Shown: positions 1 through 64,000 of the stretch, piece by piece
How positions within the stretch are numbered: the first letter of the stretch is position 1
How the letters are laid out: each line of letters starts with the position of its first letter
Notes under the pieces: model-generated
Seen by the model: the letters and a program-made list of their open reading frames with translations, nothing else
The model's database searches: none
Told to the model about the DNA's origin: nothing
Made by a program: the position numbers and the translations under genes
From: Gemmatimonadales bacterium
GTDB taxonomy: Bacteria > Gemmatimonadota > Gemmatimonadetes > Gemmatimonadales > GWC2-71-9
Length of the DNA: 64,000 nucleotides
NCBI GenBank assembly: GCA_025934955.1
Contig: JAICWE010000001.1
Location: 1,736 to 65,735, forward strand
Reading direction: 5' to 3'

Positions 1-824
1 ATCGCCTTCCGCATGCCGCCGCCCTGCTCCACCGCCGCCCGCATGTCCCGTCGCAACGCCGTCACGTAGCGGCGGGTGGTGTCCACCAGGACCGCCGGGT
101 CGGGTGGCAGTCGTCCGTGACCCGGCACCGCGATCCGTGGATGCAGCGAATCTATCACGTCCAGCGCGTGCAGCAGCGCGCCGGAGTTGCCGTCCACCAT
201 CATCGTGACGCCGTCCTCGATCAGGATGTCGCCCGCGAACAGCACCCGTTCGGCGGGCAGCCAGATGATCAGGTCGCCCGGCGTATGCGCGGCCCCGGGA
301 TGGGTGATGACCAGCGTGCGCCCCCCGAGGCGGAGCGTGTCGGTGCCAGTGACCGCGACCGAGGGCGTGTCGGCGAACTGAAAGCCGAGCATCGCGGGCA
401 GGCCGACGACGCGAACCCAGTCGGCCAGCAGCGCGTCATCGCCACCCTCGGAGGCAAGCGTGCGGAGATCGGGATGCGCGATCACCCTGGCGCCGGCGCG
501 GCGGAACACGATGGCGCCGAAGGTGTGGTCGGGGTGATGGTGGGTCAGGACCAGCCAGCGGATCGGCGCGTGGGAGACGGTGCGGATGCTCCGGAGCAGC
601 CGCTCGCCGTCCGCGGGGCTCGCGAGCGCGTCGATGACGACGACGCCGTCCGAGGTGACGATGAATCCGGCGTTAGGCCGGCCCTCCGAGCCGCGGCCGG
701 TGTCGCCCGGCACGAGGTAGACGCCCGGAGCGAGGCGGCGAATCGGAAACGGAGCCGCGGGCGACGGAGGTGCCGCGCTCAGCGCTCCGATGCCCAGCGC
801 GAGCGCGGCGAGGCGGAGGGTCAG
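1..824 (-). CDS. MBL-fold metallo-hydrolase, SoxH-like (3' end runs off window)
   Basis: Manual translation gives NAGFIVTSDGVVVIDA and LTHHHPDHTFG (HxHxDH motif) with a signal-peptide-like N-terminus. Start uncertain: CTG at 824 overlaps the soxZ stop. Confidence 0.8.
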   Translation of the reverse strand, partial: MTLRLAALALGIGALSAAPPSPAAPFPIRRLAPGVYLVPGDTGRGSEGRPNAGFIVTSDGVVVIDALASPADGERLLRSIRTVSHAPIRWLVLTHHHPDHTFGAIVFRRAGARVIAHPDLRTLASEGGDDALLADWVRVVGLPAMLGFQFADTPSVAVTGTDTLRLGGRTLVITHPGAAHTPGDLIIWLPAERVLFAGDILIEDGVTMMVDGNSGALLHALDVIDSLHPRIAVPGHGRLPPDPAVLVDTTRRYVTALRRDMRAAVEQGGGMRKA

Positions 825-1159
825 GTGGTGGTGAAGGCGATGTCGGCGCTCTGCCGATACACGCCGCCCTTGTTGTCCTTCCACGTGAGCGTCAGAGGCG
901 CCTCGCGGTCGGCCTTGAGCGAGAAGGTGACGAGCGGATCACGGCTGATCCCCGACGTCCACTCGAACCGGGCGACCTGCTGGTCGCCATACACGATGGT
1001 GACCTCGTTGATGAAGTACGCCGGAATCGGATCACCGTCCCTGGTGCGGAAGAAGCCGGTGTCCATCGGATGCGAGATGATCGCGCTCACCAGGATCTGC
1101 TCCCCGCGGACGATCCGGTCGGGCAACCGGATGCGCGCGTCGCCGGTCACGTCAGGCAT
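821..1159 (-). CDS. soxZ: SoxZ-like sulfur carrier subunit
   Basis: Motifs IISHPMDTG, IPAYFI, GISRDP and WKDNKG; ATG overlaps the soxY stop (TGATG). Confidence 0.85.
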   Translation of the reverse strand: MPDVTGDARIRLPDRIVRGEQILVSAIISHPMDTGFFRTRDGDPIPAYFINEVTIVYGDQQVARFEWTSGISRDPLVTFSLKADREAPLTLTWKDNKGGVYRQSADIAFTTT

Positions 1160-1662
1160 CAGCCACATCCATTCAGGGTGACGTTGACGCGGGTGTACCC
1201 GGCCCACACCTCGCCACGGGTGGTCTCGACGATGGCGCGCACCCAGGTGGAGCGCTTCATCTTGATTCGCGTGGAGATCGACAGCCGGCCGATGGCGGGC
1301 GTCAGGTAGAATCCGGCGACGTGCACGTCGGGATTGTGATCCACGAAGAGGTGTACGCCCTTGACGTACTCGTCCGCCGTCATCGGCAGATCGCTCTCGA
1401 TGATCACCGGCACCACCCGGCCGTCCTCCGCCGCCGCCGGCATGTCGAGCTGGACGTGCCCGGTGCGAATCTGCCGGTCGCCGAAGCGATCCTTCAACGC
1501 CTTCGCGACGATGTCGTTGGGGATTGCCGGCGGGTCGTCGGGACCGATGGCGAGGAGCCGCCCGCCCGGCGTGAGCACGTCGCGACCGAGCAGGAGGGCG
1601 GCGAGGAAGCCGGCGGATCGGGCGACGAACGACCGGCGGGACTGCGGCGAACCCGGGGACAT
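1159..1662 (-). CDS. soxY: SoxY-like sulfur carrier protein, Tat-exported
   Basis: Tat motif SRRSF, AEDGRVVPV, STRIKM, C-terminal VTLNGCG; GGAGG RBS before the ATG at 1662. Confidence 0.85.
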   Translation of the reverse strand: MSPGSPQSRRSFVARSAGFLAALLLGRDVLTPGGRLLAIGPDDPPAIPNDIVAKALKDRFGDRQIRTGHVQLDMPAAAEDGRVVPVIIESDLPMTADEYVKGVHLFVDHNPDVHVAGFYLTPAIGRLSISTRIKMKRSTWVRAIVETTRGEVWAGYTRVNVTLNGCG

Positions 1663-1776
1663 CTCACCTCCAGCGGAGCCCACACCGGTGCAAGCTGCTC
1701 CGGTCGTTGCGGAGGGTCAAGGCTGCGTGGCCTGGCGCTTGCACCCGCGCACGCAATCCGCTGCACCCCGCCGCGC

Positions 1777-1805
1777 TTGTGCCAGATTGTCGCGCGACTT
1801 AGCTT
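1777..1805 (+). promoter_or_regulatory. Putative sigma70 promoter of the spt operon
   Basis: TTGTGC-N17-TAGCTT about 60 nt upstream of the GTG start. Confidence 0.35.
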
Positions 1806-1867
1806 AAGCCATTCTCCAGCATAGCGATGTGGTGAGTCGTGCTCACCCTCCGGACCATCGAGGCACT

Positions 1868-3076
1868 GTGGAAACTCAGATCCTTCAGCAAGTCGCGCTC
1901 TTCGAGAAGTGCCGGCAATTCACCAAGGCGCGCGAGGTCCAGGCGGCGGGTCTCTACCCGTACTTCAAGCCGATCTCCGAATCCGAAGATACGGTCGTCG
2001 TCATCGAAGGCCACAAGCGCATCATGCTGGGGTCGAACAACTACCTCGGCCTGACCCATCATCCCAAGGTGCTGGAGGCGGCGGGCCGCGCGCTGAGCCG
2101 CTACGGCTCGGGCTGCACCGGCAGCCGGTTCCTCAACGGCACACTCGATCTGCACGAGCAGCTCGAGACCGCGCTGGCCCAGGTCCTCGGCAAGGAGGCG
2201 TGCCTCGTCTTCTCCACCGGGTACTCGGCCAATCTGGGGCTGATTTCCGGTCTCGTCGGCCGGGGCGAAGTCGTGTACCTGGACAAGCTGGACCACGCGT
2301 CCATCGTGGACGGTGCCAAGATGTCCTATGGTGAGACCGAACGGTTCTCCCACGGCGACCTGGCCAGCCTCGAGCGGAAGATCGAACGGAACGGCGGCGC
2401 GAGCCGCGGTGCCATGATCGTGGTGGACGGCGTGTACTCCATGGAAGGTGACATCGCCGACATCCCCAGCCTCGTTCGTGTGGCGCGGCGGCACGGCGCC
2501 GCGCTGGCGGTGGACGACGCCCACTCGCTCGGCGTGCTCGGTCCCAACGGCGACGGCACCGCCGCACACTTCGCGATGATCGACGAAGTCGACATCATCG
2601 GCGGCACCTTCTCCAAGTCGCTCGCCTCGATCGGCGGCTTCGTCGCCGGGTCGGACAGCATCATCCACTACCTGCGCCACCACAGCCGGCCGCTCATCTT
2701 CACGGCGGCGCTGCCGCCGGCCAATACCGCGGGCGTGCTCGCCGCGCTCGAGGTGCTGCAGCGCGAGCCGGAGCGGCGCGAGCACCTCTGGGCCAACACC
2801 CGCCGCCTGCACGAGGGCTTCCGCCGGCTCGGCTTCGACATCGGTCCCACCGAAACGCCGATCGTGCCGGTGCTGATCGGGCCGTTGGAGAAGACCTTCC
2901 TGTTCTGGCGGAAGATGTTCGACGCCGGCGTCTTCACCAATCCGGTCGCGCCGCCGGCGGTGCCGCCGTCGCAGTGCCGGCTCCGCACCAGCGTCATGGC
3001 GACGCACACCTTCGATCAGATCGACTTCGCGCTCGAGGCGTTCGGGAAGGTCGGACGGGAGCTGGGGGTCATCTGA
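1868..3076 (+). CDS. spt: Serine palmitoyltransferase-like PLP-dependent alpha-oxoamine synthase
   Basis: GSNNYLGL, GSRFLNGT, DHASIVDG, DDAH and GTFSKSLASIGG (SPT-type PLP lysine motif); operon context with ceramide genes. Confidence 0.8.
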   Translation: METQILQQVALFEKCRQFTKAREVQAAGLYPYFKPISESEDTVVVIEGHKRIMLGSNNYLGLTHHPKVLEAAGRALSRYGSGCTGSRFLNGTLDLHEQLETALAQVLGKEACLVFSTGYSANLGLISGLVGRGEVVYLDKLDHASIVDGAKMSYGETERFSHGDLASLERKIERNGGASRGAMIVVDGVYSMEGDIADIPSLVRVARRHGAALAVDDAHSLGVLGPNGDGTAAHFAMIDEVDIIGGTFSKSLASIGGFVAGSDSIIHYLRHHSRPLIFTAALPPANTAGVLAALEVLQREPERREHLWANTRRLHEGFRRLGFDIGPTETPIVPVLIGPLEKTFLFWRKMFDAGVFTNPVAPPAVPPSQCRLRTSVMATHTFDQIDFALEAFGKVGRELGVI

Positions 3077-3081
3077 CCGCT

Positions 3082-4209
3082 GTGGCGCAGGTCCGCCCGG
3101 CGCGGAGCCGCGGCGATCTCGAGCAATTCGTCGACCTGCCCTACCGACTGCACGCGCGGGACCCGCTCTGGGTCCCGCCGTTGCGTCGGGACGTGGAGAC
3201 GCTGCTCTCGCGCAGCAAGAATCCCTTCTTCGAGCACGCGGACGCGGAGTACTTCATCGCCGAGCGAGCTGGCGACGTCGTCGGACGCATCGCCGCGATC
3301 CACAACCGACTGCATAACACCACGCACCACGACCGGGTCGGATTTTTCGGCTTCCTCGAGTGCGTCGATGACCAGTCCACGGCCGACGCGCTGTTCGCCG
3401 CCGCCGGCGAGTGGCTGCGCGGTCGCGGTCTCGACACGATGCGCGGCCCCGCGTCGTTCTCGGTGAACGACGAATGCGGGTTGCTGGTGGACGGCTTCGG
3501 CACGCCGCCCACGCTGATGATGCCGCACAACCCGCCCTACTACGTGACGCTGATCGAGCGCGCCGGCTTCGCCAAGGCGAAGGACCTGCTGGTCTACCAG
3601 GGCGGCCATCCCGAGCACTACGTGCCGGTGCCGGAGCGGCTCGCGCGCGGCACCGAGCTGATCCGGCAGCGGCAGGGCATCACGCTTCGCGGCCTCGACA
3701 TGAAGGACTTCGCGGCCGAGGTCGAGCGGATCAAGACGATCTACAACGCGGCGTGGGAGCTGAACTGGGGCTTCGTGCCGATGACGGATCACGAGATCGA
3801 CCACCTGGCGGAGCAGTTCAAGCCGGTGGTGATCCCCGAGCTCGTTCCCTTCGCGGAGAAGGACGGCAGGGTGATCGCGTTCGGGCTGGCGCTGCCCGAC
3901 CTCAACGTGGCGTTCCGCGGCAACAGCAGGGGACGGATGTTTCCCGCGATCCTCAAGGTGCTGTGGCTGCTCAAGGCGAAGAAGCTCAAGCGCGCCCGCA
4001 TCGTGCTGCTCGGCATCCTGCCGGAGTACCGTGGCAAGGGCATTGACGCGATGCTCTACCACTGGATCTGGACCAGGAGCGGCGAGCGGGGCATTTACTG
4101 GGGCGAGGCCGGCTGGATTCTCGAGGACAATCCCGCGATGAACGCGGGGCTCGAGAAGATGACCTTCACCGTCTACAAGACCTACCGCCTCTACGACCGC
4201 GCCCTGTGA
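3082..4209 (+). CDS. GNAT-family acyltransferase, bacterial ceramide synthase (bCerS/YghO)-like
   Basis: DPLWVPPL, NPFF, VGRIAA, FFGFLE, GLLVDGF, MMPHNPPYY, YRGKGI, WILEDN; immediately follows spt. Confidence 0.75.
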   Translation: MAQVRPARSRGDLEQFVDLPYRLHARDPLWVPPLRRDVETLLSRSKNPFFEHADAEYFIAERAGDVVGRIAAIHNRLHNTTHHDRVGFFGFLECVDDQSTADALFAAAGEWLRGRGLDTMRGPASFSVNDECGLLVDGFGTPPTLMMPHNPPYYVTLIERAGFAKAKDLLVYQGGHPEHYVPVPERLARGTELIRQRQGITLRGLDMKDFAAEVERIKTIYNAAWELNWGFVPMTDHEIDHLAEQFKPVVIPELVPFAEKDGRVIAFGLALPDLNVAFRGNSRGRMFPAILKVLWLLKAKKLKRARIVLLGILPEYRGKGIDAMLYHWIWTRSGERGIYWGEAGWILEDNPAMNAGLEKMTFTVYKTYRLYDRAL

Positions 4210-4245
4210 TGGCGCGCTGCGCCCGGTGACGCCGCAACGCGCCCG

Positions 4246-5214
4246 ATGAGGGCGATGCTCACCGGGGGGACCGGCTTCGTCGGGAGTCACCTCGCCGACG
4301 CGCTTCGACGCCGCGGCGATGACGTCACCGCGCTGGTCCGCTCTCCCGCCAAGGCCAAGGAGCTCGCCCGGCTCGGCGTGCGCATCGTGCCGGGCGGCCT
4401 CGACGACGGCGCGGCGCTCCGCGCCGCGGCCGACGGTCAGGACATCGTGTACCACGTGGCCGGGATCGTGGCCGCGCGGAACGAGGCCGAGTTTCTCCGC
4501 GCCAATCGCGATGGCACCGAGCGCGTGCTGCGCGCGGCGGAGACGGCCGGCGCGGGCCGGTTCGTGCTCGTGTCGTCCATGGCAGCCGCGGGGCCGGCCG
4601 CGCGGGGGCGGCCGCTCGCGGGAGACGAGCCGCCACGACCCGTCACCGCATACGGCCGGAGCAAGCTCGCCGGCGAAGCGCTGGTGCGCGGGGGCGCGAT
4701 CCCGTGGAGCATCATTCGGCCGCCGATGGTGTACGGCCCGCGCGATCGCGAGGTGCTCAAGGTCTTTCAGCTCGCGCGACGCGGCGTCGCACCGGTGTTC
4801 GGCGACGGGAGCCAGGAGCTGAGCGCGGTACACGCGGCGGACCTCGCGGCGGCGCTGATCGCGGCCGGCAGCGCCCCGGATGCGGCAGGCCGGATCTACT
4901 ACGCCTGTCATCCGGAGATCTTCACGAGTGCCGCGTTCGTGCACGCGGTAGCCGACGCGCTCGGCCGGCGGGTGCGAACCATCCCGATTCCGCCGGTCAT
5001 CGGTCGCGCGATGCTCACGCTCACCGGCAGCGCCGCGCAGCTCGCCGGGCGGGCAACCATTCTCCCGGCCGACAAGGCGCACGAATTCTTCCAGCCGGCG
5101 TGGACCGGCGACCCGCGTCCGCTCAGCCGCGACACCGGCTGGGCGGCAGCGCTCGACCTGACACGCGGCCTTGCCGACACCGCGGCGTGGTATCAGCGGA
5201 ACGGCTGGCTGTAG
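4246..5214 (+). CDS. NAD-dependent epimerase/dehydratase (extended SDR), candidate ceramide reductase CerR
   Basis: TGGTGFVG Rossmann motif, YGRSK catalytic motif, VYGP. The CerR role is inferred from context. Confidence 0.75.
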   Translation: MRAMLTGGTGFVGSHLADALRRRGDDVTALVRSPAKAKELARLGVRIVPGGLDDGAALRAAADGQDIVYHVAGIVAARNEAEFLRANRDGTERVLRAAETAGAGRFVLVSSMAAAGPAARGRPLAGDEPPRPVTAYGRSKLAGEALVRGGAIPWSIIRPPMVYGPRDREVLKVFQLARRGVAPVFGDGSQELSAVHAADLAAALIAAGSAPDAAGRIYYACHPEIFTSAAFVHAVADALGRRVRTIPIPPVIGRAMLTLTGSAAQLAGRATILPADKAHEFFQPAWTGDPRPLSRDTGWAAALDLTRGLADTAAWYQRNGWL

Positions 5215-5219
5215 CCGGC

Positions 5220-6092
5220 GTGCGCACACCGGCGGCGGCGCTCCGGCCGATCGATCGCGTCATCCTCGGCTACCTGCTCGTGGCGTCGGTCGTGGTGATC
5301 GCACGGTTGCACCGCCAGCCGGGCGGCTGGTGGCTGCTCGGCGCCCATGGGCTCATCGTGGTGCTGATCGCGATCCTGGTGTACGCGCCGCTCGGCCGCG
5401 CGGGACGCGCGCTGCGCGAGGTCTATCCGCTGGTGCTGCTCGTCGCGCTGTACAGCGCGCTCGACGTACTCAACCGCGGCGGCGCGGCTCAGGTGCACGA
5501 TGCCGTGGTGCAGCGGTGGGAGTTCGCGCTCTTCGGCGGCCAGCCGAGCCGCGAGTGGTGGATGGCCGAGCCGAGCCGGTTCTGGTCGCTGGTGCTGCAC
5601 GGCGCCTATCTCTCCTACTATTTCATCGTGGCGGTGCCGGCAGTCTACTTCGCGAGCCGCCGCGCGCTGCCCGCGCTGCGCGGCTACATCTTCGCGGTCA
5701 TCCTCGCGTTCTTCACCTGCTATCTGTTCTTCATCTTCTTTCCGGTGGCCGGACCGTACTACGCATTTCCCCGCCCGACCGGGCCGTTCGTCGACAACGT
5801 GACCGCGCGGCTGGTCTACGCGACGCTCGCCGTCGGCAGCTCGTACGGCGCGGCGTTCCCGTCATCGCACGTCGCGGCGAGCGTGGCGGCGGCGGGCGCG
5901 TCGCTGTGGGGATCGCGCCGGCTCGGGACGATCCTGCTGGTCCCGACGGTGCTGCTGATCGTCTCGGTGGTGTACTGCCAGATGCACTACGCGGTGGACG
6001 CGATCGCGGGGCTCGCCGTCGGGCTGGCCGCGCTCGGGCTCACGGCGGCCGCGCGGCGACGGGGCCTCGCGGGCGCCGCGCCGCGGGGGTAA
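5220..6092 (+). CDS. PAP2-family membrane protein, AUR1/inositol-phosphoceramide synthase-like
   Basis: Multiple TM helices; FFPVAGP, AFPSSHV, HYAVDAIAG (His/His/Asp triad). Confidence 0.75.
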   Translation: MRTPAAALRPIDRVILGYLLVASVVVIARLHRQPGGWWLLGAHGLIVVLIAILVYAPLGRAGRALREVYPLVLLVALYSALDVLNRGGAAQVHDAVVQRWEFALFGGQPSREWWMAEPSRFWSLVLHGAYLSYYFIVAVPAVYFASRRALPALRGYIFAVILAFFTCYLFFIFFPVAGPYYAFPRPTGPFVDNVTARLVYATLAVGSSYGAAFPSSHVAASVAAAGASLWGSRRLGTILLVPTVLLIVSVVYCQMHYAVDAIAGLAVGLAALGLTAAARRRGLAGAAPRG

Positions 6093-6096
6093 ACGT

Positions 6097-6129
6097 GGCG
6101 CGGGGGCTTCCGATGGAAGCCCCCGCGCC
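6097..6129 (-). terminator. Intrinsic terminator between convergent genes
   Basis: 15-bp perfect stem GGCGCGGGGGCTTCC-GAT-GGAAGCCCCCGCGCC; short T-run on the minus strand. Confidence 0.75.
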
Positions 6130-6149
6130 GGCTACCGCCACAGCGCTGC

Positions 6150-6638
6150 CTACTGAACCGTGATCTTGCCCTTCATGCCGAGGGCCTGGTGCGGCAGGCA
6201 GTAGAAGTGGTAATCGCCCTTCGGCGCACTCGCCGCGAACGTCACGGTGTAGGTGGCGTTCGGCTCCGTGAGGAGCGGCGACGCGAGCGGACCCATCGGA
6301 TCCGGCATGTTGATGGCGCTCTGCGCGCCCGAGGGGATGCTGTCGGGATAGAACTGGACGTTGTGCGGACCGCCGCTCACATCATGGAAGACGACCTGGT
6401 CGCCCGCCTTGATGGTGATGTCGGAGGGGTCGTACTTGTACGTCGTGCCGACGAGCTCCATGTTCACATCGTGCTTCGCGCCGCCCGTCGCGGGCGCCGC
6501 GGCACCACCACCGGCCGGCGCAGCCGCCGCGGCAGCGGAGGTATCGGCCGGCTGCGCCGCCCCGCCCGCCTTCTTCTCGCCACCACCACACGCCGCCAGG
6601 ACGAGGGCCAGCCCCGCCACCATGCTCGTCACGCGCAT
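6150..6638 (-). CDS. Plastocyanin/azurin-family blue copper lipoprotein
   Basis: Lipobox LAAC, Ala/Gly-rich linker, type-1 Cu ligands GPHNV and YCLPHQALGM. Confidence 0.9.
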   Translation of the reverse strand: MRVTSMVAGLALVLAACGGGEKKAGGAAQPADTSAAAAAAPAGGGAAAPATGGAKHDVNMELVGTTYKYDPSDITIKAGDQVVFHDVSGGPHNVQFYPDSIPSGAQSAINMPDPMGPLASPLLTEPNATYTVTFAASAPKGDYHFYCLPHQALGMKGKITVQ

Positions 6639-6792
6639 TGCCGCTCTGCCTCCAGTCAGGTGATCTCTCGCCCGTGCGCACACGGGACCTCCCCGCCGCC
6701 GGGCCACCCCTGTGGGTCCCCATGCGGTCGCCAAGTATATATTCAGCCCTTCCCAGCCGGTAGCTCGCGTTGCCACCACGGTTTCCATTTCG

Positions 6793-7572
6793 ATGAGTGC
6801 TCCCCCGTCTTGCCGAAGCATGGGCTCGCATTGCCGTGCGCTGCACGTCACCCTGCGCATCGGCGCGCTGGAGGAGGGCCGCACCTCGCTCGACCACGAG
6901 GCGACGTGGCTCCTCGGGCACACGGAGCACGTCAGCTTCGGCGAGCTGTGGGACGATGAGGGCGACCTCTACGTTGACGCCGTGATCCACGTCTCCTGCC
7001 GCTTTCTGGCGGACGGACCGGCAGGCGCGAGCTGTCGGGCCCACGGCTTCCGCGGCCCCGCGCGGGCCAGCCGCCAGCCGCCCCAGCCCCGCCAGCTCGG
7101 CCGCAACCGGTTCGTGGTCGTCGACCGCATGCGGCGGGCGACCCGGGTGCTCCCGCCGGCTCCGCCGGCGGCTCCGGCGCGACGCGCGCTCCCGGTGCTC
7201 GCGGCCGGCGCCACGAACAACCCGTGCGCGACCGCGCGGTGCACCACCGCGGACCACGCGCGCGGCGCCGCCTGTTGCCGCGATCTCCAGGTCGAGATCA
7301 TGTGCACCCGGCTCGAGGAATGGCTCGAGGCGCTGGTGCGCACCCGCCGTTCGCCCTATCTCTGCAAGGTGGTTCGCGAGGGCGACTTCTCCATCGAGGC
7401 GGAGATCATCTCCGCATGCGGCTACCTCGAGGCCGGCGGCGTCAACTGCACGCTGCACGGCCGCCGCCGAGCCGACGGCCGTCCCGCAAAACCCGACCTC
7501 TGTTCCGACTGGCCGCCCAAGCGGCAGGAGCTGCACCCGGGCTGTGTCTTTGCCCGGCCCCGCCGGCGGTAG
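6793..7572 (+). CDS. Cys-rich protein, YkgJ/CxxCxxCC-like metal or Fe-S cluster protein
   Basis: GAACC, ACGYL, CTLHG, KPDLCSDWP, with a similar Cys pattern in the N-terminal half; start uncertain. Confidence 0.6.
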   Translation: MSAPPSCRSMGSHCRALHVTLRIGALEEGRTSLDHEATWLLGHTEHVSFGELWDDEGDLYVDAVIHVSCRFLADGPAGASCRAHGFRGPARASRQPPQPRQLGRNRFVVVDRMRRATRVLPPAPPAAPARRALPVLAAGATNNPCATARCTTADHARGAACCRDLQVEIMCTRLEEWLEALVRTRRSPYLCKVVREGDFSIEAEIISACGYLEAGGVNCTLHGRRRADGRPAKPDLCSDWPPKRQELHPGCVFARPRRR

Positions 7573-7677
7573 GCGGAGCTGTCTCGTCCCCTCCCGTGCA
7601 AGTAGCTTTCGCTGCGGCGTCACCCCGCCGGTCAACCGACAGACCCGCAGGATGGCTCGCCCGCAGGAGACCAGCCC

Positions 7678-8196
7678 GTGAACGATGAGGTCGAGCAGCT
7701 CTACCAGAACACCTACGCGGCCGTGGTGCGGTTCCTCTACCGAAAGGTGTGGGACGCAGATCGCGCCGAGGACCTGGCCCAGGAGGTCTTCGTGCGGGCG
7801 CTGTCGCACCGGCCGGAGAAGCCGCGCGCGTGGGTGTTCGCCGTCGCGGCCAACCTGGCGCGGGACGAGGCCCGGGCGGCGGTACGGCGGAAGAAGCACC
7901 TGACGTTGCTCACGGGTGACCCGATGAGCCAACCGGGAACGGAGCCCGCGGTCGATCAGCAGATGGAGCACGACGAGCGTATGGCGGCGGTACAGCGCGC
8001 GCTCGCCGGGCTGACGCCGCGGGACCGCGAGGTCCTGCTGTTGTGGGATGCCGGCCTCAGTTATCCCGAGATCGCGGCGCAGACCGGCCTCGCGGTCGGC
8101 GCGATCGGCACCACCCTCGCCCGGGCGCGCAAGCGGCTGGTCGAGTCACACGACCGACAGGAGCACGAGACCGAGGGCCATGCGGCACATTCCTGA
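7678..8196 (+). CDS. ECF-type RNA polymerase sigma factor
   Basis: AEDLAQEVF, AWVFAVAAN (region 2); GLSYPEIA, LARARKRL (region 4). Confidence 0.92.
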   Translation: MNDEVEQLYQNTYAAVVRFLYRKVWDADRAEDLAQEVFVRALSHRPEKPRAWVFAVAANLARDEARAAVRRKKHLTLLTGDPMSQPGTEPAVDQQMEHDERMAAVQRALAGLTPRDREVLLLWDAGLSYPEIAAQTGLAVGAIGTTLARARKRLVESHDRQEHETEGHAAHS

Positions 8197-9223
8197 AGAG
8201 GAACTGCACGCCTATCTCGATCAGGCGCTGAGCCGGTCGCAGTGCGTCGAGATCGAGAGCCATCTGGCTTCCTGTCCGGCGTGCAGCGGGATGCGCGACG
8301 GCATCGCCGCGCTCCGCGATCGCACGACCGCACTGCTCTCCCGCCTCGCCCCCCCGCGCCGCGTCGCCCCCGCCTTCCCCAGCATCGCCGAGCGCGCCGA
8401 GCTCGTCATCCACCGCCGGCGCGATCGGATCCGCGCCGCGGCGTGGGCCGCGAGCGTGGCGGCGGCCCTCGGCGTCGGCTTTGGTGCAAGCTGGCTGTTG
8501 AACGGCACGGCGCATCCGGCCGTCGCGACGGGACCCACCCGCCCCGCGCCGGTCGCGGCACCGGCGCAGCAGCAATTGCGGCAATCGGAGCAGCCGCTAC
8601 CCTCGCCGCTCGCGATCCGCACGCCGGAGCCGGTGGCCGGGACGTCCGCGCCGGCCGAGAGCGGGCGCGAGGACCCGGCTGCGTCCGCCGGTGAGCGCCA
8701 TGCGCGCCGGACGGCGCGCGGTGCACGCGAGACGGCGCCGGCCGTTGCGCCCGGCCCGCAGGTACGCGACGCCGAGGTGTCCACCCAGACGCTGGGTCAG
8801 GCTGGCAGCTCGCCGGAGCTTGCCGGGCTGTGGCGGACGCTCTCGTGGGATCGCGCGCGGAGTGAGAGCGGCGAGGAGCCGGCCCGCATCGACGGACTGC
8901 CGGTGATGCAGGTGCAGGTGCAGCAGGGCCGGGCCGACTCGAAGCCGATCATGGTGGTGGCGCAGCAGCTCAAGTCGGGCGACGTGATCCGTACCATCGA
9001 AGGCCCGGTCGCGGATGTGTCCGAACTGCTGGCGCACCGCGGTCCGCCGGCGCCGGCGCCCGCCTCGCAGACGCCGCAGGTGGCCAGCAACGGCAACTCG
9101 GCCGACGGCATGATGGCGATGCAGCGCGGCGACCGGATGCTCGCCGTCACCGGCCCGCTGCCGAACGATTCGCTCAGGGCCATGATCCGGCGGCTCAACG
9201 CGGAGCTCCGCACCGGCCGCTAG
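8180..9223 (+). CDS. Zinc-binding (ZAS/zf-HC2) transmembrane anti-sigma factor
   Basis: HLASCPAC (HxxxCxxC), one TM helix, overlaps the sigma gene end. Confidence 0.85.
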   Translation: MRHIPEEELHAYLDQALSRSQCVEIESHLASCPACSGMRDGIAALRDRTTALLSRLAPPRRVAPAFPSIAERAELVIHRRRDRIRAAAWAASVAAALGVGFGASWLLNGTAHPAVATGPTRPAPVAAPAQQQLRQSEQPLPSPLAIRTPEPVAGTSAPAESGREDPAASAGERHARRTARGARETAPAVAPGPQVRDAEVSTQTLGQAGSSPELAGLWRTLSWDRARSESGEEPARIDGLPVMQVQVQQGRADSKPIMVVAQQLKSGDVIRTIEGPVADVSELLAHRGPPAPAPASQTPQVASNGNSADGMMAMQRGDRMLAVTGPLPNDSLRAMIRRLNAELRTGR

Positions 9224-9227
9224 CGGA

Positions 9228-10601
9228 TCAGCGCGGGCCCTTTCGCCGCTCCAGGTCGGTCTCGTGCACGTAGTCCTTGTCGGTATCCTCGAAGTCGAAG
9301 ACCTCGACGCCATGGTGGCTCAGCTCGCGGCCCAGCGTGATCTCGGCGAGCCGCGGCGACACCATCGGGAAGCTCCGCGCAAAGAGTCCGTAGGTCAGCA
9401 GGAACAAGCCCAGGAAGAGAAGCGTGGGACCGATTTCCGGAATGCCGACGACGGGGCCGGGCATCGGCGTCACCGATGGCAGCACGAGCATGTACCGCTC
9501 GAGCCACATGGACACGAGACTGATGGTGGCAAAGAGTCCGAGGGTGAAGCGGTTCTTCTTCGGTGCCACGCCGAGCAGGCCGATGAACGGAATGACGAAG
9601 ACGCCGATGAACACCGCCGACCCGATCGGAAGCCACGGCCCCCAGAGGCGGGCAAAGACGAAGCCGGTCTCCTCCGGCATGTTGCCGTACCAGATCACCA
9701 GGAACTGCGCCCACATGAGATAGGCCCAGAACACGGTGAAGCCGAAGTGCAGCTTGCCGAGGTCGTGCCGCTGCTTCGGCGAGATGAGATCACGGATGCC
9801 GAGCTGCGCGCCGCCGACGATCATCAGCAGCGCGAGCCAGCTGTGGGCGTTGAGGAAGGCGCCCATGAAGAACCAGCCGCCGAGCAGGTTGGAGTACCAG
9901 TGCGGCTGGAGCGCCATGATGCAGTCGAAGGCGACGAGCGTCATCACCGCCGCGTAGAGCACCACGTATTGCGGCCCCGACTTCCGCACTTCGCGCTCGA
10001 CCCACTCCAGCCGGCCCTCGGAGCCGTCGTATCCCGCCGTCAGCCGCTCGAACCGGCGCCGGCGCGATCCGGTGACGGCATCGCGCGCGGCGAACATGTC
10101 GGGGATCATGTCGACCCGCACCAGCCGCGCGCCGAGCCAGGCGAGCAGCAGGAGAGCGATGAAGATCCGGGCGAACATGAAGCCGTGCGAGAGCCAGAGC
10201 TGCTTGCCCGGCGACAGCGTCTCGAGCTGCGCCTGCATCGGGCCGAAGATGGCGTGGTAGCCGGCGGTGAAGATCAGCACCGTCCCGATCAGCGCCACGA
10301 TGAAGAAGCTCCACGCCGCCTCGGCGAAGCGGACAACCAGGCCGGACCAGCGCGCGTTGGTCACCTTCATCACCGCCGCGAAGGCGACGAGACCGGCGGA
10401 GAGACTGGTGAAGTAGAGCCAGTTGACGTGAAAGAGCTGCCACGCCCGGACGCCGCCGTCGGCCGAGCCGAGCGCGCGGAGAAAGAGGATCAGCCCGAGC
10501 ACCGCGAGGCCGCCGCCGACGCCAAGGAACAGATCGTAGCGTCCGGCCACCGAGGCGGCCACGAGGCGGCGGCGGAGACCGCGAGGATTGATGTCGGCCA
10601 T
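9228..10601 (-). CDS. actF: Alternative complex III subunit F (NrfD-like membrane protein)
   Basis: Polytopic; PHWYS, HDLGKL.FGF, QFLVIWYGNMPEE; last gene of the act cluster. Confidence 0.85.
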   Translation of the reverse strand: MADINPRGLRRRLVAASVAGRYDLFLGVGGGLAVLGLILFLRALGSADGGVRAWQLFHVNWLYFTSLSAGLVAFAAVMKVTNARWSGLVVRFAEAAWSFFIVALIGTVLIFTAGYHAIFGPMQAQLETLSPGKQLWLSHGFMFARIFIALLLLAWLGARLVRVDMIPDMFAARDAVTGSRRRRFERLTAGYDGSEGRLEWVEREVRKSGPQYVVLYAAVMTLVAFDCIMALQPHWYSNLLGGWFFMGAFLNAHSWLALLMIVGGAQLGIRDLISPKQRHDLGKLHFGFTVFWAYLMWAQFLVIWYGNMPEETGFVFARLWGPWLPIGSAVFIGVFVIPFIGLLGVAPKKNRFTLGLFATISLVSMWLERYMLVLPSVTPMPGPVVGIPEIGPTLLFLGLFLLTYGLFARSFPMVSPRLAEITLGRELSHHGVEVFDFEDTDKDYVHETDLERRKGPR

Positions 10602-11299
10602 TACTTCCTTCCTCCCGGCGCGGGCGCGGGTGCCGCCGCCGAAGCCGGCGGCGCGGGCGGCGCGGCCTCCGCCTGGAGCTTCCGTACGTAGTCCACCACC
10701 GCCCAGCGATCCATCGGATCATGGACCTTGTCGCCGTAGCGGGGCATGACGCCGCGGCCGTAGCGGATAATCGAGTAGATGTAGCCGTCGCTGAAGGCGC
10801 GGGCCCGGTCGGTGACGAGCGGCGGCGCGCCGATCTTGGGCGACACCGGCCCGTTGGCCATGCCGGTGGGACCGTGGCAGACGGCGCAATACGTATGGAA
10901 CAGCGTGTCGCCGCGGGCCTCGACGGTGGCCGGGATCTGCGGCGTCATGGGACCGTCACGCCGCGCCTGCTCCGGAATCGGCGTCGCGCCGGGCTTGGTG
11001 AGGTTGACCAGGCGGTCCGCCGTCGTCGTCTTGCCCGTCGCCCACTCGGCGGACCAGTCGGCCTCGCCGCCGGTAATCGGAACCGTGCCGTCCGGCGTAT
11101 TGCGCGGGATGTCGGCGCGGGAGTAGGGGTGTACCGATTTCTGGTAGATCATGTGGTCGAACCACGGGATCGCGTGCATCAGGTCGTCGGGCGACCACAG
11201 ATCGTTGTAGTACCAGTCGCAGCCGGCCAGCAGCGCCAGCGCGGCCGCGGCGAGCGCGGTCCGCAGCGTCAGCGCGGGGATCCGCTTACGGCGCCGCAT
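10601..11299 (-). CDS. actE: Alternative complex III subunit E, monoheme cytochrome c lipoprotein
   Basis: Lipobox LAGC, CAVCH, GRGVMP, DRWAVVDY; GGAGG RBS. Confidence 0.85.
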   Translation of the reverse strand: MRRRKRIPALTLRTALAAAALALLAGCDWYYNDLWSPDDLMHAIPWFDHMIYQKSVHPYSRADIPRNTPDGTVPITGGEADWSAEWATGKTTTADRLVNLTKPGATPIPEQARRDGPMTPQIPATVEARGDTLFHTYCAVCHGPTGMANGPVSPKIGAPPLVTDRARAFSDGYIYSIIRYGRGVMPRYGDKVHDPMDRWAVVDYVRKLQAEAAPPAPPASAAAPAPAPGGRK

Positions 11300-11822
11300 G
11301 CCGCACCTCCACCGCACCGGCGTTCCGCAGCATGAGCTCGAGCGCGCCGCTCTGGGCGCGATCGGCGGGGACGAAGACGCCGATGCGATCGTCGGAGAAG
11401 CGGCCGTCGTAGATCACGCCGCGCCGGCCGAGCCCGACGGAGAGCACCGCGACGCCGAACAGCGTCACCAGCGCACTGGTCAGCACCGTCAGCTCGAACA
11501 TGATCACGACGAACGCCGGCATGGCGACGATCGCCTTGCCGCCGACCAGCACCGGCCAGTCGCGGTTCATCCAGATCTGCATGCAGGTCGCCGCGGTGAG
11601 CCCGACGATGCCGCCGACCAGCGTGAACAGCCGCACCGGACTCACCTTCGCCTCCAGCGCCTCTTCGATCGAGTGATTCGGGTGCGCCACGTAGACCGTG
11701 AGCTTCCGGTGCCCCTTGCCGCGGAGCGCCTTGATCGCATCCACCGCGGCGTCGATGTGCTCGAATGACGCGAGCACGCCGGGCACCGTCGCCGGTTTGC
11801 GGAACGGATTGGGGAGCGCCAT
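11286..11822 (-). CDS. actD: Alternative complex III subunit D (DUF3341)
   Basis: C-terminal part of ORF 11286..14054: two TM helices, WPVLVGGK, FELTVL, DGRFSDDR. Confidence 0.85.
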   Translation of the reverse strand: MALPNPFRKPATVPGVLASFEHIDAAVDAIKALRGKGHRKLTVYVAHPNHSIEEALEAKVSPVRLFTLVGGIVGLTAATCMQIWMNRDWPVLVGGKAIVAMPAFVVIMFELTVLTSALVTLFGVAVLSVGLGRRGVIYDGRFSDDRIGVFVPADRAQSGALELMLRNAGAVEVRHAAP

Positions 11823-13186
11823 CAGTGGCCTCCGTGCGCGTCGGGATGCAGCCGCGGCATCGGAATCATCTCCTTGACTTCCTGGATCGCCACGATGGGG
11901 AAGCTCCGCGCGAAGAGGAGGAACCACATCCCGAACCAGCCGAACGAGCCGGCGAGGATGCCCCAGTCGGACCAGGTCGGGTTCAGCACGCCCCACGCCC
12001 ACGGCACGTAGTCGTTGGAGAGCGAGGAGACGATGATGACCCAGCGCTCGAACCACATCCCGATGTTGATGAAGATCGAGATGACGAACAGCGACGTCAG
12101 GTTGGTGCGGATCTTCCGGAACCAGAGCAGCTGCGACACCAGCGCATTGCAGGTGATCATGGTCCAGCCCGACCACCACTGCGCGCCGAACGGCCGCAGG
12201 AAGAACGTCGTCTGCTCGAAGGTGTTGCCGCTGTACCAGGAGACGAAGTACTCCATCGAGTAGGAGTAGAACAGGATCGAGCCGGTCAGCAGCGTCAGCT
12301 TGGAGAGGTTGTCGAAGTGATAGTCGGTGATCATGTGCTCGAGCCGCAGGTGCTTCCGGAGCGGAATGAGCAGCGTGAACACCATGCCGACGCCGGAGTA
12401 GATGGCGCCGGCCACAAAGTACGGAGCGAAGATCGTTCCGTGCCAGCCCGGGATGATCGAGCTGGCGAAGTCCCACGACACCACCGAGTGCACCGAGAGG
12501 ACCAGCGGCGTCGCCAGCGCGGCGAGATAGAGGTACGCGCGCGAGTAGTGCCGCCACTGGTTGTCGGTGCCCTGCCATCCCATGCTGAGCTGGCCGTAGA
12601 TGAAGCGGCGCCAGCCGGTGACCTTGTCGCGCACCGCGGCGACGTCGGGAATCAGGCCGAAGATCAGGAACGTCGTCGACACCGTGAGGTAGGTGGAGAT
12701 GGCGAACACGTCCCACAGGAGCGGCGACTTGAAATTGGGCCAGAGGTAGCGCTGGTTCGGGTAGGGCAGCAGCCAGTAGAAGATCCACTGCCGGCCGATG
12801 TGGATGATCGGGAAGAGGCCGGCGGTCATGACGGCGAAGACCGTCATCGCCTCGGTGACGCGATACACCGCCGTGCGCCACGGCGACCGGAACAGGAAGA
12901 GGATCGCCGAGATCAGCGTTCCCGCGTGGCCGATGCCGACCCAGAACACGAACGTCGTGATGTACACCGACCACATCACCGGCGGATTGTAGCCCGAGTG
13001 GCCGAGGCCGTCCTTGATGATGATGGTGAAGGTGACGATGCCGATGAGGAGCAGGAAGACCGCGCCGAACACGGCGAGGTAGTAGCTCCGCGGCGGCGTC
13101 TCCAGCGTGCGCACGATGTCGCGGGTGACTTCCGCGTGGGTCTGCGTCATCACCGGCTCGATCTTCGACCGAAGGACAGTCGCCAT
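11822..13186 (-). CDS. actC: Alternative complex III subunit C (NrfD/PsrC quinol-binding)
   Basis: FVFWVGIGHAGTLISAIL, SPLLWDVFA, SVHSVVSWDF, GMWFER. Confidence 0.92.
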   Translation of the reverse strand: MATVLRSKIEPVMTQTHAEVTRDIVRTLETPPRSYYLAVFGAVFLLLIGIVTFTIIIKDGLGHSGYNPPVMWSVYITTFVFWVGIGHAGTLISAILFLFRSPWRTAVYRVTEAMTVFAVMTAGLFPIIHIGRQWIFYWLLPYPNQRYLWPNFKSPLLWDVFAISTYLTVSTTFLIFGLIPDVAAVRDKVTGWRRFIYGQLSMGWQGTDNQWRHYSRAYLYLAALATPLVLSVHSVVSWDFASSIIPGWHGTIFAPYFVAGAIYSGVGMVFTLLIPLRKHLRLEHMITDYHFDNLSKLTLLTGSILFYSYSMEYFVSWYSGNTFEQTTFFLRPFGAQWWSGWTMITCNALVSQLLWFRKIRTNLTSLFVISIFINIGMWFERWVIIVSSLSNDYVPWAWGVLNPTWSDWGILAGSFGWFGMWFLLFARSFPIVAIQEVKEMIPMPRLHPDAHGGH

Positions 13187-13189
13187 CCC

Positions 13190-16186
<2,997 letters not shown>

Positions 16187-16213
16187 CTCTCCGGGGAGAT
16201 CGCGAGCTTCACG

Positions 16214-16807
16214 TCAGTAGTGGCAGGCCGAGCAGTCGCGGGTCACCTTGCGCTCGAGGTGGCAGTTGATGCACCACCCCATGTTGTTCACGTTGTTCAC
16301 CTTGTACACCTGCGGCATGCGCGCGATGTCCCCGTGACAGGTGGCGCAGGCCACCGGGCCCATCGCCTTGATGTGCTGACTGTGGGGGAAATGCACGTGC
16401 CGCGCGAGGTAGTGGACGCGGGTCCACTCGATCGGCTTCTTGTCGGCCCATGCCTGGCGGACCTTCTTGATCTCGGCCTTGTTGGCGCTGTCGCTGCCGC
16501 CGATGACGAGATGACAACCCATGCAGGTCTGCATCGAGGGGATGCCGGGCTCGTTGGAGACGGCGACGGAGTAATGGCAGTACTGGCACTGGATCTTGTA
16601 GGCGCCGGCGTGGAGATCGTGCCGGAAGAAGACCGGCTGGCGCGGACCCTTGAGCTTGGCGGAGTCGCCTTTGGCGATGACCGGGGCGGCGATGGAATCG
16701 GCGGTGCGTGCCGGGGCCTGCTGCGCGCGGGCCGGCGTACCGGCAACGAACGCGGCGACGATGGCGACCGTCGCCGCGCGAGCCACGCTGACAAACAGCT
16801 TTCGCAT
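16214..16807 (-). CDS. actA: Alternative complex III subunit A, pentaheme cytochrome c
   Basis: Five CxxCH motifs (CQYCH, CMGCH, CATCH, CINCH, CSACH); NMGWC; first gene of the cluster. Confidence 0.88.
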   Translation of the reverse strand: MRKLFVSVARAATVAIVAAFVAGTPARAQQAPARTADSIAAPVIAKGDSAKLKGPRQPVFFRHDLHAGAYKIQCQYCHYSVAVSNEPGIPSMQTCMGCHLVIGGSDSANKAEIKKVRQAWADKKPIEWTRVHYLARHVHFPHSQHIKAMGPVACATCHGDIARMPQVYKVNNVNNMGWCINCHLERKVTRDCSACHY

Positions 16808-16943
16808 TATCGCTAGACCACCGCTGAGAGAGTCCGTTGGACGATCGAACGAACCTACGGCGCGTGCGGGCGCCGAAACATAGTCAGCACTCGACTTTCA
16901 TCAACTGGCACAACATGCTAGCAATCCGACAACTTCATTCGGA

Positions 16944-17705
16944 TTACTGCAGGTCGCGAGCGCGTGCCCGGCGCTCCAGAAACCGCACGACTTCGATGCC
17001 CATGGCGCGAAGGAGGGACGCCTCGCGGCCGTCGAGGTCGGCGCGGAAGAGGACCTCGCGGAGCGAGCGCATGACGTGCTCCGGGTGGCGGGTCTTGAAG
17101 AAGTCGATGGCGTCGAGCGCGCGCTCCCAGTCGGCGAAGATCGCCTCGAGCTGGGCGCCGGTGGCGGGGTCGGCGACGTTGCGCGGCGGTTTGATGGGAA
17201 CGGCGTCCCCGCCCCGCGCGACCCACACCTCGTACAGCATGATCCCGACCGCCTGGGCCAGGTTGAGCGAGCTGTGGGTGGGAGTGGTGCTGATGGTGAC
17301 GAGGGTGCCGCAGCGGTCGAGCTCGTCGTTGGTGAGCCCGCTGTCCTCGCGGCCCGCCACCACCGCGACCGGTCCCGCACCGCGCTCGGCCCAGGCCGCG
17401 ACCTCGGCCGCGGCGGCGCGGGGGCGGAGCGTACGGCGCTTGGCGGCGCGCTCCCGCCCGGTGAGCACGGCGCTGTGGACGCAGTCGGCGAGCGCCGACT
17501 CGAGTGACGGGTGGACTTCGATGCCGGCGACGAAGTCCGCGGTGTTGTGGGCGATGCCCTCGATCCGCCACCGGTCCAGCTCGATCTCGGGGCTCACCAC
17601 CCGCATCCGCGCGACGCCGAAGTTGCAGGCGAGCCGGACACAGCTCGCGACGTTGACCAGGTCCTGCGGCGCGACGAGTACGAGGATGAGTGCCGAACCG
17701 CTCAA
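16944..17705 (-). CDS. trmJ: TrmJ/LasT-family SPOUT RNA methyltransferase
   Basis: GREDSGLTNDEL and SSLNLAQAV. Confidence 0.85.
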   Translation of the reverse strand: MSGSALILVLVAPQDLVNVASCVRLACNFGVARMRVVSPEIELDRWRIEGIAHNTADFVAGIEVHPSLESALADCVHSAVLTGRERAAKRRTLRPRAAAAEVAAWAERGAGPVAVVAGREDSGLTNDELDRCGTLVTISTTPTHSSLNLAQAVGIMLYEVWVARGGDAVPIKPPRNVADPATGAQLEAIFADWERALDAIDFFKTRHPEHVMRSLREVLFRADLDGREASLLRAMGIEVVRFLERRARARDLQ

Positions 17706-19198
17706 GCGCTCTCGCCCAGCCAGCTCGTGTCGTGCCGCTTGGCCTTGAGCGAGGCGACGAAGCCGGATTTCTCCACCGCCTTCATGTACGCTTCGCGCGG
17801 CTCGACCAGCTTCTGGTCCACCAGCTCCATCAAGGCATCATTGAGCGTCACCATGCCGCCCTTGCGGTTGGTCTGCATGATGGACGGGATCTGGAACGTC
17901 TTGCCTTCGCGGATCAGGTTGGTGATCGCGGGAATCGAGAGCAGGATCTCCCGGGCCGCGACCCGGCCGCCGCCGATCTTCCGCACCAGCGTCTGCGCCA
18001 CCACACCCTTGAGCGACTCGGCGAGCATCACCCGGATCTGCGCCTGCCGGTCGGCCGGGAACTGATCGATGATGCGGTCGATGGTGCCGGCCGCCGTGGT
18101 GGTGTGGAGCGTGCCGAAGACGAGGTGCCCCGTCTCCGCCGTCTCGATGGCGATGGACACCGTCTCGAGGTCGCGCATCTCGCCGACCAGGATGACGTCG
18201 GGATCCTCGCGCAGCGCGGCGCGGAGCGCCTGCTTGAAGCCGCGGGTGTGCCGGCCCACCTCGCGCTGGGTCACCACGCACTTCTTTCCCTGGTGCACGA
18301 ACTCGATCGGGTCCTCGATGGTGAGGATGTGATCGGAGCGGGTGCGGTTCACCAGGTCCACCATCGCCGCGAGCGTGGTGGACTTCCCGGAGCCGGTGGG
18401 GCCGGTGACGACGACCAGTCCCTTGCTCAGGTGGCAGAGCGCCTGCACCTCGCGGCTCAACCCGAGCTCGTCGGTGGTCGGCAGCTTCGAGGCGATCACG
18501 CGGGTGACGAGCAGCGGCCCGTGCCGGTCGCGGCCGGCGTTGCAGCGGAACCGGGCGAGGCCGGCGATCTCGTAGGCCCAATCGGCATCGCCGCTCTCCC
18601 GATACTCGGTCGCTTCGCGAGGCTCCATGATGCTGTCGATCATGTCGCCGAGGCGCTCCGCCGTGTAGGCGGGGCCGTCGTGCCGGACCAGCTCGCCGTG
18701 GCGGCGGAAGACAGCGGGCTCGCCGGCGCGAAGGTGCAGATCGCTGGCAGCGCTCTCGACCAGCACGCGCAGCAGCTCCTCGACATCCGTCCGGGCCTGC
18801 GCCCGGCGCTCCGCCGCCGCCGGCGACTCGGTGACCGTCGCGGTGGCCGCGGCGGTGGCGGCGCGCACGCCGTCGGAAGCGGCGGCGCCGTTCCCGGTGC
18901 CTGCCGGGCGCACCGTGGCGACCAGGCCGCCGGCACCCGACGCCAGCTCCACGTCCACTGCGCCCGATGGCGACGCATAGGGGAAGCTGAGCTGCGCCCG
19001 CGGCGTGACGTCGCCGGCCAGGGGCGCCGGCGCGATCTCGCGCACCAGCGCCACGATCTGCGCGTCGCTCAGCGCTTCCTTGGTGAGCGGGCGGTTGCCG
19101 CCCTGCGCGACCAACGCCGCGACGGTGCCGGCGCCGAGCCGCAGCGCGTCGGCCCGCTGCTCGTGCAGGATCTGGATGAAGCGGTCGAGTCGGGCCAC
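17702..19198 (-). CDS. pilT: Type IV pilus retraction ATPase PilT/PilU family with N-terminal extension
   Basis: GPTGSGKST, TIEDPIE, ALREDPDVILVGEMRD, GHLVFGTLH, AITNLIRE. Confidence 0.9.
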   Translation of the reverse strand: MARLDRFIQILHEQRADALRLGAGTVAALVAQGGNRPLTKEALSDAQIVALVREIAPAPLAGDVTPRAQLSFPYASPSGAVDVELASGAGGLVATVRPAGTGNGAAASDGVRAATAAATATVTESPAAAERRAQARTDVEELLRVLVESAASDLHLRAGEPAVFRRHGELVRHDGPAYTAERLGDMIDSIMEPREATEYRESGDADWAYEIAGLARFRCNAGRDRHGPLLVTRVIASKLPTTDELGLSREVQALCHLSKGLVVVTGPTGSGKSTTLAAMVDLVNRTRSDHILTIEDPIEFVHQGKKCVVTQREVGRHTRGFKQALRAALREDPDVILVGEMRDLETVSIAIETAETGHLVFGTLHTTTAAGTIDRIIDQFPADRQAQIRVMLAESLKGVVAQTLVRKIGGGRVAAREILLSIPAITNLIREGKTFQIPSIMQTNRKGGMVTLNDALMELVDQKLVEPREAYMKAVEKSGFVASLKAKRHDTSWLGESA

Positions 19199-19212
19199 GG
19201 GTCGCTCGGCTC

Positions 19213-19683
19213 TCAGTCGAGGGGATGCACCAGCCGCACGTGCGCGCGGTTGATGTAGCAGGTGACGTCGTCGGTCAGGATCATGAAAAAGCGGTCCGAA
19301 CTGTTGAGGTAATCCAGGAGGCGGCCGCGCGTCGGCGGCAGCTCGACGCTGGTCCAGCCCCGCACCTCATGGCGACCCGCCAGCTCGACCCGGAGCTCCA
19401 CCCGCAGCTCGAAGCGCTTGGCCGCGCTGGCCCGCTCGGGATCGGCGAGCAGCATGCCGGGCGGGCAGTTCACCTGCACCACCTGCGCCTTGGAGACGAA
19501 CACGACGCCGCCGTCCTGCGTGAGCGGGACGAAGCCGTCGGCCCGGTTCAACAGCTCGAGCGGCGTCTCCCGCCCCTCGTGCAGCGCGGCCTGCGGTTGG
19601 AGATGGAGATCGCCCTCGACGCTGCTGCCGTCCAGCAGCAGCAGCTCCGCCGCGACCCGCTCGGTGACCGCCCAGTCGCTCAC
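19213..19683 (-). CDS. Hypothetical protein with two similar small beta domains (DUF6812-like)
   Basis: Repeated L.LN...F..L...F/Y.x.K/R..V pattern; GTG start. Confidence 0.6.
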   Translation of the reverse strand: MSDWAVTERVAAELLLLDGSSVEGDLHLQPQAALHEGRETPLELLNRADGFVPLTQDGGVVFVSKAQVVQVNCPPGMLLADPERASAAKRFELRVELRVELAGRHEVRGWTSVELPPTRGRLLDYLNSSDRFFMILTDDVTCYINRAHVRLVHPLD

Positions 19684-19696
19684 GCACCGCTCCGGT

Positions 19697-20191
19697 TCAG
19701 GTGACCCCTGCCCCGCCGGCGACCGCGGCGAGGGCCGCGCCGTCGAGCCGACAGCTCTGCCAGTCGTCCAGCGCTTCCGCACCCATCCTGTGATAGAAAT
19801 CGGTCGCCGGCGTATTCCACTTGAGCACCTGCCACTCCATCCGCCCGCACCCGCGGCACCGCGCCTCCGCGGCGACCGCACGGAACAGCGCGCCGCCCGC
19901 ACCGCGGCGGCGGGCGGACGAGAGGACGAAGAGATCCTCGAGAAAGAGCGTCGGGCGCGCAAGGAACGTGGAGTAGGTCTCGAAGAATACGGCGTAGCCC
20001 GCCGGCGCGCCGTCCACCAGTGCGAGCAGACAGTCGAACCGCGGCCGCACGCCGAACGCGTCGGCCAGGAGCCGCTCGCGGGCGCCGGCATCGGGCCGCG
20101 CCAGCCGCTCGTAGTCGGCGAGGCCGTCCACCAGATCGAGCAGCGCCGGGCCATCGGCGGCGGTCGCGCGACGAAGCGCGACGCGGTTCAC
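19697..20191 (-). CDS. GNAT N-acetyltransferase (diamine acetyltransferase-like)
   Basis: YSTF, LFLEDLFV, RRRGAG, WQVLKWN.PA..FY; GTGA overlap with the upstream gene. Confidence 0.85.
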   Translation of the reverse strand: MNRVALRRATAADGPALLDLVDGLADYERLARPDAGARERLLADAFGVRPRFDCLLALVDGAPAGYAVFFETYSTFLARPTLFLEDLFVLSSARRRGAGGALFRAVAAEARCRGCGRMEWQVLKWNTPATDFYHRMGAEALDDWQSCRLDGAALAAVAGGAGVT

Positions 20192-21087
20192 CCGCGGAGC
20201 TCCACGCCGGCCTGTCGCTCGATCAGCTTGATCGCCTCGAGGTAGTCGGCCCGCTCGCCCAGCGCGGCGCGAGCGGCGTGCATCAGCGCGCCGGTCTGCT
20301 CCAGCAGCGGCCCGTCGACGCCGGTCTCGTGCAGCAGGCCGGTCGCGATGCCGACGTCCTTGTCGAGCAGCGCGAGCCGGAAGGTGTTGGGCCATTGCCC
20401 CGTCAGCACCCGCTCGGGCACCAGCACCTCGCTCACGAAGGAGCGGCCGCTCGAGCTGTTGAGTGCTTCGATCGCCTTCCGCGGCGCGACGCCGGCCTTG
20501 GCCAGCGCGGCGACGCCCTCACCCACGGCGATGATGTTGAGCGCGAGCAGCGCGTTGTTCACCGCCTTCATCGCGTCGCCCGCGCCGATCGGACCGAGGT
20601 GCTCGATGCGCTGGCCGAACGCGTCGAGCACCGGCCGCGCCCGCGCGAACACCGCGTCGCTCGCGCCTACCATCACCGTGAGCTTCGCCGCCTCGGCGCC
20701 GTTGGTGCCACCGCTCACCGGCGCGTCGGCGAAGTCCACGCCCTTCGCCGCAAGCCGCTCGGCGATGCGGCGTGACGTGGCGGGGTCGCCCGAGGTGCAG
20801 TCGAGCAGCAGCGCCCCGCGGGTGAAACCGGCGAGCAGGCCGTCGGTCCCGTCGAGCAGACTCGCGACGTCGGCGGAGGTGGAGAGGCAGGTGACGACGA
20901 CGTCGCTCGCGGCGGCGAGCTCGCGCGGCGTGGCGACCGCAGTCGCCTTCTCGGCGCGGGCAAACTCCTGGGCGACCGACGCGGTGCGGTTCCATACGGT
21001 GAGTCCGCCGCGGCGTGCGAGATGGACCGCCATCGGGCGACCGATGGCACCGAGTCCGGCGAAGCCGATTCGGGCTGTGGCAGGCAT
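20188..21087 (-). CDS. NAD(P)-dependent beta-hydroxyacid dehydrogenase (3-hydroxyisobutyrate dehydrogenase family)
   Basis: GLGAIG, DAPVSGG, KAVNN, KDVG. Confidence 0.9.
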   Translation of the reverse strand: MPATARIGFAGLGAIGRPMAVHLARRGGLTVWNRTASVAQEFARAEKATAVATPRELAAASDVVVTCLSTSADVASLLDGTDGLLAGFTRGALLLDCTSGDPATSRRIAERLAAKGVDFADAPVSGGTNGAEAAKLTVMVGASDAVFARARPVLDAFGQRIEHLGPIGAGDAMKAVNNALLALNIIAVGEGVAALAKAGVAPRKAIEALNSSSGRSFVSEVLVPERVLTGQWPNTFRLALLDKDVGIATGLLHETGVDGPLLEQTGALMHAARAALGERADYLEAIKLIERQAGVELRG

Positions 21088-21113
21088 GGGAACAAGATAG
21101 CAGGTGGGCAAAG

Positions 21114-21150
21114 GGAACGGCCCCGGGGCGCGGGGCTCCGGGGCCGTTCC
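21114..21150 (-). terminator. Intrinsic terminator after the Phi-1-like gene
   Basis: 13-bp stem GGAACGGCCCCGG / CCGGGGCCGTTCC followed by CTTT on the minus strand. Confidence 0.7.
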
Positions 21151-21186
21151 GACCAGCGCGCCCGGACGAGCCGGGCGGAAGTTGCG

Positions 21187-22089
21187 CTAGTGCCCGTCGA
21201 GGCAGCCCTTCTGGCCGCTGCGGTTCGGGTAGCCAGTGCCGGTGTCGAACGCCTTGTTCGACCACTCGCCCTGCACCTTCCACCTGGTGCCGTTGCTGAA
21301 CGTCACCGAGGCGACGTTGAACGTCCAAGCGCACTTGTCACCGTTCTCCGCGCCCTGGCGATCGTACCAGCCGCCCTGCACGTCGGGATCTGTGCGCGCC
21401 TCGGAGAGCTCGTGCGCCGCCACGTTGGCGAGCGCAGCGAGACCCTGGCTGTGGCCGGTCGTGTTGTCCACCGGATCGCAGCCGGCATCGCCGTCGAGCT
21501 TCCAGAAAAAGGCGAACTGCACGCCGACGCCGTTGCAGGTGCCGTGGCTGTGCCAGGCGCAGTAGCCGGCGTTGCCGCGCGGAAGGTCGGTGTACACCGA
21601 GTAGTAGCCGTTCGCGACGGGGTTCGTGATCACCTTGCAGACTTCGGCGAGGATCGCACCCGTATTGCCGCCGCCGGACGCCGCAGTCGCGTCAATGATG
21701 TGACTGCCGGCCGTCACCGTATTTCCGACCGTTCCATTGGTGCCGGTGTACTCATCACTGGTCTTGGCGTAATTGCTGCCGCTGTAGCCCCCCATGAAGG
21801 CGTCGAGGCCGGTGATCTTATCACCGCTGTAATTCGCCCACGACGTGCCCCAGAAAATGTTCTGGCTCACCACCGACGTCATGATCGGCCCGTTATGCCA
21901 GATCATGTCCGCCGACCCGGGCTTCCGCCCCGCCTGGCCCTTGGCGTAGAACACGTGAGTGCGGGGACCGGTTGCGAGTTCGGTCCGGTCTTCGGCGATG
22001 CTCTGCGTCGGACTGGTCGGCTGCTGCGAGTTGTCACTACAGGCGGCCGCCAGCGACAGAGCGGCCACGATGGTCCAGCGTGCGCGCAC
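21187..22089 (-). CDS. Secreted lipoprotein, Phi-1/EXORDIUM-like
   Basis: Lipobox LAAAC; WHNGPIM, GYCAWHS, AHELSEARTDP, GWYD, ENGDKCAW; GGAGG RBS before GTG 22089. Confidence 0.65.
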   Translation of the reverse strand: MRARWTIVAALSLAAACSDNSQQPTSPTQSIAEDRTELATGPRTHVFYAKGQAGRKPGSADMIWHNGPIMTSVVSQNIFWGTSWANYSGDKITGLDAFMGGYSGSNYAKTSDEYTGTNGTVGNTVTAGSHIIDATAASGGGNTGAILAEVCKVITNPVANGYYSVYTDLPRGNAGYCAWHSHGTCNGVGVQFAFFWKLDGDAGCDPVDNTTGHSQGLAALANVAAHELSEARTDPDVQGGWYDRQGAENGDKCAWTFNVASVTFSNGTRWKVQGEWSNKAFDTGTGYPNRSGQKGCLDGH

Positions 22090-22280
22090 GGAGACCTCCG
22101 CAGAGGAAGCGAACGACTTCATTTGTAGGGGAACGCGTGGACCAATGCATCACTGCGTGCGCGCGACCGCCCGACCAGGCCTGGACATCCCGCGCGTGTG
22201 GGCGGCCTATAATTGGAAGCGGTACGATGGCTGTCAAGCACGAGGGGTGACCGCCGGCGGTGCAGGCGGTTGCAGCGACC

Positions 22281-23105
22281 TCAGCGCGATGTCGGGGAAT
22301 CGGGCGGCGCACCGGGCCCGGACCGACCGATACTCGCGAGCTGCCGGCCGATGATCTGGTCGAAGGTGCTGACCGGATAGGCGCCCTCCAGCGGCACGCC
22401 GTTGATCAGGAGACCGGGCGTACCGGTGAAGCCGAAGCGGCGGAACTCGTCCAGGTCCGCGTCAACGGTCGCCCGGACGGCGGGCCCGTGCGCGTCTGCC
22501 ACCGCCCGCGGCGCGTCGGCGCCAACCGCCTTCGCCGCAGTCTCGAGGTACGCGTCGCCCTCGCGGGTCAGCCGCTCCTGATTGGCGTACAGCTCGTCGT
22601 AGTACCGGAACGCCAGCATCGGCTGCTGCCGCGCGATGGCCTCGTACATCAGGGCGGCCGCCATCGCGTGGGGATGGATGTCGAGCGGGCTCTGCTTCAC
22701 CAGCAGGCGCACCCGGTCGCCGTACTTCTGCATCACCTCGCGCAGCACGTCGCGCTCGCGGCGGCAGTAGGGACACTCGAAGTCGGTGTACTCCACGATC
22801 GTGATCGGCGCCGCCGGATTGCCCAGCACCGCGCGGTGCTCGATCACCGGCGTCAACGGATGCGCAAACCCGGCCTCGATCCGCTCGTCCGCGGCCTTCC
22901 GCTGCTGCTCCTCCGCCGCCGCCTGCGTCTGCCCCGCCGCGGCGTTCACCGCCGCCATGAATACGTCGGGATGCGCGCGGATCGCCGCGGCGAGCACCTC
23001 GGGATGCCGCTCCAGCGTCCGCTGGAGCTGCTCCGCCGCGGGCGCGCGGGAGCAGGCACCGGCGGCGGCGGCGAGCAGCACGATCAATGGGATGTGTCGG
23101 GTCAC
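22281..23105 (-). CDS. DsbA-family thioredoxin-fold lipoprotein
   Basis: C-terminal part of ORF 22281..24107: lipobox AGAC, EYTDFECPYC, GTP cis-Pro motif. Confidence 0.85.
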   Translation of the reverse strand: MTRHIPLIVLLAAAAGACSRAPAAEQLQRTLERHPEVLAAAIRAHPDVFMAAVNAAAGQTQAAAEEQQRKAADERIEAGFAHPLTPVIEHRAVLGNPAAPITIVEYTDFECPYCRRERDVLREVMQKYGDRVRLLVKQSPLDIHPHAMAAALMYEAIARQQPMLAFRYYDELYANQERLTREGDAYLETAAKAVGADAPRAVADAHGPAVRATVDADLDEFRRFGFTGTPGLLINGVPLEGAYPVSTFDQIIGRQLASIGRSGPGAPPDSPTSR

Positions 23106-23195
23106 AGCGAGTAGGCTACATGCCGGGACCCGGCGCGGCAATGCCGGACGCCCGGCAGCTCGCCCCGCCGCTTCGACCGGCGCTACCATTCGTCC

Positions 23196-24386
23196 ATGTC
23201 CGCCCGGCTCATGCACGTCGATCTTGACGCCTTCTTCGTCGAGGTGTGCCGCCAGCGCAATCCGGAGCTGCGCGACGTCGAGCTGCTCGTGGTCGGCGGG
23301 CGGCGCGAGGGACGCGGCGTGGTGCAGTCGGCGTCCTACGGTGCCCGGCGCTACGGCGTGCATGCGGGGATGCCGATCGGCGAGGCGGTGCGGCTCTGCC
23401 CCGCCGCCACCTTCTTCCGCGGCGAGTTCATCCACTATCGCGAGGCGTCGCGCGCGGTGCAGGCGGTGCTCGAGCGCCACGCGCCGGTCGTCGTCATGGC
23501 GTCGCTCGACGAGGCGTACCTCGACTTCGGCGGGACCGAGGGGCTCTGGCCGGTCTCGCTCCTTCCCGTCGCCGAGACGATCCGCGACGACGTGCAGCGC
23601 ACCAGCGGGCTCGACTGCAGCATCGGGATCGGCCCCAACCGGATGATCGCGAAGCTCGCCTCCGACGCGGCCAAGCCGCGCGGCCTGATGGAGGTGCGTG
23701 CCGGTTGGGAGGAAGGGTTTCTCGCGGGGCTGCCGCTCAAGGCGCTGCCCGGCGTCGGTCCGAAGACCGCGGCGCGCTGGGCCGAGCTCGGCTTGAGCGA
23801 CGTGCACCAGGTGCAGGCGATGAGCGTCGAGGCGCTCGCCCGGCTCATCGGCGACGACGACGCCCGCGCGCTCAAGCTCCGCGCGCACGGCCACGGCGGC
23901 ACGACGCTGAGCCGCGATCGGCTGCCCCGCTCCGTCAGCCGGGAGACGACGCTCTCGCGCGACCTGCGCGACCCGGCCGAACTCGACCGCATCCTCGCGC
24001 TCCTCACCGCGCGCGTCGCCGGCCAGCTGCGCGACGAGGGACTCGTCGCCCGCACCGTCGCGCTCAAGCTTCGGCACGATGACTTCCACACCGTCACCCG
24101 CCGTCACACCCTGCCCGACGCCACCGACCTCGACGCCGAGCTGCTCAGCGCCGCCCGAGCGCTCTTCCGCAACGCGTTCGACGACGTGCGCCGGCGCGAC
24201 CGCGGCGTGCGGCTCATCGGCATCGCCGCCACCAACCTCGGCCTGTCGGCCGAGCCCGATCTGTTCGAGCCGCCGGCGCGCACCAGGCTCCGCCGGCTCA
24301 CGAGCGCGGTGGACGAGGTGCGCGCCAGGTTCGGCTTCGACGCGATGAAGCCGGCGCAGCTCGTCCGCCCGCGGAAGCCCGAGTGA
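23196..24386 (+). CDS. dinB: DNA polymerase IV (Y family)
   Basis: HVDLDAFF, SYGARRYGV, SLDEAY, AKLASD..KP.G. Confidence 0.93.
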   Translation: MSARLMHVDLDAFFVEVCRQRNPELRDVELLVVGGRREGRGVVQSASYGARRYGVHAGMPIGEAVRLCPAATFFRGEFIHYREASRAVQAVLERHAPVVVMASLDEAYLDFGGTEGLWPVSLLPVAETIRDDVQRTSGLDCSIGIGPNRMIAKLASDAAKPRGLMEVRAGWEEGFLAGLPLKALPGVGPKTAARWAELGLSDVHQVQAMSVEALARLIGDDDARALKLRAHGHGGTTLSRDRLPRSVSRETTLSRDLRDPAELDRILALLTARVAGQLRDEGLVARTVALKLRHDDFHTVTRRHTLPDATDLDAELLSAARALFRNAFDDVRRRDRGVRLIGIAATNLGLSAEPDLFEPPARTRLRRLTSAVDEVRARFGFDAMKPAQLVRPRKPE

Positions 24387-25429
24387 ACGCCGAATCGGTG
24401 GACTGCCTCGTGCTGGGCGCCGGGCCCGCGGGGCTCCGCGCGGCGCAGGTGCTCGCCGAAGCGGGCCGCGAGGTCATGGTGCTGGAGAAGAAGGCGACGG
24501 TCGGCCCCAAGACCTGCGCCGGCGGCCTCACGGCGAAGAGCGTCTCCGAGCTGGTGCCGCTCGGCCTTCCGCTCGAGGCGACGTTCGCGAGTGTCGGCCA
24601 CGTGCGCTTCGGCGGCGAGCCGTGCACCGCGCTCGATGCCGAGCTGGCCCTCGTGCGCACCATCTCGCGGGCGGCGCTCGGCCGGATGCAGGCCGATTGG
24701 GCGAGGGCGGCTGGCGCGGAGATCCGGATCGGCACGACGGCGCGCGGCGTGGACACCGATCGTCACGAGGTGAGCACCGGGGGCGGTGCCATCCGCTATC
24801 ACCACCTGATCGGCGCCGACGGCAGCGACTCCGCGGTGCGCCGCGCGCTCGGTCTGCCGTCGCCACGCGGCTGCATTGCAGCCGAGTTCAACGTGCCGGG
24901 CGTGCGACTCGCGCCGCTGCGCATCGAGTGCGACGAGCCGGCGCTGGCCAACGGCTACTTCTGGGTGTTCCCTCACGCCGACTACACCTCGATCGGCGCA
25001 GCGGCGCTGAAGGACGTGATTCCGCCGCGCCGGCTCCGGCCCTACATCGCGGGTCGGGCCGAGGCGCTCGGCGCGGCGGTGGACGGTGTGCCGTTCGAGG
25101 CGGCGACGCTCGAGGTGGAGTACCATGGCCTGCACTTTCCCGGCGGCGTGCACCTCGCCGGCGACGCGGCGGGCGTGGCTTCGTCGCTCACGGCGGAGGG
25201 GATTTACGCGGCGCTGGTGACGGGCGAGGAGGTCGCGCGGAGCATCGTCGAGCGGGACTACCCGGCGCCCAAGACGCGACGATGGCTCCGGGTGAAAGCG
25301 CGGCACGACCGCCTGATGCGGCGGCTCCGCGCACGATGGGCGCGGACCCTCACCATCGGCGCGCTGTCCGCGCTGGTGCGGGTGCCGCCGGCGCGGCGGC
25401 CGCTGGCGCGATGGTTCGTGGACGGCTGA
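24383..25429 (+). CDS. FAD-dependent oxidoreductase, geranylgeranyl reductase family
   Basis: GAGPAG, K.CAGG, GADG..S.V, GYFWVFP, GDAAG, EGI..A. Confidence 0.85.
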   Translation: MNAESVDCLVLGAGPAGLRAAQVLAEAGREVMVLEKKATVGPKTCAGGLTAKSVSELVPLGLPLEATFASVGHVRFGGEPCTALDAELALVRTISRAALGRMQADWARAAGAEIRIGTTARGVDTDRHEVSTGGGAIRYHHLIGADGSDSAVRRALGLPSPRGCIAAEFNVPGVRLAPLRIECDEPALANGYFWVFPHADYTSIGAAALKDVIPPRRLRPYIAGRAEALGAAVDGVPFEAATLEVEYHGLHFPGGVHLAGDAAGVASSLTAEGIYAALVTGEEVARSIVERDYPAPKTRRWLRVKARHDRLMRRLRARWARTLTIGALSALVRVPPARRPLARWFVDG

Positions 25430-25441
25430 GCGCAACGGCGC

Positions 25442-26110
25442 TCAGCGCAAGTCGGGCGGATTGAACCGGAGGCGGATGGTTCCGTCGGGCGCGGTGACCT
25501 GCGGGCCGAGGCCGGGGAACATGGCGCGCCGACCCGCCGAGTCGCGCACCTCCACGGTGCTGTTGCGCCAGAGCCGCCAGTAACCCACCGGCACCCGCAC
25601 CGCGCCGGCCGGGAGCACGCAGCAGTCGCGTGCGCCTTCCAGGCCGGCATTCACCCGCACCTTCAGCGCGACACCGGCGGCGTTGGTCAGGACCGGCGCG
25701 AAGTACACCGTATCGCCCACCACCGGCCGTGCCTGCTGCTGGATGCGCCCGTCAGGCTCGCGCAACGTGAAAGCGCCGTGGAGCCGCTCACCGAGCGGCG
25801 CGCCGGTCGTCAGCGAGGGGGGAACGCTCGCCCATTCGCCGACGACGGTGGCGCCGCGGGAGAGGCTGACGGTGACGGTGGCGCCTGGCGGGACGGTGAG
25901 CGCCGCATCGCCGTTGACCGCGAGGCGCACCGGCTGGGTGAGCGAGTTGGTGAACACGAGTCGCGGCCGGCTCAACGCGAAGAATGCCGCGCCGGCGAGC
26001 GCAAGCAACAGGGCGAGCGCGATCCAGGGCGCGAGACTCGGGCCGCCACGGCGCGCGCTCACCACCGGCCGCGGCGCGGCCGGGCCGGGCGCGGGTGCCG
26101 GCGCCGTCAC
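25442..26110 (-). CDS. Membrane-anchored hypothetical protein, paralog of the neighbouring kinase's extracytoplasmic domain
   Basis: N-terminal TM helix; motifs TN.L..PVRLA, YFAP...N, DC, GY shared with the kinase C-terminus. Confidence 0.75.
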   Translation of the reverse strand: MTAPAPAPGPAAPRPVVSARRGGPSLAPWIALALLLALAGAAFFALSRPRLVFTNSLTQPVRLAVNGDAALTVPPGATVTVSLSRGATVVGEWASVPPSLTTGAPLGERLHGAFTLREPDGRIQQQARPVVGDTVYFAPVLTNAAGVALKVRVNAGLEGARDCCVLPAGAVRVPVGYWRLWRNSTVEVRDSAGRRAMFPGLGPQVTAPDGTIRLRFNPPDLR

Positions 26111-26117
26111 GTGGGGC

Positions 26118-28154
26118 TCAGGGCCGGTTGGGGAAGATGCCGCGCAGCGGGTCCCGCGGCGGCTCGGGCTGCTTGGGCGCCGGCTTGGCGGCCTTGTGCG
26201 CCGGCGCGTGCTGGACCGACTCGGCCGGCGCGGGTGCAGCCGCCTCGGCGTCGGCGCCCTGGTCCCGAACCATGCCGGTCTCGGCGCGCGGCGGCAGCGG
26301 GCTCGGGTGCAGGACGCGGACGCCTAACGTTTCGGTCGGGGCGGTCGCCCGCACCGGTGCGCGCCGGTCCGCCACGGTGAAGCTGGCGGCGGAGACGTCG
26401 AGCGGCACGACGCCGCTCCCCGCCGCGAGCCTGGTGCCGACATCATCGAACACGGCGGACAGCCCCGAGTCGTCGGTGACCCGAACGCTGGCGTCGGCGG
26501 CGAGCGGGTAGTAGCCGAGGTGGCCGTCGCTGTCGCCGGGCGCGATGGCGCAGTCGCAGGGCGGCACACCTTGGCCCTCGATGACGAGCCGCACCAGGGA
26601 TGAGCTGCCGTTCCGGACCAGCGGCGCGAAGTAGGTCTGATCGTTGGCCCACGGCTCGATGCTGCGGCGCAGCTCGCCGCGTGGCGCGGCGGCGTCGATG
26701 GCGCCGCCGAACAGCGCGCCGAGCTCGGTGCCGTCCGCCGAGCGCGGTCGCACCAGCATCCACTCCGCGTGCAGCGAGTCGGGCGAGCCGAGCGACACGT
26801 GCAGCGAGTCGCCCGGCCCGATCCGGTAGACCTGACGCCCGATGGCGAGCCGCACCGGCTCCACCAATCCATTGGTCACGACCAGCGATGCCTGCGGCCG
26901 GAGCGCCCAGGCAAAGCCGAACGCCGCGGCGGCGAGCGCAGCGGCCGCGCCGGCGATCGCGAGCCAGCGGCGGCCATGGCGCGACCGCGGGCGGGCGGGT
27001 GCCGCCGGCGCCGGCGTGATCTCGTCAGAGGCGAGCTTCGCGGTGGTCGCGTCGCTGCTGACGGTGGGCGTGAGCGTCGCGGCGTCGAGCAGGATGGGCG
27101 ACGGCGTCACCGGTGTCACCGGGCCGGGATGCGGAGTCGCCGCGGCGGCGGCGGCGAGGACGGCGATGGCGCCGGAGACGTTGCCGCCGCCCGGCTGCAT
27201 CGGCCGCAGAGCTTCCAGCATCGCCGCCGCCGACGGGTAGCGCTCCGCCGGCTGCTTGGCCATGGCGCGCAGCACCACGGCGGTGAGCGCCGGCGGGATC
27301 CGCGCGTCGGCGATGCTCGGCACCGGCTCGGTCAGGTGCTTGCTCACGATTTCCTGGGAGCTGGCGCCGTCGAACGGCGGCGCACCAGTGAGCATCTGAT
27401 AGAGCATCGCGCCCATGGCGTAGATGTCGGTACGCGCATCCACGTTGCGGTGGCCGAGCGCCTGCTCCGGACTCATGTAGAGCGGCGTGCCGACGACGAA
27501 GCCGTCCTGGGTGTGCGACGCCGCGCCGTCGAGTGACTTGGCGATGCCGAAGTCCACGATCATCGGCCGGCCGCTGCCGGCCTCGATCATGATGTTGTCG
27601 GGCTTGATGTCGCGATGCACCAGTCCGTGCCGGTGCGCGTGCTCCAGGGCATCGAGGATCGGCAGCGCGAGCGCCACCGCGCGCTCCGCGGGCAGCGGAC
27701 CCTCGGCCCGCAGCAGGCGCGAGAGCGACGTCCCCTCGACGAAGGGCATGACGTAGAAGACCAGGCCCTCGCCTTCGCCGACAAAGTGGATCGGCACGGT
27801 GTGCGGATGGCTGAGCCGCGCGATCGCGCGGGCCTCCTGCTTGAATCGCGCGAGCATCCCGGCGGTCCACGCGACGTCGGGCCGCAGCACCTTCACCGCG
27901 AGCCGGCGCTGGAGCTCGGTGTCGCGCACCTCGTACACCTCGGCGAACCCGCCGCTCCCCAGCAGCCCCACGACCTCGTACTGCGCGCCGAGCGCGCGCA
28001 CCAGCCGGCGCGGCACGTCGACGCCGCCGGAGCGGGCGCCGGTGAGCGGATCCTCACTGATGATGAACGTGAGGCTCTGCGGCCCGCACTTCGGACAGCG
28101 GGGGCTGTCCTCCGGGAGGGTGGACTGACAGTTCGAGCAGACCAGCAACGTCAC
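26118..28154 (-). CDS. Hanks-type Ser/Thr protein kinase with N-terminal zinc ribbon, TM helix and extracytoplasmic domain
   Basis: CSNC..CPKC; GSGGFAEV, AVK, HRDIKPDN, DFG, YMSPEQ; AGGAG RBS before GTG 28154. Confidence 0.92.
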   Translation of the reverse strand: MTLLVCSNCQSTLPEDSPRCPKCGPQSLTFIISEDPLTGARSGGVDVPRRLVRALGAQYEVVGLLGSGGFAEVYEVRDTELQRRLAVKVLRPDVAWTAGMLARFKQEARAIARLSHPHTVPIHFVGEGEGLVFYVMPFVEGTSLSRLLRAEGPLPAERAVALALPILDALEHAHRHGLVHRDIKPDNIMIEAGSGRPMIVDFGIAKSLDGAASHTQDGFVVGTPLYMSPEQALGHRNVDARTDIYAMGAMLYQMLTGAPPFDGASSQEIVSKHLTEPVPSIADARIPPALTAVVLRAMAKQPAERYPSAAAMLEALRPMQPGGGNVSGAIAVLAAAAAATPHPGPVTPVTPSPILLDAATLTPTVSSDATTAKLASDEITPAPAAPARPRSRHGRRWLAIAGAAAALAAAAFGFAWALRPQASLVVTNGLVEPVRLAIGRQVYRIGPGDSLHVSLGSPDSLHAEWMLVRPRSADGTELGALFGGAIDAAAPRGELRRSIEPWANDQTYFAPLVRNGSSSLVRLVIEGQGVPPCDCAIAPGDSDGHLGYYPLAADASVRVTDDSGLSAVFDDVGTRLAAGSGVVPLDVSAASFTVADRRAPVRATAPTETLGVRVLHPSPLPPRAETGMVRDQGADAEAAAPAPAESVQHAPAHKAAKPAPKQPEPPRDPLRGIFPNRP

Positions 28155-28250
28155 GAAGGCTCCTGAGGGATCTGCGGGCGACTCGCCGCGGTCACCGGAA
28201 CCTCGCAGCCGGGCCGGGCATGTCAAGGTTACCCGGCCCGGAGGACGCGG

Positions 28251-29459
28251 TCAGAACAGATAGGATGCGCCGAGCCCGAGCGAGAGCTGCTCCCGGGCGC
28301 CGGCGAAGACCGGCAGGTTGGAGCGGTCGTAGCGGAGCTCGGGCCGGAGGAGCGCGCTGCCCCACACCTTGATGTTGAAGGTGACGGTGCCGCTGCCGAA
28401 CCGGTGGCGCAGGTCGGTCTGCGTGCCGGTGAACGCGGCGGTGGAGCGGGCGCCGTCCTTGTCGTCCACGTAGTCGCCGCGCAGCGCGATGTTGAGCACC
28501 GGCAGCGCGTCGAAGGTGAGCCACGCGCCATACCCCGTCCAGCGCGCCTTGCCGCCGTCCACCCGCGCGCCCTGCTCCTCGCCCCAGTCGAACTGGCCCA
28601 TGACGTTGACTCGTCCGCCCAGCTTGCGGGTGACCATCGCCTCGGCGCCGCGGCGCTGGTTCGCGTCGTTTCCCGGCTGCTCGGGGCCGGTGAAGCCGAG
28701 CACGGCGATCGAGGTCGCGGCGTCCGGCGCGAGACCGACGCGGCCCATGAACGACTTGTGGGTGTTGACGTCGCTCACCTGGTCCCAGCCATTGAACACC
28801 GCGGCTTCCGCATCCAGCAGCCCGTTTGGCTTGAAATCCACGCGCAGGCCGGTGTTGGTGAAGTTCTCGACGTAGATGAACTGGTTTCCCTCCGACAGGT
28901 TGGGGTTCTGGAAGGCCTCCAGCACCTCGATGCCCATCAGCGTCGCGATCTTGCCGGCCTTGAACTGGACGTAGTCGCCCGAGCGGCCGAGCGGCAGGTT
29001 CAACGTGGCGAAGCCCTGGAGCAGATCGCCGTGGGTGCCGAGATCGAGGCCGGTGGACTTCACCACCGCGGCGTCCTGCCCGACGATTCCGGCGGCGTGC
29101 ACCCCGGCGGTCACCCGCCTCGGATCCACCGGCACGTCCACGATCAGCTCGGCGGCATTCAGCGAGAATTGGTTCTGAAAGCGGTCGTACAGCCGCCCCA
29201 CCACCGCGTTGCCGGCACCGTGGGTCGAGTAGGTGTACGACGCCGTCACGGCACCGCTGACGAGCGCGCGCGGACGCGCGGGCGGCGTGGGCCGGGCGGG
29301 CGGCGGCGTGCTGTCGCCAAGTCCGGCTGCATCGGCGCGCGGCGCCGCCGTATCCGGCGCGGCGGCGACGGCGGCGGCTTGGCCGACGAGCGGTGCGGGA
29401 GTGCCCAGCAGGAGCAGCGCCAGGAGTCTCTTCTCTCGCGTGCTCCGTCGTCGTGGCAT
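28251..29459 (-). CDS. Outer-membrane beta-barrel porin (BBP2/OmpL-like)
   Basis: Signal peptide, GK..TLMGIEV, NGWD, LRPELRYD, C-terminal YLF; GAGAGGA RBS. Confidence 0.75.
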   Translation of the reverse strand: MPRRRSTREKRLLALLLLGTPAPLVGQAAAVAAAPDTAAPRADAAGLGDSTPPPARPTPPARPRALVSGAVTASYTYSTHGAGNAVVGRLYDRFQNQFSLNAAELIVDVPVDPRRVTAGVHAAGIVGQDAAVVKSTGLDLGTHGDLLQGFATLNLPLGRSGDYVQFKAGKIATLMGIEVLEAFQNPNLSEGNQFIYVENFTNTGLRVDFKPNGLLDAEAAVFNGWDQVSDVNTHKSFMGRVGLAPDAATSIAVLGFTGPEQPGNDANQRRGAEAMVTRKLGGRVNVMGQFDWGEEQGARVDGGKARWTGYGAWLTFDALPVLNIALRGDYVDDKDGARSTAAFTGTQTDLRHRFGSGTVTFNIKVWGSALLRPELRYDRSNLPVFAGAREQLSLGLGASYLF

Positions 29460-29497
29460 TCCGGTCTCCTCTCGGTGGGATGGTGTGCCGTGACATG

Positions 29498-29525
29498 CAA
29501 ACGCCCCCGGTGAGGCGCGGGGGCG
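29498..29525 (-). terminator. Candidate attenuator hairpin in the porin 5' leader
   Basis: 8-bp stem CGCCCCCG/CGGGGGCG followed by TTTG, about 40 nt before the porin start. Confidence 0.5.
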
Positions 29526-29563
29526 GTGAACGCGGAGTCGAGCGCTGCACGGCCGGACCTCGC

Positions 29564-29614
29564 CTAGGGGGCGGGGGAGCGGTTTCGGCGGAGGTGGCGG
29601 CGGTGAGCGGGCAT
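29564..29614 (-). CDS. Candidate Arg/His-rich leader peptide MPAHRRHLRRNRSPAP
   Basis: ATG 5 nt after the -10 box; 5 Arg and 2 His in 16 codons; lies upstream of the hairpin. Confidence 0.4.
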   Translation of the reverse strand: MPAHRRHLRRNRSPAP

Positions 29615-29619
29615 GGGCC

Positions 29620-29648
29620 ACGATACCGGTGCGGGCCCGGCGAGTCAA
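29620..29648 (-). promoter_or_regulatory. Sigma70-type promoter for the porin
   Basis: TTGACT-N17-TATCGT. Confidence 0.6.
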
Positions 29649-29860
29649 TAGCCTGAGGGCAGACTTGTCACGCTTGCGTTACGACAAATGCACCAGACTG
29701 CCACCATGGACGCTGATACGGACGCAGTTTGGCACTTATGACCACCAATATATGCAAAACTTGCAGCATCCGATTGACACCGGCCAGAGCCAGCCCGCGC
29801 CGGCGGATGTGCAAGCGGCCGGCCTTCTTATATTGGGCTCGTCTCTTTCCTTCCACGGCC

Positions 29861-31537
29861 ATGTCAGAGATCCGGCGCAGCCGCGCCATCACCGAAGGCG
29901 TGCAGCGCGCGCCGAACCGGGCCATGCTGCGGGCGGTCGGCTTCGGCGACGCGGACTTCGCGAAGCCGATCGTCGGCGTCGCGAGCGCGTACAGCACGGT
30001 CACGCCGTGCAACGCCGGCCTCGACCGCCTGGCCCGCGCCGCGGAAGCCGCGCTCCGCGACGCCGGCACCATGCCGCAGCTCTTCGGTACCATCACCGTG
30101 AGCGACGGCATCGCGATGGGTACCGAGGGGATGAAATACTCCCTCGTCTCCCGCGAGGTCATCGCCGACTCCATCGAGACCGTGTGCGGCGCGCAGAGCA
30201 TGGACGGCGTGCTCGCGGTCGGCGGGTGCGACAAGAACATGCCCGGCGCGATGATCGCCATCGCGCGGATGAACATTCCGGCGATCTTCGTCTACGGCGG
30301 CACCATCAAGCCGGGCCACCTGGACGGCCGCGACCTCACGGTCGTGAGCGTCTTCGAGGCGGTGGGCGAGCACGCCGCGGGGAAGCTCAGCGACGGCGCG
30401 CTCGCCGCGGTCGAGCGGAACGCGTGCCCCGGCGCCGGCTCCTGCGGCGGCATGTTCACCGCCAACACGATGTCGTCGGTGTTCGAGGCAATGGGGATGA
30501 GTCTGCCCGGCTCCTCCACCATGGCCGCGGAGGACGCCGAGAAGGAGCGGAGCGCCGCGGACTCGGGCGCCGCGCTGGCGCGCGCCATCCGGACGGGGCT
30601 CCGGCCGCGCGACATCCTCACCCGCCACGCGCTCGAGAACGGCATCGCCGTCACCATGGCGTTAGGCGGGTCCACCAACGCCGTGCTGCACCTGCTGGCG
30701 ATCGCGCACGCCGCCGGCGTGCCCCTGGCGCTCGACGATTTCGAGGCGATCCGCGCCCGCGTGCCGGTCATCTGCGATCTCAAGCCATCGGGCCGCTACG
30801 TCGCCACCGACCTCCACCGCGCCGGCGGCGTGCCGCAGGTGCTCAAACTCCTGCTCGAGCGGGGGCTCATCCACGGCGACGCGCGTACCATCACCGGTCG
30901 CTCCCTCGCCGGGAATCTCGCCGACGTGCCCCCGGTCCCGCGCGCCGATCAGGACGTCATCCGCCCGTTCGATCGCCCGCTTTACCCCAGCGGACATCTC
31001 GCCGTGCTTCGCGGCAACCTCGCCGAAGACGGGGCGGTGGCGAAGATCAGCGGCGTGAAGACGCCCCGCATGTCGGGGCCGGCGCGGGTGTTCGAGTCGG
31101 AGGAGGCATGTCTGGACGCCGTGCTCGCCGGCCGCATCACGCCGGGCGACGTGCTGGTGATCCGGAACGAAGGCCCGGTGGGCGGCCCGGGCATGCGCGA
31201 GATGCTGGCGCCGACCTCGGCGATCATCGGCGCGGGGCTGGGAAACGCGGTCGGACTGATCACCGACGGCCGCTTCTCCGGCGGGACCTATGGCATGGTG
31301 GTCGGCCACGTGGCGCCCGAGGCGGCGGTCGGCGGCGCCATCGCCCTGGTGCGCGAAGGGGACACGATCACGATCGACGCCGACCGGCGGCTGCTCCAAC
31401 TCGAGGTGCCCGACGATGAGCTGGCCCGCCGTCGCGCGGCGTGGCGGCCGCCGGAGCCACGCTACACGCGGGGCGTGCTCCACAAGTACGCGCGGCTGGT
31501 CTCGAGCGCGAGCACCGGGGCCGTGACCGACCGGTGA
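29861..31537 (+). CDS. ilvD: Dihydroxy-acid dehydratase
   Basis: [47 protein letters not shown]. Confidence 0.96.
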
Positions 31538-31544
31538 GCGCCTG

Positions 31545-32981
31545 GTGAGCGACGCCACGGCCCGCGATGCGGCGACCGCCGCGTCGGCCGCGGAAGCGAA
31601 GCGGGGCCTCCGCTGCGCGATGGGGCTGCGCGACGTGGTGCTCTTCTACGTCGTCGCCGTCACCGGGCCGCGCTGGATCGCGGTCGCCGCCGCGGCCGGG
31701 CCCAGCTCGCTCGTCGTGTGGCTCATCGCCGGACTCACCTTCTTCATTCCGCTCGCCTTCACCGTCATCGAGCTCTCCTCCCGCTACCCGGAGGAAGGTG
31801 GCATCTACGTCTGGAGCAAGCGCGCCTTCGGCGACTTCTCCGGCTTCATGACGGGCTGGATGTACTGGACCAGCAACCTGGTGTACTTCCCCGGCCTGCT
31901 CTACTTCGCCGCCGGCAACGCGCTCTTCATCGGCGGCCCCGGATGGCAGTCGCTCTCCGGCTCGGGGACGTACTTCATCGTCGCGTCGCTCGCGATGCTC
32001 GTGCTCGCGTTCGGGCTCAACCTCGTCGGACTCGACATCGGCAAGTGGCTCCAGAACGCCGGCGCGTTCGGCACCTGGATTCCGGTGGCGATCCTGGTCG
32101 CGCTGGGCGGCTACGCCTGGCTCCGCTACGGCGCCGCCACCCCGATCACGACGCACACCCTCACGCCCAGCTTCGCGGTGAAGGACCTGGTGTTCTGGTC
32201 CACGCTCGCGTTCGGCTTCGGCGGACTGGAGTCGGCGTCGCTCATGAGCGAGGAGATCGAGGATGCGCGCCGCACCGTGCCGCGCGCCATTCTGATCGCC
32301 GGCATCATGATCGCCGCGATCTACATCCTCGGCACGGTCGCCATCCTGCTCGCCCTGCCGTCGGGCGAAGCCAGCGGATTGCAGGGCATCATGCAGGCGG
32401 TCCAGCACACCGCGGCACGGGCGGGCCTGCCCGGCATCTCGCCCATCGTCGCCGCGCTGATCACCATCGGCAGCATCGGCGGTGTCGGGGCGTGGGCCGC
32501 CTCGACCGCTCGGCTGCCCTTCGTGGCCGGCATCGACCGCTACTTGCCGCCGGCGTTCGGCCGGCTGCATCCGACGTGGCGCACGCCGTACGTCGCGATG
32601 CTGGTACAGGCGGTGATCGCGGCGGCGTTCGCGGTGCTGGGCCAGGCGGGCGCGACGGTGAAGAACGCCTACGAGTTCCTGGTCAGCATGGGGGTCATCT
32701 CGTTCTTCATCCCGTATCTGTTCATGTTCGCATCGCTGATCCGGGTGCAGAGCGTGCCCGCGCCGGCCGGCGCGCAGCGGGTGCCCGGCGGGCCGGCGGT
32801 CGCGCGGCTGCTCGGCGCCCTGGGCTTCTTCGTCACGGCGGCGTCCATCATCCTCTCGTTCATCCCCGCCTCCGACGATCCGCACCCCGTCGTGACGGTG
32901 GTAAAGATCGCCGTCGCCACGGCGCTCGTGCTGGGGGTCGGGGCCCTGCTCTACGCCCGGGGTGCCCGCCGCCAGGCCTGA
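31545..32981 (+). CDS. APC-family amino acid permease
   Basis: About 12 TM helices; EL...YPEEGG.Y.W, FGGLES...SEE. Confidence 0.9.
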   Translation: MSDATARDAATAASAAEAKRGLRCAMGLRDVVLFYVVAVTGPRWIAVAAAAGPSSLVVWLIAGLTFFIPLAFTVIELSSRYPEEGGIYVWSKRAFGDFSGFMTGWMYWTSNLVYFPGLLYFAAGNALFIGGPGWQSLSGSGTYFIVASLAMLVLAFGLNLVGLDIGKWLQNAGAFGTWIPVAILVALGGYAWLRYGAATPITTHTLTPSFAVKDLVFWSTLAFGFGGLESASLMSEEIEDARRTVPRAILIAGIMIAAIYILGTVAILLALPSGEASGLQGIMQAVQHTAARAGLPGISPIVAALITIGSIGGVGAWAASTARLPFVAGIDRYLPPAFGRLHPTWRTPYVAMLVQAVIAAAFAVLGQAGATVKNAYEFLVSMGVISFFIPYLFMFASLIRVQSVPAPAGAQRVPGGPAVARLLGALGFFVTAASIILSFIPASDDPHPVVTVVKIAVATALVLGVGALLYARGARRQA

Positions 32982-33063
32982 CCCCCCTCTGGACGATCGC
33001 CGGGTTTGGTGGTACATCCCACGGTCAACTCGTCGCATCACGCCACATCAGCCGGACAGAACG

Positions 33064-33969
33064 ATGTTGCTCTCCTTCCTTCAGACGCTCGCCACGGCAG
33101 CCGTGGCCGCGGCCGGCGGCTGGGCCGCCCACGCGTTCGCATCCCGCCGCGTCCGGGCCGCGCGGCTCCAGGCGGAACAGCTCCGCGCCAACGCTCACAC
33201 GCGCGCGGTCGACCAGGCGCGCGAGCGTGAGGAGGCGAGCACCGAGCGGGTGCGGCGGCTGCTGCTGGAGGCGCAGAGTCGGGGTGCGGCGCATGACACG
33301 CTACGGCAGGAGCACGCGCTCGTCGCCGAGCAGCTCGACGCCGCGCACGCCGAGATGATCGAGGCGGCGGCGCGAACCGCGGCGCTCGAGGCGGAGCTGG
33401 CCGCGGCGCACCACGAGCTGAGCGAGACCGAAGGCGCCCTGACCCTGGCGCTCGCCCGCACCGGTGAGCTGGAGGGGCTTCCAGCCGCGCTCCGGCAGCG
33501 CGACGGACGCATCAAGGAGCTGGAGCGGCTGCTCGCGGAGCGGCATGGAGAGATGGACGCGGAGCGGCAACGGGCGCGGCACCGCGAGTCGGAGCTCAAG
33601 CGGCTGCGCGACCAATTGCGCGAGCACGGCGTGGAGTCCCGGGTGACCCGGATCGAGCGGCGGCGGGCGCGCCACGCGGCGCGCCCGGCGGAGCCGGCGC
33701 GCGCGCCCAGGCCCGTGGCACCGGCACAGACCGACGATCTCAAGCTGATCGCCGGCATCGGCCCGGTGCTGCAGCGGGTGCTCAACCGGCTCGGCGTGCG
33801 GCGCTATCAGCAGATTGCCGAGTGGACCGATGCCGACGTGGAGCGGCTCTCCGCGCATGCGATCGAGCTGCGGGGCCGCATTCAGCGCGAGCGCTGGGCG
33901 GCCGCGGCGCAGGAGCAGCACCGGCGCAAGTACGGCGCGGCGGCACCGGAGAGCGCGAGCCGGCGCTAG
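33064..33969 (+). CDS. Membrane-anchored coiled-coil protein with C-terminal helix-hairpin-helix domain (COG3743-like)
   Basis: N-terminal hydrophobic helix, heptad-rich middle, DDLKLIAGIGP...LG...Y.QIA.W. Confidence 0.7.
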   Translation: MLLSFLQTLATAAVAAAGGWAAHAFASRRVRAARLQAEQLRANAHTRAVDQAREREEASTERVRRLLLEAQSRGAAHDTLRQEHALVAEQLDAAHAEMIEAAARTAALEAELAAAHHELSETEGALTLALARTGELEGLPAALRQRDGRIKELERLLAERHGEMDAERQRARHRESELKRLRDQLREHGVESRVTRIERRRARHAARPAEPARAPRPVAPAQTDDLKLIAGIGPVLQRVLNRLGVRRYQQIAEWTDADVERLSAHAIELRGRIQRERWAAAAQEQHRRKYGAAAPESASRR

Positions 33970-33987
33970 CCGGCGGCACTGCGGCGC

Positions 33988-35082
33988 CTAACGCGCCGTG
34001 GAAATCGCCGCGCCGGACGCCGCGACCGCGCTCGCCACCCGTGCGCCGAATTCCCCCGTGCCGACGGCCCGCTCACCCGGCGCCGCGGTGTCGCGGGTGC
34101 GGAGGCCCGCCGCGATGACCTGCGCCACCGCCGCCTCGATCAGCCGCGCTCCCTCGTCCGATCCGACCGCGTAGCGCAGCAGCATCGCCGCCGAGAGAAT
34201 GGCGCCGACCGGGTTGGCCGCGTCGCGCCCGGCGATCCCGGGGGCCGAGCCGTGGATCGGCTCGAAGAGGCCCCGGCCCGCACCGAGGGATGCCGACGGC
34301 AGGAGCCCGATCGAGCCGGCGAGCACCGCGGCCTCGTCGGAGAGGATGTCGCCGAACAGGTTCTCGGTCAGCAGCACATCGAGCGACGCGGGATCGCTGA
34401 TGAGCCGCATCGCCGCGGAGTCCACCAGCTGGTGCTCCAGCCGCACGTCCGGGTAGTCGCGGGCCACCTCGCTCACCACCTCGCGCCAGAGCACCGACAC
34501 CTCCAGCACGTTGGCCTTGTCGACCGAGGTCACCACGCCCCGCCGCCGTCCCGCTGCGGCGAAGGCGACGCGAGCGACGCGCTCGATCTCCTCGCGCTCG
34601 TAGGTGAGCGTGTTCACCGCGCGATTGCCATAGCGGCCGCGCGGCTCGCCGTAGTAGAGGCCGCCGGTCAACTCCCGCACCACGAGCAGGTCCACGTCCC
34701 GCAGCCGCTCGGCCCGGAGCGGCGATGCGTGCGCCAGCGCCGGGATCGCGCTCACCGGCCGGAGGTTGGCGAAGACGCCGAGCGCCTGACGCAAGGCGAG
34801 AAGACCGGTCTCGGGCCGGCGCGCACGCGGCGCCGCGTCGAGCGAGGGATCGCCGACCGCGCCGAGCAGCACGGCATCGGCCCGAAGGCAGGCGGCGCGG
34901 GTCACCTCCGGGAACGGCTCGCCGGCGGCACGCACCGCCGCGGCGCCAAACGGGAACTGCTCGAGCCGAAGCGCGATGCCTGACGTCGCGGCGGCCGCTT
35001 CCAGCACCCGCTCCGCGGCGGCGATCACCTCGGGGCCGACGCCGTCGCCGGGCAGAACCGCGACCTCATAACGGCGCGTCAC
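33988..35082 (-). CDS. leuB: 3-isopropylmalate dehydrogenase
   Basis: PGDGVGPEV, VRELTGGLYYG, VDKANVL, NLFGDILSDEA, EPIHGSAP. Confidence 0.96.
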   Translation of the reverse strand: MTRRYEVAVLPGDGVGPEVIAAAERVLEAAAATSGIALRLEQFPFGAAAVRAAGEPFPEVTRAACLRADAVLLGAVGDPSLDAAPRARRPETGLLALRQALGVFANLRPVSAIPALAHASPLRAERLRDVDLLVVRELTGGLYYGEPRGRYGNRAVNTLTYEREEIERVARVAFAAAGRRRGVVTSVDKANVLEVSVLWREVVSEVARDYPDVRLEHQLVDSAAMRLISDPASLDVLLTENLFGDILSDEAAVLAGSIGLLPSASLGAGRGLFEPIHGSAPGIAGRDAANPVGAILSAAMLLRYAVGSDEGARLIEAAVAQVIAAGLRTRDTAAPGERAVGTGEFGARVASAVAASGAAISTAR

Positions 35083-35687
35083 CCGGCGCGCCCCCAGCGA
35101 AGCGAAGCGGTGCGCCGCTCGTACGCCGCGATGCGCAGCTCCTCCTGCAGCGTGACGCCGATCTCGTCGAGTCCGGCCAGCAGCATCTCGCGCCGGTAGT
35201 GGTCGAGCGGGAAGTCGCGCTCGAAGCCGGTGCGGTCGAGCACGCGCTGGGTGACGAGGTCGATCGTGAGGCGCCACGCCGGCTTCTCGGCGCGGCGGGC
35301 CAGCTCGGCTACATCCGCGGCCCGCAGCTTCACCGGCAGCAGCCCGTTCTGGCAGCAGTTGGCGAAGAAGATGTCGGCGAACGAGGGCGCAATGATGGCG
35401 CGGAAGCCGAATTCAACGAGTGCCCATGGCGCGTGCTCCCGCGACGAGCCGCAGCCGAAATTCGCGCCGGCGAGGAGAATGCTCGCGCCCGCGGCGCCCG
35501 GCCGGTTCAGTTCGAAGTCGGGGTCGGCCGACCCGTCGGGCCGGCGGCGCCAGTCGTGGAACAGGAAGTCGCCGAAGCCGGTCCGCTCGATCCGCTTGAG
35601 GAACTGCTTCGGGATGATCTGATCGGTGTCCACGTTGTCGCGCAGGAGTGCCACGGCGCGGCCGGTGTGCACGGTGAACGGCTGCAT
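35079..35687 (-). CDS. leuD: 3-isopropylmalate dehydratase small subunit
   Basis: NVDTDQIIPKQFL, NFGCGSSREHAPWAL. Confidence 0.97.
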   Translation of the reverse strand: MQPFTVHTGRAVALLRDNVDTDQIIPKQFLKRIERTGFGDFLFHDWRRRPDGSADPDFELNRPGAAGASILLAGANFGCGSSREHAPWALVEFGFRAIIAPSFADIFFANCCQNGLLPVKLRAADVAELARRAEKPAWRLTIDLVTQRVLDRTGFERDFPLDHYRREMLLAGLDEIGVTLQEELRIAAYERRTASLRWGRAG

Positions 35688-37093
35688 CAGTCGGCCCCCA
35701 GCGTACGGACGTCAACGAGATGCCCGGTCACGGCGGCGGCGGCGGCCATCGCGGGGCTCATGAGATGGGTACGACCGCCGCGGCCCTGGCGTCCCTCGAA
35801 GTTCCGATTGGAGGTGGCGGCGCAGCGCTCGCCGGGGCCGAGTACATCGTCGTTCATGCCGAGGCACATGGAGCAGCCGCTGTTGCGCCACTCGAAGCCG
35901 GCGGCCTGGAAGACGCGGTCGAGTCCCTCGGCCTCCGCCGCCGCGCGCACCCGCTGCGAGCCGGGCACGACCATCGCGCGCACCGTGCGCGCCACCGTGC
36001 GCCCGCGCACCACCGCCGCCGCGCTCCTCAGATCCTCCAGCCGCGCGTTGGTGCAGCTCCCGATGAACACGCGGTCCATGGGAATTCCCTCGAGCGGCGT
36101 GTTGGGCTCGAGTCCCATGTACTGGAGCGCGCGGGTCGCGGCGGCACGATCCTCCTGCGGCAGCACGGCCGGATCGGGCACGCGGCCGGTGATCTCGCCG
36201 ACCATGCCCGGGTTGGTGCCCCAGGTGACCTGCGGCGCCACCGTCGCCGCGTCCAGCTCCACGACGTGATCGTACTGCGCGCCGGCGTCGGAGGCGAGCG
36301 CGCGCCACCGTCCGACCGCGCGGTCCCATTCGGCGCTGTGCGGCGCACGCGGGCGGCCGCGCAGATAGGCGAAGGTCGTCTCGTCCGGCGCCACCATCCC
36401 GGCGCGCGCGCCGGCCTCGATGGACATGTTGCACACCGTCATCCGCCCTTCGATCGAGAGCGCGCGGATCGCCGCACCGGTGTACTCGATGACATGGCCC
36501 GCCGCCCCGCCGGTCCCGATCCGGCCGATGACCGCGAGGATCAGGTCCTTGGCTGAAACGCCGGCGCCCGGCATGCCATGGAAGCGCACCTCCATCGTGT
36601 GGGGCCGCGACTGCACCAGACACTGCGTCGCGAGCACGTGCTCGACCTCGCTCGTGCCGATGCCGAAGGCGAGCGCGCCGAACGCACCGTGGGTCGAGGT
36701 GTGCGAGTCGCCGCAGACGATCAGCATCCCCGGCTGGGTGAGCCCCTGCTCCGGGCCGATCACGTGGACGATGCCCTGGTCGAGCGAGTCGAGATCGTGC
36801 AACTCGACGCCGTAGCCACGCGCATTGGCCCGCAGCGCCTCCACCTGACGGGCCGCGACCGGATCGGCGATCGGCAGCGAGCGGTCGCCGGTCGGGACAT
36901 TGTGATCCACCGTGGCGAAGGTGAGGTCGGGCCGGCGGAGCCGGCGCCCGGCGAGCCGAAGCCCCTCGAACGCCTGCGGCGAGGTGACCTCGTGCACCAG
37001 GTGCAGGTCCACGTAGAGCAGCGCGGGCGCGCCGCGCGCCTCGCGCACCACGTGCGCGTCCCACACCTTGGCGAAGAGCGTGCGCGGTGCCAT
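35687..37093 (-). CDS. leuC: 3-isopropylmalate dehydratase large subunit
   Basis: [39 protein letters not shown]. Confidence 0.97.
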
Positions 37094-37103
37094 CAGCGGC
37101 CGC

Positions 37104-38164
<1,061 letters not shown>

Positions 38165-38168
<4 letters not shown>

Positions 38169-38662
38169 GCCGTTGCCTCCCTCTGACGTTCCAGGGCGGC
38201 GCGGCCACTCCGCGCCACCTCGATGATCCCGAACGACTCGAGCGCCCGAAGGCCCGAGCCCACGAACGCTTCCTCGCCCGCCAGCTCGACGATGACCGCC
38301 TCGGCCGACTCGTCGATCAGCGCCGCGCGATAGAGCTGCAGCGTGTCGAGCAGCTCGCCCAGCCGCTCGCCGGGAGGCCGGAGCCGCGCGAGCACCAGCT
38401 CGCGGGCCACGCCGCGATCCGCGGCAAAGGTGGTGGCCGCCTGCACGCCGACGACTTTCTGAAAGAGCATCGCGATCCGCTCCGCATCATCCCGGTCGGT
38501 CTGCACCACGAGCTGCAGCTGCGTCGAGCCATCGGCCGGGCCGGGTCCCAGCGCGAGGCTCCGAATGGACACGTTGCGCCGGCGCAGCAGCCCGACGGCG
38601 CGGGTCAGCGTGAACGGCCGGTCGTCGTCGTACACGACCGACAGCACCTGCGCCCCGCTCAT
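38165..38662 (-). CDS. ilvN: Acetolactate synthase regulatory (small) subunit, divergent ACT domain
   Basis: Position between ilvB and ilvC; [14 protein letters not shown]. Confidence 0.85.
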
Positions 38663-38702
38663 GCGCGGCGCGTCTCGCGGCGGCGACGCGTGCCCGCGCG
38701 GC

Positions 38703-40409
38703 TCATGCGAGCGCCAGCGCCGCGCGCTGGTCGGGGATGGATTCGCTGAGCGACGCCCCCGGCGGCACGATGGGGTAGACGTTCGCCTCCTGCTCGATGA
38801 CGAACTCGATCAGCGCCGGGCCGGGCGCGTCGAGCGCGGCCCGCACGGCCCCGGCGATCTCCTCGCCCCGCTCCACCCGCCAGCCGGCGATGCCGTATGC
38901 CTCGGCGAGCCTGACGAAGTTGGGCGACCAGATCGGCGTCGCGGAGTAACGGCGGCCGTGGAAGAGCTGCTGCCACTGCCGCACCATGCCGAGATAGCCG
39001 TTGTTGAACACCGCGAGCTTGATGGGAATCCCCTCCTGCACCATCGTCGCGATCTCCTGCAGGTTCATCTGGAAGCCGCCGTCGCCCGAGATCGCCCACA
39101 CCGGCGTGCCGGGCCGCGCGAAGTGCACTCCCATGGCGGCCGGCACCGCGAAGCCCATGGTGCCGAGACCGCCGGAGGAGAAGTGCGAGTTGGGGTGGGT
39201 GTAGGGATACAGCTTCGCCACCCACATCTGGTGCTGGCCCACGTCGGAGACGATCGACGCGTCGGGCCCGCTCGCCTCGCGGATCGCGCGGAGGATGCGG
39301 TCCGGCGCGACGCCGTCGCGATACTGCTCCTCGCGCTCGCGACGCAGCGCCGCGATCTCGTCGCGCCACGCGCGGCACTCGCGCGGCGGCACCCGGCCGA
39401 GCAGCGCGCAGAGCAGCTGCTTGGCGTCGCCCGCCAGTGCGACCTCCGTCGGCACGTTCTTGCCGATCTCGGTCGGGTCCACGTCGATGTGGATGATGCG
39501 GGCCTGCCGGGCGAAGCCGCCGACGTTGCCGGTGACGCGGTCATCGAAGCGGAGGCCGACGCCGAGGATCACGTCGGCCTGCTGGATGGCGCGGTTGACG
39601 TGCACCTCGCCGTGCATGCCGGGCATGCCGAGGTGCAGCGCGTGGCCATCGGGGAAGGCGCTGATGCCAAGCAGCGTCGTGATCACCGGAATGCCGGTGC
39701 GCTCGGCGAAGGCGCGCAGCTCCGGGCACGCATCGGCGAGGATGACGCCGTGACCCGCCATGATCAGCGGGCGCTCGGCGCGGGCCAGCAGCTCGGCCGC
39801 GGCGTGCAGCGCCTGCTCGGTGATTGGCGCGCCCGCTCGCGTTCCGCTCGCGGCGTCGCGAGCGGAATCATTCTCCCCCTCGCCCGCGCGCCACTCCGCC
39901 CTGGCCGTCTGCACGTCCTTCGGGATGTCCACCAGCACCGGCCCCGGCCGCCCCTCCTGCGCGATGTGAAACGCCTCGCGGACGGTTTCGGCGAGATCCT
40001 GGACGTCGTGGACCATCACGCTGTGCTTGGTGATCGGCAGCGTAATGCCGACGACGTCGGTCTCCTGGAATGCGTCCCGTCCGATCATCGCGCGCGCCAC
40101 CTGGCCGGTGATCGCCACCACCGGCGAGTTGTCCATCTGCGCGGTGGCGAGGCCGGTGACCAGGTTGGTGGCGCCCGGGCCGGAGGTGGCGACGCAAACG
40201 CCGGCGCGTCCGGTCGCGCGCGCGTAGCCGTCGGCGGCGTGCGCCGCGGCCTGCTCGTGCCGCACCAGGATGTGCCGCAGCGAGGGGTACTCGGGGAGCG
40301 CGTGGTAGAACGGCATGATGGCGCCACCGGGATACCCGAACAGCACCCGCACGCCCTGCTCCTCCAGCGCGCGGCAGAGGATCTGCGCGCCGGTCAACAT
40401 CTCGGCCAT
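38703..40409 (-). CDS. ilvB: Acetolactate synthase large subunit
   Basis: FGYPGG, RHEQ, TSGPGATN, RFDDRV, DVGQHQMW, GDGGFQMN. Confidence 0.96.
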   Translation of the reverse strand: MAEMLTGAQILCRALEEQGVRVLFGYPGGAIMPFYHALPEYPSLRHILVRHEQAAAHAADGYARATGRAGVCVATSGPGATNLVTGLATAQMDNSPVVAITGQVARAMIGRDAFQETDVVGITLPITKHSVMVHDVQDLAETVREAFHIAQEGRPGPVLVDIPKDVQTARAEWRAGEGENDSARDAASGTRAGAPITEQALHAAAELLARAERPLIMAGHGVILADACPELRAFAERTGIPVITTLLGISAFPDGHALHLGMPGMHGEVHVNRAIQQADVILGVGLRFDDRVTGNVGGFARQARIIHIDVDPTEIGKNVPTEVALAGDAKQLLCALLGRVPPRECRAWRDEIAALRREREEQYRDGVAPDRILRAIREASGPDASIVSDVGQHQMWVAKLYPYTHPNSHFSSGGLGTMGFAVPAAMGVHFARPGTPVWAISGDGGFQMNLQEIATMVQEGIPIKLAVFNNGYLGMVRQWQQLFHGRRYSATPIWSPNFVRLAEAYGIAGWRVERGEEIAGAVRAALDAPGPALIEFVIEQEANVYPIVPPGASLSESIPDQRAALALA

Positions 40410-41962
40410 CACACGCCCCACAGGTAGATGTCGTTCAACGAGCTCGCCTCGAGGTGATCGGCGTGGTGCAGCTTGTTGAGCGCGTTCACCAGCGCCCGCG
40501 CGCTGGCCTCGACGATGTCGGTGCTGGCGCTGTGGGCGGAGAACGTCTTGCCGTCGATCCGCACCTGGAGGAACACCTGGCCGACGCTGTCGCGGCCCGG
40601 CGTCACCGAGCGGAGCGAGAGACTCTCGACGTCCACCGGCCGGCCCACGATCTCCGCCACCGCGTTGAACGCCGCCGCGATCGGCCCGTCACCGCGTCCC
40701 GTCGCGGTCCGGTCACCGGGCCACGGTCCCGTCATCCGCGCCTCGGCGGTGGCGCTGCCGCTGCCGCAGCTCACCGTCAGCTCGCTGAACGCGTACGTCT
40801 CCGGCGCGTCCTGGAAGCTGTCGTGCAGCAGCGTCAGCAGGTCCTCGTCCAGCACGGTCCGCTTCCGCTCGGCGAGCGAAATGAAATCGGCGTAGAGGAC
40901 GTCGAGCTGCTGATCGTCCAGTTCATAGCCCAGTTCGCGATAGCGCCGCGCCAGGCCGTGCCGGCCGGAGTGCCTGCCGAGCACCAGGCTCGAGCGCGCG
41001 ATGCCGACGGTTTCGGGTTGGATGATCTCGTACGTCTCGCCCCGCTGCAGCATGCCATGCTGGTGGATGCCGGCCTCGTGGGCGAAGGCGTTGCGACCGA
41101 CCACCGCCTTGTTCGGCTGGGGGAAGCTGCCGGTGAGGTGGGAGAGGAGCTGGCTGGTACGGTACAGCTCGCGCGACTCGATGCGGCAGCGGAAGCCCAG
41201 CGCCTGCGGCCGCACCCGGCCGGCCATGACGATCTCTTCCAGGGCCGCATTGCCCGCCCGCTCGCCGATGCCGTTGATCGTGCACTCGACCTGACCGGCA
41301 CCCGCTTCGATGGCGGCGAGACTGTTGGCGACCGCGAGGCCGAGGTCGTCATGGCAGTGTGCGCTGAGGACCACGCCGGCGGCGCCGGGCACGCGCTCCC
41401 GCACCGCGCGGAACATCGCGGCGTACTCCTGCGGCGTCGCGTACCCGACGGTGTCGGGGAGATTGACCGTCGTGGCGCCGGCCGCGATCGCGGTCTCCAC
41501 GACGCGACTGAGAAAATCGAGATCGGTACGGCTCGCATCCTCCGCGCTGAACTCGACGTCGTCGGTGAAGCGGCGGGCGCGCCGTACGCCGTCGCGCACC
41601 AGCTCGAGCGCGGCGTCACGGGTGATGCGGAGCTTCTCGCGCAGGTGCAGATCCGAGGTTGCGGCAAAGACGTGGATCCGGCCGCGTGCGGCGCCCCGGA
41701 GCGCGTCGGCCGCCAGATCGATGTCGCGCTCGCGGCAGCGGGCCAGCGCCGCGATCACCGTCCCGCGGATCTCGGCGGCGATGGCGCCGACCGCACGAAA
41801 GTCGCCCTCGGACGCCGCCGGGAAGCCCACCTCCATCACGTCCACGCGCAGCGTCTCGAGCTGCCGCGCCAGGCGCAGCTTCTCCTCCGGGGCGAGACTG
41901 TTGCCCGGCGACTGTTCGCCGTCGCGCAGCGTGGTGTCGAAGATCAGGACGTCCCGGCTCAT
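40409..41962 (-). CDS. leuA: 2-isopropylmalate synthase
   Basis: DTTLRDGEQ, HCHDDLG, NGIGERAGN, HEAGIHQ, C-terminal regulatory domain. Confidence 0.96.
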   Translation of the reverse strand: MSRDVLIFDTTLRDGEQSPGNSLAPEEKLRLARQLETLRVDVMEVGFPAASEGDFRAVGAIAAEIRGTVIAALARCRERDIDLAADALRGAARGRIHVFAATSDLHLREKLRITRDAALELVRDGVRRARRFTDDVEFSAEDASRTDLDFLSRVVETAIAAGATTVNLPDTVGYATPQEYAAMFRAVRERVPGAAGVVLSAHCHDDLGLAVANSLAAIEAGAGQVECTINGIGERAGNAALEEIVMAGRVRPQALGFRCRIESRELYRTSQLLSHLTGSFPQPNKAVVGRNAFAHEAGIHQHGMLQRGETYEIIQPETVGIARSSLVLGRHSGRHGLARRYRELGYELDDQQLDVLYADFISLAERKRTVLDEDLLTLLHDSFQDAPETYAFSELTVSCGSGSATAEARMTGPWPGDRTATGRGDGPIAAAFNAVAEIVGRPVDVESLSLRSVTPGRDSVGQVFLQVRIDGKTFSAHSASTDIVEASARALVNALNKLHHADHLEASSLNDIYLWGV

Positions 41963-42007
41963 CTGCGGTGCTCCTTGCGCCTCTGCGCCGTGCCTCTGCA
42001 TGGGTCG

Positions 42008-42047
42008 AAAAGCAAAGGCGCCGCGGACCGATCGGTCCGCGGCGCCT
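42008..42047 (-). terminator. Attenuator terminator of the leu-ilv operon
   Basis: Perfect inverted repeat AGGCGCCGCGGACCG-AT-CGGTCCGCGGCGCCT followed by TTGCTTTT on the minus strand. Confidence 0.9.
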
Positions 42048-42072
42048 GGGAACTGCTGACGAGTGCTGCTCT

Positions 42073-42168
42073 CTATGCTCGCCCTGGCACGCCGCGGAAC
42101 CCCTGCCGCCCGATAAGAAGGACGACGAGGAGATTGGTAAGCGCGAGCGCGAGGAGAACGAGCGTCAT
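42073..42168 (-). CDS. Leu/Val/Ile-rich attenuator leader peptide MTLVLLALALTNLLVVLLIGRQGFRGVPGRA
   Basis: Manual translation: 9 Leu, 4 Val, 1 Ile in 31 aa; between promoter and terminator upstream of leuA. Confidence 0.88.
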   Translation of the reverse strand: MTLVLLALALTNLLVVLLIGRQGFRGVPGRA

Positions 42169-42228
42169 GATCGGGTGTCGGTCCGGCCAGTTGGTGATGA
42201 AGACTTATGCAACCGATGCTGGTTCCGC

Positions 42229-42257
42229 AGGATAGGCCGCAGTGCGCGCCGTGTCAA
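42229..42257 (-). promoter_or_regulatory. Sigma70 promoter of the leu-ilv operon
   Basis: TTGACA-N17-TATCCT. Confidence 0.75.
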
Positions 42258-42282
42258 GAGTGGGCCGTGCCGATCCCGACTC

Positions 42283-42311
42283 TTGACGCATGCAGATTTC
42301 CGCATAATAAT
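42283..42311 (+). promoter_or_regulatory. Sigma70 promoter of gltB
   Basis: TTGACG-N17-AATAAT within the AT-rich CATAATAAT. Confidence 0.6.
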
Positions 42312-42320
42312 GCGTTCGCC

Positions 42321-42407
42321 ATGCCGAATGTGACGCGACCGACCTGCCCGAATACCAAGCTTCTCAAGAAGCTTATCGTCGCCCGCCCCACGGGAGCGAC
42401 CGGGTAG
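42321..42407 (+). CDS. Candidate gltB leader peptide MPNVTRPTCPNTKLLKKLIVARPTGATG
   Basis: ATG about 10 nt after the -10 box; cluster of AT-rich codons; 3' end complementary to the downstream terminator arm. Confidence 0.6.
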   Translation: MPNVTRPTCPNTKLLKKLIVARPTGATG

Positions 42408-42433
42408 CAGCGCGCGCAGTGCAGGCGGCACCC

Positions 42434-42469
42434 GGGCCCGCTCCCCTGAACGGAGCGGGCCCTTTCGTT
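42434..42469 (+). terminator. Intrinsic terminator in the gltB 5' leader (attenuator)
   Basis: 11-bp stem GGGCCCGCTCC/GGAGCGGGCCC followed by TTTCGTT, about 60 nt before the gltB ATG. Confidence 0.75.
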
Positions 42470-42526
42470 GGCCCACCGCCGACCTCTCCGGCCGGCCGGG
42501 CCAACCCGACAACCGATGGAGGCACC

Positions 42527-47098
<4,572 letters not shown>

Positions 47099-47173
47099 CC
47101 CCGCCGCTCCCCGGCGCGGCACTCGGCTCCGCCGCGCCTCCGAGCGAGTGCCGACGGAGGATCGAATGCCGTC

Positions 47174-48253
47174 CTACCGCATCGCTACCCGCCGCTCGGG
47201 GCCGGCGTAGCTGGCGTCGTGGCGATAGCGCCGCTCGTTGCCGCGCCACGGCTCGGCCGGCTCCTCGGCGGCGAGATCGCCGCGGTCATCTGCCATCCGC
47301 GCGTGCGCGTCGCCCTCGTTCTCCACTCGCGCCTCCTCGTGCTTCACCTCGTCGGTCACGTGCCGCGTGTCCTGCACGGTCCGCTTGCCGAGCGTGACCT
47401 CCTCGCGCACCACGGGCGTCTTCTCGACGCGCACCTTCTCCTCCATGATCGGCACCCGGATCTCCTCGCGATCGGCCAGTTCGCCTTTGGCCGGCACATC
47501 ACCCGAGACCGAATGCCGCTCGATGACGACTTCCTCGCGTGACACCGGCACGTCGATGGATCGCTGCTCGGTGACGACCTCCTTGCGGACCCGCACCTCG
47601 CCGGCCTGCACCTGCTCCTTTCGCACGCGGAGCTGCTCCTCGCGAAGCTGGAGGCGCTGGGCCTGCAGCGAGCGCGGCCGCTCGTCCGCGGTCGTCGCGG
47701 TCGCCGTCTTCCGCCGCTCGATGTCCTCCGTCGGGCCGAGATCGGCGCCGGCGTCGTCGAGGATCCGATACGCCTCGCCGGCACGGGTGCCGCCGTTCAC
47801 CGTCACCAGGACCCGTCCCTCGCGTACGCCACGGTCGAAATGCCGCGCCTCCGGCTCGGAGACGCCGAGTCCCATGAGCGCCCCGATTATCCCGCCCGCC
47901 GCCGCGCCGACACCGATGCCGACCAGCGTCGAGCCGAGCCAGCCGGCGACGATGATCGGCCCGACGCCCGGCACGAAGAGCGAACCGAGCAGCCCGACCA
48001 GGCCGCCGATGATGCCACCGCTTACCGCGCCGCGCGCCGCCTTCTCGCCCACCGGCGAGGTGCCGGTGTCCGTCCGCTCCGTCAGATCGCGCTGCTCCTC
48101 GGTGTCGCGCATGGCGACGCCGATCTGATCGTTGTCGAACCCCGCGTCCTTGAGCGCCTCGATTGCCCGCTCGGCGCGCCGGGTGTCGGGGAAGAGGCCC
48201 ACGACCGTGCTGGCCGTGCCGGTCGCGTTTTCGCCCTGTTGATTGATTGCCAT
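47174..48253 (-). CDS. YsnF/AvaK (DUF2382) domain protein with N-terminal YflT-like general stress domain
   Basis: VVGLF...AE.AI..L, Gly-rich hairpin, LREEQL.V.K, VPV.REEV.IER repeats. Confidence 0.85.
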   Translation of the reverse strand: MAINQQGENATGTASTVVGLFPDTRRAERAIEALKDAGFDNDQIGVAMRDTEEQRDLTERTDTGTSPVGEKAARGAVSGGIIGGLVGLLGSLFVPGVGPIIVAGWLGSTLVGIGVGAAAGGIIGALMGLGVSEPEARHFDRGVREGRVLVTVNGGTRAGEAYRILDDAGADLGPTEDIERRKTATATTADERPRSLQAQRLQLREEQLRVRKEQVQAGEVRVRKEVVTEQRSIDVPVSREEVVIERHSVSGDVPAKGELADREEIRVPIMEEKVRVEKTPVVREEVTLGKRTVQDTRHVTDEVKHEEARVENEGDAHARMADDRGDLAAEEPAEPWRGNERRYRHDASYAGPERRVAMR

Positions 48254-48469
48254 TGTACCACTCCGGATTGCTCGCCGCCCGTGTGACCAGATGCACTGCC
48301 GACTGCTGTCACTGGACGATTCGGCGGCGTGAGACTGCAGGCAGGCGCGCGACCGGTCCGGCCGCGCACAACGGACCGCGAAGCTAGAGCGCGGTGCGCT
48401 GCGATGTGGTGACGGGACTCACAGCTTCGCGAGCAAGTGGCGGATCGGCGCGACGCGACGGCTGCGGGA

Positions 48470-49396
48470 TCAGCGTGCGGCGGGGATGATCATGTCGCGC
48501 ACAAGTTCGAGGTGCCGCGCCGCGCGATCAGGCGGCGTCCCCGGGTCCGCGGCGATCGCGACGACGAGATCGAGATCGGGCACGGCGACGACATACTGGC
48601 CGCCGAGGCCGGTCATCCAGTAGCCCGGGTGTCCGTGGAGATCACCGGCGTGCCAGGAGTAACCCTGCTCAGCCGCGTCCTTTGCCCATCCGGCGGGTAG
48701 CACCGCGCGACCGTTCCAGCAGCCGTCACGCAGGTACAGGTAACCGATCCGCGCGAGATCGCGCGCGGCGAGCCGGAGCCCGAAGCCGGGCGACACCTCG
48801 CCGGCGCTGTCCGCCGGCCAGGTCCAGCGTCCGTCACGGATGCCGATGGGCGTGAAGAGCCGGTCGACCGCGATCTGCCGCGTGCTGCGACGCATGCTGC
48901 GTGAGAGCGCGATCGCGAGGAGCTGGGGTGCCACCGGACTCGCGGACGCCAGCAGCTCCCGCAGCGTGATGGTGCGCGCCGGGTCGCTGCTGTCGGCAAA
49001 GGCGTTGGGCGGCAGCACCGCGGCGAGCGGAAGGTCGGCGCTGGCGATCGCCCCGCTCGCCACAGCGGCCCCCACGACGGTCGTGAGCACCGCGCGGGTG
49101 CCGGTGGCCAGCTCGAACGCCTCCCGCGACCCGTAGCCATGGTAGTATCGCTCGGCCACCAGATAGCCGTGCCGCACCACCAGCAGCGCGTAGACGCCCG
49201 GCAGATCCCGGCCGGCCGTATCCATGGCGCGGTTGAGCGCGTTGCCGTCGGTGTTCTGGGCGAACGGGTTGGCCCGCGTCCACTCCTCGCCGGGCCAGAC
49301 GCCGCCCGCCTCACAGCGCGCGCCCGTCTCCTGCGCCGAGGCGACGGCGGCGGTCAATTGAACAGCGATGAGCAGAGCGGCCATTCGTGCGGCCAC
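48470..49396 (-). CDS. Beta-lactamase-family (serine hydrolase) fold protein, degenerate active site
   Basis: LLVVRHG.LV.E.Y, ITLRELL, LFTPIGI, ARDLARIG.LYL, G.GGQY; SxxK replaced by TGTR. Confidence 0.75.
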   Translation of the reverse strand: MAARMAALLIAVQLTAAVASAQETGARCEAGGVWPGEEWTRANPFAQNTDGNALNRAMDTAGRDLPGVYALLVVRHGYLVAERYYHGYGSREAFELATGTRAVLTTVVGAAVASGAIASADLPLAAVLPPNAFADSSDPARTITLRELLASASPVAPQLLAIALSRSMRRSTRQIAVDRLFTPIGIRDGRWTWPADSAGEVSPGFGLRLAARDLARIGYLYLRDGCWNGRAVLPAGWAKDAAEQGYSWHAGDLHGHPGYWMTGLGGQYVVAVPDLDLVVAIAADPGTPPDRAARHLELVRDMIIPAAR

Positions 49397-49519
49397 GCGG
49401 ACCTCGCGATGAGCGGATAGGCTACGTGCCAGCGGGAGACGAGCGGTGGTTGCGATTCGGCACGTCCGCTCGGCGGGTCGGTGAGCCGGGCTCTTGACGC
49501 CGCGTCACGTAATATGAAA

Positions 49520-49539
49520 CTTGCTTGCTGACAAGCAAG
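49520..49539. promoter_or_regulatory. Palindromic operator candidate for the TetR regulator
   Basis: CTTGCTTG-CTGA-CAAGCAAG perfect inverted repeat just upstream of tetR. Confidence 0.6.
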
Positions 49540-49563
49540 CCGGTCCCGCCGCACCGAGGTCGA

Positions 49564-50226
49564 ATGACCCAGCCGATCGAAAGGGAGCGTAACGCCGCCC
49601 GCACCCGCGAGACGATCCTGGACGCCGCCGAGCGGCTGTTCGCGGAGCGGGGCTTTGAGGCGACGAGTCTCCAGCAAGTCGGCGCATCGGCCGGCGTCTC
49701 CCGTGGCGCGCCCGGCTACTTCTTCCGTTCCAAGGCCGCGCTCTACCAGGCCGTGCTCGACCGCTGCGTCGCCGAAGTTCGCGACGCGGTACGCGGCGGC
49801 CGGGCCCGCGCGCTCGCCAGCGGTGAGCGCGCCGAGGTGATTCTCGCCGGCGCGGTCGCGGAGTACTTCGACTTCCTCGCCGCGCGGCCCAACTTCCTGC
49901 GCCTGGTCGAGCGCGAGGCGCTCCGCAGCGGTCCGCCGCGCGACGGCGCCGCGTTCGGAACCGCCGGCCAGGAGGCGCTCGCCGCCATCGCCGAGGAGCT
50001 CGGCGTGGACGCGCGCTCCGACGACACGGCGCAGCTCCTTCTCAGCATCGTCGCCCTCTGCTGGTTTCCGTTCGTGCATGCCCGCACCGTCGCCCCGGCC
50101 ATCGGCGTGCAACTCGATGCCGCCGCCGATCTCGAGCGCCGCAAGCGGCACGTGGTCGAGCTGGTACTGCACGGCCTCCGGGCGAACGCCGCCGCTCCTC
50201 TCCTCGAGGCTACGACCCATGACTGA
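49564..50226 (+). CDS. TetR/AcrR-family transcriptional regulator
   Basis: TRETILDAAERLFAERGF, GVSRG...YFFRSK..LY. Confidence 0.92.
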   Translation: MTQPIERERNAARTRETILDAAERLFAERGFEATSLQQVGASAGVSRGAPGYFFRSKAALYQAVLDRCVAEVRDAVRGGRARALASGERAEVILAGAVAEYFDFLAARPNFLRLVEREALRSGPPRDGAAFGTAGQEALAAIAEELGVDARSDDTAQLLLSIVALCWFPFVHARTVAPAIGVQLDAAADLERRKRHVVELVLHGLRANAAAPLLEATTHD

Positions 50227-52105
50227 CGTGCTGACGCCCACGGGCGCATCGAACGCGGGCGCGCCGAAGCCCAACACGCCGCTCGCCACCGAGCAGGAGG
50301 CCCGCGAGGTCGCCGAGGCGGCGCGAGAGAAGGAATGGACGTCGCCCAGTTTCGTGCGAGAGTTGTTCGCGGGCCGTCTCCGGCTCGACCTGGTGCATCC
50401 CTTCCCCGAGCTCGACGCCGCGGAGGTCGAGCGCGCGCGGCCGTTCATGGAGCGGCTCGAGCGCTTCCTGCGTGATGAAGTGGACGGCGACCGCATCGAC
50501 CGCGAGGGGAAGATTCCGCCCGAGGTGATCGACGGCCTCCGCCGCCTCGGCGCGTTCGGCATCAAGATCCCGGCGGAGTACGGCGGTCTGGGCCTGAGCC
50601 AGACGAGCTATACCCATGCGATCGGACTCGTCACCAGCCACGATGGGAGCCTCACCGCGCTGCTCAGCGCCGCGCAGTCCATCGGCGTGCCGCAGCCGCT
50701 CAAGCTCTTCGGCACGCCGGAGCAGAAACAGCGGTACCTGCCCCGGCTGGCCCGGGGCGCCATCTCCGCCTTCGCGCTCACCGAGACCAACGTCGGGTCC
50801 GACCCCGCCGCGCTCTCCACCCACGCCGAGCTCTCGGCCGACGCCACCCACTGGATCCTCAACGGTGAGAAGCTCTGGTGCACCAATGGCACCGTCGCCG
50901 AGCTGATGGTGGTGATGGCGCGGACCGGGCCGAAGAAGATCACCGCGTTCATCGTCGAGGCCGACTGGCCCGGTGTCGAGGTGGTGCAGCGGCTCGACTT
51001 CATGGGCCTCAAAGGGATCGAGAACGGCATCATCCGCTTCACCGACGTGCGGGTGCCGGCGGAAAACGTGCTCTGGGGTGAGGGCAAAGGCCTGAAGCTC
51101 GCGCTCATCACGCTCAACACCGGGCGGCTGACACTGCCGGCGTCCGCCGCCGCGTGCGCCAAGCGCTGCCTCGAGATCGCGCGCCGCTGGAGCGGCGAGC
51201 GGGTGCAGTGGGGCCAGCCGATCGGCAGGCACGACGCCGTCGCCCAGAAGCTCGGCCGCATGGCCGCCGACACTTTCGGGATGGAGGCGGTGAGCGACCT
51301 CGCCTCCCGGATGGCGGATCGCGGCGGCACCGACATCCGGCTCGAGGCCGCGATGGCCAAGATGTGGAACACCGAGATGGGCTGGCGCATCGTGGACGAC
51401 ACGCTCCAGATCCGCGGCGGTCGCGGCTACGAGACGGCGGACAGTCTCCGGAGCCGCGGCGAGCGCCCCGATCCGGTCGAGCGGATGATGCGCGACTTCC
51501 GCATCAACCTGATCTTCGAGGGCTCGAGCGAAATCATGCGGCTGTTCATCGCGCGCGAGGCGGTGGACACGCACCTGAGTCTCGCCGGCGATCTCATCGA
51601 CCCGAGGGCGCCGCGCGCCGCGAAGCTGCGCGCCTTTGCCCGATCCGCCGCGTTCTACTCCCGCTGGTATCCGAAGCTCTGGCTCGGCCTCGACCGGCTG
51701 CCGCTCCATGGCGAGTTCGGCATACTCGCTCCCCATCTCCGTTTCGTGAGCCGGTCGGCTCGGCGGCTGGCGCGGACGCTGTTCCACTGCATGGTGCGCT
51801 TCGGTTCGAAGCTCGAACGTCGCCAGGCGGTGCTGGGGCGCCTGGTGGAGATCGGCGCCGAGCTGCTGGCGATCACCGCCGCGTGCAGCCGTGCCACTGC
51901 GATGGTGAAGGCGGACCCGGCGAACCAGGGCCCGCTTCAGCTCGCCGATCTCTTCAGCCGCCACGCGCGCCGGCGGGTGGAGGAGCGCCTCGCCGCCGTG
52001 TTCGACAACGAGGACGTCGCGACCTACCGCGTGGCGCAGCAGGTCCTGGCCGACGGGCACACCTGGCTCGAGCGCGGCATCGTACGGTACGAGCAGGCGG
52101 ACTGA
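50219..52105 (+). CDS. Acyl-CoA dehydrogenase (long, VLCAD/ACAD9-like)
   Basis: IPAEYGGLG, AFALTE..VGSD, NGEKLWCTNG, GGRGYE, IFEGSSEI, C-terminal extension. Confidence 0.93.
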   Translation: MTDVLTPTGASNAGAPKPNTPLATEQEAREVAEAAREKEWTSPSFVRELFAGRLRLDLVHPFPELDAAEVERARPFMERLERFLRDEVDGDRIDREGKIPPEVIDGLRRLGAFGIKIPAEYGGLGLSQTSYTHAIGLVTSHDGSLTALLSAAQSIGVPQPLKLFGTPEQKQRYLPRLARGAISAFALTETNVGSDPAALSTHAELSADATHWILNGEKLWCTNGTVAELMVVMARTGPKKITAFIVEADWPGVEVVQRLDFMGLKGIENGIIRFTDVRVPAENVLWGEGKGLKLALITLNTGRLTLPASAAACAKRCLEIARRWSGERVQWGQPIGRHDAVAQKLGRMAADTFGMEAVSDLASRMADRGGTDIRLEAAMAKMWNTEMGWRIVDDTLQIRGGRGYETADSLRSRGERPDPVERMMRDFRINLIFEGSSEIMRLFIAREAVDTHLSLAGDLIDPRAPRAAKLRAFARSAAFYSRWYPKLWLGLDRLPLHGEFGILAPHLRFVSRSARRLARTLFHCMVRFGSKLERRQAVLGRLVEIGAELLAITAACSRATAMVKADPANQGPLQLADLFSRHARRRVEERLAAVFDNEDVATYRVAQQVLADGHTWLERGIVRYEQAD

Positions 52106-52153
52106 CCCCGCGGCGCCTTTACCGCGTCCGCGCCGCGGCGCTATCTTGGGTCC

Positions 52154-52543
52154 ATGGCTATCGCTGAAGGCAGAACCGTCTCCTTCACCGGCCCCGAGGC
52201 GATCGACGCCGAGGTGCTGGAGACATTCCCCTACTCCGGCCCCGATCAGGAGATCGTGACGGAGACGCGGGAGTTCAGCGCCGTCTGCCCCTATAGCGGC
52301 CTGCCCGACTACGCGACGCTCACGGTCAAGTACGTTCCGGCGGATCGCTGCATCGAGCTCAAGAGCCTCAAGTACTACGTCACGAGCTTCCGGAACGTCG
52401 GCATCTTCCAGGAGCACGCGACCGCGCGCATCGCCGACGACCTGTATCGGGCGCTCGAGCCCAAGCGACTGGAGATAAGCACCGTGTACAACGTGCGTGG
52501 GGGATTCCTCACGACGTGCACGGTGCAGCTTCCGGGTCGCTGA
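52154..52543 (+). CDS. queF: NADPH-dependent preQ0 (7-cyano-7-deazaguanine) reductase, unimodular type
   Basis: EFSAVCPYSGLPD, ELKSLKYY, RGG. Confidence 0.92.
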   Translation: MAIAEGRTVSFTGPEAIDAEVLETFPYSGPDQEIVTETREFSAVCPYSGLPDYATLTVKYVPADRCIELKSLKYYVTSFRNVGIFQEHATARIADDLYRALEPKRLEISTVYNVRGGFLTTCTVQLPGR

Positions 52544-52619
52544 AGCCGGCGCCCTGCCGCGACGGCGGCAGCGACGCTACGCGACGCTGGTGCGGCGCTG
52601 CAGCTGACGCACCACGACG

Positions 52620-52650
52620 AGCCCCGGCCTCATCGGCCGGGGCTTCGTGT
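52620..52650. terminator. Terminator hairpin between convergent queF and peptidase genes
   Basis: AGCCCCGGCC-TCATC-GGCCGGGGCT followed by TCGTGT. Confidence 0.65.
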
Positions 52651-52663
52651 TCGGAGGCAGTTG

Positions 52664-54199
52664 TCAGCGCGCCGCGAGTCCGGATGACGGCCTGAGCGGC
52701 ACCGTCGGCGGCACCGCCTTCTTCGGCCCGCGCGGGAGCAGCGCGTCGAGGTTCGCGAGCTCGAAGGCCGTCACCGCCATCACCGCCGAGGCCTGCTGCA
52801 GATCGGCCGCGACGGCGTGGTCGTAGGTGTCCACCTGCGAGTGATGGGTATGATTGTAGCCCCGCGACTCCTGATCGTAGTTGAAGCCGGGGACGCCGTA
52901 CGGCAGGAACGAGAGGTGGTCGGTGCCGCCCTTGTTGGCGTCGCGCACCTTGGTCGCGCCCAGGGACGACACCGGCGCGAGGAGATCGGTCCACAGCTTC
53001 GCGAACTCGGGCCGGCCCTGCAGCGCCTGGCCGGTGATCATGCCGGTGCCGTTGTCGAGCACCATGACCGCCTGAATGCTGTCGGCCTCGGCCGCGCGCT
53101 GCGCCGCGTATGCCTTGGAGCCGAGCAGTCCCTCTTCCTCGCCGCTGAAGAGGACGAACCGGATCGTCCGCTTCGGCTTGAGGCCGGACTGCGCGACGAT
53201 GCGCGCCGCCTCCAGCACCGCCATGGCGCCGGCGCCGTTGTCGGTGGTTCCGGTGCCGAGATCCCAGCTGTCGAGGTGCCCGCCCAGGATCACCACCTCG
53301 CCCGGCTCTTCACTCCCGCGGATCTCGGCGACGGTGTTGTACTGCTCGACCGGCCTGGTGCCCAGCGTGTTCTCCACCCGGCCGCTCACCCGCGGCGTCA
53401 CGCCCTGCGCGAGGATCCGCGCGAGCATCGCGTAATCCTCGTGCGCGATCACCAGGTTGGGCAGCGGCGACACGCCGTTCGGCGAGCCGCTCATCGTCAT
53501 CAGCCCCTCCTCCTTGCCGCCGTCGGTGAGCAGGCCCAGCGCACCCGCCGCCTTGAGCCGGAACGCGCGGTCGTAGTTGAATTGCTGCAACTCCTTCAGC
53601 AGCTGCCCGGTGGTGTCGTCCCGGATCTTCTGGAACAGCGCCACCTGCTGCTGCCGCGCCGCCTGTACCGCCGCGGAGTCCGCGGCGGTCATCGCGGGGC
53701 CGTCGGGATTCCAGATTCGCGCCGGCTCGTTCAGCATCACCCACGCGCCCTTCACCTTCGGCAGATTGGCGGCGAGGCTGTCCTGGCCGCCGTTGATCCG
53801 CACCACCGCGCCGGTGACGGTCTTCCCGCCGGTGCCCGCGGTCCACGCCCAGCTGTGCGCGACCATCTCGCGGGTGAACGGCATCTGCAGCATGAGCGTC
53901 GCCGGCCCGCGGCTCCAGGTGACGCCGAACGGATACGCCTCGAGGTGCGTCTGGAGCCCATAGCTCTTGAAGCGCTCGGCGGTCCAGTCGTTGGCGCGGC
54001 GCATCGCGGCCGAGCCCGACAGTCGCGGACCGATGATGTCGGAGAGGTGCTCGAGGTTCGGCATCACCTCGGAGTGGTGCATCGCCTGGTCGATGAGCGC
54101 GCCGGCGCCGGCGGTGTCCACCGTCTGCGCGGAGAGTGGAACGGCCGCGCCCGCCAGCACCAGCGCGGGCAGGAGTGCCAGGAGCGGAAGTCGTCGCAT
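52664..54199 (-). CDS. Secreted M28-family metallopeptidase (carboxypeptidase Q-like)
   Basis: Signal peptide; GHLDSW, DNGAG, GEEEGL, TDH.SF, HH...DT. Confidence 0.9.
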   Translation of the reverse strand: MRRLPLLALLPALVLAGAAVPLSAQTVDTAGAGALIDQAMHHSEVMPNLEHLSDIIGPRLSGSAAMRRANDWTAERFKSYGLQTHLEAYPFGVTWSRGPATLMLQMPFTREMVAHSWAWTAGTGGKTVTGAVVRINGGQDSLAANLPKVKGAWVMLNEPARIWNPDGPAMTAADSAAVQAARQQQVALFQKIRDDTTGQLLKELQQFNYDRAFRLKAAGALGLLTDGGKEEGLMTMSGSPNGVSPLPNLVIAHEDYAMLARILAQGVTPRVSGRVENTLGTRPVEQYNTVAEIRGSEEPGEVVILGGHLDSWDLGTGTTDNGAGAMAVLEAARIVAQSGLKPKRTIRFVLFSGEEEGLLGSKAYAAQRAAEADSIQAVMVLDNGTGMITGQALQGRPEFAKLWTDLLAPVSSLGATKVRDANKGGTDHLSFLPYGVPGFNYDQESRGYNHTHHSQVDTYDHAVAADLQQASAVMAVTAFELANLDALLPRGPKKAVPPTVPLRPSSGLAAR

Positions 54200-54289
54200 G
54201 CGGGGATCACCTGGAGAATGGGAAACGATCGCGACTATGTTTGCAGCGGACCGTGAAATCTACCGCCGCTTCGAGGACGAGGAACCGCC

Positions 54290-55573
54290 GTGTCGAAGGA
54301 TACCCTGAGCGTCACCGACAATCGCACCGGCAGGAGCTACGAGCTGCCGGTCTCCGAGGGCACCATCCGGGCGATGGACCTCCGGCAGATCAAGACCTCC
54401 GACGACGACTTCGGGCTGATGACGTACGATCCGGCGTTCATGAACACCGCATCGTGCCGCAGCGCGATCACCTTCATCGACGGCGAGCGCGGCATTCTCC
54501 GCTACCGCGGCTACCCGATCGAGCAGCTGGCCGAGCGCGCGTCGTTCCTCGAGGTGAGCTACCTGCTGATCCACGGCGAGCTGCCGACGCGGGAGGAGCT
54601 CGACCGGTGGATCGAGGAGGTGCGCTACCATACCTACGTCCACACCAACATCACCAAGTTCCTCGAGGGCTTCCGCTACGACGCCCATCCGATGGGCATG
54701 CTGCTCGGAGCCGTGGGCGCGCTCTCCACGTTCTACCCCGACGCGAAGCACATCCACGATCCCGCCAACCGGCACCTCCAGATGGTGCGGCTCCTGGCCA
54801 AGCTGCCGACCATCGCCGCGTTCGCCTTCCGGCACTCGCGCGGGCTCCCGTTCGTCTTTCCCGACAACGGGCTCGACTACATCGGCAACTACGTCAACAT
54901 GACGTTCAGCATCGGCGGGCGGCACCAGCCGAACAAGGTGCTGCAGCGCGCACTCGAGATCCTGCTCATCCTCCACGCCGACCACGAGCAGAACTGCTCC
55001 ACCAGCGCGGTGCGCTCGGTCGGCAGCAGCCACGTGGATCCGTTCTCGGCGGTGAGCGCGGGGATCGCGGCGCTGTACGGTCCGCTGCATGGCGGCGCCA
55101 ACGAGGCGGTGCTGCTGATGCTGGACGAGATCGGCGAGAAGAAGAACATCCCGGCGTTCATCGAGACGGTCAAGCAGGGCTCCGATCGCCTCATGGGCTT
55201 CGGCCACCGGGTGTACAAGTCGTACGATCCGCGGGCCACGCTGGTGAAGAAGGTGGCGTATGAGGTGTTCGAGCAGACCGGGCTCAATCCCAAGCTCGAG
55301 ATCGCGCTGGAGCTGGAGCGGATCGCGCTGGAGGACGAGTACTTCATCAAGCGGAAGCTCTACCCCAACGTGGACTTCTACTCCGGGCTCATCTATCAGG
55401 CGATGGGCTATCCGACCGACTACTTCACCGTGCTCTTCGCGATCGGCCGCACGCCCGGGTGGCTGGCGCAGTGGCAGGAGATGCTGCTCGACAAGGATCA
55501 GAAGATCTCCCGGCCGCGGCAGATCTACATCGGCGAGGGGAAGCGGGAGTTCGTGCCGATCGAGCGGCGCTAG
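54290..55573 (+). CDS. gltA: Citrate synthase
   Basis: LRYRGYPI, HADHEQN, GPLHGGANE, MGFGHRVY, YPNVDFYSG. Confidence 0.97.
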   Translation: MSKDTLSVTDNRTGRSYELPVSEGTIRAMDLRQIKTSDDDFGLMTYDPAFMNTASCRSAITFIDGERGILRYRGYPIEQLAERASFLEVSYLLIHGELPTREELDRWIEEVRYHTYVHTNITKFLEGFRYDAHPMGMLLGAVGALSTFYPDAKHIHDPANRHLQMVRLLAKLPTIAAFAFRHSRGLPFVFPDNGLDYIGNYVNMTFSIGGRHQPNKVLQRALEILLILHADHEQNCSTSAVRSVGSSHVDPFSAVSAGIAALYGPLHGGANEAVLLMLDEIGEKKNIPAFIETVKQGSDRLMGFGHRVYKSYDPRATLVKKVAYEVFEQTGLNPKLEIALELERIALEDEYFIKRKLYPNVDFYSGLIYQAMGYPTDYFTVLFAIGRTPGWLAQWQEMLLDKDQKISRPRQIYIGEGKREFVPIERR

Positions 55574-57507
55574 CCCGGGACGTCCTCGCCTTCGAGGTAG
55601 GTGTAACCCTCGAGCCCCGCCACGAAGTCCGCGATGAAGCTGTTGGCCTCGTAGCGGGTGAGCCCCTTCGCCGCGCTCACCTTCCGGCGGAACGTCGCCA
55701 GCAGGTCGGAGGCGTGGAACTGCACGTAATTGAGCACCTCGGTGACGGTATCGCCATGCACCAGGTCGGTGATCTCGTAGCCGCCGTCGGTGAGCCGCAC
55801 GTGCACCGCGTTGGTGTCGCCGAAGAGATTGTGCAGGTCGCCCAGGATCTCCTGATACGCGCCCGTGAGGAAAATGCCGAGCACGTACGGCTCGGACGGA
55901 CGGATCGGGTGCAGCTCGAGCGACGGCTTCCCCTTGCGCCCGCCGGCGAAGCGATCGATCACGCCGTCGGAGTCGCAGGTCATGTCCTGCAGCGTGCCCC
56001 GCCGGGTGGGCGGCTCGTTGAGCCGGTGGATCGGCATGATGGGAAAGAGCTGGTCGATCGCCCAGTTGTCCGGCAGCGACTGGAACACCGAGAAGTTGCA
56101 GAAGTAGCGGTCCACCAGCGCCGCCTCGACGTGCGCCGTGATCTCGGGGAACGCCGTCTTGTCGTCGCCGATCGCCTGCTGCAGCGCATGCAGCGTCGCG
56201 AGGTAGAGCTGCTCGGCGTCGGCCTTGTCGCGCAGCGAGAAGACGCCGCTCGCGAAGTACTCCTGGGTGCGCTCCTTGGCGAACACGGCGTCGTGGAATA
56301 CCTCCTCCACCCGATCGTGGCTCAGCTGCTCCAGGTTCTCCGCCATCTCCACCAGCAGCGGGTGCGGCTCATCGCCCAGTTTGGGCGGCGCCGGCTCGAT
56401 CTGCGACTCGACGTCCACCACGTTGATCAGCAGCAGTGAGTGGTGCGCCGTGAGCGCGCGGCCCGACTCCGAGATGATGTGCGGCATCGGGAGCCCCTCG
56501 GTCCGGCAGACGGTACCGAGGGTGTACACCACGTCGTTGGCGTACTCCCGCATGGTGTAGTTCATGCTCGCCGGCCGGGTCGAACGCGAGCCGTCGTAGT
56601 CCACGCCGAGCCCGCCGCCCACGTCCACGTGGCTGAGCGTGAAGCCCATGCGGTTGAGCTCGGTGTAGTAGCGTCCCACCTCTTCCAGCGCGGCCTTGAT
56701 GTAGCGGATGTCGGTGATCTGGCTGCCCAGGTGGAAGTGCACCAGCTTGAGGATGTCCTTGCGGCCCAGCCGCTCCAGCCGGTCGAGCAGGCGCATCAGC
56801 TCCACCGCGCCGAGCCCGAACTTCGAGTTCTCCCCGCCGCTCTTGGCCCACTTCCCCGAGCCCTCGGTCGCGAGCTTGATCCGCACTCCCGCCGTCGGCA
56901 CGACGCCCATCTCGTCGGCCACCTGCAGCAGCACGTCCAGCTCGTTCGATTGCTCCAGCACCAGCATCACCGTGTGGCCCAGCTTCTGGGCCATCAGGGC
57001 GAGCCGCATGAACTCCTCGTCCTTGTAGCCGTTGCAGACGATGAGATGGTTGGTGCTCTCGTTGAGCCCGAGCACCGCCTGGAGCTCCGGCTTGCTGCCG
57101 CACTCGAGCCCGACGCCGTACGGCGTGCCGAACTCGACGATCTCCTGCACCACGTGCCGCTGCTGGTTCACCTTGATCGGGTACACCGTCGTGTAGCGGT
57201 TCTCGTAGCCGAACTCGGTGATCGCCTGCTCGAACACCGTCGCGAGCGCGCCGATGCGGCTCTTGAGGATGTCGGAGAAGCGGAGCAGGAGCGGCATGGT
57301 GACGCCCTGCGCGTGGAGGTCCGTCGCGAGGGTGAAGAGGTCGAGACCCCGCTTCGGATTCCCGTCCGGGTGCACGGTGACGTGACCCTCGGAGTTCACC
57401 CGGAAGAAGCCGGCACTCCAGCCGCTCATGGCATAGAGCTTCTCGGCGTCCTTGACCGTCCAGGCGGGTGTGGCGGGAGGCGCTGGGGAGACGGTGGCGG
57501 TGGCGAT
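55570..57507 (-). CDS. speA: Biosynthetic arginine decarboxylase (start uncertain: ATC 57507 or ATG 57582)
   Basis: YPIKVNQ, GSKPEL, HFHLGSQ, DVGGGLGVDYDG, SESGR, TCDSDG, GAYQE.LG..HNLFG. Confidence 0.94.
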   Translation of the reverse strand: MATATVSPAPPATPAWTVKDAEKLYAMSGWSAGFFRVNSEGHVTVHPDGNPKRGLDLFTLATDLHAQGVTMPLLLRFSDILKSRIGALATVFEQAITEFGYENRYTTVYPIKVNQQRHVVQEIVEFGTPYGVGLECGSKPELQAVLGLNESTNHLIVCNGYKDEEFMRLALMAQKLGHTVMLVLEQSNELDVLLQVADEMGVVPTAGVRIKLATEGSGKWAKSGGENSKFGLGAVELMRLLDRLERLGRKDILKLVHFHLGSQITDIRYIKAALEEVGRYYTELNRMGFTLSHVDVGGGLGVDYDGSRSTRPASMNYTMREYANDVVYTLGTVCRTEGLPMPHIISESGRALTAHHSLLLINVVDVESQIEPAPPKLGDEPHPLLVEMAENLEQLSHDRVEEVFHDAVFAKERTQEYFASGVFSLRDKADAEQLYLATLHALQQAIGDDKTAFPEITAHVEAALVDRYFCNFSVFQSLPDNWAIDQLFPIMPIHRLNEPPTRRGTLQDMTCDSDGVIDRFAGGRKGKPSLELHPIRPSEPYVLGIFLTGAYQEILGDLHNLFGDTNAVHVRLTDGGYEITDLVHGDTVTEVLNYVQFHASDLLATFRRKVSAAKGLTRYEANSFIADFVAGLEGYTYLEGEDVPG

Positions 57508-57757
57508 CGTCGTGCTCCGGGAAAGGGTCGTGGCGCGTATAGTAACGCCGTTGCGAACGTGGCACGAGTTGAGGTGCCGCATCGCTTGCCGTCGCGGCGC
57601 CGCCACAGCCGCCCGGTGCGCTCGAACCCAAGTGACTGGCTGCCCGAGGTTTGTAGAAGCTTGCGCGACGCACCGAACGCCTTCACCCTCGGCACGAGAG
57701 TCGCTCCCCGGCTCCGCCGCACGTCTGGCCACTACACCGCCCTGTCCGGAGGATCCG

Positions 57758-58417
57758 ATGATCGCTCCCAGTCTGATATCGGTGCGCCGCTTCGCGCCGC
57801 CCGTCCGCAACCGCGTCTCGCTCGCGCTCGCCGGCGCGTGGGAGGCGCTGGCGGAAGCCCACCGCGAACACGCCGTTCGCTTCGTCCGAACCCTGCGTGC
57901 CCGGCTCGGCGCGGAGGACGCGCTCCAGCGTTACTTCCGCGAGGTCGCCGTGCCGGCGCTGATGCAGGAGACCGTGCGCGCCCGCGCCCTGATCGACCTC
58001 GCCGCAGATACCGTGGCGGACCACGCCCCGGTGGAAGCGTTCAGCTCGCTCCGCCCCGACCACCTCGTGGAATCGCTCCGCCGGCGGGCGCAGTACATCG
58101 AGACGGTCAACCTCGCCGTGCGGCTCGCCGCCGCGGTGGCGGACGAGGCGGTCACCGCGACGCACCTCAACAACGCGCTGCACGTCACCGAGGTGCTCGA
58201 CGGCACGCTGCTGCTGGACGAAGCGCTCGCCTTCTACATCCGCGCGTTCGATCTTCCGTCGGTGCAGGCGCAGGTCGTCTTCCAGCGCGCGCTCGCGGAG
58301 CTCGCCGGCCGCCAGCTCGCGGCCGAGCTCGCCGCGGCACCGCCGGTCGACGCGCCGCGGCCGGTGCTCACCACCGCGCGTGGCGGTCCCGCCTTCGGTC
58401 TCCGCGCGATCGGCTGA
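57758..58417 (+). CDS. Hypothetical protein with tandem ~60-aa helical repeat
   Basis: GGAGG RBS before ATG 57758; two similar halves. Confidence 0.7.
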   Translation: MIAPSLISVRRFAPPVRNRVSLALAGAWEALAEAHREHAVRFVRTLRARLGAEDALQRYFREVAVPALMQETVRARALIDLAADTVADHAPVEAFSSLRPDHLVESLRRRAQYIETVNLAVRLAAAVADEAVTATHLNNALHVTEVLDGTLLLDEALAFYIRAFDLPSVQAQVVFQRALAELAGRQLAAELAAAPPVDAPRPVLTTARGGPAFGLRAIG

Positions 58418-58483
58418 ACCAGTCGCGCGAGGCGCGGCGCAGTTGCGCCGCGCCGCCCGGCGCGGGCCACAGTATCTTGAGGC

Positions 58484-59575
58484 ATGCGCTGGGCATACCG
58501 CATCGGGCGGATCGCGGGTACCGACATCAAGGTCCACGTCACCTTCCTTCTCCTGGTGGCGTGGTTCGCGTGGGTCGCCTACAACGGCGGCGGCACCGCC
58601 GCGGCCATCGTCGCCACCGGCTTCCTGCTCGCGCTGTTCGCCTGCGTGCTCCTCCACGAATTCGGCCACATCCTGATGGCGCGCCGCTTCGGCGTGCTGA
58701 CGCCCGACGTGATCCTGCTGCCGATCGGCGGCGTCGCGCGGCTCCAGCGCCTCCCTGAGGAGCCGAAGCAGGAGTTTCTGATCGCCGTGGCGGGGCCGCT
58801 CGTCACGCTGGCGCTGGCGGTCATCTTCGGCGTGGCGAGCTATCTCGCGGGCGCGGACCCACTGCCGGCGATCCGCAGCGGCATGCGCACCGGCGACAGC
58901 ATCCTGGCCCAGCTCTGCGCGCTGAACGTCTGGCTGCTGCTCTTCAACCTGATCCCTGCGTTCCCCATGGACGGCGGCCGCGTGCTCCGCTCCGCGCTCG
59001 CGAGCCGGATGCCGCTGCCGCGCGCGACCCGCTTCGCCGCCCGTATCGGACAGGCGCTCGCGTTCCTCATGGCGGTGTACGGCTTCCAGGCGCACCAGTA
59101 CCTGCTGGTGCTGATCGCGCTCTTCGTCATGCTCGGCGCCGGGAGCGAGCTGGCCTCGGTCACCGCGCGCTTTGCCGGACGCGGCGTGCAGGTGGCGCAG
59201 ATGATGGTCACCGACTTCCGCACCATCATCATCCACGCGACGCTGGCGCAGGCCGCCGAGCTGCTGCTCTCGACCGAGCAGCGCGAGTTTCCCGTGGTGG
59301 ACAACCTCGGCCGGGTCGAGGGGATGCTGACACGCGACGGACTGGTGCGCGGCCTCAGCGAGCGCGGCCCCAATGCCATCGTCGCCGAGGCGATGGTGCC
59401 GCACGCTCCTGCCGTGCCGCCGACCCTCGACTTCGAGCACGCGCTCGGCGCTCTCCGCGCCAGCGGGCTGCCCGCGCTGCCGGTGGTAGATGCATCCGGC
59501 GCCCTCGTGGGGCTCCTCACCGCCGACAACATCGCCGATCTGCTGCTGGTGAAGCGGGCGCGGGGCGAGGCGTAG
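58484..59575 (+). CDS. Site-2 protease (M50) with CBS pair
   Basis: HEFGH, NLIPAFPMDGGR, C-terminal CBS domains. Confidence 0.93.
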   Translation: MRWAYRIGRIAGTDIKVHVTFLLLVAWFAWVAYNGGGTAAAIVATGFLLALFACVLLHEFGHILMARRFGVLTPDVILLPIGGVARLQRLPEEPKQEFLIAVAGPLVTLALAVIFGVASYLAGADPLPAIRSGMRTGDSILAQLCALNVWLLLFNLIPAFPMDGGRVLRSALASRMPLPRATRFAARIGQALAFLMAVYGFQAHQYLLVLIALFVMLGAGSELASVTARFAGRGVQVAQMMVTDFRTIIIHATLAQAAELLLSTEQREFPVVDNLGRVEGMLTRDGLVRGLSERGPNAIVAEAMVPHAPAVPPTLDFEHALGALRASGLPALPVVDASGALVGLLTADNIADLLLVKRARGEA

Positions 59576-59580
59576 CGCCC

Positions 59581-60504
59581 GTGGCGCGGGTCGCGATCAC
59601 CGGCGCATCCGGATTTCTCGGCGCGGCGCTCGTCCCGGCGCTCGCGGCGCGCGGCCACCGCGTGCTTCGGCTGGTCCGCCGCGCGCCGGTGCCGGGCGAA
59701 GCGCACTGGGATCCGATGCGATCCGAGCTGGACCCGCACGTGCTCGAGGGCGTGAACGCGGTCGTACATCTGGCGGGCGAGAGCCTCGCGGCCGGGCGCT
59801 GGACCCGCGCGCGGAAGCACCGCATCCTGGACTCGCGGGTGCGCGGCACGCGGCTCCTGGCCGAGACGCTCGCGCGGATGTCGCCGCGGCCGGCGGTGCT
59901 GGTGTCGATGTCCGCCGTCGGCATCTACGGTACTCGGGGTGATGAGCTGCTGGACGAGACCAGTGCGCCGGGCGACGACTTCCTGGCGACGGTCTGCATC
60001 GAGTGGGAGCGCGCCGCCGACCCGGCGGCGGACGCCGGCATGCGAGTGGTGCACCCGCGGCTCGGCCCCGTCCTCGCGTTGCGCGGCGGCGCGCTGGAGA
60101 AGATGCTGCCGGCGTTCCGGCTCGGCGTCGCGGGACCGCTTGGCGGCGGGCGGCAATGGATGAGCTGGATTGCGTTGGACGACGCGCTCGCGGCACTCAC
60201 CGCCGCGGTCGAGTCGAACACGCTGGCCGGCCCGGTCAATGTCGTCGCGCCGAACCCGGTCACCAACGCCGAGTTCACCCGCACCCTGGCCCATCTGCTC
60301 CACCGTCCGGCGCTGCTGCCGGTTCCCGCTATCGCGCTGCGACTCGCGTTCGGCAAGCTGGCCGACGCGGCCCTGCTCGCGAGCCAGCGGGTGCGTCCCG
60401 CCGCGCTCGAGCGCGCCGGGTTTGGCTTCGCGCACCCCGAGCTCGGCGAGGCCCTTCAGGCCGCATTCACGGCCGGGTCCGCGACCGCCATCGCGACGGC
60501 ATAA
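59581..60504 (+). CDS. TIGR01777/YfcH-family NAD-dependent epimerase
   Basis: TGASGFLG, HLAGE, SRV.GT, G.QWMSWI, P.PVTN.EF. Confidence 0.9.
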   Translation: MARVAITGASGFLGAALVPALAARGHRVLRLVRRAPVPGEAHWDPMRSELDPHVLEGVNAVVHLAGESLAAGRWTRARKHRILDSRVRGTRLLAETLARMSPRPAVLVSMSAVGIYGTRGDELLDETSAPGDDFLATVCIEWERAADPAADAGMRVVHPRLGPVLALRGGALEKMLPAFRLGVAGPLGGGRQWMSWIALDDALAALTAAVESNTLAGPVNVVAPNPVTNAEFTRTLAHLLHRPALLPVPAIALRLAFGKLADAALLASQRVRPAALERAGFGFAHPELGEALQAAFTAGSATAIATA

Positions 60505-60543
60505 CGGAGTAGCGATGCCGCGTCGCCGGTCTACTTTACGGGC

Positions 60544-61254
60544 GTGAACGCGCCCGCGGTCGTCCTTCTCTCCGGTGGCATGGACTCCGCCACTACACTC
60601 GCCGTCGCCCGCCGCGACGGCTTCGCCTGTCACGCGCTGTCGTTCCGCTACGGCCAGCGCCATGCCGTGGAGCTCGACGCCGCGCGGCAGGTGGCCGCCG
60701 CGCTCGGCGCGGTGAACCACGTGGTGCTCGACGTCGACCTCCGCGCCTTCGGCGGCAGCGCGCTTACCGCCGATCACGCCGTGCCGAAGGACCGGCCGCT
60801 CGATGCCATGGGCGACGAGGTGCCGATCACCTACGTGCCCGCCCGCAACACGATCTTCCTGTCGTTTGCGCTCGCGTGGGCCGAGACGCTTGGCGCATAC
60901 GATCTGTTCATCGGGGCCAATGCGCTCGACTACTCCGGCTACCCCGACTGTCGCCCCGAATACCTCGAGGCGTTCGACCGCCTGGCGAACCTCGCGACCA
61001 AAGCCGGCGTCGAGGCGACGGCGCGCGGCAGCCGGGCGTTCCGGGTGCACGCGCCGCTGCTGCGGCTGACCAAGGCGGAAATCGTGCGCCTCGGCGGCGA
61101 GCTCGGCGTCGATTACGGGCTCACGCGGAGCTGCTACGACCCCGCGCCCGACGGTGCCGCGTGCGGCCGCTGCGATGCGTGCCGGCTTCGGCTCAAGGGC
61201 TTCCGCGAGGCCGGGCTCGCCGATCCGGCACCGTACCACGCGGGTGTCGCCTGA
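60544..61254 (+). CDS. queC: 7-cyano-7-deazaguanine synthase
   Basis: SGGMDS, YGQRH, YVPARN, YPDCR, SCY...CGRCDAC. Confidence 0.96.
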
Positions 61255-61904
61255 TGGCGTACGCGGTGAAGGAGCTGTTCTACACGCTTCAGGGCGAGGG
61301 CGCGCAGACCGGCCGGCCGGCGGTGTTCTGCCGCTTCGCCGGCTGCAATCTGTGGACGGGACGCGAACAGGACAGGAGCGCGGCGGTCTGCAGCTTCTGC
61401 GACACCGACTTCATCGGCACCGACGGACCCGGCGGCGGCAAGTTCGCCACCGCCGACGCGCTCGCCGATGCGGTGCTCGCTGCGTGGCCCGCCGGCAAGG
61501 CCGGCCGCCCCTACGTCGTCTGCACCGGCGGCGAGCCGCTGTTGCAGCTGGATCCGCCGGCGGTGGACGCGCTGCACGCCCGCGGCTTCGAGATCGCGGT
61601 GGAAACCAACGGGACGCAGGAGCCGCCGCCGGGCCTCGACTGGATCTGCGTGAGCCCGAAGGCCGGCGCGCCGCTGGTACTCACGCGCGGCGACGAGCTC
61701 AAGCTGGTCTATCCGCAGCGCGAGGCCGAGGCGCAGCCGGCGCGCTTCGAGTCGCTCCCGTTCCGGAACTTCTTTCTGCAGCCGATGGCCGTCGCCGACC
61801 CCGAGGCGCGCGAGGCGAACACCCGTGCCGCGCTCGCGTACTGCCTGGCGCATCCGCGGTGGCGGCTCAGCCTGCAGACGCATAAGCTTCTCGGCATCCC
61901 GTAG
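61254..61904 (+). CDS. queE: 7-carboxy-7-deazaguanine synthase, radical SAM (Cx14CxxC type)
   Basis: E.FYTLQGEG, CNLWTGREQDRSAAVCSFCDT, TGGEP, QTHK. Confidence 0.95.
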   Translation: MAYAVKELFYTLQGEGAQTGRPAVFCRFAGCNLWTGREQDRSAAVCSFCDTDFIGTDGPGGGKFATADALADAVLAAWPAGKAGRPYVVCTGGEPLLQLDPPAVDALHARGFEIAVETNGTQEPPPGLDWICVSPKAGAPLVLTRGDELKLVYPQREAEAQPARFESLPFRNFFLQPMAVADPEAREANTRAALAYCLAHPRWRLSLQTHKLLGIP

Positions 61905-61911
61905 CCAACCC

Positions 61912-62529
61912 ATGCACGGTTACTCCGACCGCATCAGCCACGCACTCTCCTTCGCGGCCAAGCACCATGGCGTCCACGCTCCGGCATCGGGCGGCGTGGC
62001 GCACCTGGCGCATCCGTCCAGCGTCGCGATCATCCTCGCGCGATACGGGGTGGAGCACCTGACGATCGTCGCCGGCATCCTGCACCACGTTCTGGAGGAT
62101 GCGCCACCGCCGCGCCGGAGCGAGTTGGAGGACAAGATCGGCGAGAAGTTCGGCCCCGTGGTGCTCGCGATCGCGCGGGACGCGGCGGAGCCGAAGTACG
62201 ACGACCGTGGTGCCGAGCGCGTCTGGCGCGTCTCTAAGCGGGAATACATCACGCAATTGGCCGCGGCCGACCCACGGGCGCTCGACATCTGTGTCGCGGA
62301 CGAGCTGCATACCTGCGGCTCCACGCTGACCGCGCTCCGCCGCCTGGGCGTCGAGTATCTGCGGACCGTGTCGAGCGCGTCGTCCGCGGGAACGGTGTGG
62401 TGGTACCGCTCGCTGATCGAGATCCTGGAACGCCGGCCCGAGTGGCCGCGCCGCGACATGCTGGAGGAGCTCCGGCTCCTCAGCACCGACCTGGTGCGGA
62501 GCTTCCGGCGCAACGAAGAGGAGCTGTGA
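61912..62529 (+). CDS. HD-domain protein, Mesh1/small alarmone hydrolase-like, degenerate
   Basis: AL.FA...H, HP..VA.IL, AGILHHVLED, I...FG..V. Confidence 0.75.
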   Translation: MHGYSDRISHALSFAAKHHGVHAPASGGVAHLAHPSSVAIILARYGVEHLTIVAGILHHVLEDAPPPRRSELEDKIGEKFGPVVLAIARDAAEPKYDDRGAERVWRVSKREYITQLAAADPRALDICVADELHTCGSTLTALRRLGVEYLRTVSSASSAGTVWWYRSLIEILERRPEWPRRDMLEELRLLSTDLVRSFRRNEEEL

Positions 62530-62534
62530 CCGCG

Positions 62535-64000
62535 ATGCACTCGCGCCTGCGATGGGCCGTCCTTCTCCTCGGTGTCGTCGCGTGCGGCATCCCGCACCCT
62601 CCACCGACCAACCCGATCCGCTTCCTGTCCATCAACGACGTCTATGTGGCCGACACGCTCGCCGACGGCACCGGCGGCCTGGCGCGGGTCGCGACGGTGC
62701 GGAACCGGCTGGCGGGTGAGGGCCCGGTCCTGTTCGTCCTCGCGGGCGACGAGCTGAGCCCGAGTCTCCTGAGCAAGTACTACAGCGGCCGGCAGATGAT
62801 CGACGCGCTCAACGCCGCGAAGCTGGACTACGCGACGTTCGGCAACCACGAGTGGGAGCTGCCGCGCGACACGCTCGTCGCCCGCATCGCCGCGTCGAAG
62901 TTCAAGTGGCTGTCGGCCAACTGCGTCGAAGCGAGCGGGCAGCCCTTTCCCCAGGTGCTCGCGTGGGACACGGTGCGGGTGCGGAAGCAGAAGGTCGGCC
63001 TGTTCGGCCTCACGCTGCAGGGCGATTACCGGAAGTACGTCCACTGCGGCAATCCCGACAGCGCGGCCAAAATCGCGGTGGACACGCTGGGGAAGCTCGG
63101 CGCCGAGCTCATCGTCGGACTCACCCATCAGACGCTCGCGGCCGACCGGGCGCTGCTCGAGCACGAGCCGAAGCTCGACCTGATCCTCGGCGGCCACGAG
63201 CACGAGGCGCACGACACCACGGTCGGCGGCCGGCACGTGCTCAAGGCCGACGCCAACGCACGATCGGCGCAGTTCGTCACGCTGTGGGGCGCCCAGGGCC
63301 AATGGCGGGAAGCGCCGCGGCTGCTCCGCATGGATCCGGACGTGCCGCTCGACACGACGGTGGAGACGGTGGTCCATGGCTGGACCGACAGTCTCCGTGC
63401 GCGGCTCGGGCCGGAGAAGGTGATCGCCACGGCGGTGGATACGATGGACGCGCGCGATGCCGCGCTCCGGCGCCAGGAGATGCCGTTCGGTGATCTGATC
63501 ACCGATGCCATGCGGGTCGGCACCGGCGCCGACGTCGCGCTGCTCAATGCCGGCACCCTCCGGCTCGACGACGTCATCCGTCCCGGCCCGGTCACCAACT
63601 ACCAGATCGAGTCGGTCTTCCTCTTTGCCGACGAGGCGCGGACGGTCACCTTCCCACTCAGCGGTGCCGCGCTGCGCGAAGTGCTGGAGCACGGCGTCGC
63701 CAACGGCTCGATCGGCGCCGGGCCGTTCCTCCAGGTGTCGGGTGTCCGCTTCACCTACGATCCGGGTCGCCCGAGCGGACAGCGCATCACCGAGCTGTCC
63801 CGCACCGATGGCCGCGCCATCGTGCCGGCCGACCAGCTCACCGTCGCGTTCGACGTCTATCCGGCCTGCGAGCACGGGGACGGATACCAGGTCCCGACCG
63901 CGGCGCCCGCCTGCGCCAACCAGGCCGGCGCGCCGCGGGCCGCCGATCTCGTCATGCGCTACATCGCCGGCCCGCTCGGCGGCCGGATCACCACGCCGCC
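62535..64000 (+). CDS. 5'-nucleotidase/bifunctional metallophosphoesterase lipoprotein (runs off window)
   Basis: Manual translation: lipobox VVAC, SINDVY, AGDELSPS, GNHE, GLTH, LGGHEH, NAGTLR, LQVSG. Confidence 0.88.
   Translation, partial: MHSRLRWAVLLLGVVACGIPHPPPTNPIRFLSINDVYVADTLADGTGGLARVATVRNRLAGEGPVLFVLAGDELSPSLLSKYYSGRQMIDALNAAKLDYATFGNHEWELPRDTLVARIAASKFKWLSANCVEASGQPFPQVLAWDTVRVRKQKVGLFGLTLQGDYRKYVHCGNPDSAAKIAVDTLGKLGAELIVGLTHQTLAADRALLEHEPKLDLILGGHEHEAHDTTVGGRHVLKADANARSAQFVTLWGAQGQWREAPRLLRMDPDVPLDTTVETVVHGWTDSLRARLGPEKVIATAVDTMDARDAALRRQEMPFGDLITDAMRVGTGADVALLNAGTLRLDDVIRPGPVTNYQIESVFLFADEARTVTFPLSGAALREVLEHGVANGSIGAGPFLQVSGVRFTYDPGRPSGQRITELSRTDGRAIVPADQLTVAFDVYPACEHGDGYQVPTAAPACANQAGAPRAADLVMRYIAGPLGGRITTP

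Follow-up and report, generated by a model that had tools for sequence, protein, structure and literature searches.

How is the glutamate synthase gene gltB regulated in a Gemmatimonadales bacterium in which the gene is preceded by a promoter, a short open reading frame (ORF), and an intrinsic terminator? To our knowledge, all systems studied so far place glutamate synthase and nitrogen assimilation genes under regulatory proteins (NtrC, GlnR, TnrA/GltC, AmtR, NtcA, Lrp, and ArgR), and we know of no Asn leader described for attenuation. The locus lies in a 64,000-nucleotide stretch of DNA that was analyzed as a whole (the window). Its sequence and that of its relatives suggest, with a probability of about 0.65, that glutamate synthase is controlled by a ribosome-read transcription attenuator of the leader-peptide kind, whose most likely signal is how far tRNA-Asn is charged.

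The preliminary description of this locus listed a promoter, a near-leaderless ORF of 28 codons, an 11-bp terminator, and complementarity between the end of the ORF and the terminator arm, all of which were confirmed directly on the sequence together with their coordinates (Table 1). The promoter matches the consensus at 10 of 12 positions (0.0 expected in shuffles), and a consensus scan of positions 41500 to 43000 found two promoter-like sites against 0.0 in shuffled sequence and two terminators against 0.4. The ATG of the leader lies 9 nt past the -10 box, so the mRNA is predicted to have no 5' UTR or a very short one. Folding of the 216-nt leader gave -106.3 kcal/mol (z = -4.61), and none of 200 shuffles was as stable. 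A second hairpin, predicted downstream of the terminator, could mask the GGAGG of gltB. It is kept in the nearest relatives only, where its motif GGCCTCTCCGGCC is shared by the locus in the window, L002, L003, L020, and L101, with close variants in L021 and L100. The product of gltB is a glutamate synthase large subunit of 1523 aa (NF008730 match at E = 0), and the gene that follows is on the opposite strand. A gltD-type small subunit (TIGR01317) was over the cut-off in none of five genomes searched.

Table 1. Features of the gltB leader locus, numbered from the first nucleotide of the window.
Feature	Position	Strand	Description
Sigma-70-type promoter	42283..42311	+	-35 TTGACG 42283-88, 17-nt spacer, -10 AATAAT 42306-11
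Palindrome GCATAATAATGC (GYAT-N4-ATRC)	42302..42313		Overlaps -10 box; candidate ARG-box-like operator
Leader ORF	42321..42407	+	28 codons, ATG 42321, peptide MPNVTRPTCPNTKLLKKLIVARPTGATG, stop TAG 42405-07
Asn codon AAT, codon 3	42327..42329	+	Candidate regulatory codon
Asn codon AAT, codon 11	42351..42353	+	18 codons before stop; counterpart of conserved Asn position
Perfect 18-bp palindrome AAGCTTCTCAAGAAGCTT	42357..42374	+	Codons K-L-L-K-K-L; small hairpin in fold
Segment 1, GUCGCCC	42378..42384	+	Pairs with GGGAGCGAC in free-RNA fold
Segment 2, GGGAGCG-A-CCGGG	42392..42404	+	Last four sense codons, antiterminator 5' strand; GGGAGCG 42392-98 and CCGGG 42400-04
Segment 3, CCCGG-GCC-CGCUCCC	42431..42445	+	Pairs with segment 2 (antiterminator) or segment 4 (terminator); complements of the ORF-end segments are CCCGG 42431-35 and CGCTCCC 42439-45
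Intrinsic terminator	42434..42469	+	11-bp stem GGGCCCGCTCC / GGAGCGGGCCC with 7-nt loop at 42434-62, tail TTTCGTT 42463-69; hairpin -22.0 kcal/mol predicted
Second hairpin	42470..42502	+	Between terminator and gltB, CCUCUCC mid-element; from fold
gltB RBS and coding region	42518..47098	+	GGAGG 42518-22, ATG 42527, stop 47098

The decisive control against a chance arrangement is conservation. In an alignment of gltB upstream regions from the same Gemmatimonadales family, the promoter-ORF-terminator unit, including the complementarity between the ORF and the terminator and covarying stems, was present at 37 of the 40 loci examined, and its arrangement is therefore not due to chance. The carriers span 23 numbered genera and two named MAGs, and the promoter of the relatives, at the equivalent place, reads TTGAC-N17-TAWWWT. 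The unit of ORF and terminator is missing at the other three loci (L113/G076, L126/G084, and L128/G045); L113/G076 retains the promoter, followed by an ORF of only four codons and no terminator. Several matches were dropped from the comparison: L009 (from the unpublished genome G013, in which GltB gave no match), L015 (which duplicates the place represented by L005), and the short spurious DNA matches L010, L011, L013, L014, and L016 to L019. Two unpublished genomes enter the counts only, G013 in the initial DNA-match tally and G176 in the covariance-model tallies, and neither supplies aligned sequences, peptides, or named examples.

Segment 2, formed by the last four sense codons, is the best-conserved block of the leader. 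In the alignment of the 37 leaders, its pairing with segment 3 (columns 37-43:93-99 and 45-49:86-90) is kept in 88.5% of 444 cells, compared with 41-59% for slid controls. Both sides have changed at 6 of the 12 antiterminator pairs, and the covariation score was reached by none of 500 shuffles, although the kinship of the compared sequences means that such shuffle statistics overstate significance. For the competing terminator, 94.9% of cells are paired, and 5 of its 10 pairs have changed on both strands. L008 is an example: where its segment 2 has changed, segments 3 and 4 have changed to match. Folding of the two states gave the same picture: segment 3 pairs with segment 2 in 37/37 leaders when a ribosome is masked onto the Asn codon and segment 4 is omitted, and the terminator forms in 34/37 when the mask covers the stop codon. 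Covariation and conservation of the ORF thus support, at the level of sequence, the earlier proposal of a ribosome-mediated attenuator in which the 3' end of the ORF supplies a mutually exclusive antiterminator.

In folds computed without a ribosome, 30 of the 37 leaders already adopt the pairing of segments 2 and 3. Small hairpins between segments 1 and 2 are present, but the 2:3 pairing is nonetheless preferred in these free nascent RNAs. Segment 1 of the window is a possible weak anti-antiterminator according to the fold; its equivalents in relatives are CCGCUCC or CCGGnnnnUCCC, and CUGCCCG, directly 5' of the second AAT codon, also pairs with the end of the ORF in the minimum free energy fold. 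Of the trp/leu-type geometry suggested in the preliminary description, the ORF, terminator, and antiterminator are borne out while the 1:2 anti-antiterminator looks weak. Since the 2:3 pairing is favored when no ribosome is present, the default state looks like read-through, and termination would need a ribosome at the end of the ORF. It also follows that any slowing of translation, at Asn codons or elsewhere, would give read-through.

The leader ORF has several properties of a translated frame. In 14 curated leaderless loci it is 22-28 codons long and always in frame. The stop codon of the 37 leaders is TAG in 26, TAA in six, and TGA in five, and whichever stop is used, it lies 22-31 nt ahead of the terminator arm. 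There are two types of start: an ATG located 5-9 nt past a -10-like hexamer, as in the window and 13 further curated loci, or an ATG or GTG preceded by a purine-rich GGGTGG/GGAGG-like stretch. In another subgroup of relatives, the predicted transcription start leaves a 5' UTR of about 50 nt. AAY trinucleotides occur 47 times in the frame of the ORF and only two times and one time in the other frames. From these patterns we infer that the ORF behaves like a translated leader. Gemmatimonadetes are listed in a table of anti-SD types in the available part of PMC10783764.

It is very improbable that a riboswitch or a protein-mediated antiterminator sets the switch and that the ORF is incidental. 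Open frames are common at 71% GC, and the motif AGCG(Y)G, conserved immediately after the stop codon of the leaders, is not explained by the pairing scheme; both would fit such a switch. However, the ORF changes in length by whole codons only, keeps the position of its stop while the identity varies, and has two conserved types of start, and there is no conserved unpaired core beyond the three pairing segments. A scan of positions 41900 to 42700 against Rfam at E values up to 10 gave chance-level matches only, and no family came near its threshold: the best match reached 19.6 bits where the gathering score is 41.2, and Thr_leader, the sole leader family listed, scored 14.4 bits against 55 (E = 8.1).

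The amino acid that stands out in the leaders is Asn. At codon positions -17 to -9, counted from the stop, 45 of 333 codons (13.5%) encode Asn, compared with 1.83% in long ORFs, a background taken from this genome only; the excess is 7.4-fold. At least one Asn codon lies in this zone in 28 of the 37 leaders and none in nine. With one leader per genus, 17 of 25 contain Asn against an expectation of 15% (binomial, 4e-9). The codon used is mostly the rare one, the ratio of AAT to AAC being 40:14 in leaders compared with 15% AAT in the genome. The number of Asn codons per leader is usually one or two, often non-adjacent. Four leaders (L004, L007, L101, and L107) have no Asn in their last 20 codons, L004 having two Gln codons instead, and the sole Asn of L021 is at codon 2. 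In the window, the leader's two Asn codons stand apart, one at -18, just outside the zone, and one further upstream at -26, and there is no run of regulatory codons of the kind found in his or leu leaders.

These results modify the sensing mechanism first put forward, in which the ribosome would stall in the sequence KLLKKLI and respond to the charging of Lys, Leu, Ile, or Asn tRNAs. Asn is retained from that list on the strength of its enrichment. Of the 37 leaders compared, only that of this genome contains the KLLKKLI site, whose DNA palindrome (AAGCTTCTCAAGAAGCTT) is an insertion absent from the other 36, and the conserved feature is the Asn codon or codons upstream.

The leader might instead gauge general translation capacity, or starvation for any amino acid, with Asn codons (in particular AAT) serving as slow timing codons. 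The default toward antitermination noted above accords with this, as do the nine leaders without Asn in the zone and a leader GC3 of 0.72, which suggests slower codons when set against the background long ORFs (above 0.8, a filter value). We consider this unlikely because the enrichment concerns a single residue, and the leaders of other genes described below also weigh against it.

Two properties of the ORF end would suit an arrest peptide that senses glutamine, glutamate, or 2-oxoglutarate in the ribosome tunnel and stalls at or near the stop codon. TnaC and SpeFL are arrest peptides that sense small molecules in this manner. The peptide ends, ahead of the stop, in a conserved G-A/S-x-x-G/R, and TAG is over-used (26/37 compared with 29% of long ORFs), usually with C-G next; C-G after TAG might slow release. 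The conserved C-terminal codons are, however, fully explained by RNA pairing, including its compensatory changes, and the remainder of the peptide is highly variable. A ribosome held at the stop would favor termination only. An arrest peptide is therefore a highly improbable explanation.

In the attenuator that we favor, transcription would begin a few bases before the leader ATG, and a ribosome would load as soon as the 5' end emerges. If translation proceeds smoothly to the TAG, the ribosome would be on the last codons (GGGAGCGACCGGG) while RNA polymerase makes the terminator. The covered end of the ORF could then not pair with CCCGG...CGCUCCC, so that the 11-bp terminator would form and gltB would be off. 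A ribosome delayed at the Asn codons would leave the end of the ORF naked to pair with the 5' arm of the terminator, and the polymerase, no longer blocked, would read into gltB. If the free Asn of the cell is made from aspartate and glutamine, a shortage of Asn-tRNA would report, at a late stage, on the supply of amino and amide nitrogen and would switch on the GOGAT step.

The rationale for Asn as a nitrogen signal is that these genomes carry an asparaginyl-tRNA synthetase and several asparagine synthetase homologues of the AsnB family (glutamine-hydrolysing type), one of which may make free Asn from aspartate and glutamine. Genes for asnS, several members of the asnB family, and gatB were over the cut-off in 5/5 genomes. 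A route through GatCAB, which would make the Asn codons a direct sensor of glutamine, was set aside because asnS is present in all five; gatB is most simply explained by a need for Gln-tRNA. The asnB-family copies of this genome lie inside other gene clusters, and no matching Asn leader was seen before them or before asnS in this genome.

The same scaffold also precedes other genes. Paralogous leaders were found by means of covariance models, and 28 matches other than the top ones were fetched. These comprised two gltB leaders (L189 and L198), 17 Asn-containing leaders before other genes, four other or unresolved leaders (L172, L192, L194, and L197), and five plain terminators or unclear cases (L170, L188, L191, L193, and L196); for L183 and L195, the peptide was identified by visual inspection. 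The Asn-type paralogues carry one to five Asn codons each. They precede a HAD-IB phosphatase at eight loci, a GAF-sigma54 activator whose best match is NifA at four, porins at four (L195 was assigned without a Pfam scan), and PII with an ammonium transporter in L184. The porins are of the outer-membrane type and adjoin polyamine-catabolism-like genes. Asn recurs three to five times in the leaders of the porins, the NifA-like activator, and PII-Amt, which argues against a gauge of general translation.

Other residues are found on the scaffold where the pathway calls for them. One relative (L192) has a Cys-rich leader in front of APS kinase and PAPS reductase, a leader rich in Phe, Trp, and Tyr precedes a prephenate dehydratase-DAHP synthase gene in this genome, and a Leu-rich leader precedes the neighboring leuA (leuA-ilvBNC, on the other strand of the window). 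The Cys, Phe, and Leu leaders are internal positive controls for the scaffold, and their match to the respective pathways argues for its amino-acid-specific use and likewise against a general sensor.

Within this genome, amtB-glnK (C107) has no such leader. A genome scan for a short ORF with at least two Asn codons followed by a strict terminator found none among 43 candidates at 176 terminators; under these criteria the gltB leader itself counts only one Asn. A second R1 match in the genome (C33) was rejected as an ordinary terminator at a gene end.

The position of the unit with respect to its target bears on whether the promoter and terminator mainly encode a trans-acting small RNA of about 150 nt, with or without a small protein, and control gltB only secondarily. 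A strong promoter and a strong terminator do enclose a stable structure, and there is a precedent in rnTrpL of Sinorhizobium, described in the accessible part of PMC7968998 as a terminated trp attenuator RNA that acts in trans. The unit is, however, always directly upstream of its target gene in the 37 loci and the paralogues, and only 57 nt separate the T-tail from the ATG of gltB, which leaves no room for a promoter of its own. There is little chance indeed that this is the main function, and a small RNA is compatible with the attenuator rather than a replacement for it.

Tentatively, and with some doubt, the leaders may together constitute an 'Asn ribulon', in which Asn leaders on a shared scaffold independently gate part of the nitrogen regulon in this Gemmatimonadales family (glutamate synthase, PII-ammonium transporter, NifA-like sigma-54 activator, porins, and HAD phosphatase) and in which the charging of tRNA-Asn signals nitrogen status beside, or instead of, the sensing of glutamine and 2-oxoglutarate by PII and NtrBC.

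Attenuation had been contrasted with the protein factors that usually control gltB; the attenuator is supported, and protein control is probably present too. In Escherichia coli, ArgR represses gltBDF through ARG boxes. The palindrome over the -10 box (GCATAATAATGC) belongs to a class of sites (GYAT-N4-ATRC) found only three times in the 3.05-Mb genome: at the gltB promoter, in the -10 region of the argininosuccinate synthase gene (argG), and at one other place. The exact box is present in 26 of the 37 relatives, and five of the 37 have two boxes 20 bp apart. Genes with the ArgR C-terminal domain (PF02863) were over the cut-off in 5/5 genomes, with two ArgR-like genes per genome. At the sequence level, the locus therefore shows the features of an ARG box or ArgR operator, namely an AT-rich palindrome at an arginine-gene promoter, tandem spacing, and the presence of an ArgR gene. 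We infer that the palindrome is probably an ArgR-type operator, which probably adds repression by arginine. The likeness to the E. coli gltBDF system lies in the AT-rich palindrome over a glutamate synthase promoter, here also at the argG promoter, and in the tandem boxes about 20 bp apart in some relatives.

Classical leader-peptide attenuators control the trp, his, leu, thr, ilv, and pheA operons of enterobacteria. The gltB leader resembles them in its intrinsic terminator, preceded by a short and probably translated ORF, and in a competing antiterminator that would be covered by the ribosome; the codons enriched for one amino acid are candidates for a regulatory role. It differs in that the residue apparently sensed is Asn while the target is a nitrogen-assimilation gene rather than Asn biosynthesis, in having only one to four candidate regulatory codons that are often non-adjacent, in the predicted leaderless mRNA of one subgroup, and in showing no sequence match to the Rfam leader families of the classical attenuators. 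Given the weak 1:2 pairing in the folds, an untranslated leader should give read-through here and not super-attenuation.

Two mycobacterial systems are closer in other respects. The leaderless polycysteine short ORFs that form the 'Cys ribulon' of mycobacteria (bioRxiv 10.1101/834739) are, in the portion of that source available, leaderless sensory ORFs by which unlinked operons share a sensed amino acid and the ribosome coordinates a regulon, as the gltB leader and its paralogues may do here. The output there is an unmasked downstream RBS; here it would be an intrinsic terminator, with Asn as the sensed residue and nitrogen assimilation as the pathway. The ilvB1 leader attenuator of Mycobacterium tuberculosis and its homologues (PMC13236596), as far as the accessible text describes it, has regulatory codons followed by a Rho-independent terminator and is thus also a leader peptide with such a terminator in a high-GC bacterium. 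Its codons are branched-chain and its target is biosynthetic, and its counterpart in the window is the Leu-rich leuA-ilvBNC leader and not the gltB leader; the accessible text mentions gltB only as a CRISPRi hit. A search of a library of open-access papers found no description of a gltB leader peptide or of an Asn leader.

If the attenuator operates as proposed, Asn would join the amino acids that attenuators sense, and bacteria would have a new way to sense nitrogen supply. The logic would also be new, with nitrogen status read by proxy from an end-product amino acid whose synthesis takes amino as well as amide nitrogen. A scaffold with exchangeable codon sets (Asn, Cys, Phe, Leu, and possibly Thr) would provide a test bed for how attenuator specificities evolve and would offer a means of annotating the regulons of uncultured bacteria from sequence alone. 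No regulatory mechanism is known to have been proposed before for the nitrogen metabolism of Gemmatimonadota, a common and little-studied soil phylum.

The sequence of the gltB leader region in the window (42283-42526) was re-read, and its promoter, ORF, terminator, ribosome-binding site (RBS) and complementarity lie exactly where the preliminary description had placed them. The final sense codons of the leader ORF form segment 2 (GGGAGCG-A-CCGGG), which complements CCCGG (42431-42435) and CGCUCCC (42439-42445), both overlapping the terminator 5' arm (segment 3). Pairing of segments 2 and 3 would form an antiterminator, pairing of segment 3 with the terminator 3' arm (segment 4) the terminator, and segment 1 is a possible weak anti-antiterminator (1:2). 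The 216-nt leader RNA has an unusually stable fold (z = -4.61), and every family in an Rfam scan of the region fell far below threshold. The gltB gene is monocistronic and the downstream gene lies on the opposite strand. Downstream of the terminator and ahead of the gltB RBS, a hairpin contains CCUCUCC, complementary to GGAGG, and could add translational masking of gltB; it is kept as GGCCTCTCCGGCC solely in the closest relatives (loci L002, L003, L020 and L101), with close variants in L021 and L100.

Features of the gltB and leuA leaders in the window, and related Asn leaders before other genes
Feature	Position or locus	Strand	Basis or detail
gltB promoter, TTGACG-17-AATAAT	within 42283-42526	+	consensus promoter scan
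Palindrome GCATAATAATGC	42302-42313		overlaps gltB -10 box
Leader ORF, 28 codons, stop TAG	42321-42407	+	ATG 9 bases past -10 box
Perfect 18-bp palindrome AAGCTTCTCAAGAAGCTT	42357-42374		encodes KLLKKLI
Segment 2	42392-42404
Terminator, 11-bp GC-rich stem, TTTCGTT tail	42434-42469	+	terminator scan
Hairpin	42470-42502
gltB, RBS GGAGG	ATG 42527	+	glutamate synthase large subunit, 1523 aa, NF008730 E = 0
Divergent promoter	42257-42229	-
Leu/Val/Ile-rich 31-codon ORF MTLVLLALALTNLLVVLLIGRQGFRGVPGRA	42168-42073	-
14-bp terminator, then TTGCTTTTCG	42047-42016	-
Asn leader before PII, then ammonium transporter	L184		Pfam P-II + Ammonium_transp
Asn leader before GAF-sigma54-HTH activator	four genomes, one genus		best NCBIfam match NifA
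Asn leader before TorF/Gcw_chp and OmpL-like porins
Asn leader before additional porin-like gene	L195		named solely by signal peptide
Asn leader before HAD-IB phosphatase	eight genomes

The closest named records to the window genome (71.2% G+C) are Gemmatimonadales MAGs. Possession of gltB is patchy in the family, a GltB N-terminal query matching 38 of 121 sampled genomes. Forty gltB upstream regions were read (the window's own locus, 8 first-round loci, 2 named MAGs and 29 fetched loci), and the alignment called for in the preliminary description found the short ORF and covarying stems conserved before gltB in 37 of them, with the ORF stop 22-31 nt ahead of the terminator in the relatives. 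The unit is missing at L113, L126 and L128; L113 (G076:C27) keeps the promoter and palindrome box but has a 4-codon ORF (MHNQ) and lacks the terminator before gltB, apparently a degenerate or simplified form. When the unit was built into a covariance model (R1), matches came from 32 of 61 genomes of the window's family and, in the two sister families, from 1 of 62 (a weak match, L172, which turned out to lie upstream of another gene) and 0 of 27 genomes; the covariance-model tallies and the first-round locus tally include the unpublished genomes G013 and G176, which are excluded from the sequences shown.

Several features indicate that the leader is read as an ORF in the family. In 14 curated leaderless loci the ATG-to-stop distance is 66-84 nt, each a multiple of three, and in the 37 leaders the place of the stop is fixed (TAG 26, TAA 6, TGA 5). 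Within the 30 nt around the conserved Asn, AAY occurs 47 times in the ORF frame and 2 and 1 times in the other frames. The start is of two types: in the subgroup that includes the window the ATG lies 5-9 nt past the -10 box, and in the other subgroup a 5' UTR of about 50 nt carries GGGTGG, GGTAGG or GGAGG a few bases ahead of ATG or GTG. The peptide is poorly conserved apart from its last six codons, which are segment 2, and this argues against a functional small protein. The frequency of TAG as leader stop (26/37; window 42405-42413, columns 50-62 of alignment A1) compares with 29% of the genome's long ORFs. In most leaders CG(Y)G comes next after the stop; this motif is conserved and unexplained by the three pairing segments.

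The antiterminator had been proposed as mutually exclusive with the terminator, and both covariation and masked folding agree with this. In A1, an alignment of the 37 leaders, 94.9% of terminator cells are paired and 5 of 10 pairs show changes on both sides; the antiterminator as originally drawn is paired in 88.5% of 444 cells, falling to 41-59% on shifting the partner strand 1-3 columns. Both-side changes occur in 6 of 12 antiterminator pairs, and their covariation score was reached by 0 of 500 shuffles, the shared ancestry of the relatives' sequences meaning that shuffle and binomial figures overstate independence. Individual loci show the coupling. In L008 segment 2 has G for A, and segments 3 and 4 have changed accordingly, from U to C and from A to G respectively; in L118, where segment 3 has A for G, both partner segments carry U for C; and in L002 segment 3 has U for C and segment 2 has A for G, a G-U pair being retained with segment 4. 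Such a three-way constraint (2:3, 3:4 and coding) predicts a near-constant terminator sequence, as seen in GGCCCGCUCC-loop-GGAGCGGGCC-U-tail, which is near-constant in the 37 leaders across at least 23 genera.

Each of the 37 leaders was folded with ribosome-sized masks. With a mask on the Asn codon and the RNA ending before segment 4, 2:3 pairing formed in 37/37 leaders; with a mask over the stop codon the terminator formed in 34/37. The terminator/antiterminator switch is therefore real in silico. The trp-style anti-antiterminator, however, is weak by the same folding, since 30 of 37 ribosome-free RNAs ending before segment 4 form 2:3. In the simplest model, termination would require a ribosome at the ORF end.

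KLLKKLI, the stall site originally proposed, is seen solely in the window genome among the 37 leaders, and the recurring residue is Asn. The palindrome AAGCTTCTCAAGAAGCTT that encodes KLLKKLI is absent from the other 36 leaders and reads as an insertion. In codons -17 to -9 (counted back from the stop) Asn makes up 45 of 333 codons (13.5%); its share in the window genome's long ORFs, the sole source of the background, is 1.83%, a 7.4-fold excess that no other residue approaches save rare Cys. At least one Asn falls in this zone in 28/37 leaders and, when one leader per genus is taken, in 17/25 against 15% expected. The leader Asn codons are 40 AAT and 14 AAC, the AAT share of Asn codons in the genome being 15%. 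Codons flanking the conserved Asn vary freely, and it lies directly or two codons ahead of segment 1, where a stalled ribosome would leave segment 2 free. The leader of L004 has two Gln codons in place of Asn, those of L101 and L107 lack Asn, that of L021 has its sole Asn at codon 2, and the window's own leader has AAT twice, at positions -18 and -26. The evidence supports re-assigning the stall site to the Asn codons.

The scaffold also precedes other genes. Twenty-eight lower-scoring matches of R1 and a broader model, R2, were fetched, and they are not noise: in 17 a short ORF with 1-5 Asn codons and then the scaffold terminator lies upstream of a gene other than gltB. Example peptides are MLLACNSNINNVNRPYWGAER (5 Asn), MLPVNRNLMNDANRPGTGAER (4), MMIHAATRRTNNSRCWNNRFR (4) and MRTRRLNDRVSNSPDAPLQGSGGNR (3). 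Porin genes with Asn-rich leaders occur at L173, L176 and L177 (G101, G011 and G200); their conserved neighbours, a class-III aminotransferase, a PotD/PotF-like polyamine-type binding protein and a DAO-type oxidase, look like a set for polyamine or amine catabolism. At L197 (G014:C231) a Thr-rich leader (TITTTLT) and scaffold terminator lie upstream of an ArgE/DapE-type deacylase.

Leaders with other codon sets also use the scaffold. A seven-Cys leader on the scaffold terminator lies upstream of APS kinase and PAPS reductase (L192, G252:C136). Elsewhere in the window genome, outside the window (G000:C72, about 6583-6721; L180:284-370), the leaderless ORF MAHPTNFWFFYFTNPGAARAAFGAGRVR and a terminator precede an aromatic target, the leader beginning MAHPTNFWFFYFTNPG being upstream of a fused prephenate dehydratase-ACT-DAHP synthase gene; its codons mark it as a putative aromatic amino-acid leader. 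Divergently from gltB, a minus-strand unit that precedes leuA-ilvB-ilvN-ilvC-leuC has the sequence features of a branched-chain amino-acid leader attenuator, and Leu-rich leader peptides and terminators are similar in 16 of 35 loci with a readable flank. The Cys, aromatic and Leu codon sets fit their targets and so serve as internal positive controls for equating the enriched residue with the sensed one. The comparison supports counting the gltB element among leader-peptide attenuators that occur as a set across the family and would include a nitrogen-linked Asn class.

The palindrome at the gltB -10 box, GCATAATAATGC, is likely an ArgR operator and would be a second control layer on gltB. Its pattern, GYAT-N4(A/T-rich)-ATRC, has just three sites in the 3.05-Mb window genome, and one of the other two, GCATATTTATGC (G000:C70:14549-14560), overlaps the -10 box of a leaderless gene for argininosuccinate synthase. 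The exact box is kept at the gltB promoter in 26/37 relatives, paired exact boxes 20 bp apart occur in 5 loci, and two or more ArgR C-domain genes are present in each of five genomes. In Escherichia coli, gltBDF is also acted on by ArgR.

A search of the open-access literature turned up no account of a leader peptide for gltB or for Asn, in line with the preliminary description, which knew of none for gltB. The sequence comparisons support the reading of the gltB leader as a ribosome-mediated attenuator, for which we infer the transcription start, termination, leader translation and direction of regulation. No gltD-type small subunit scored over the cut-off in the five genomes possessing gltB, so the glutamate synthase may be a single-subunit form. 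All five genomes tested contain asnS, several asnB-family homologues (glutamine-hydrolysing type) and gatB, and Asn-tRNA is presumably charged straight from free Asn; the asnB-family copies of the window genome lie within other gene clusters. If aspartate and glutamine are converted to that Asn by one of the asnB homologues, every molecule would use up one glutamate-derived amino group and one glutamine amide, and a shortage of Asn-tRNA could then plausibly report, at a late stage, that nitrogen is short. Glutamate synthase (GOGAT) would rise on read-through, as would ammonium uptake and other nitrogen-linked genes in relatives.
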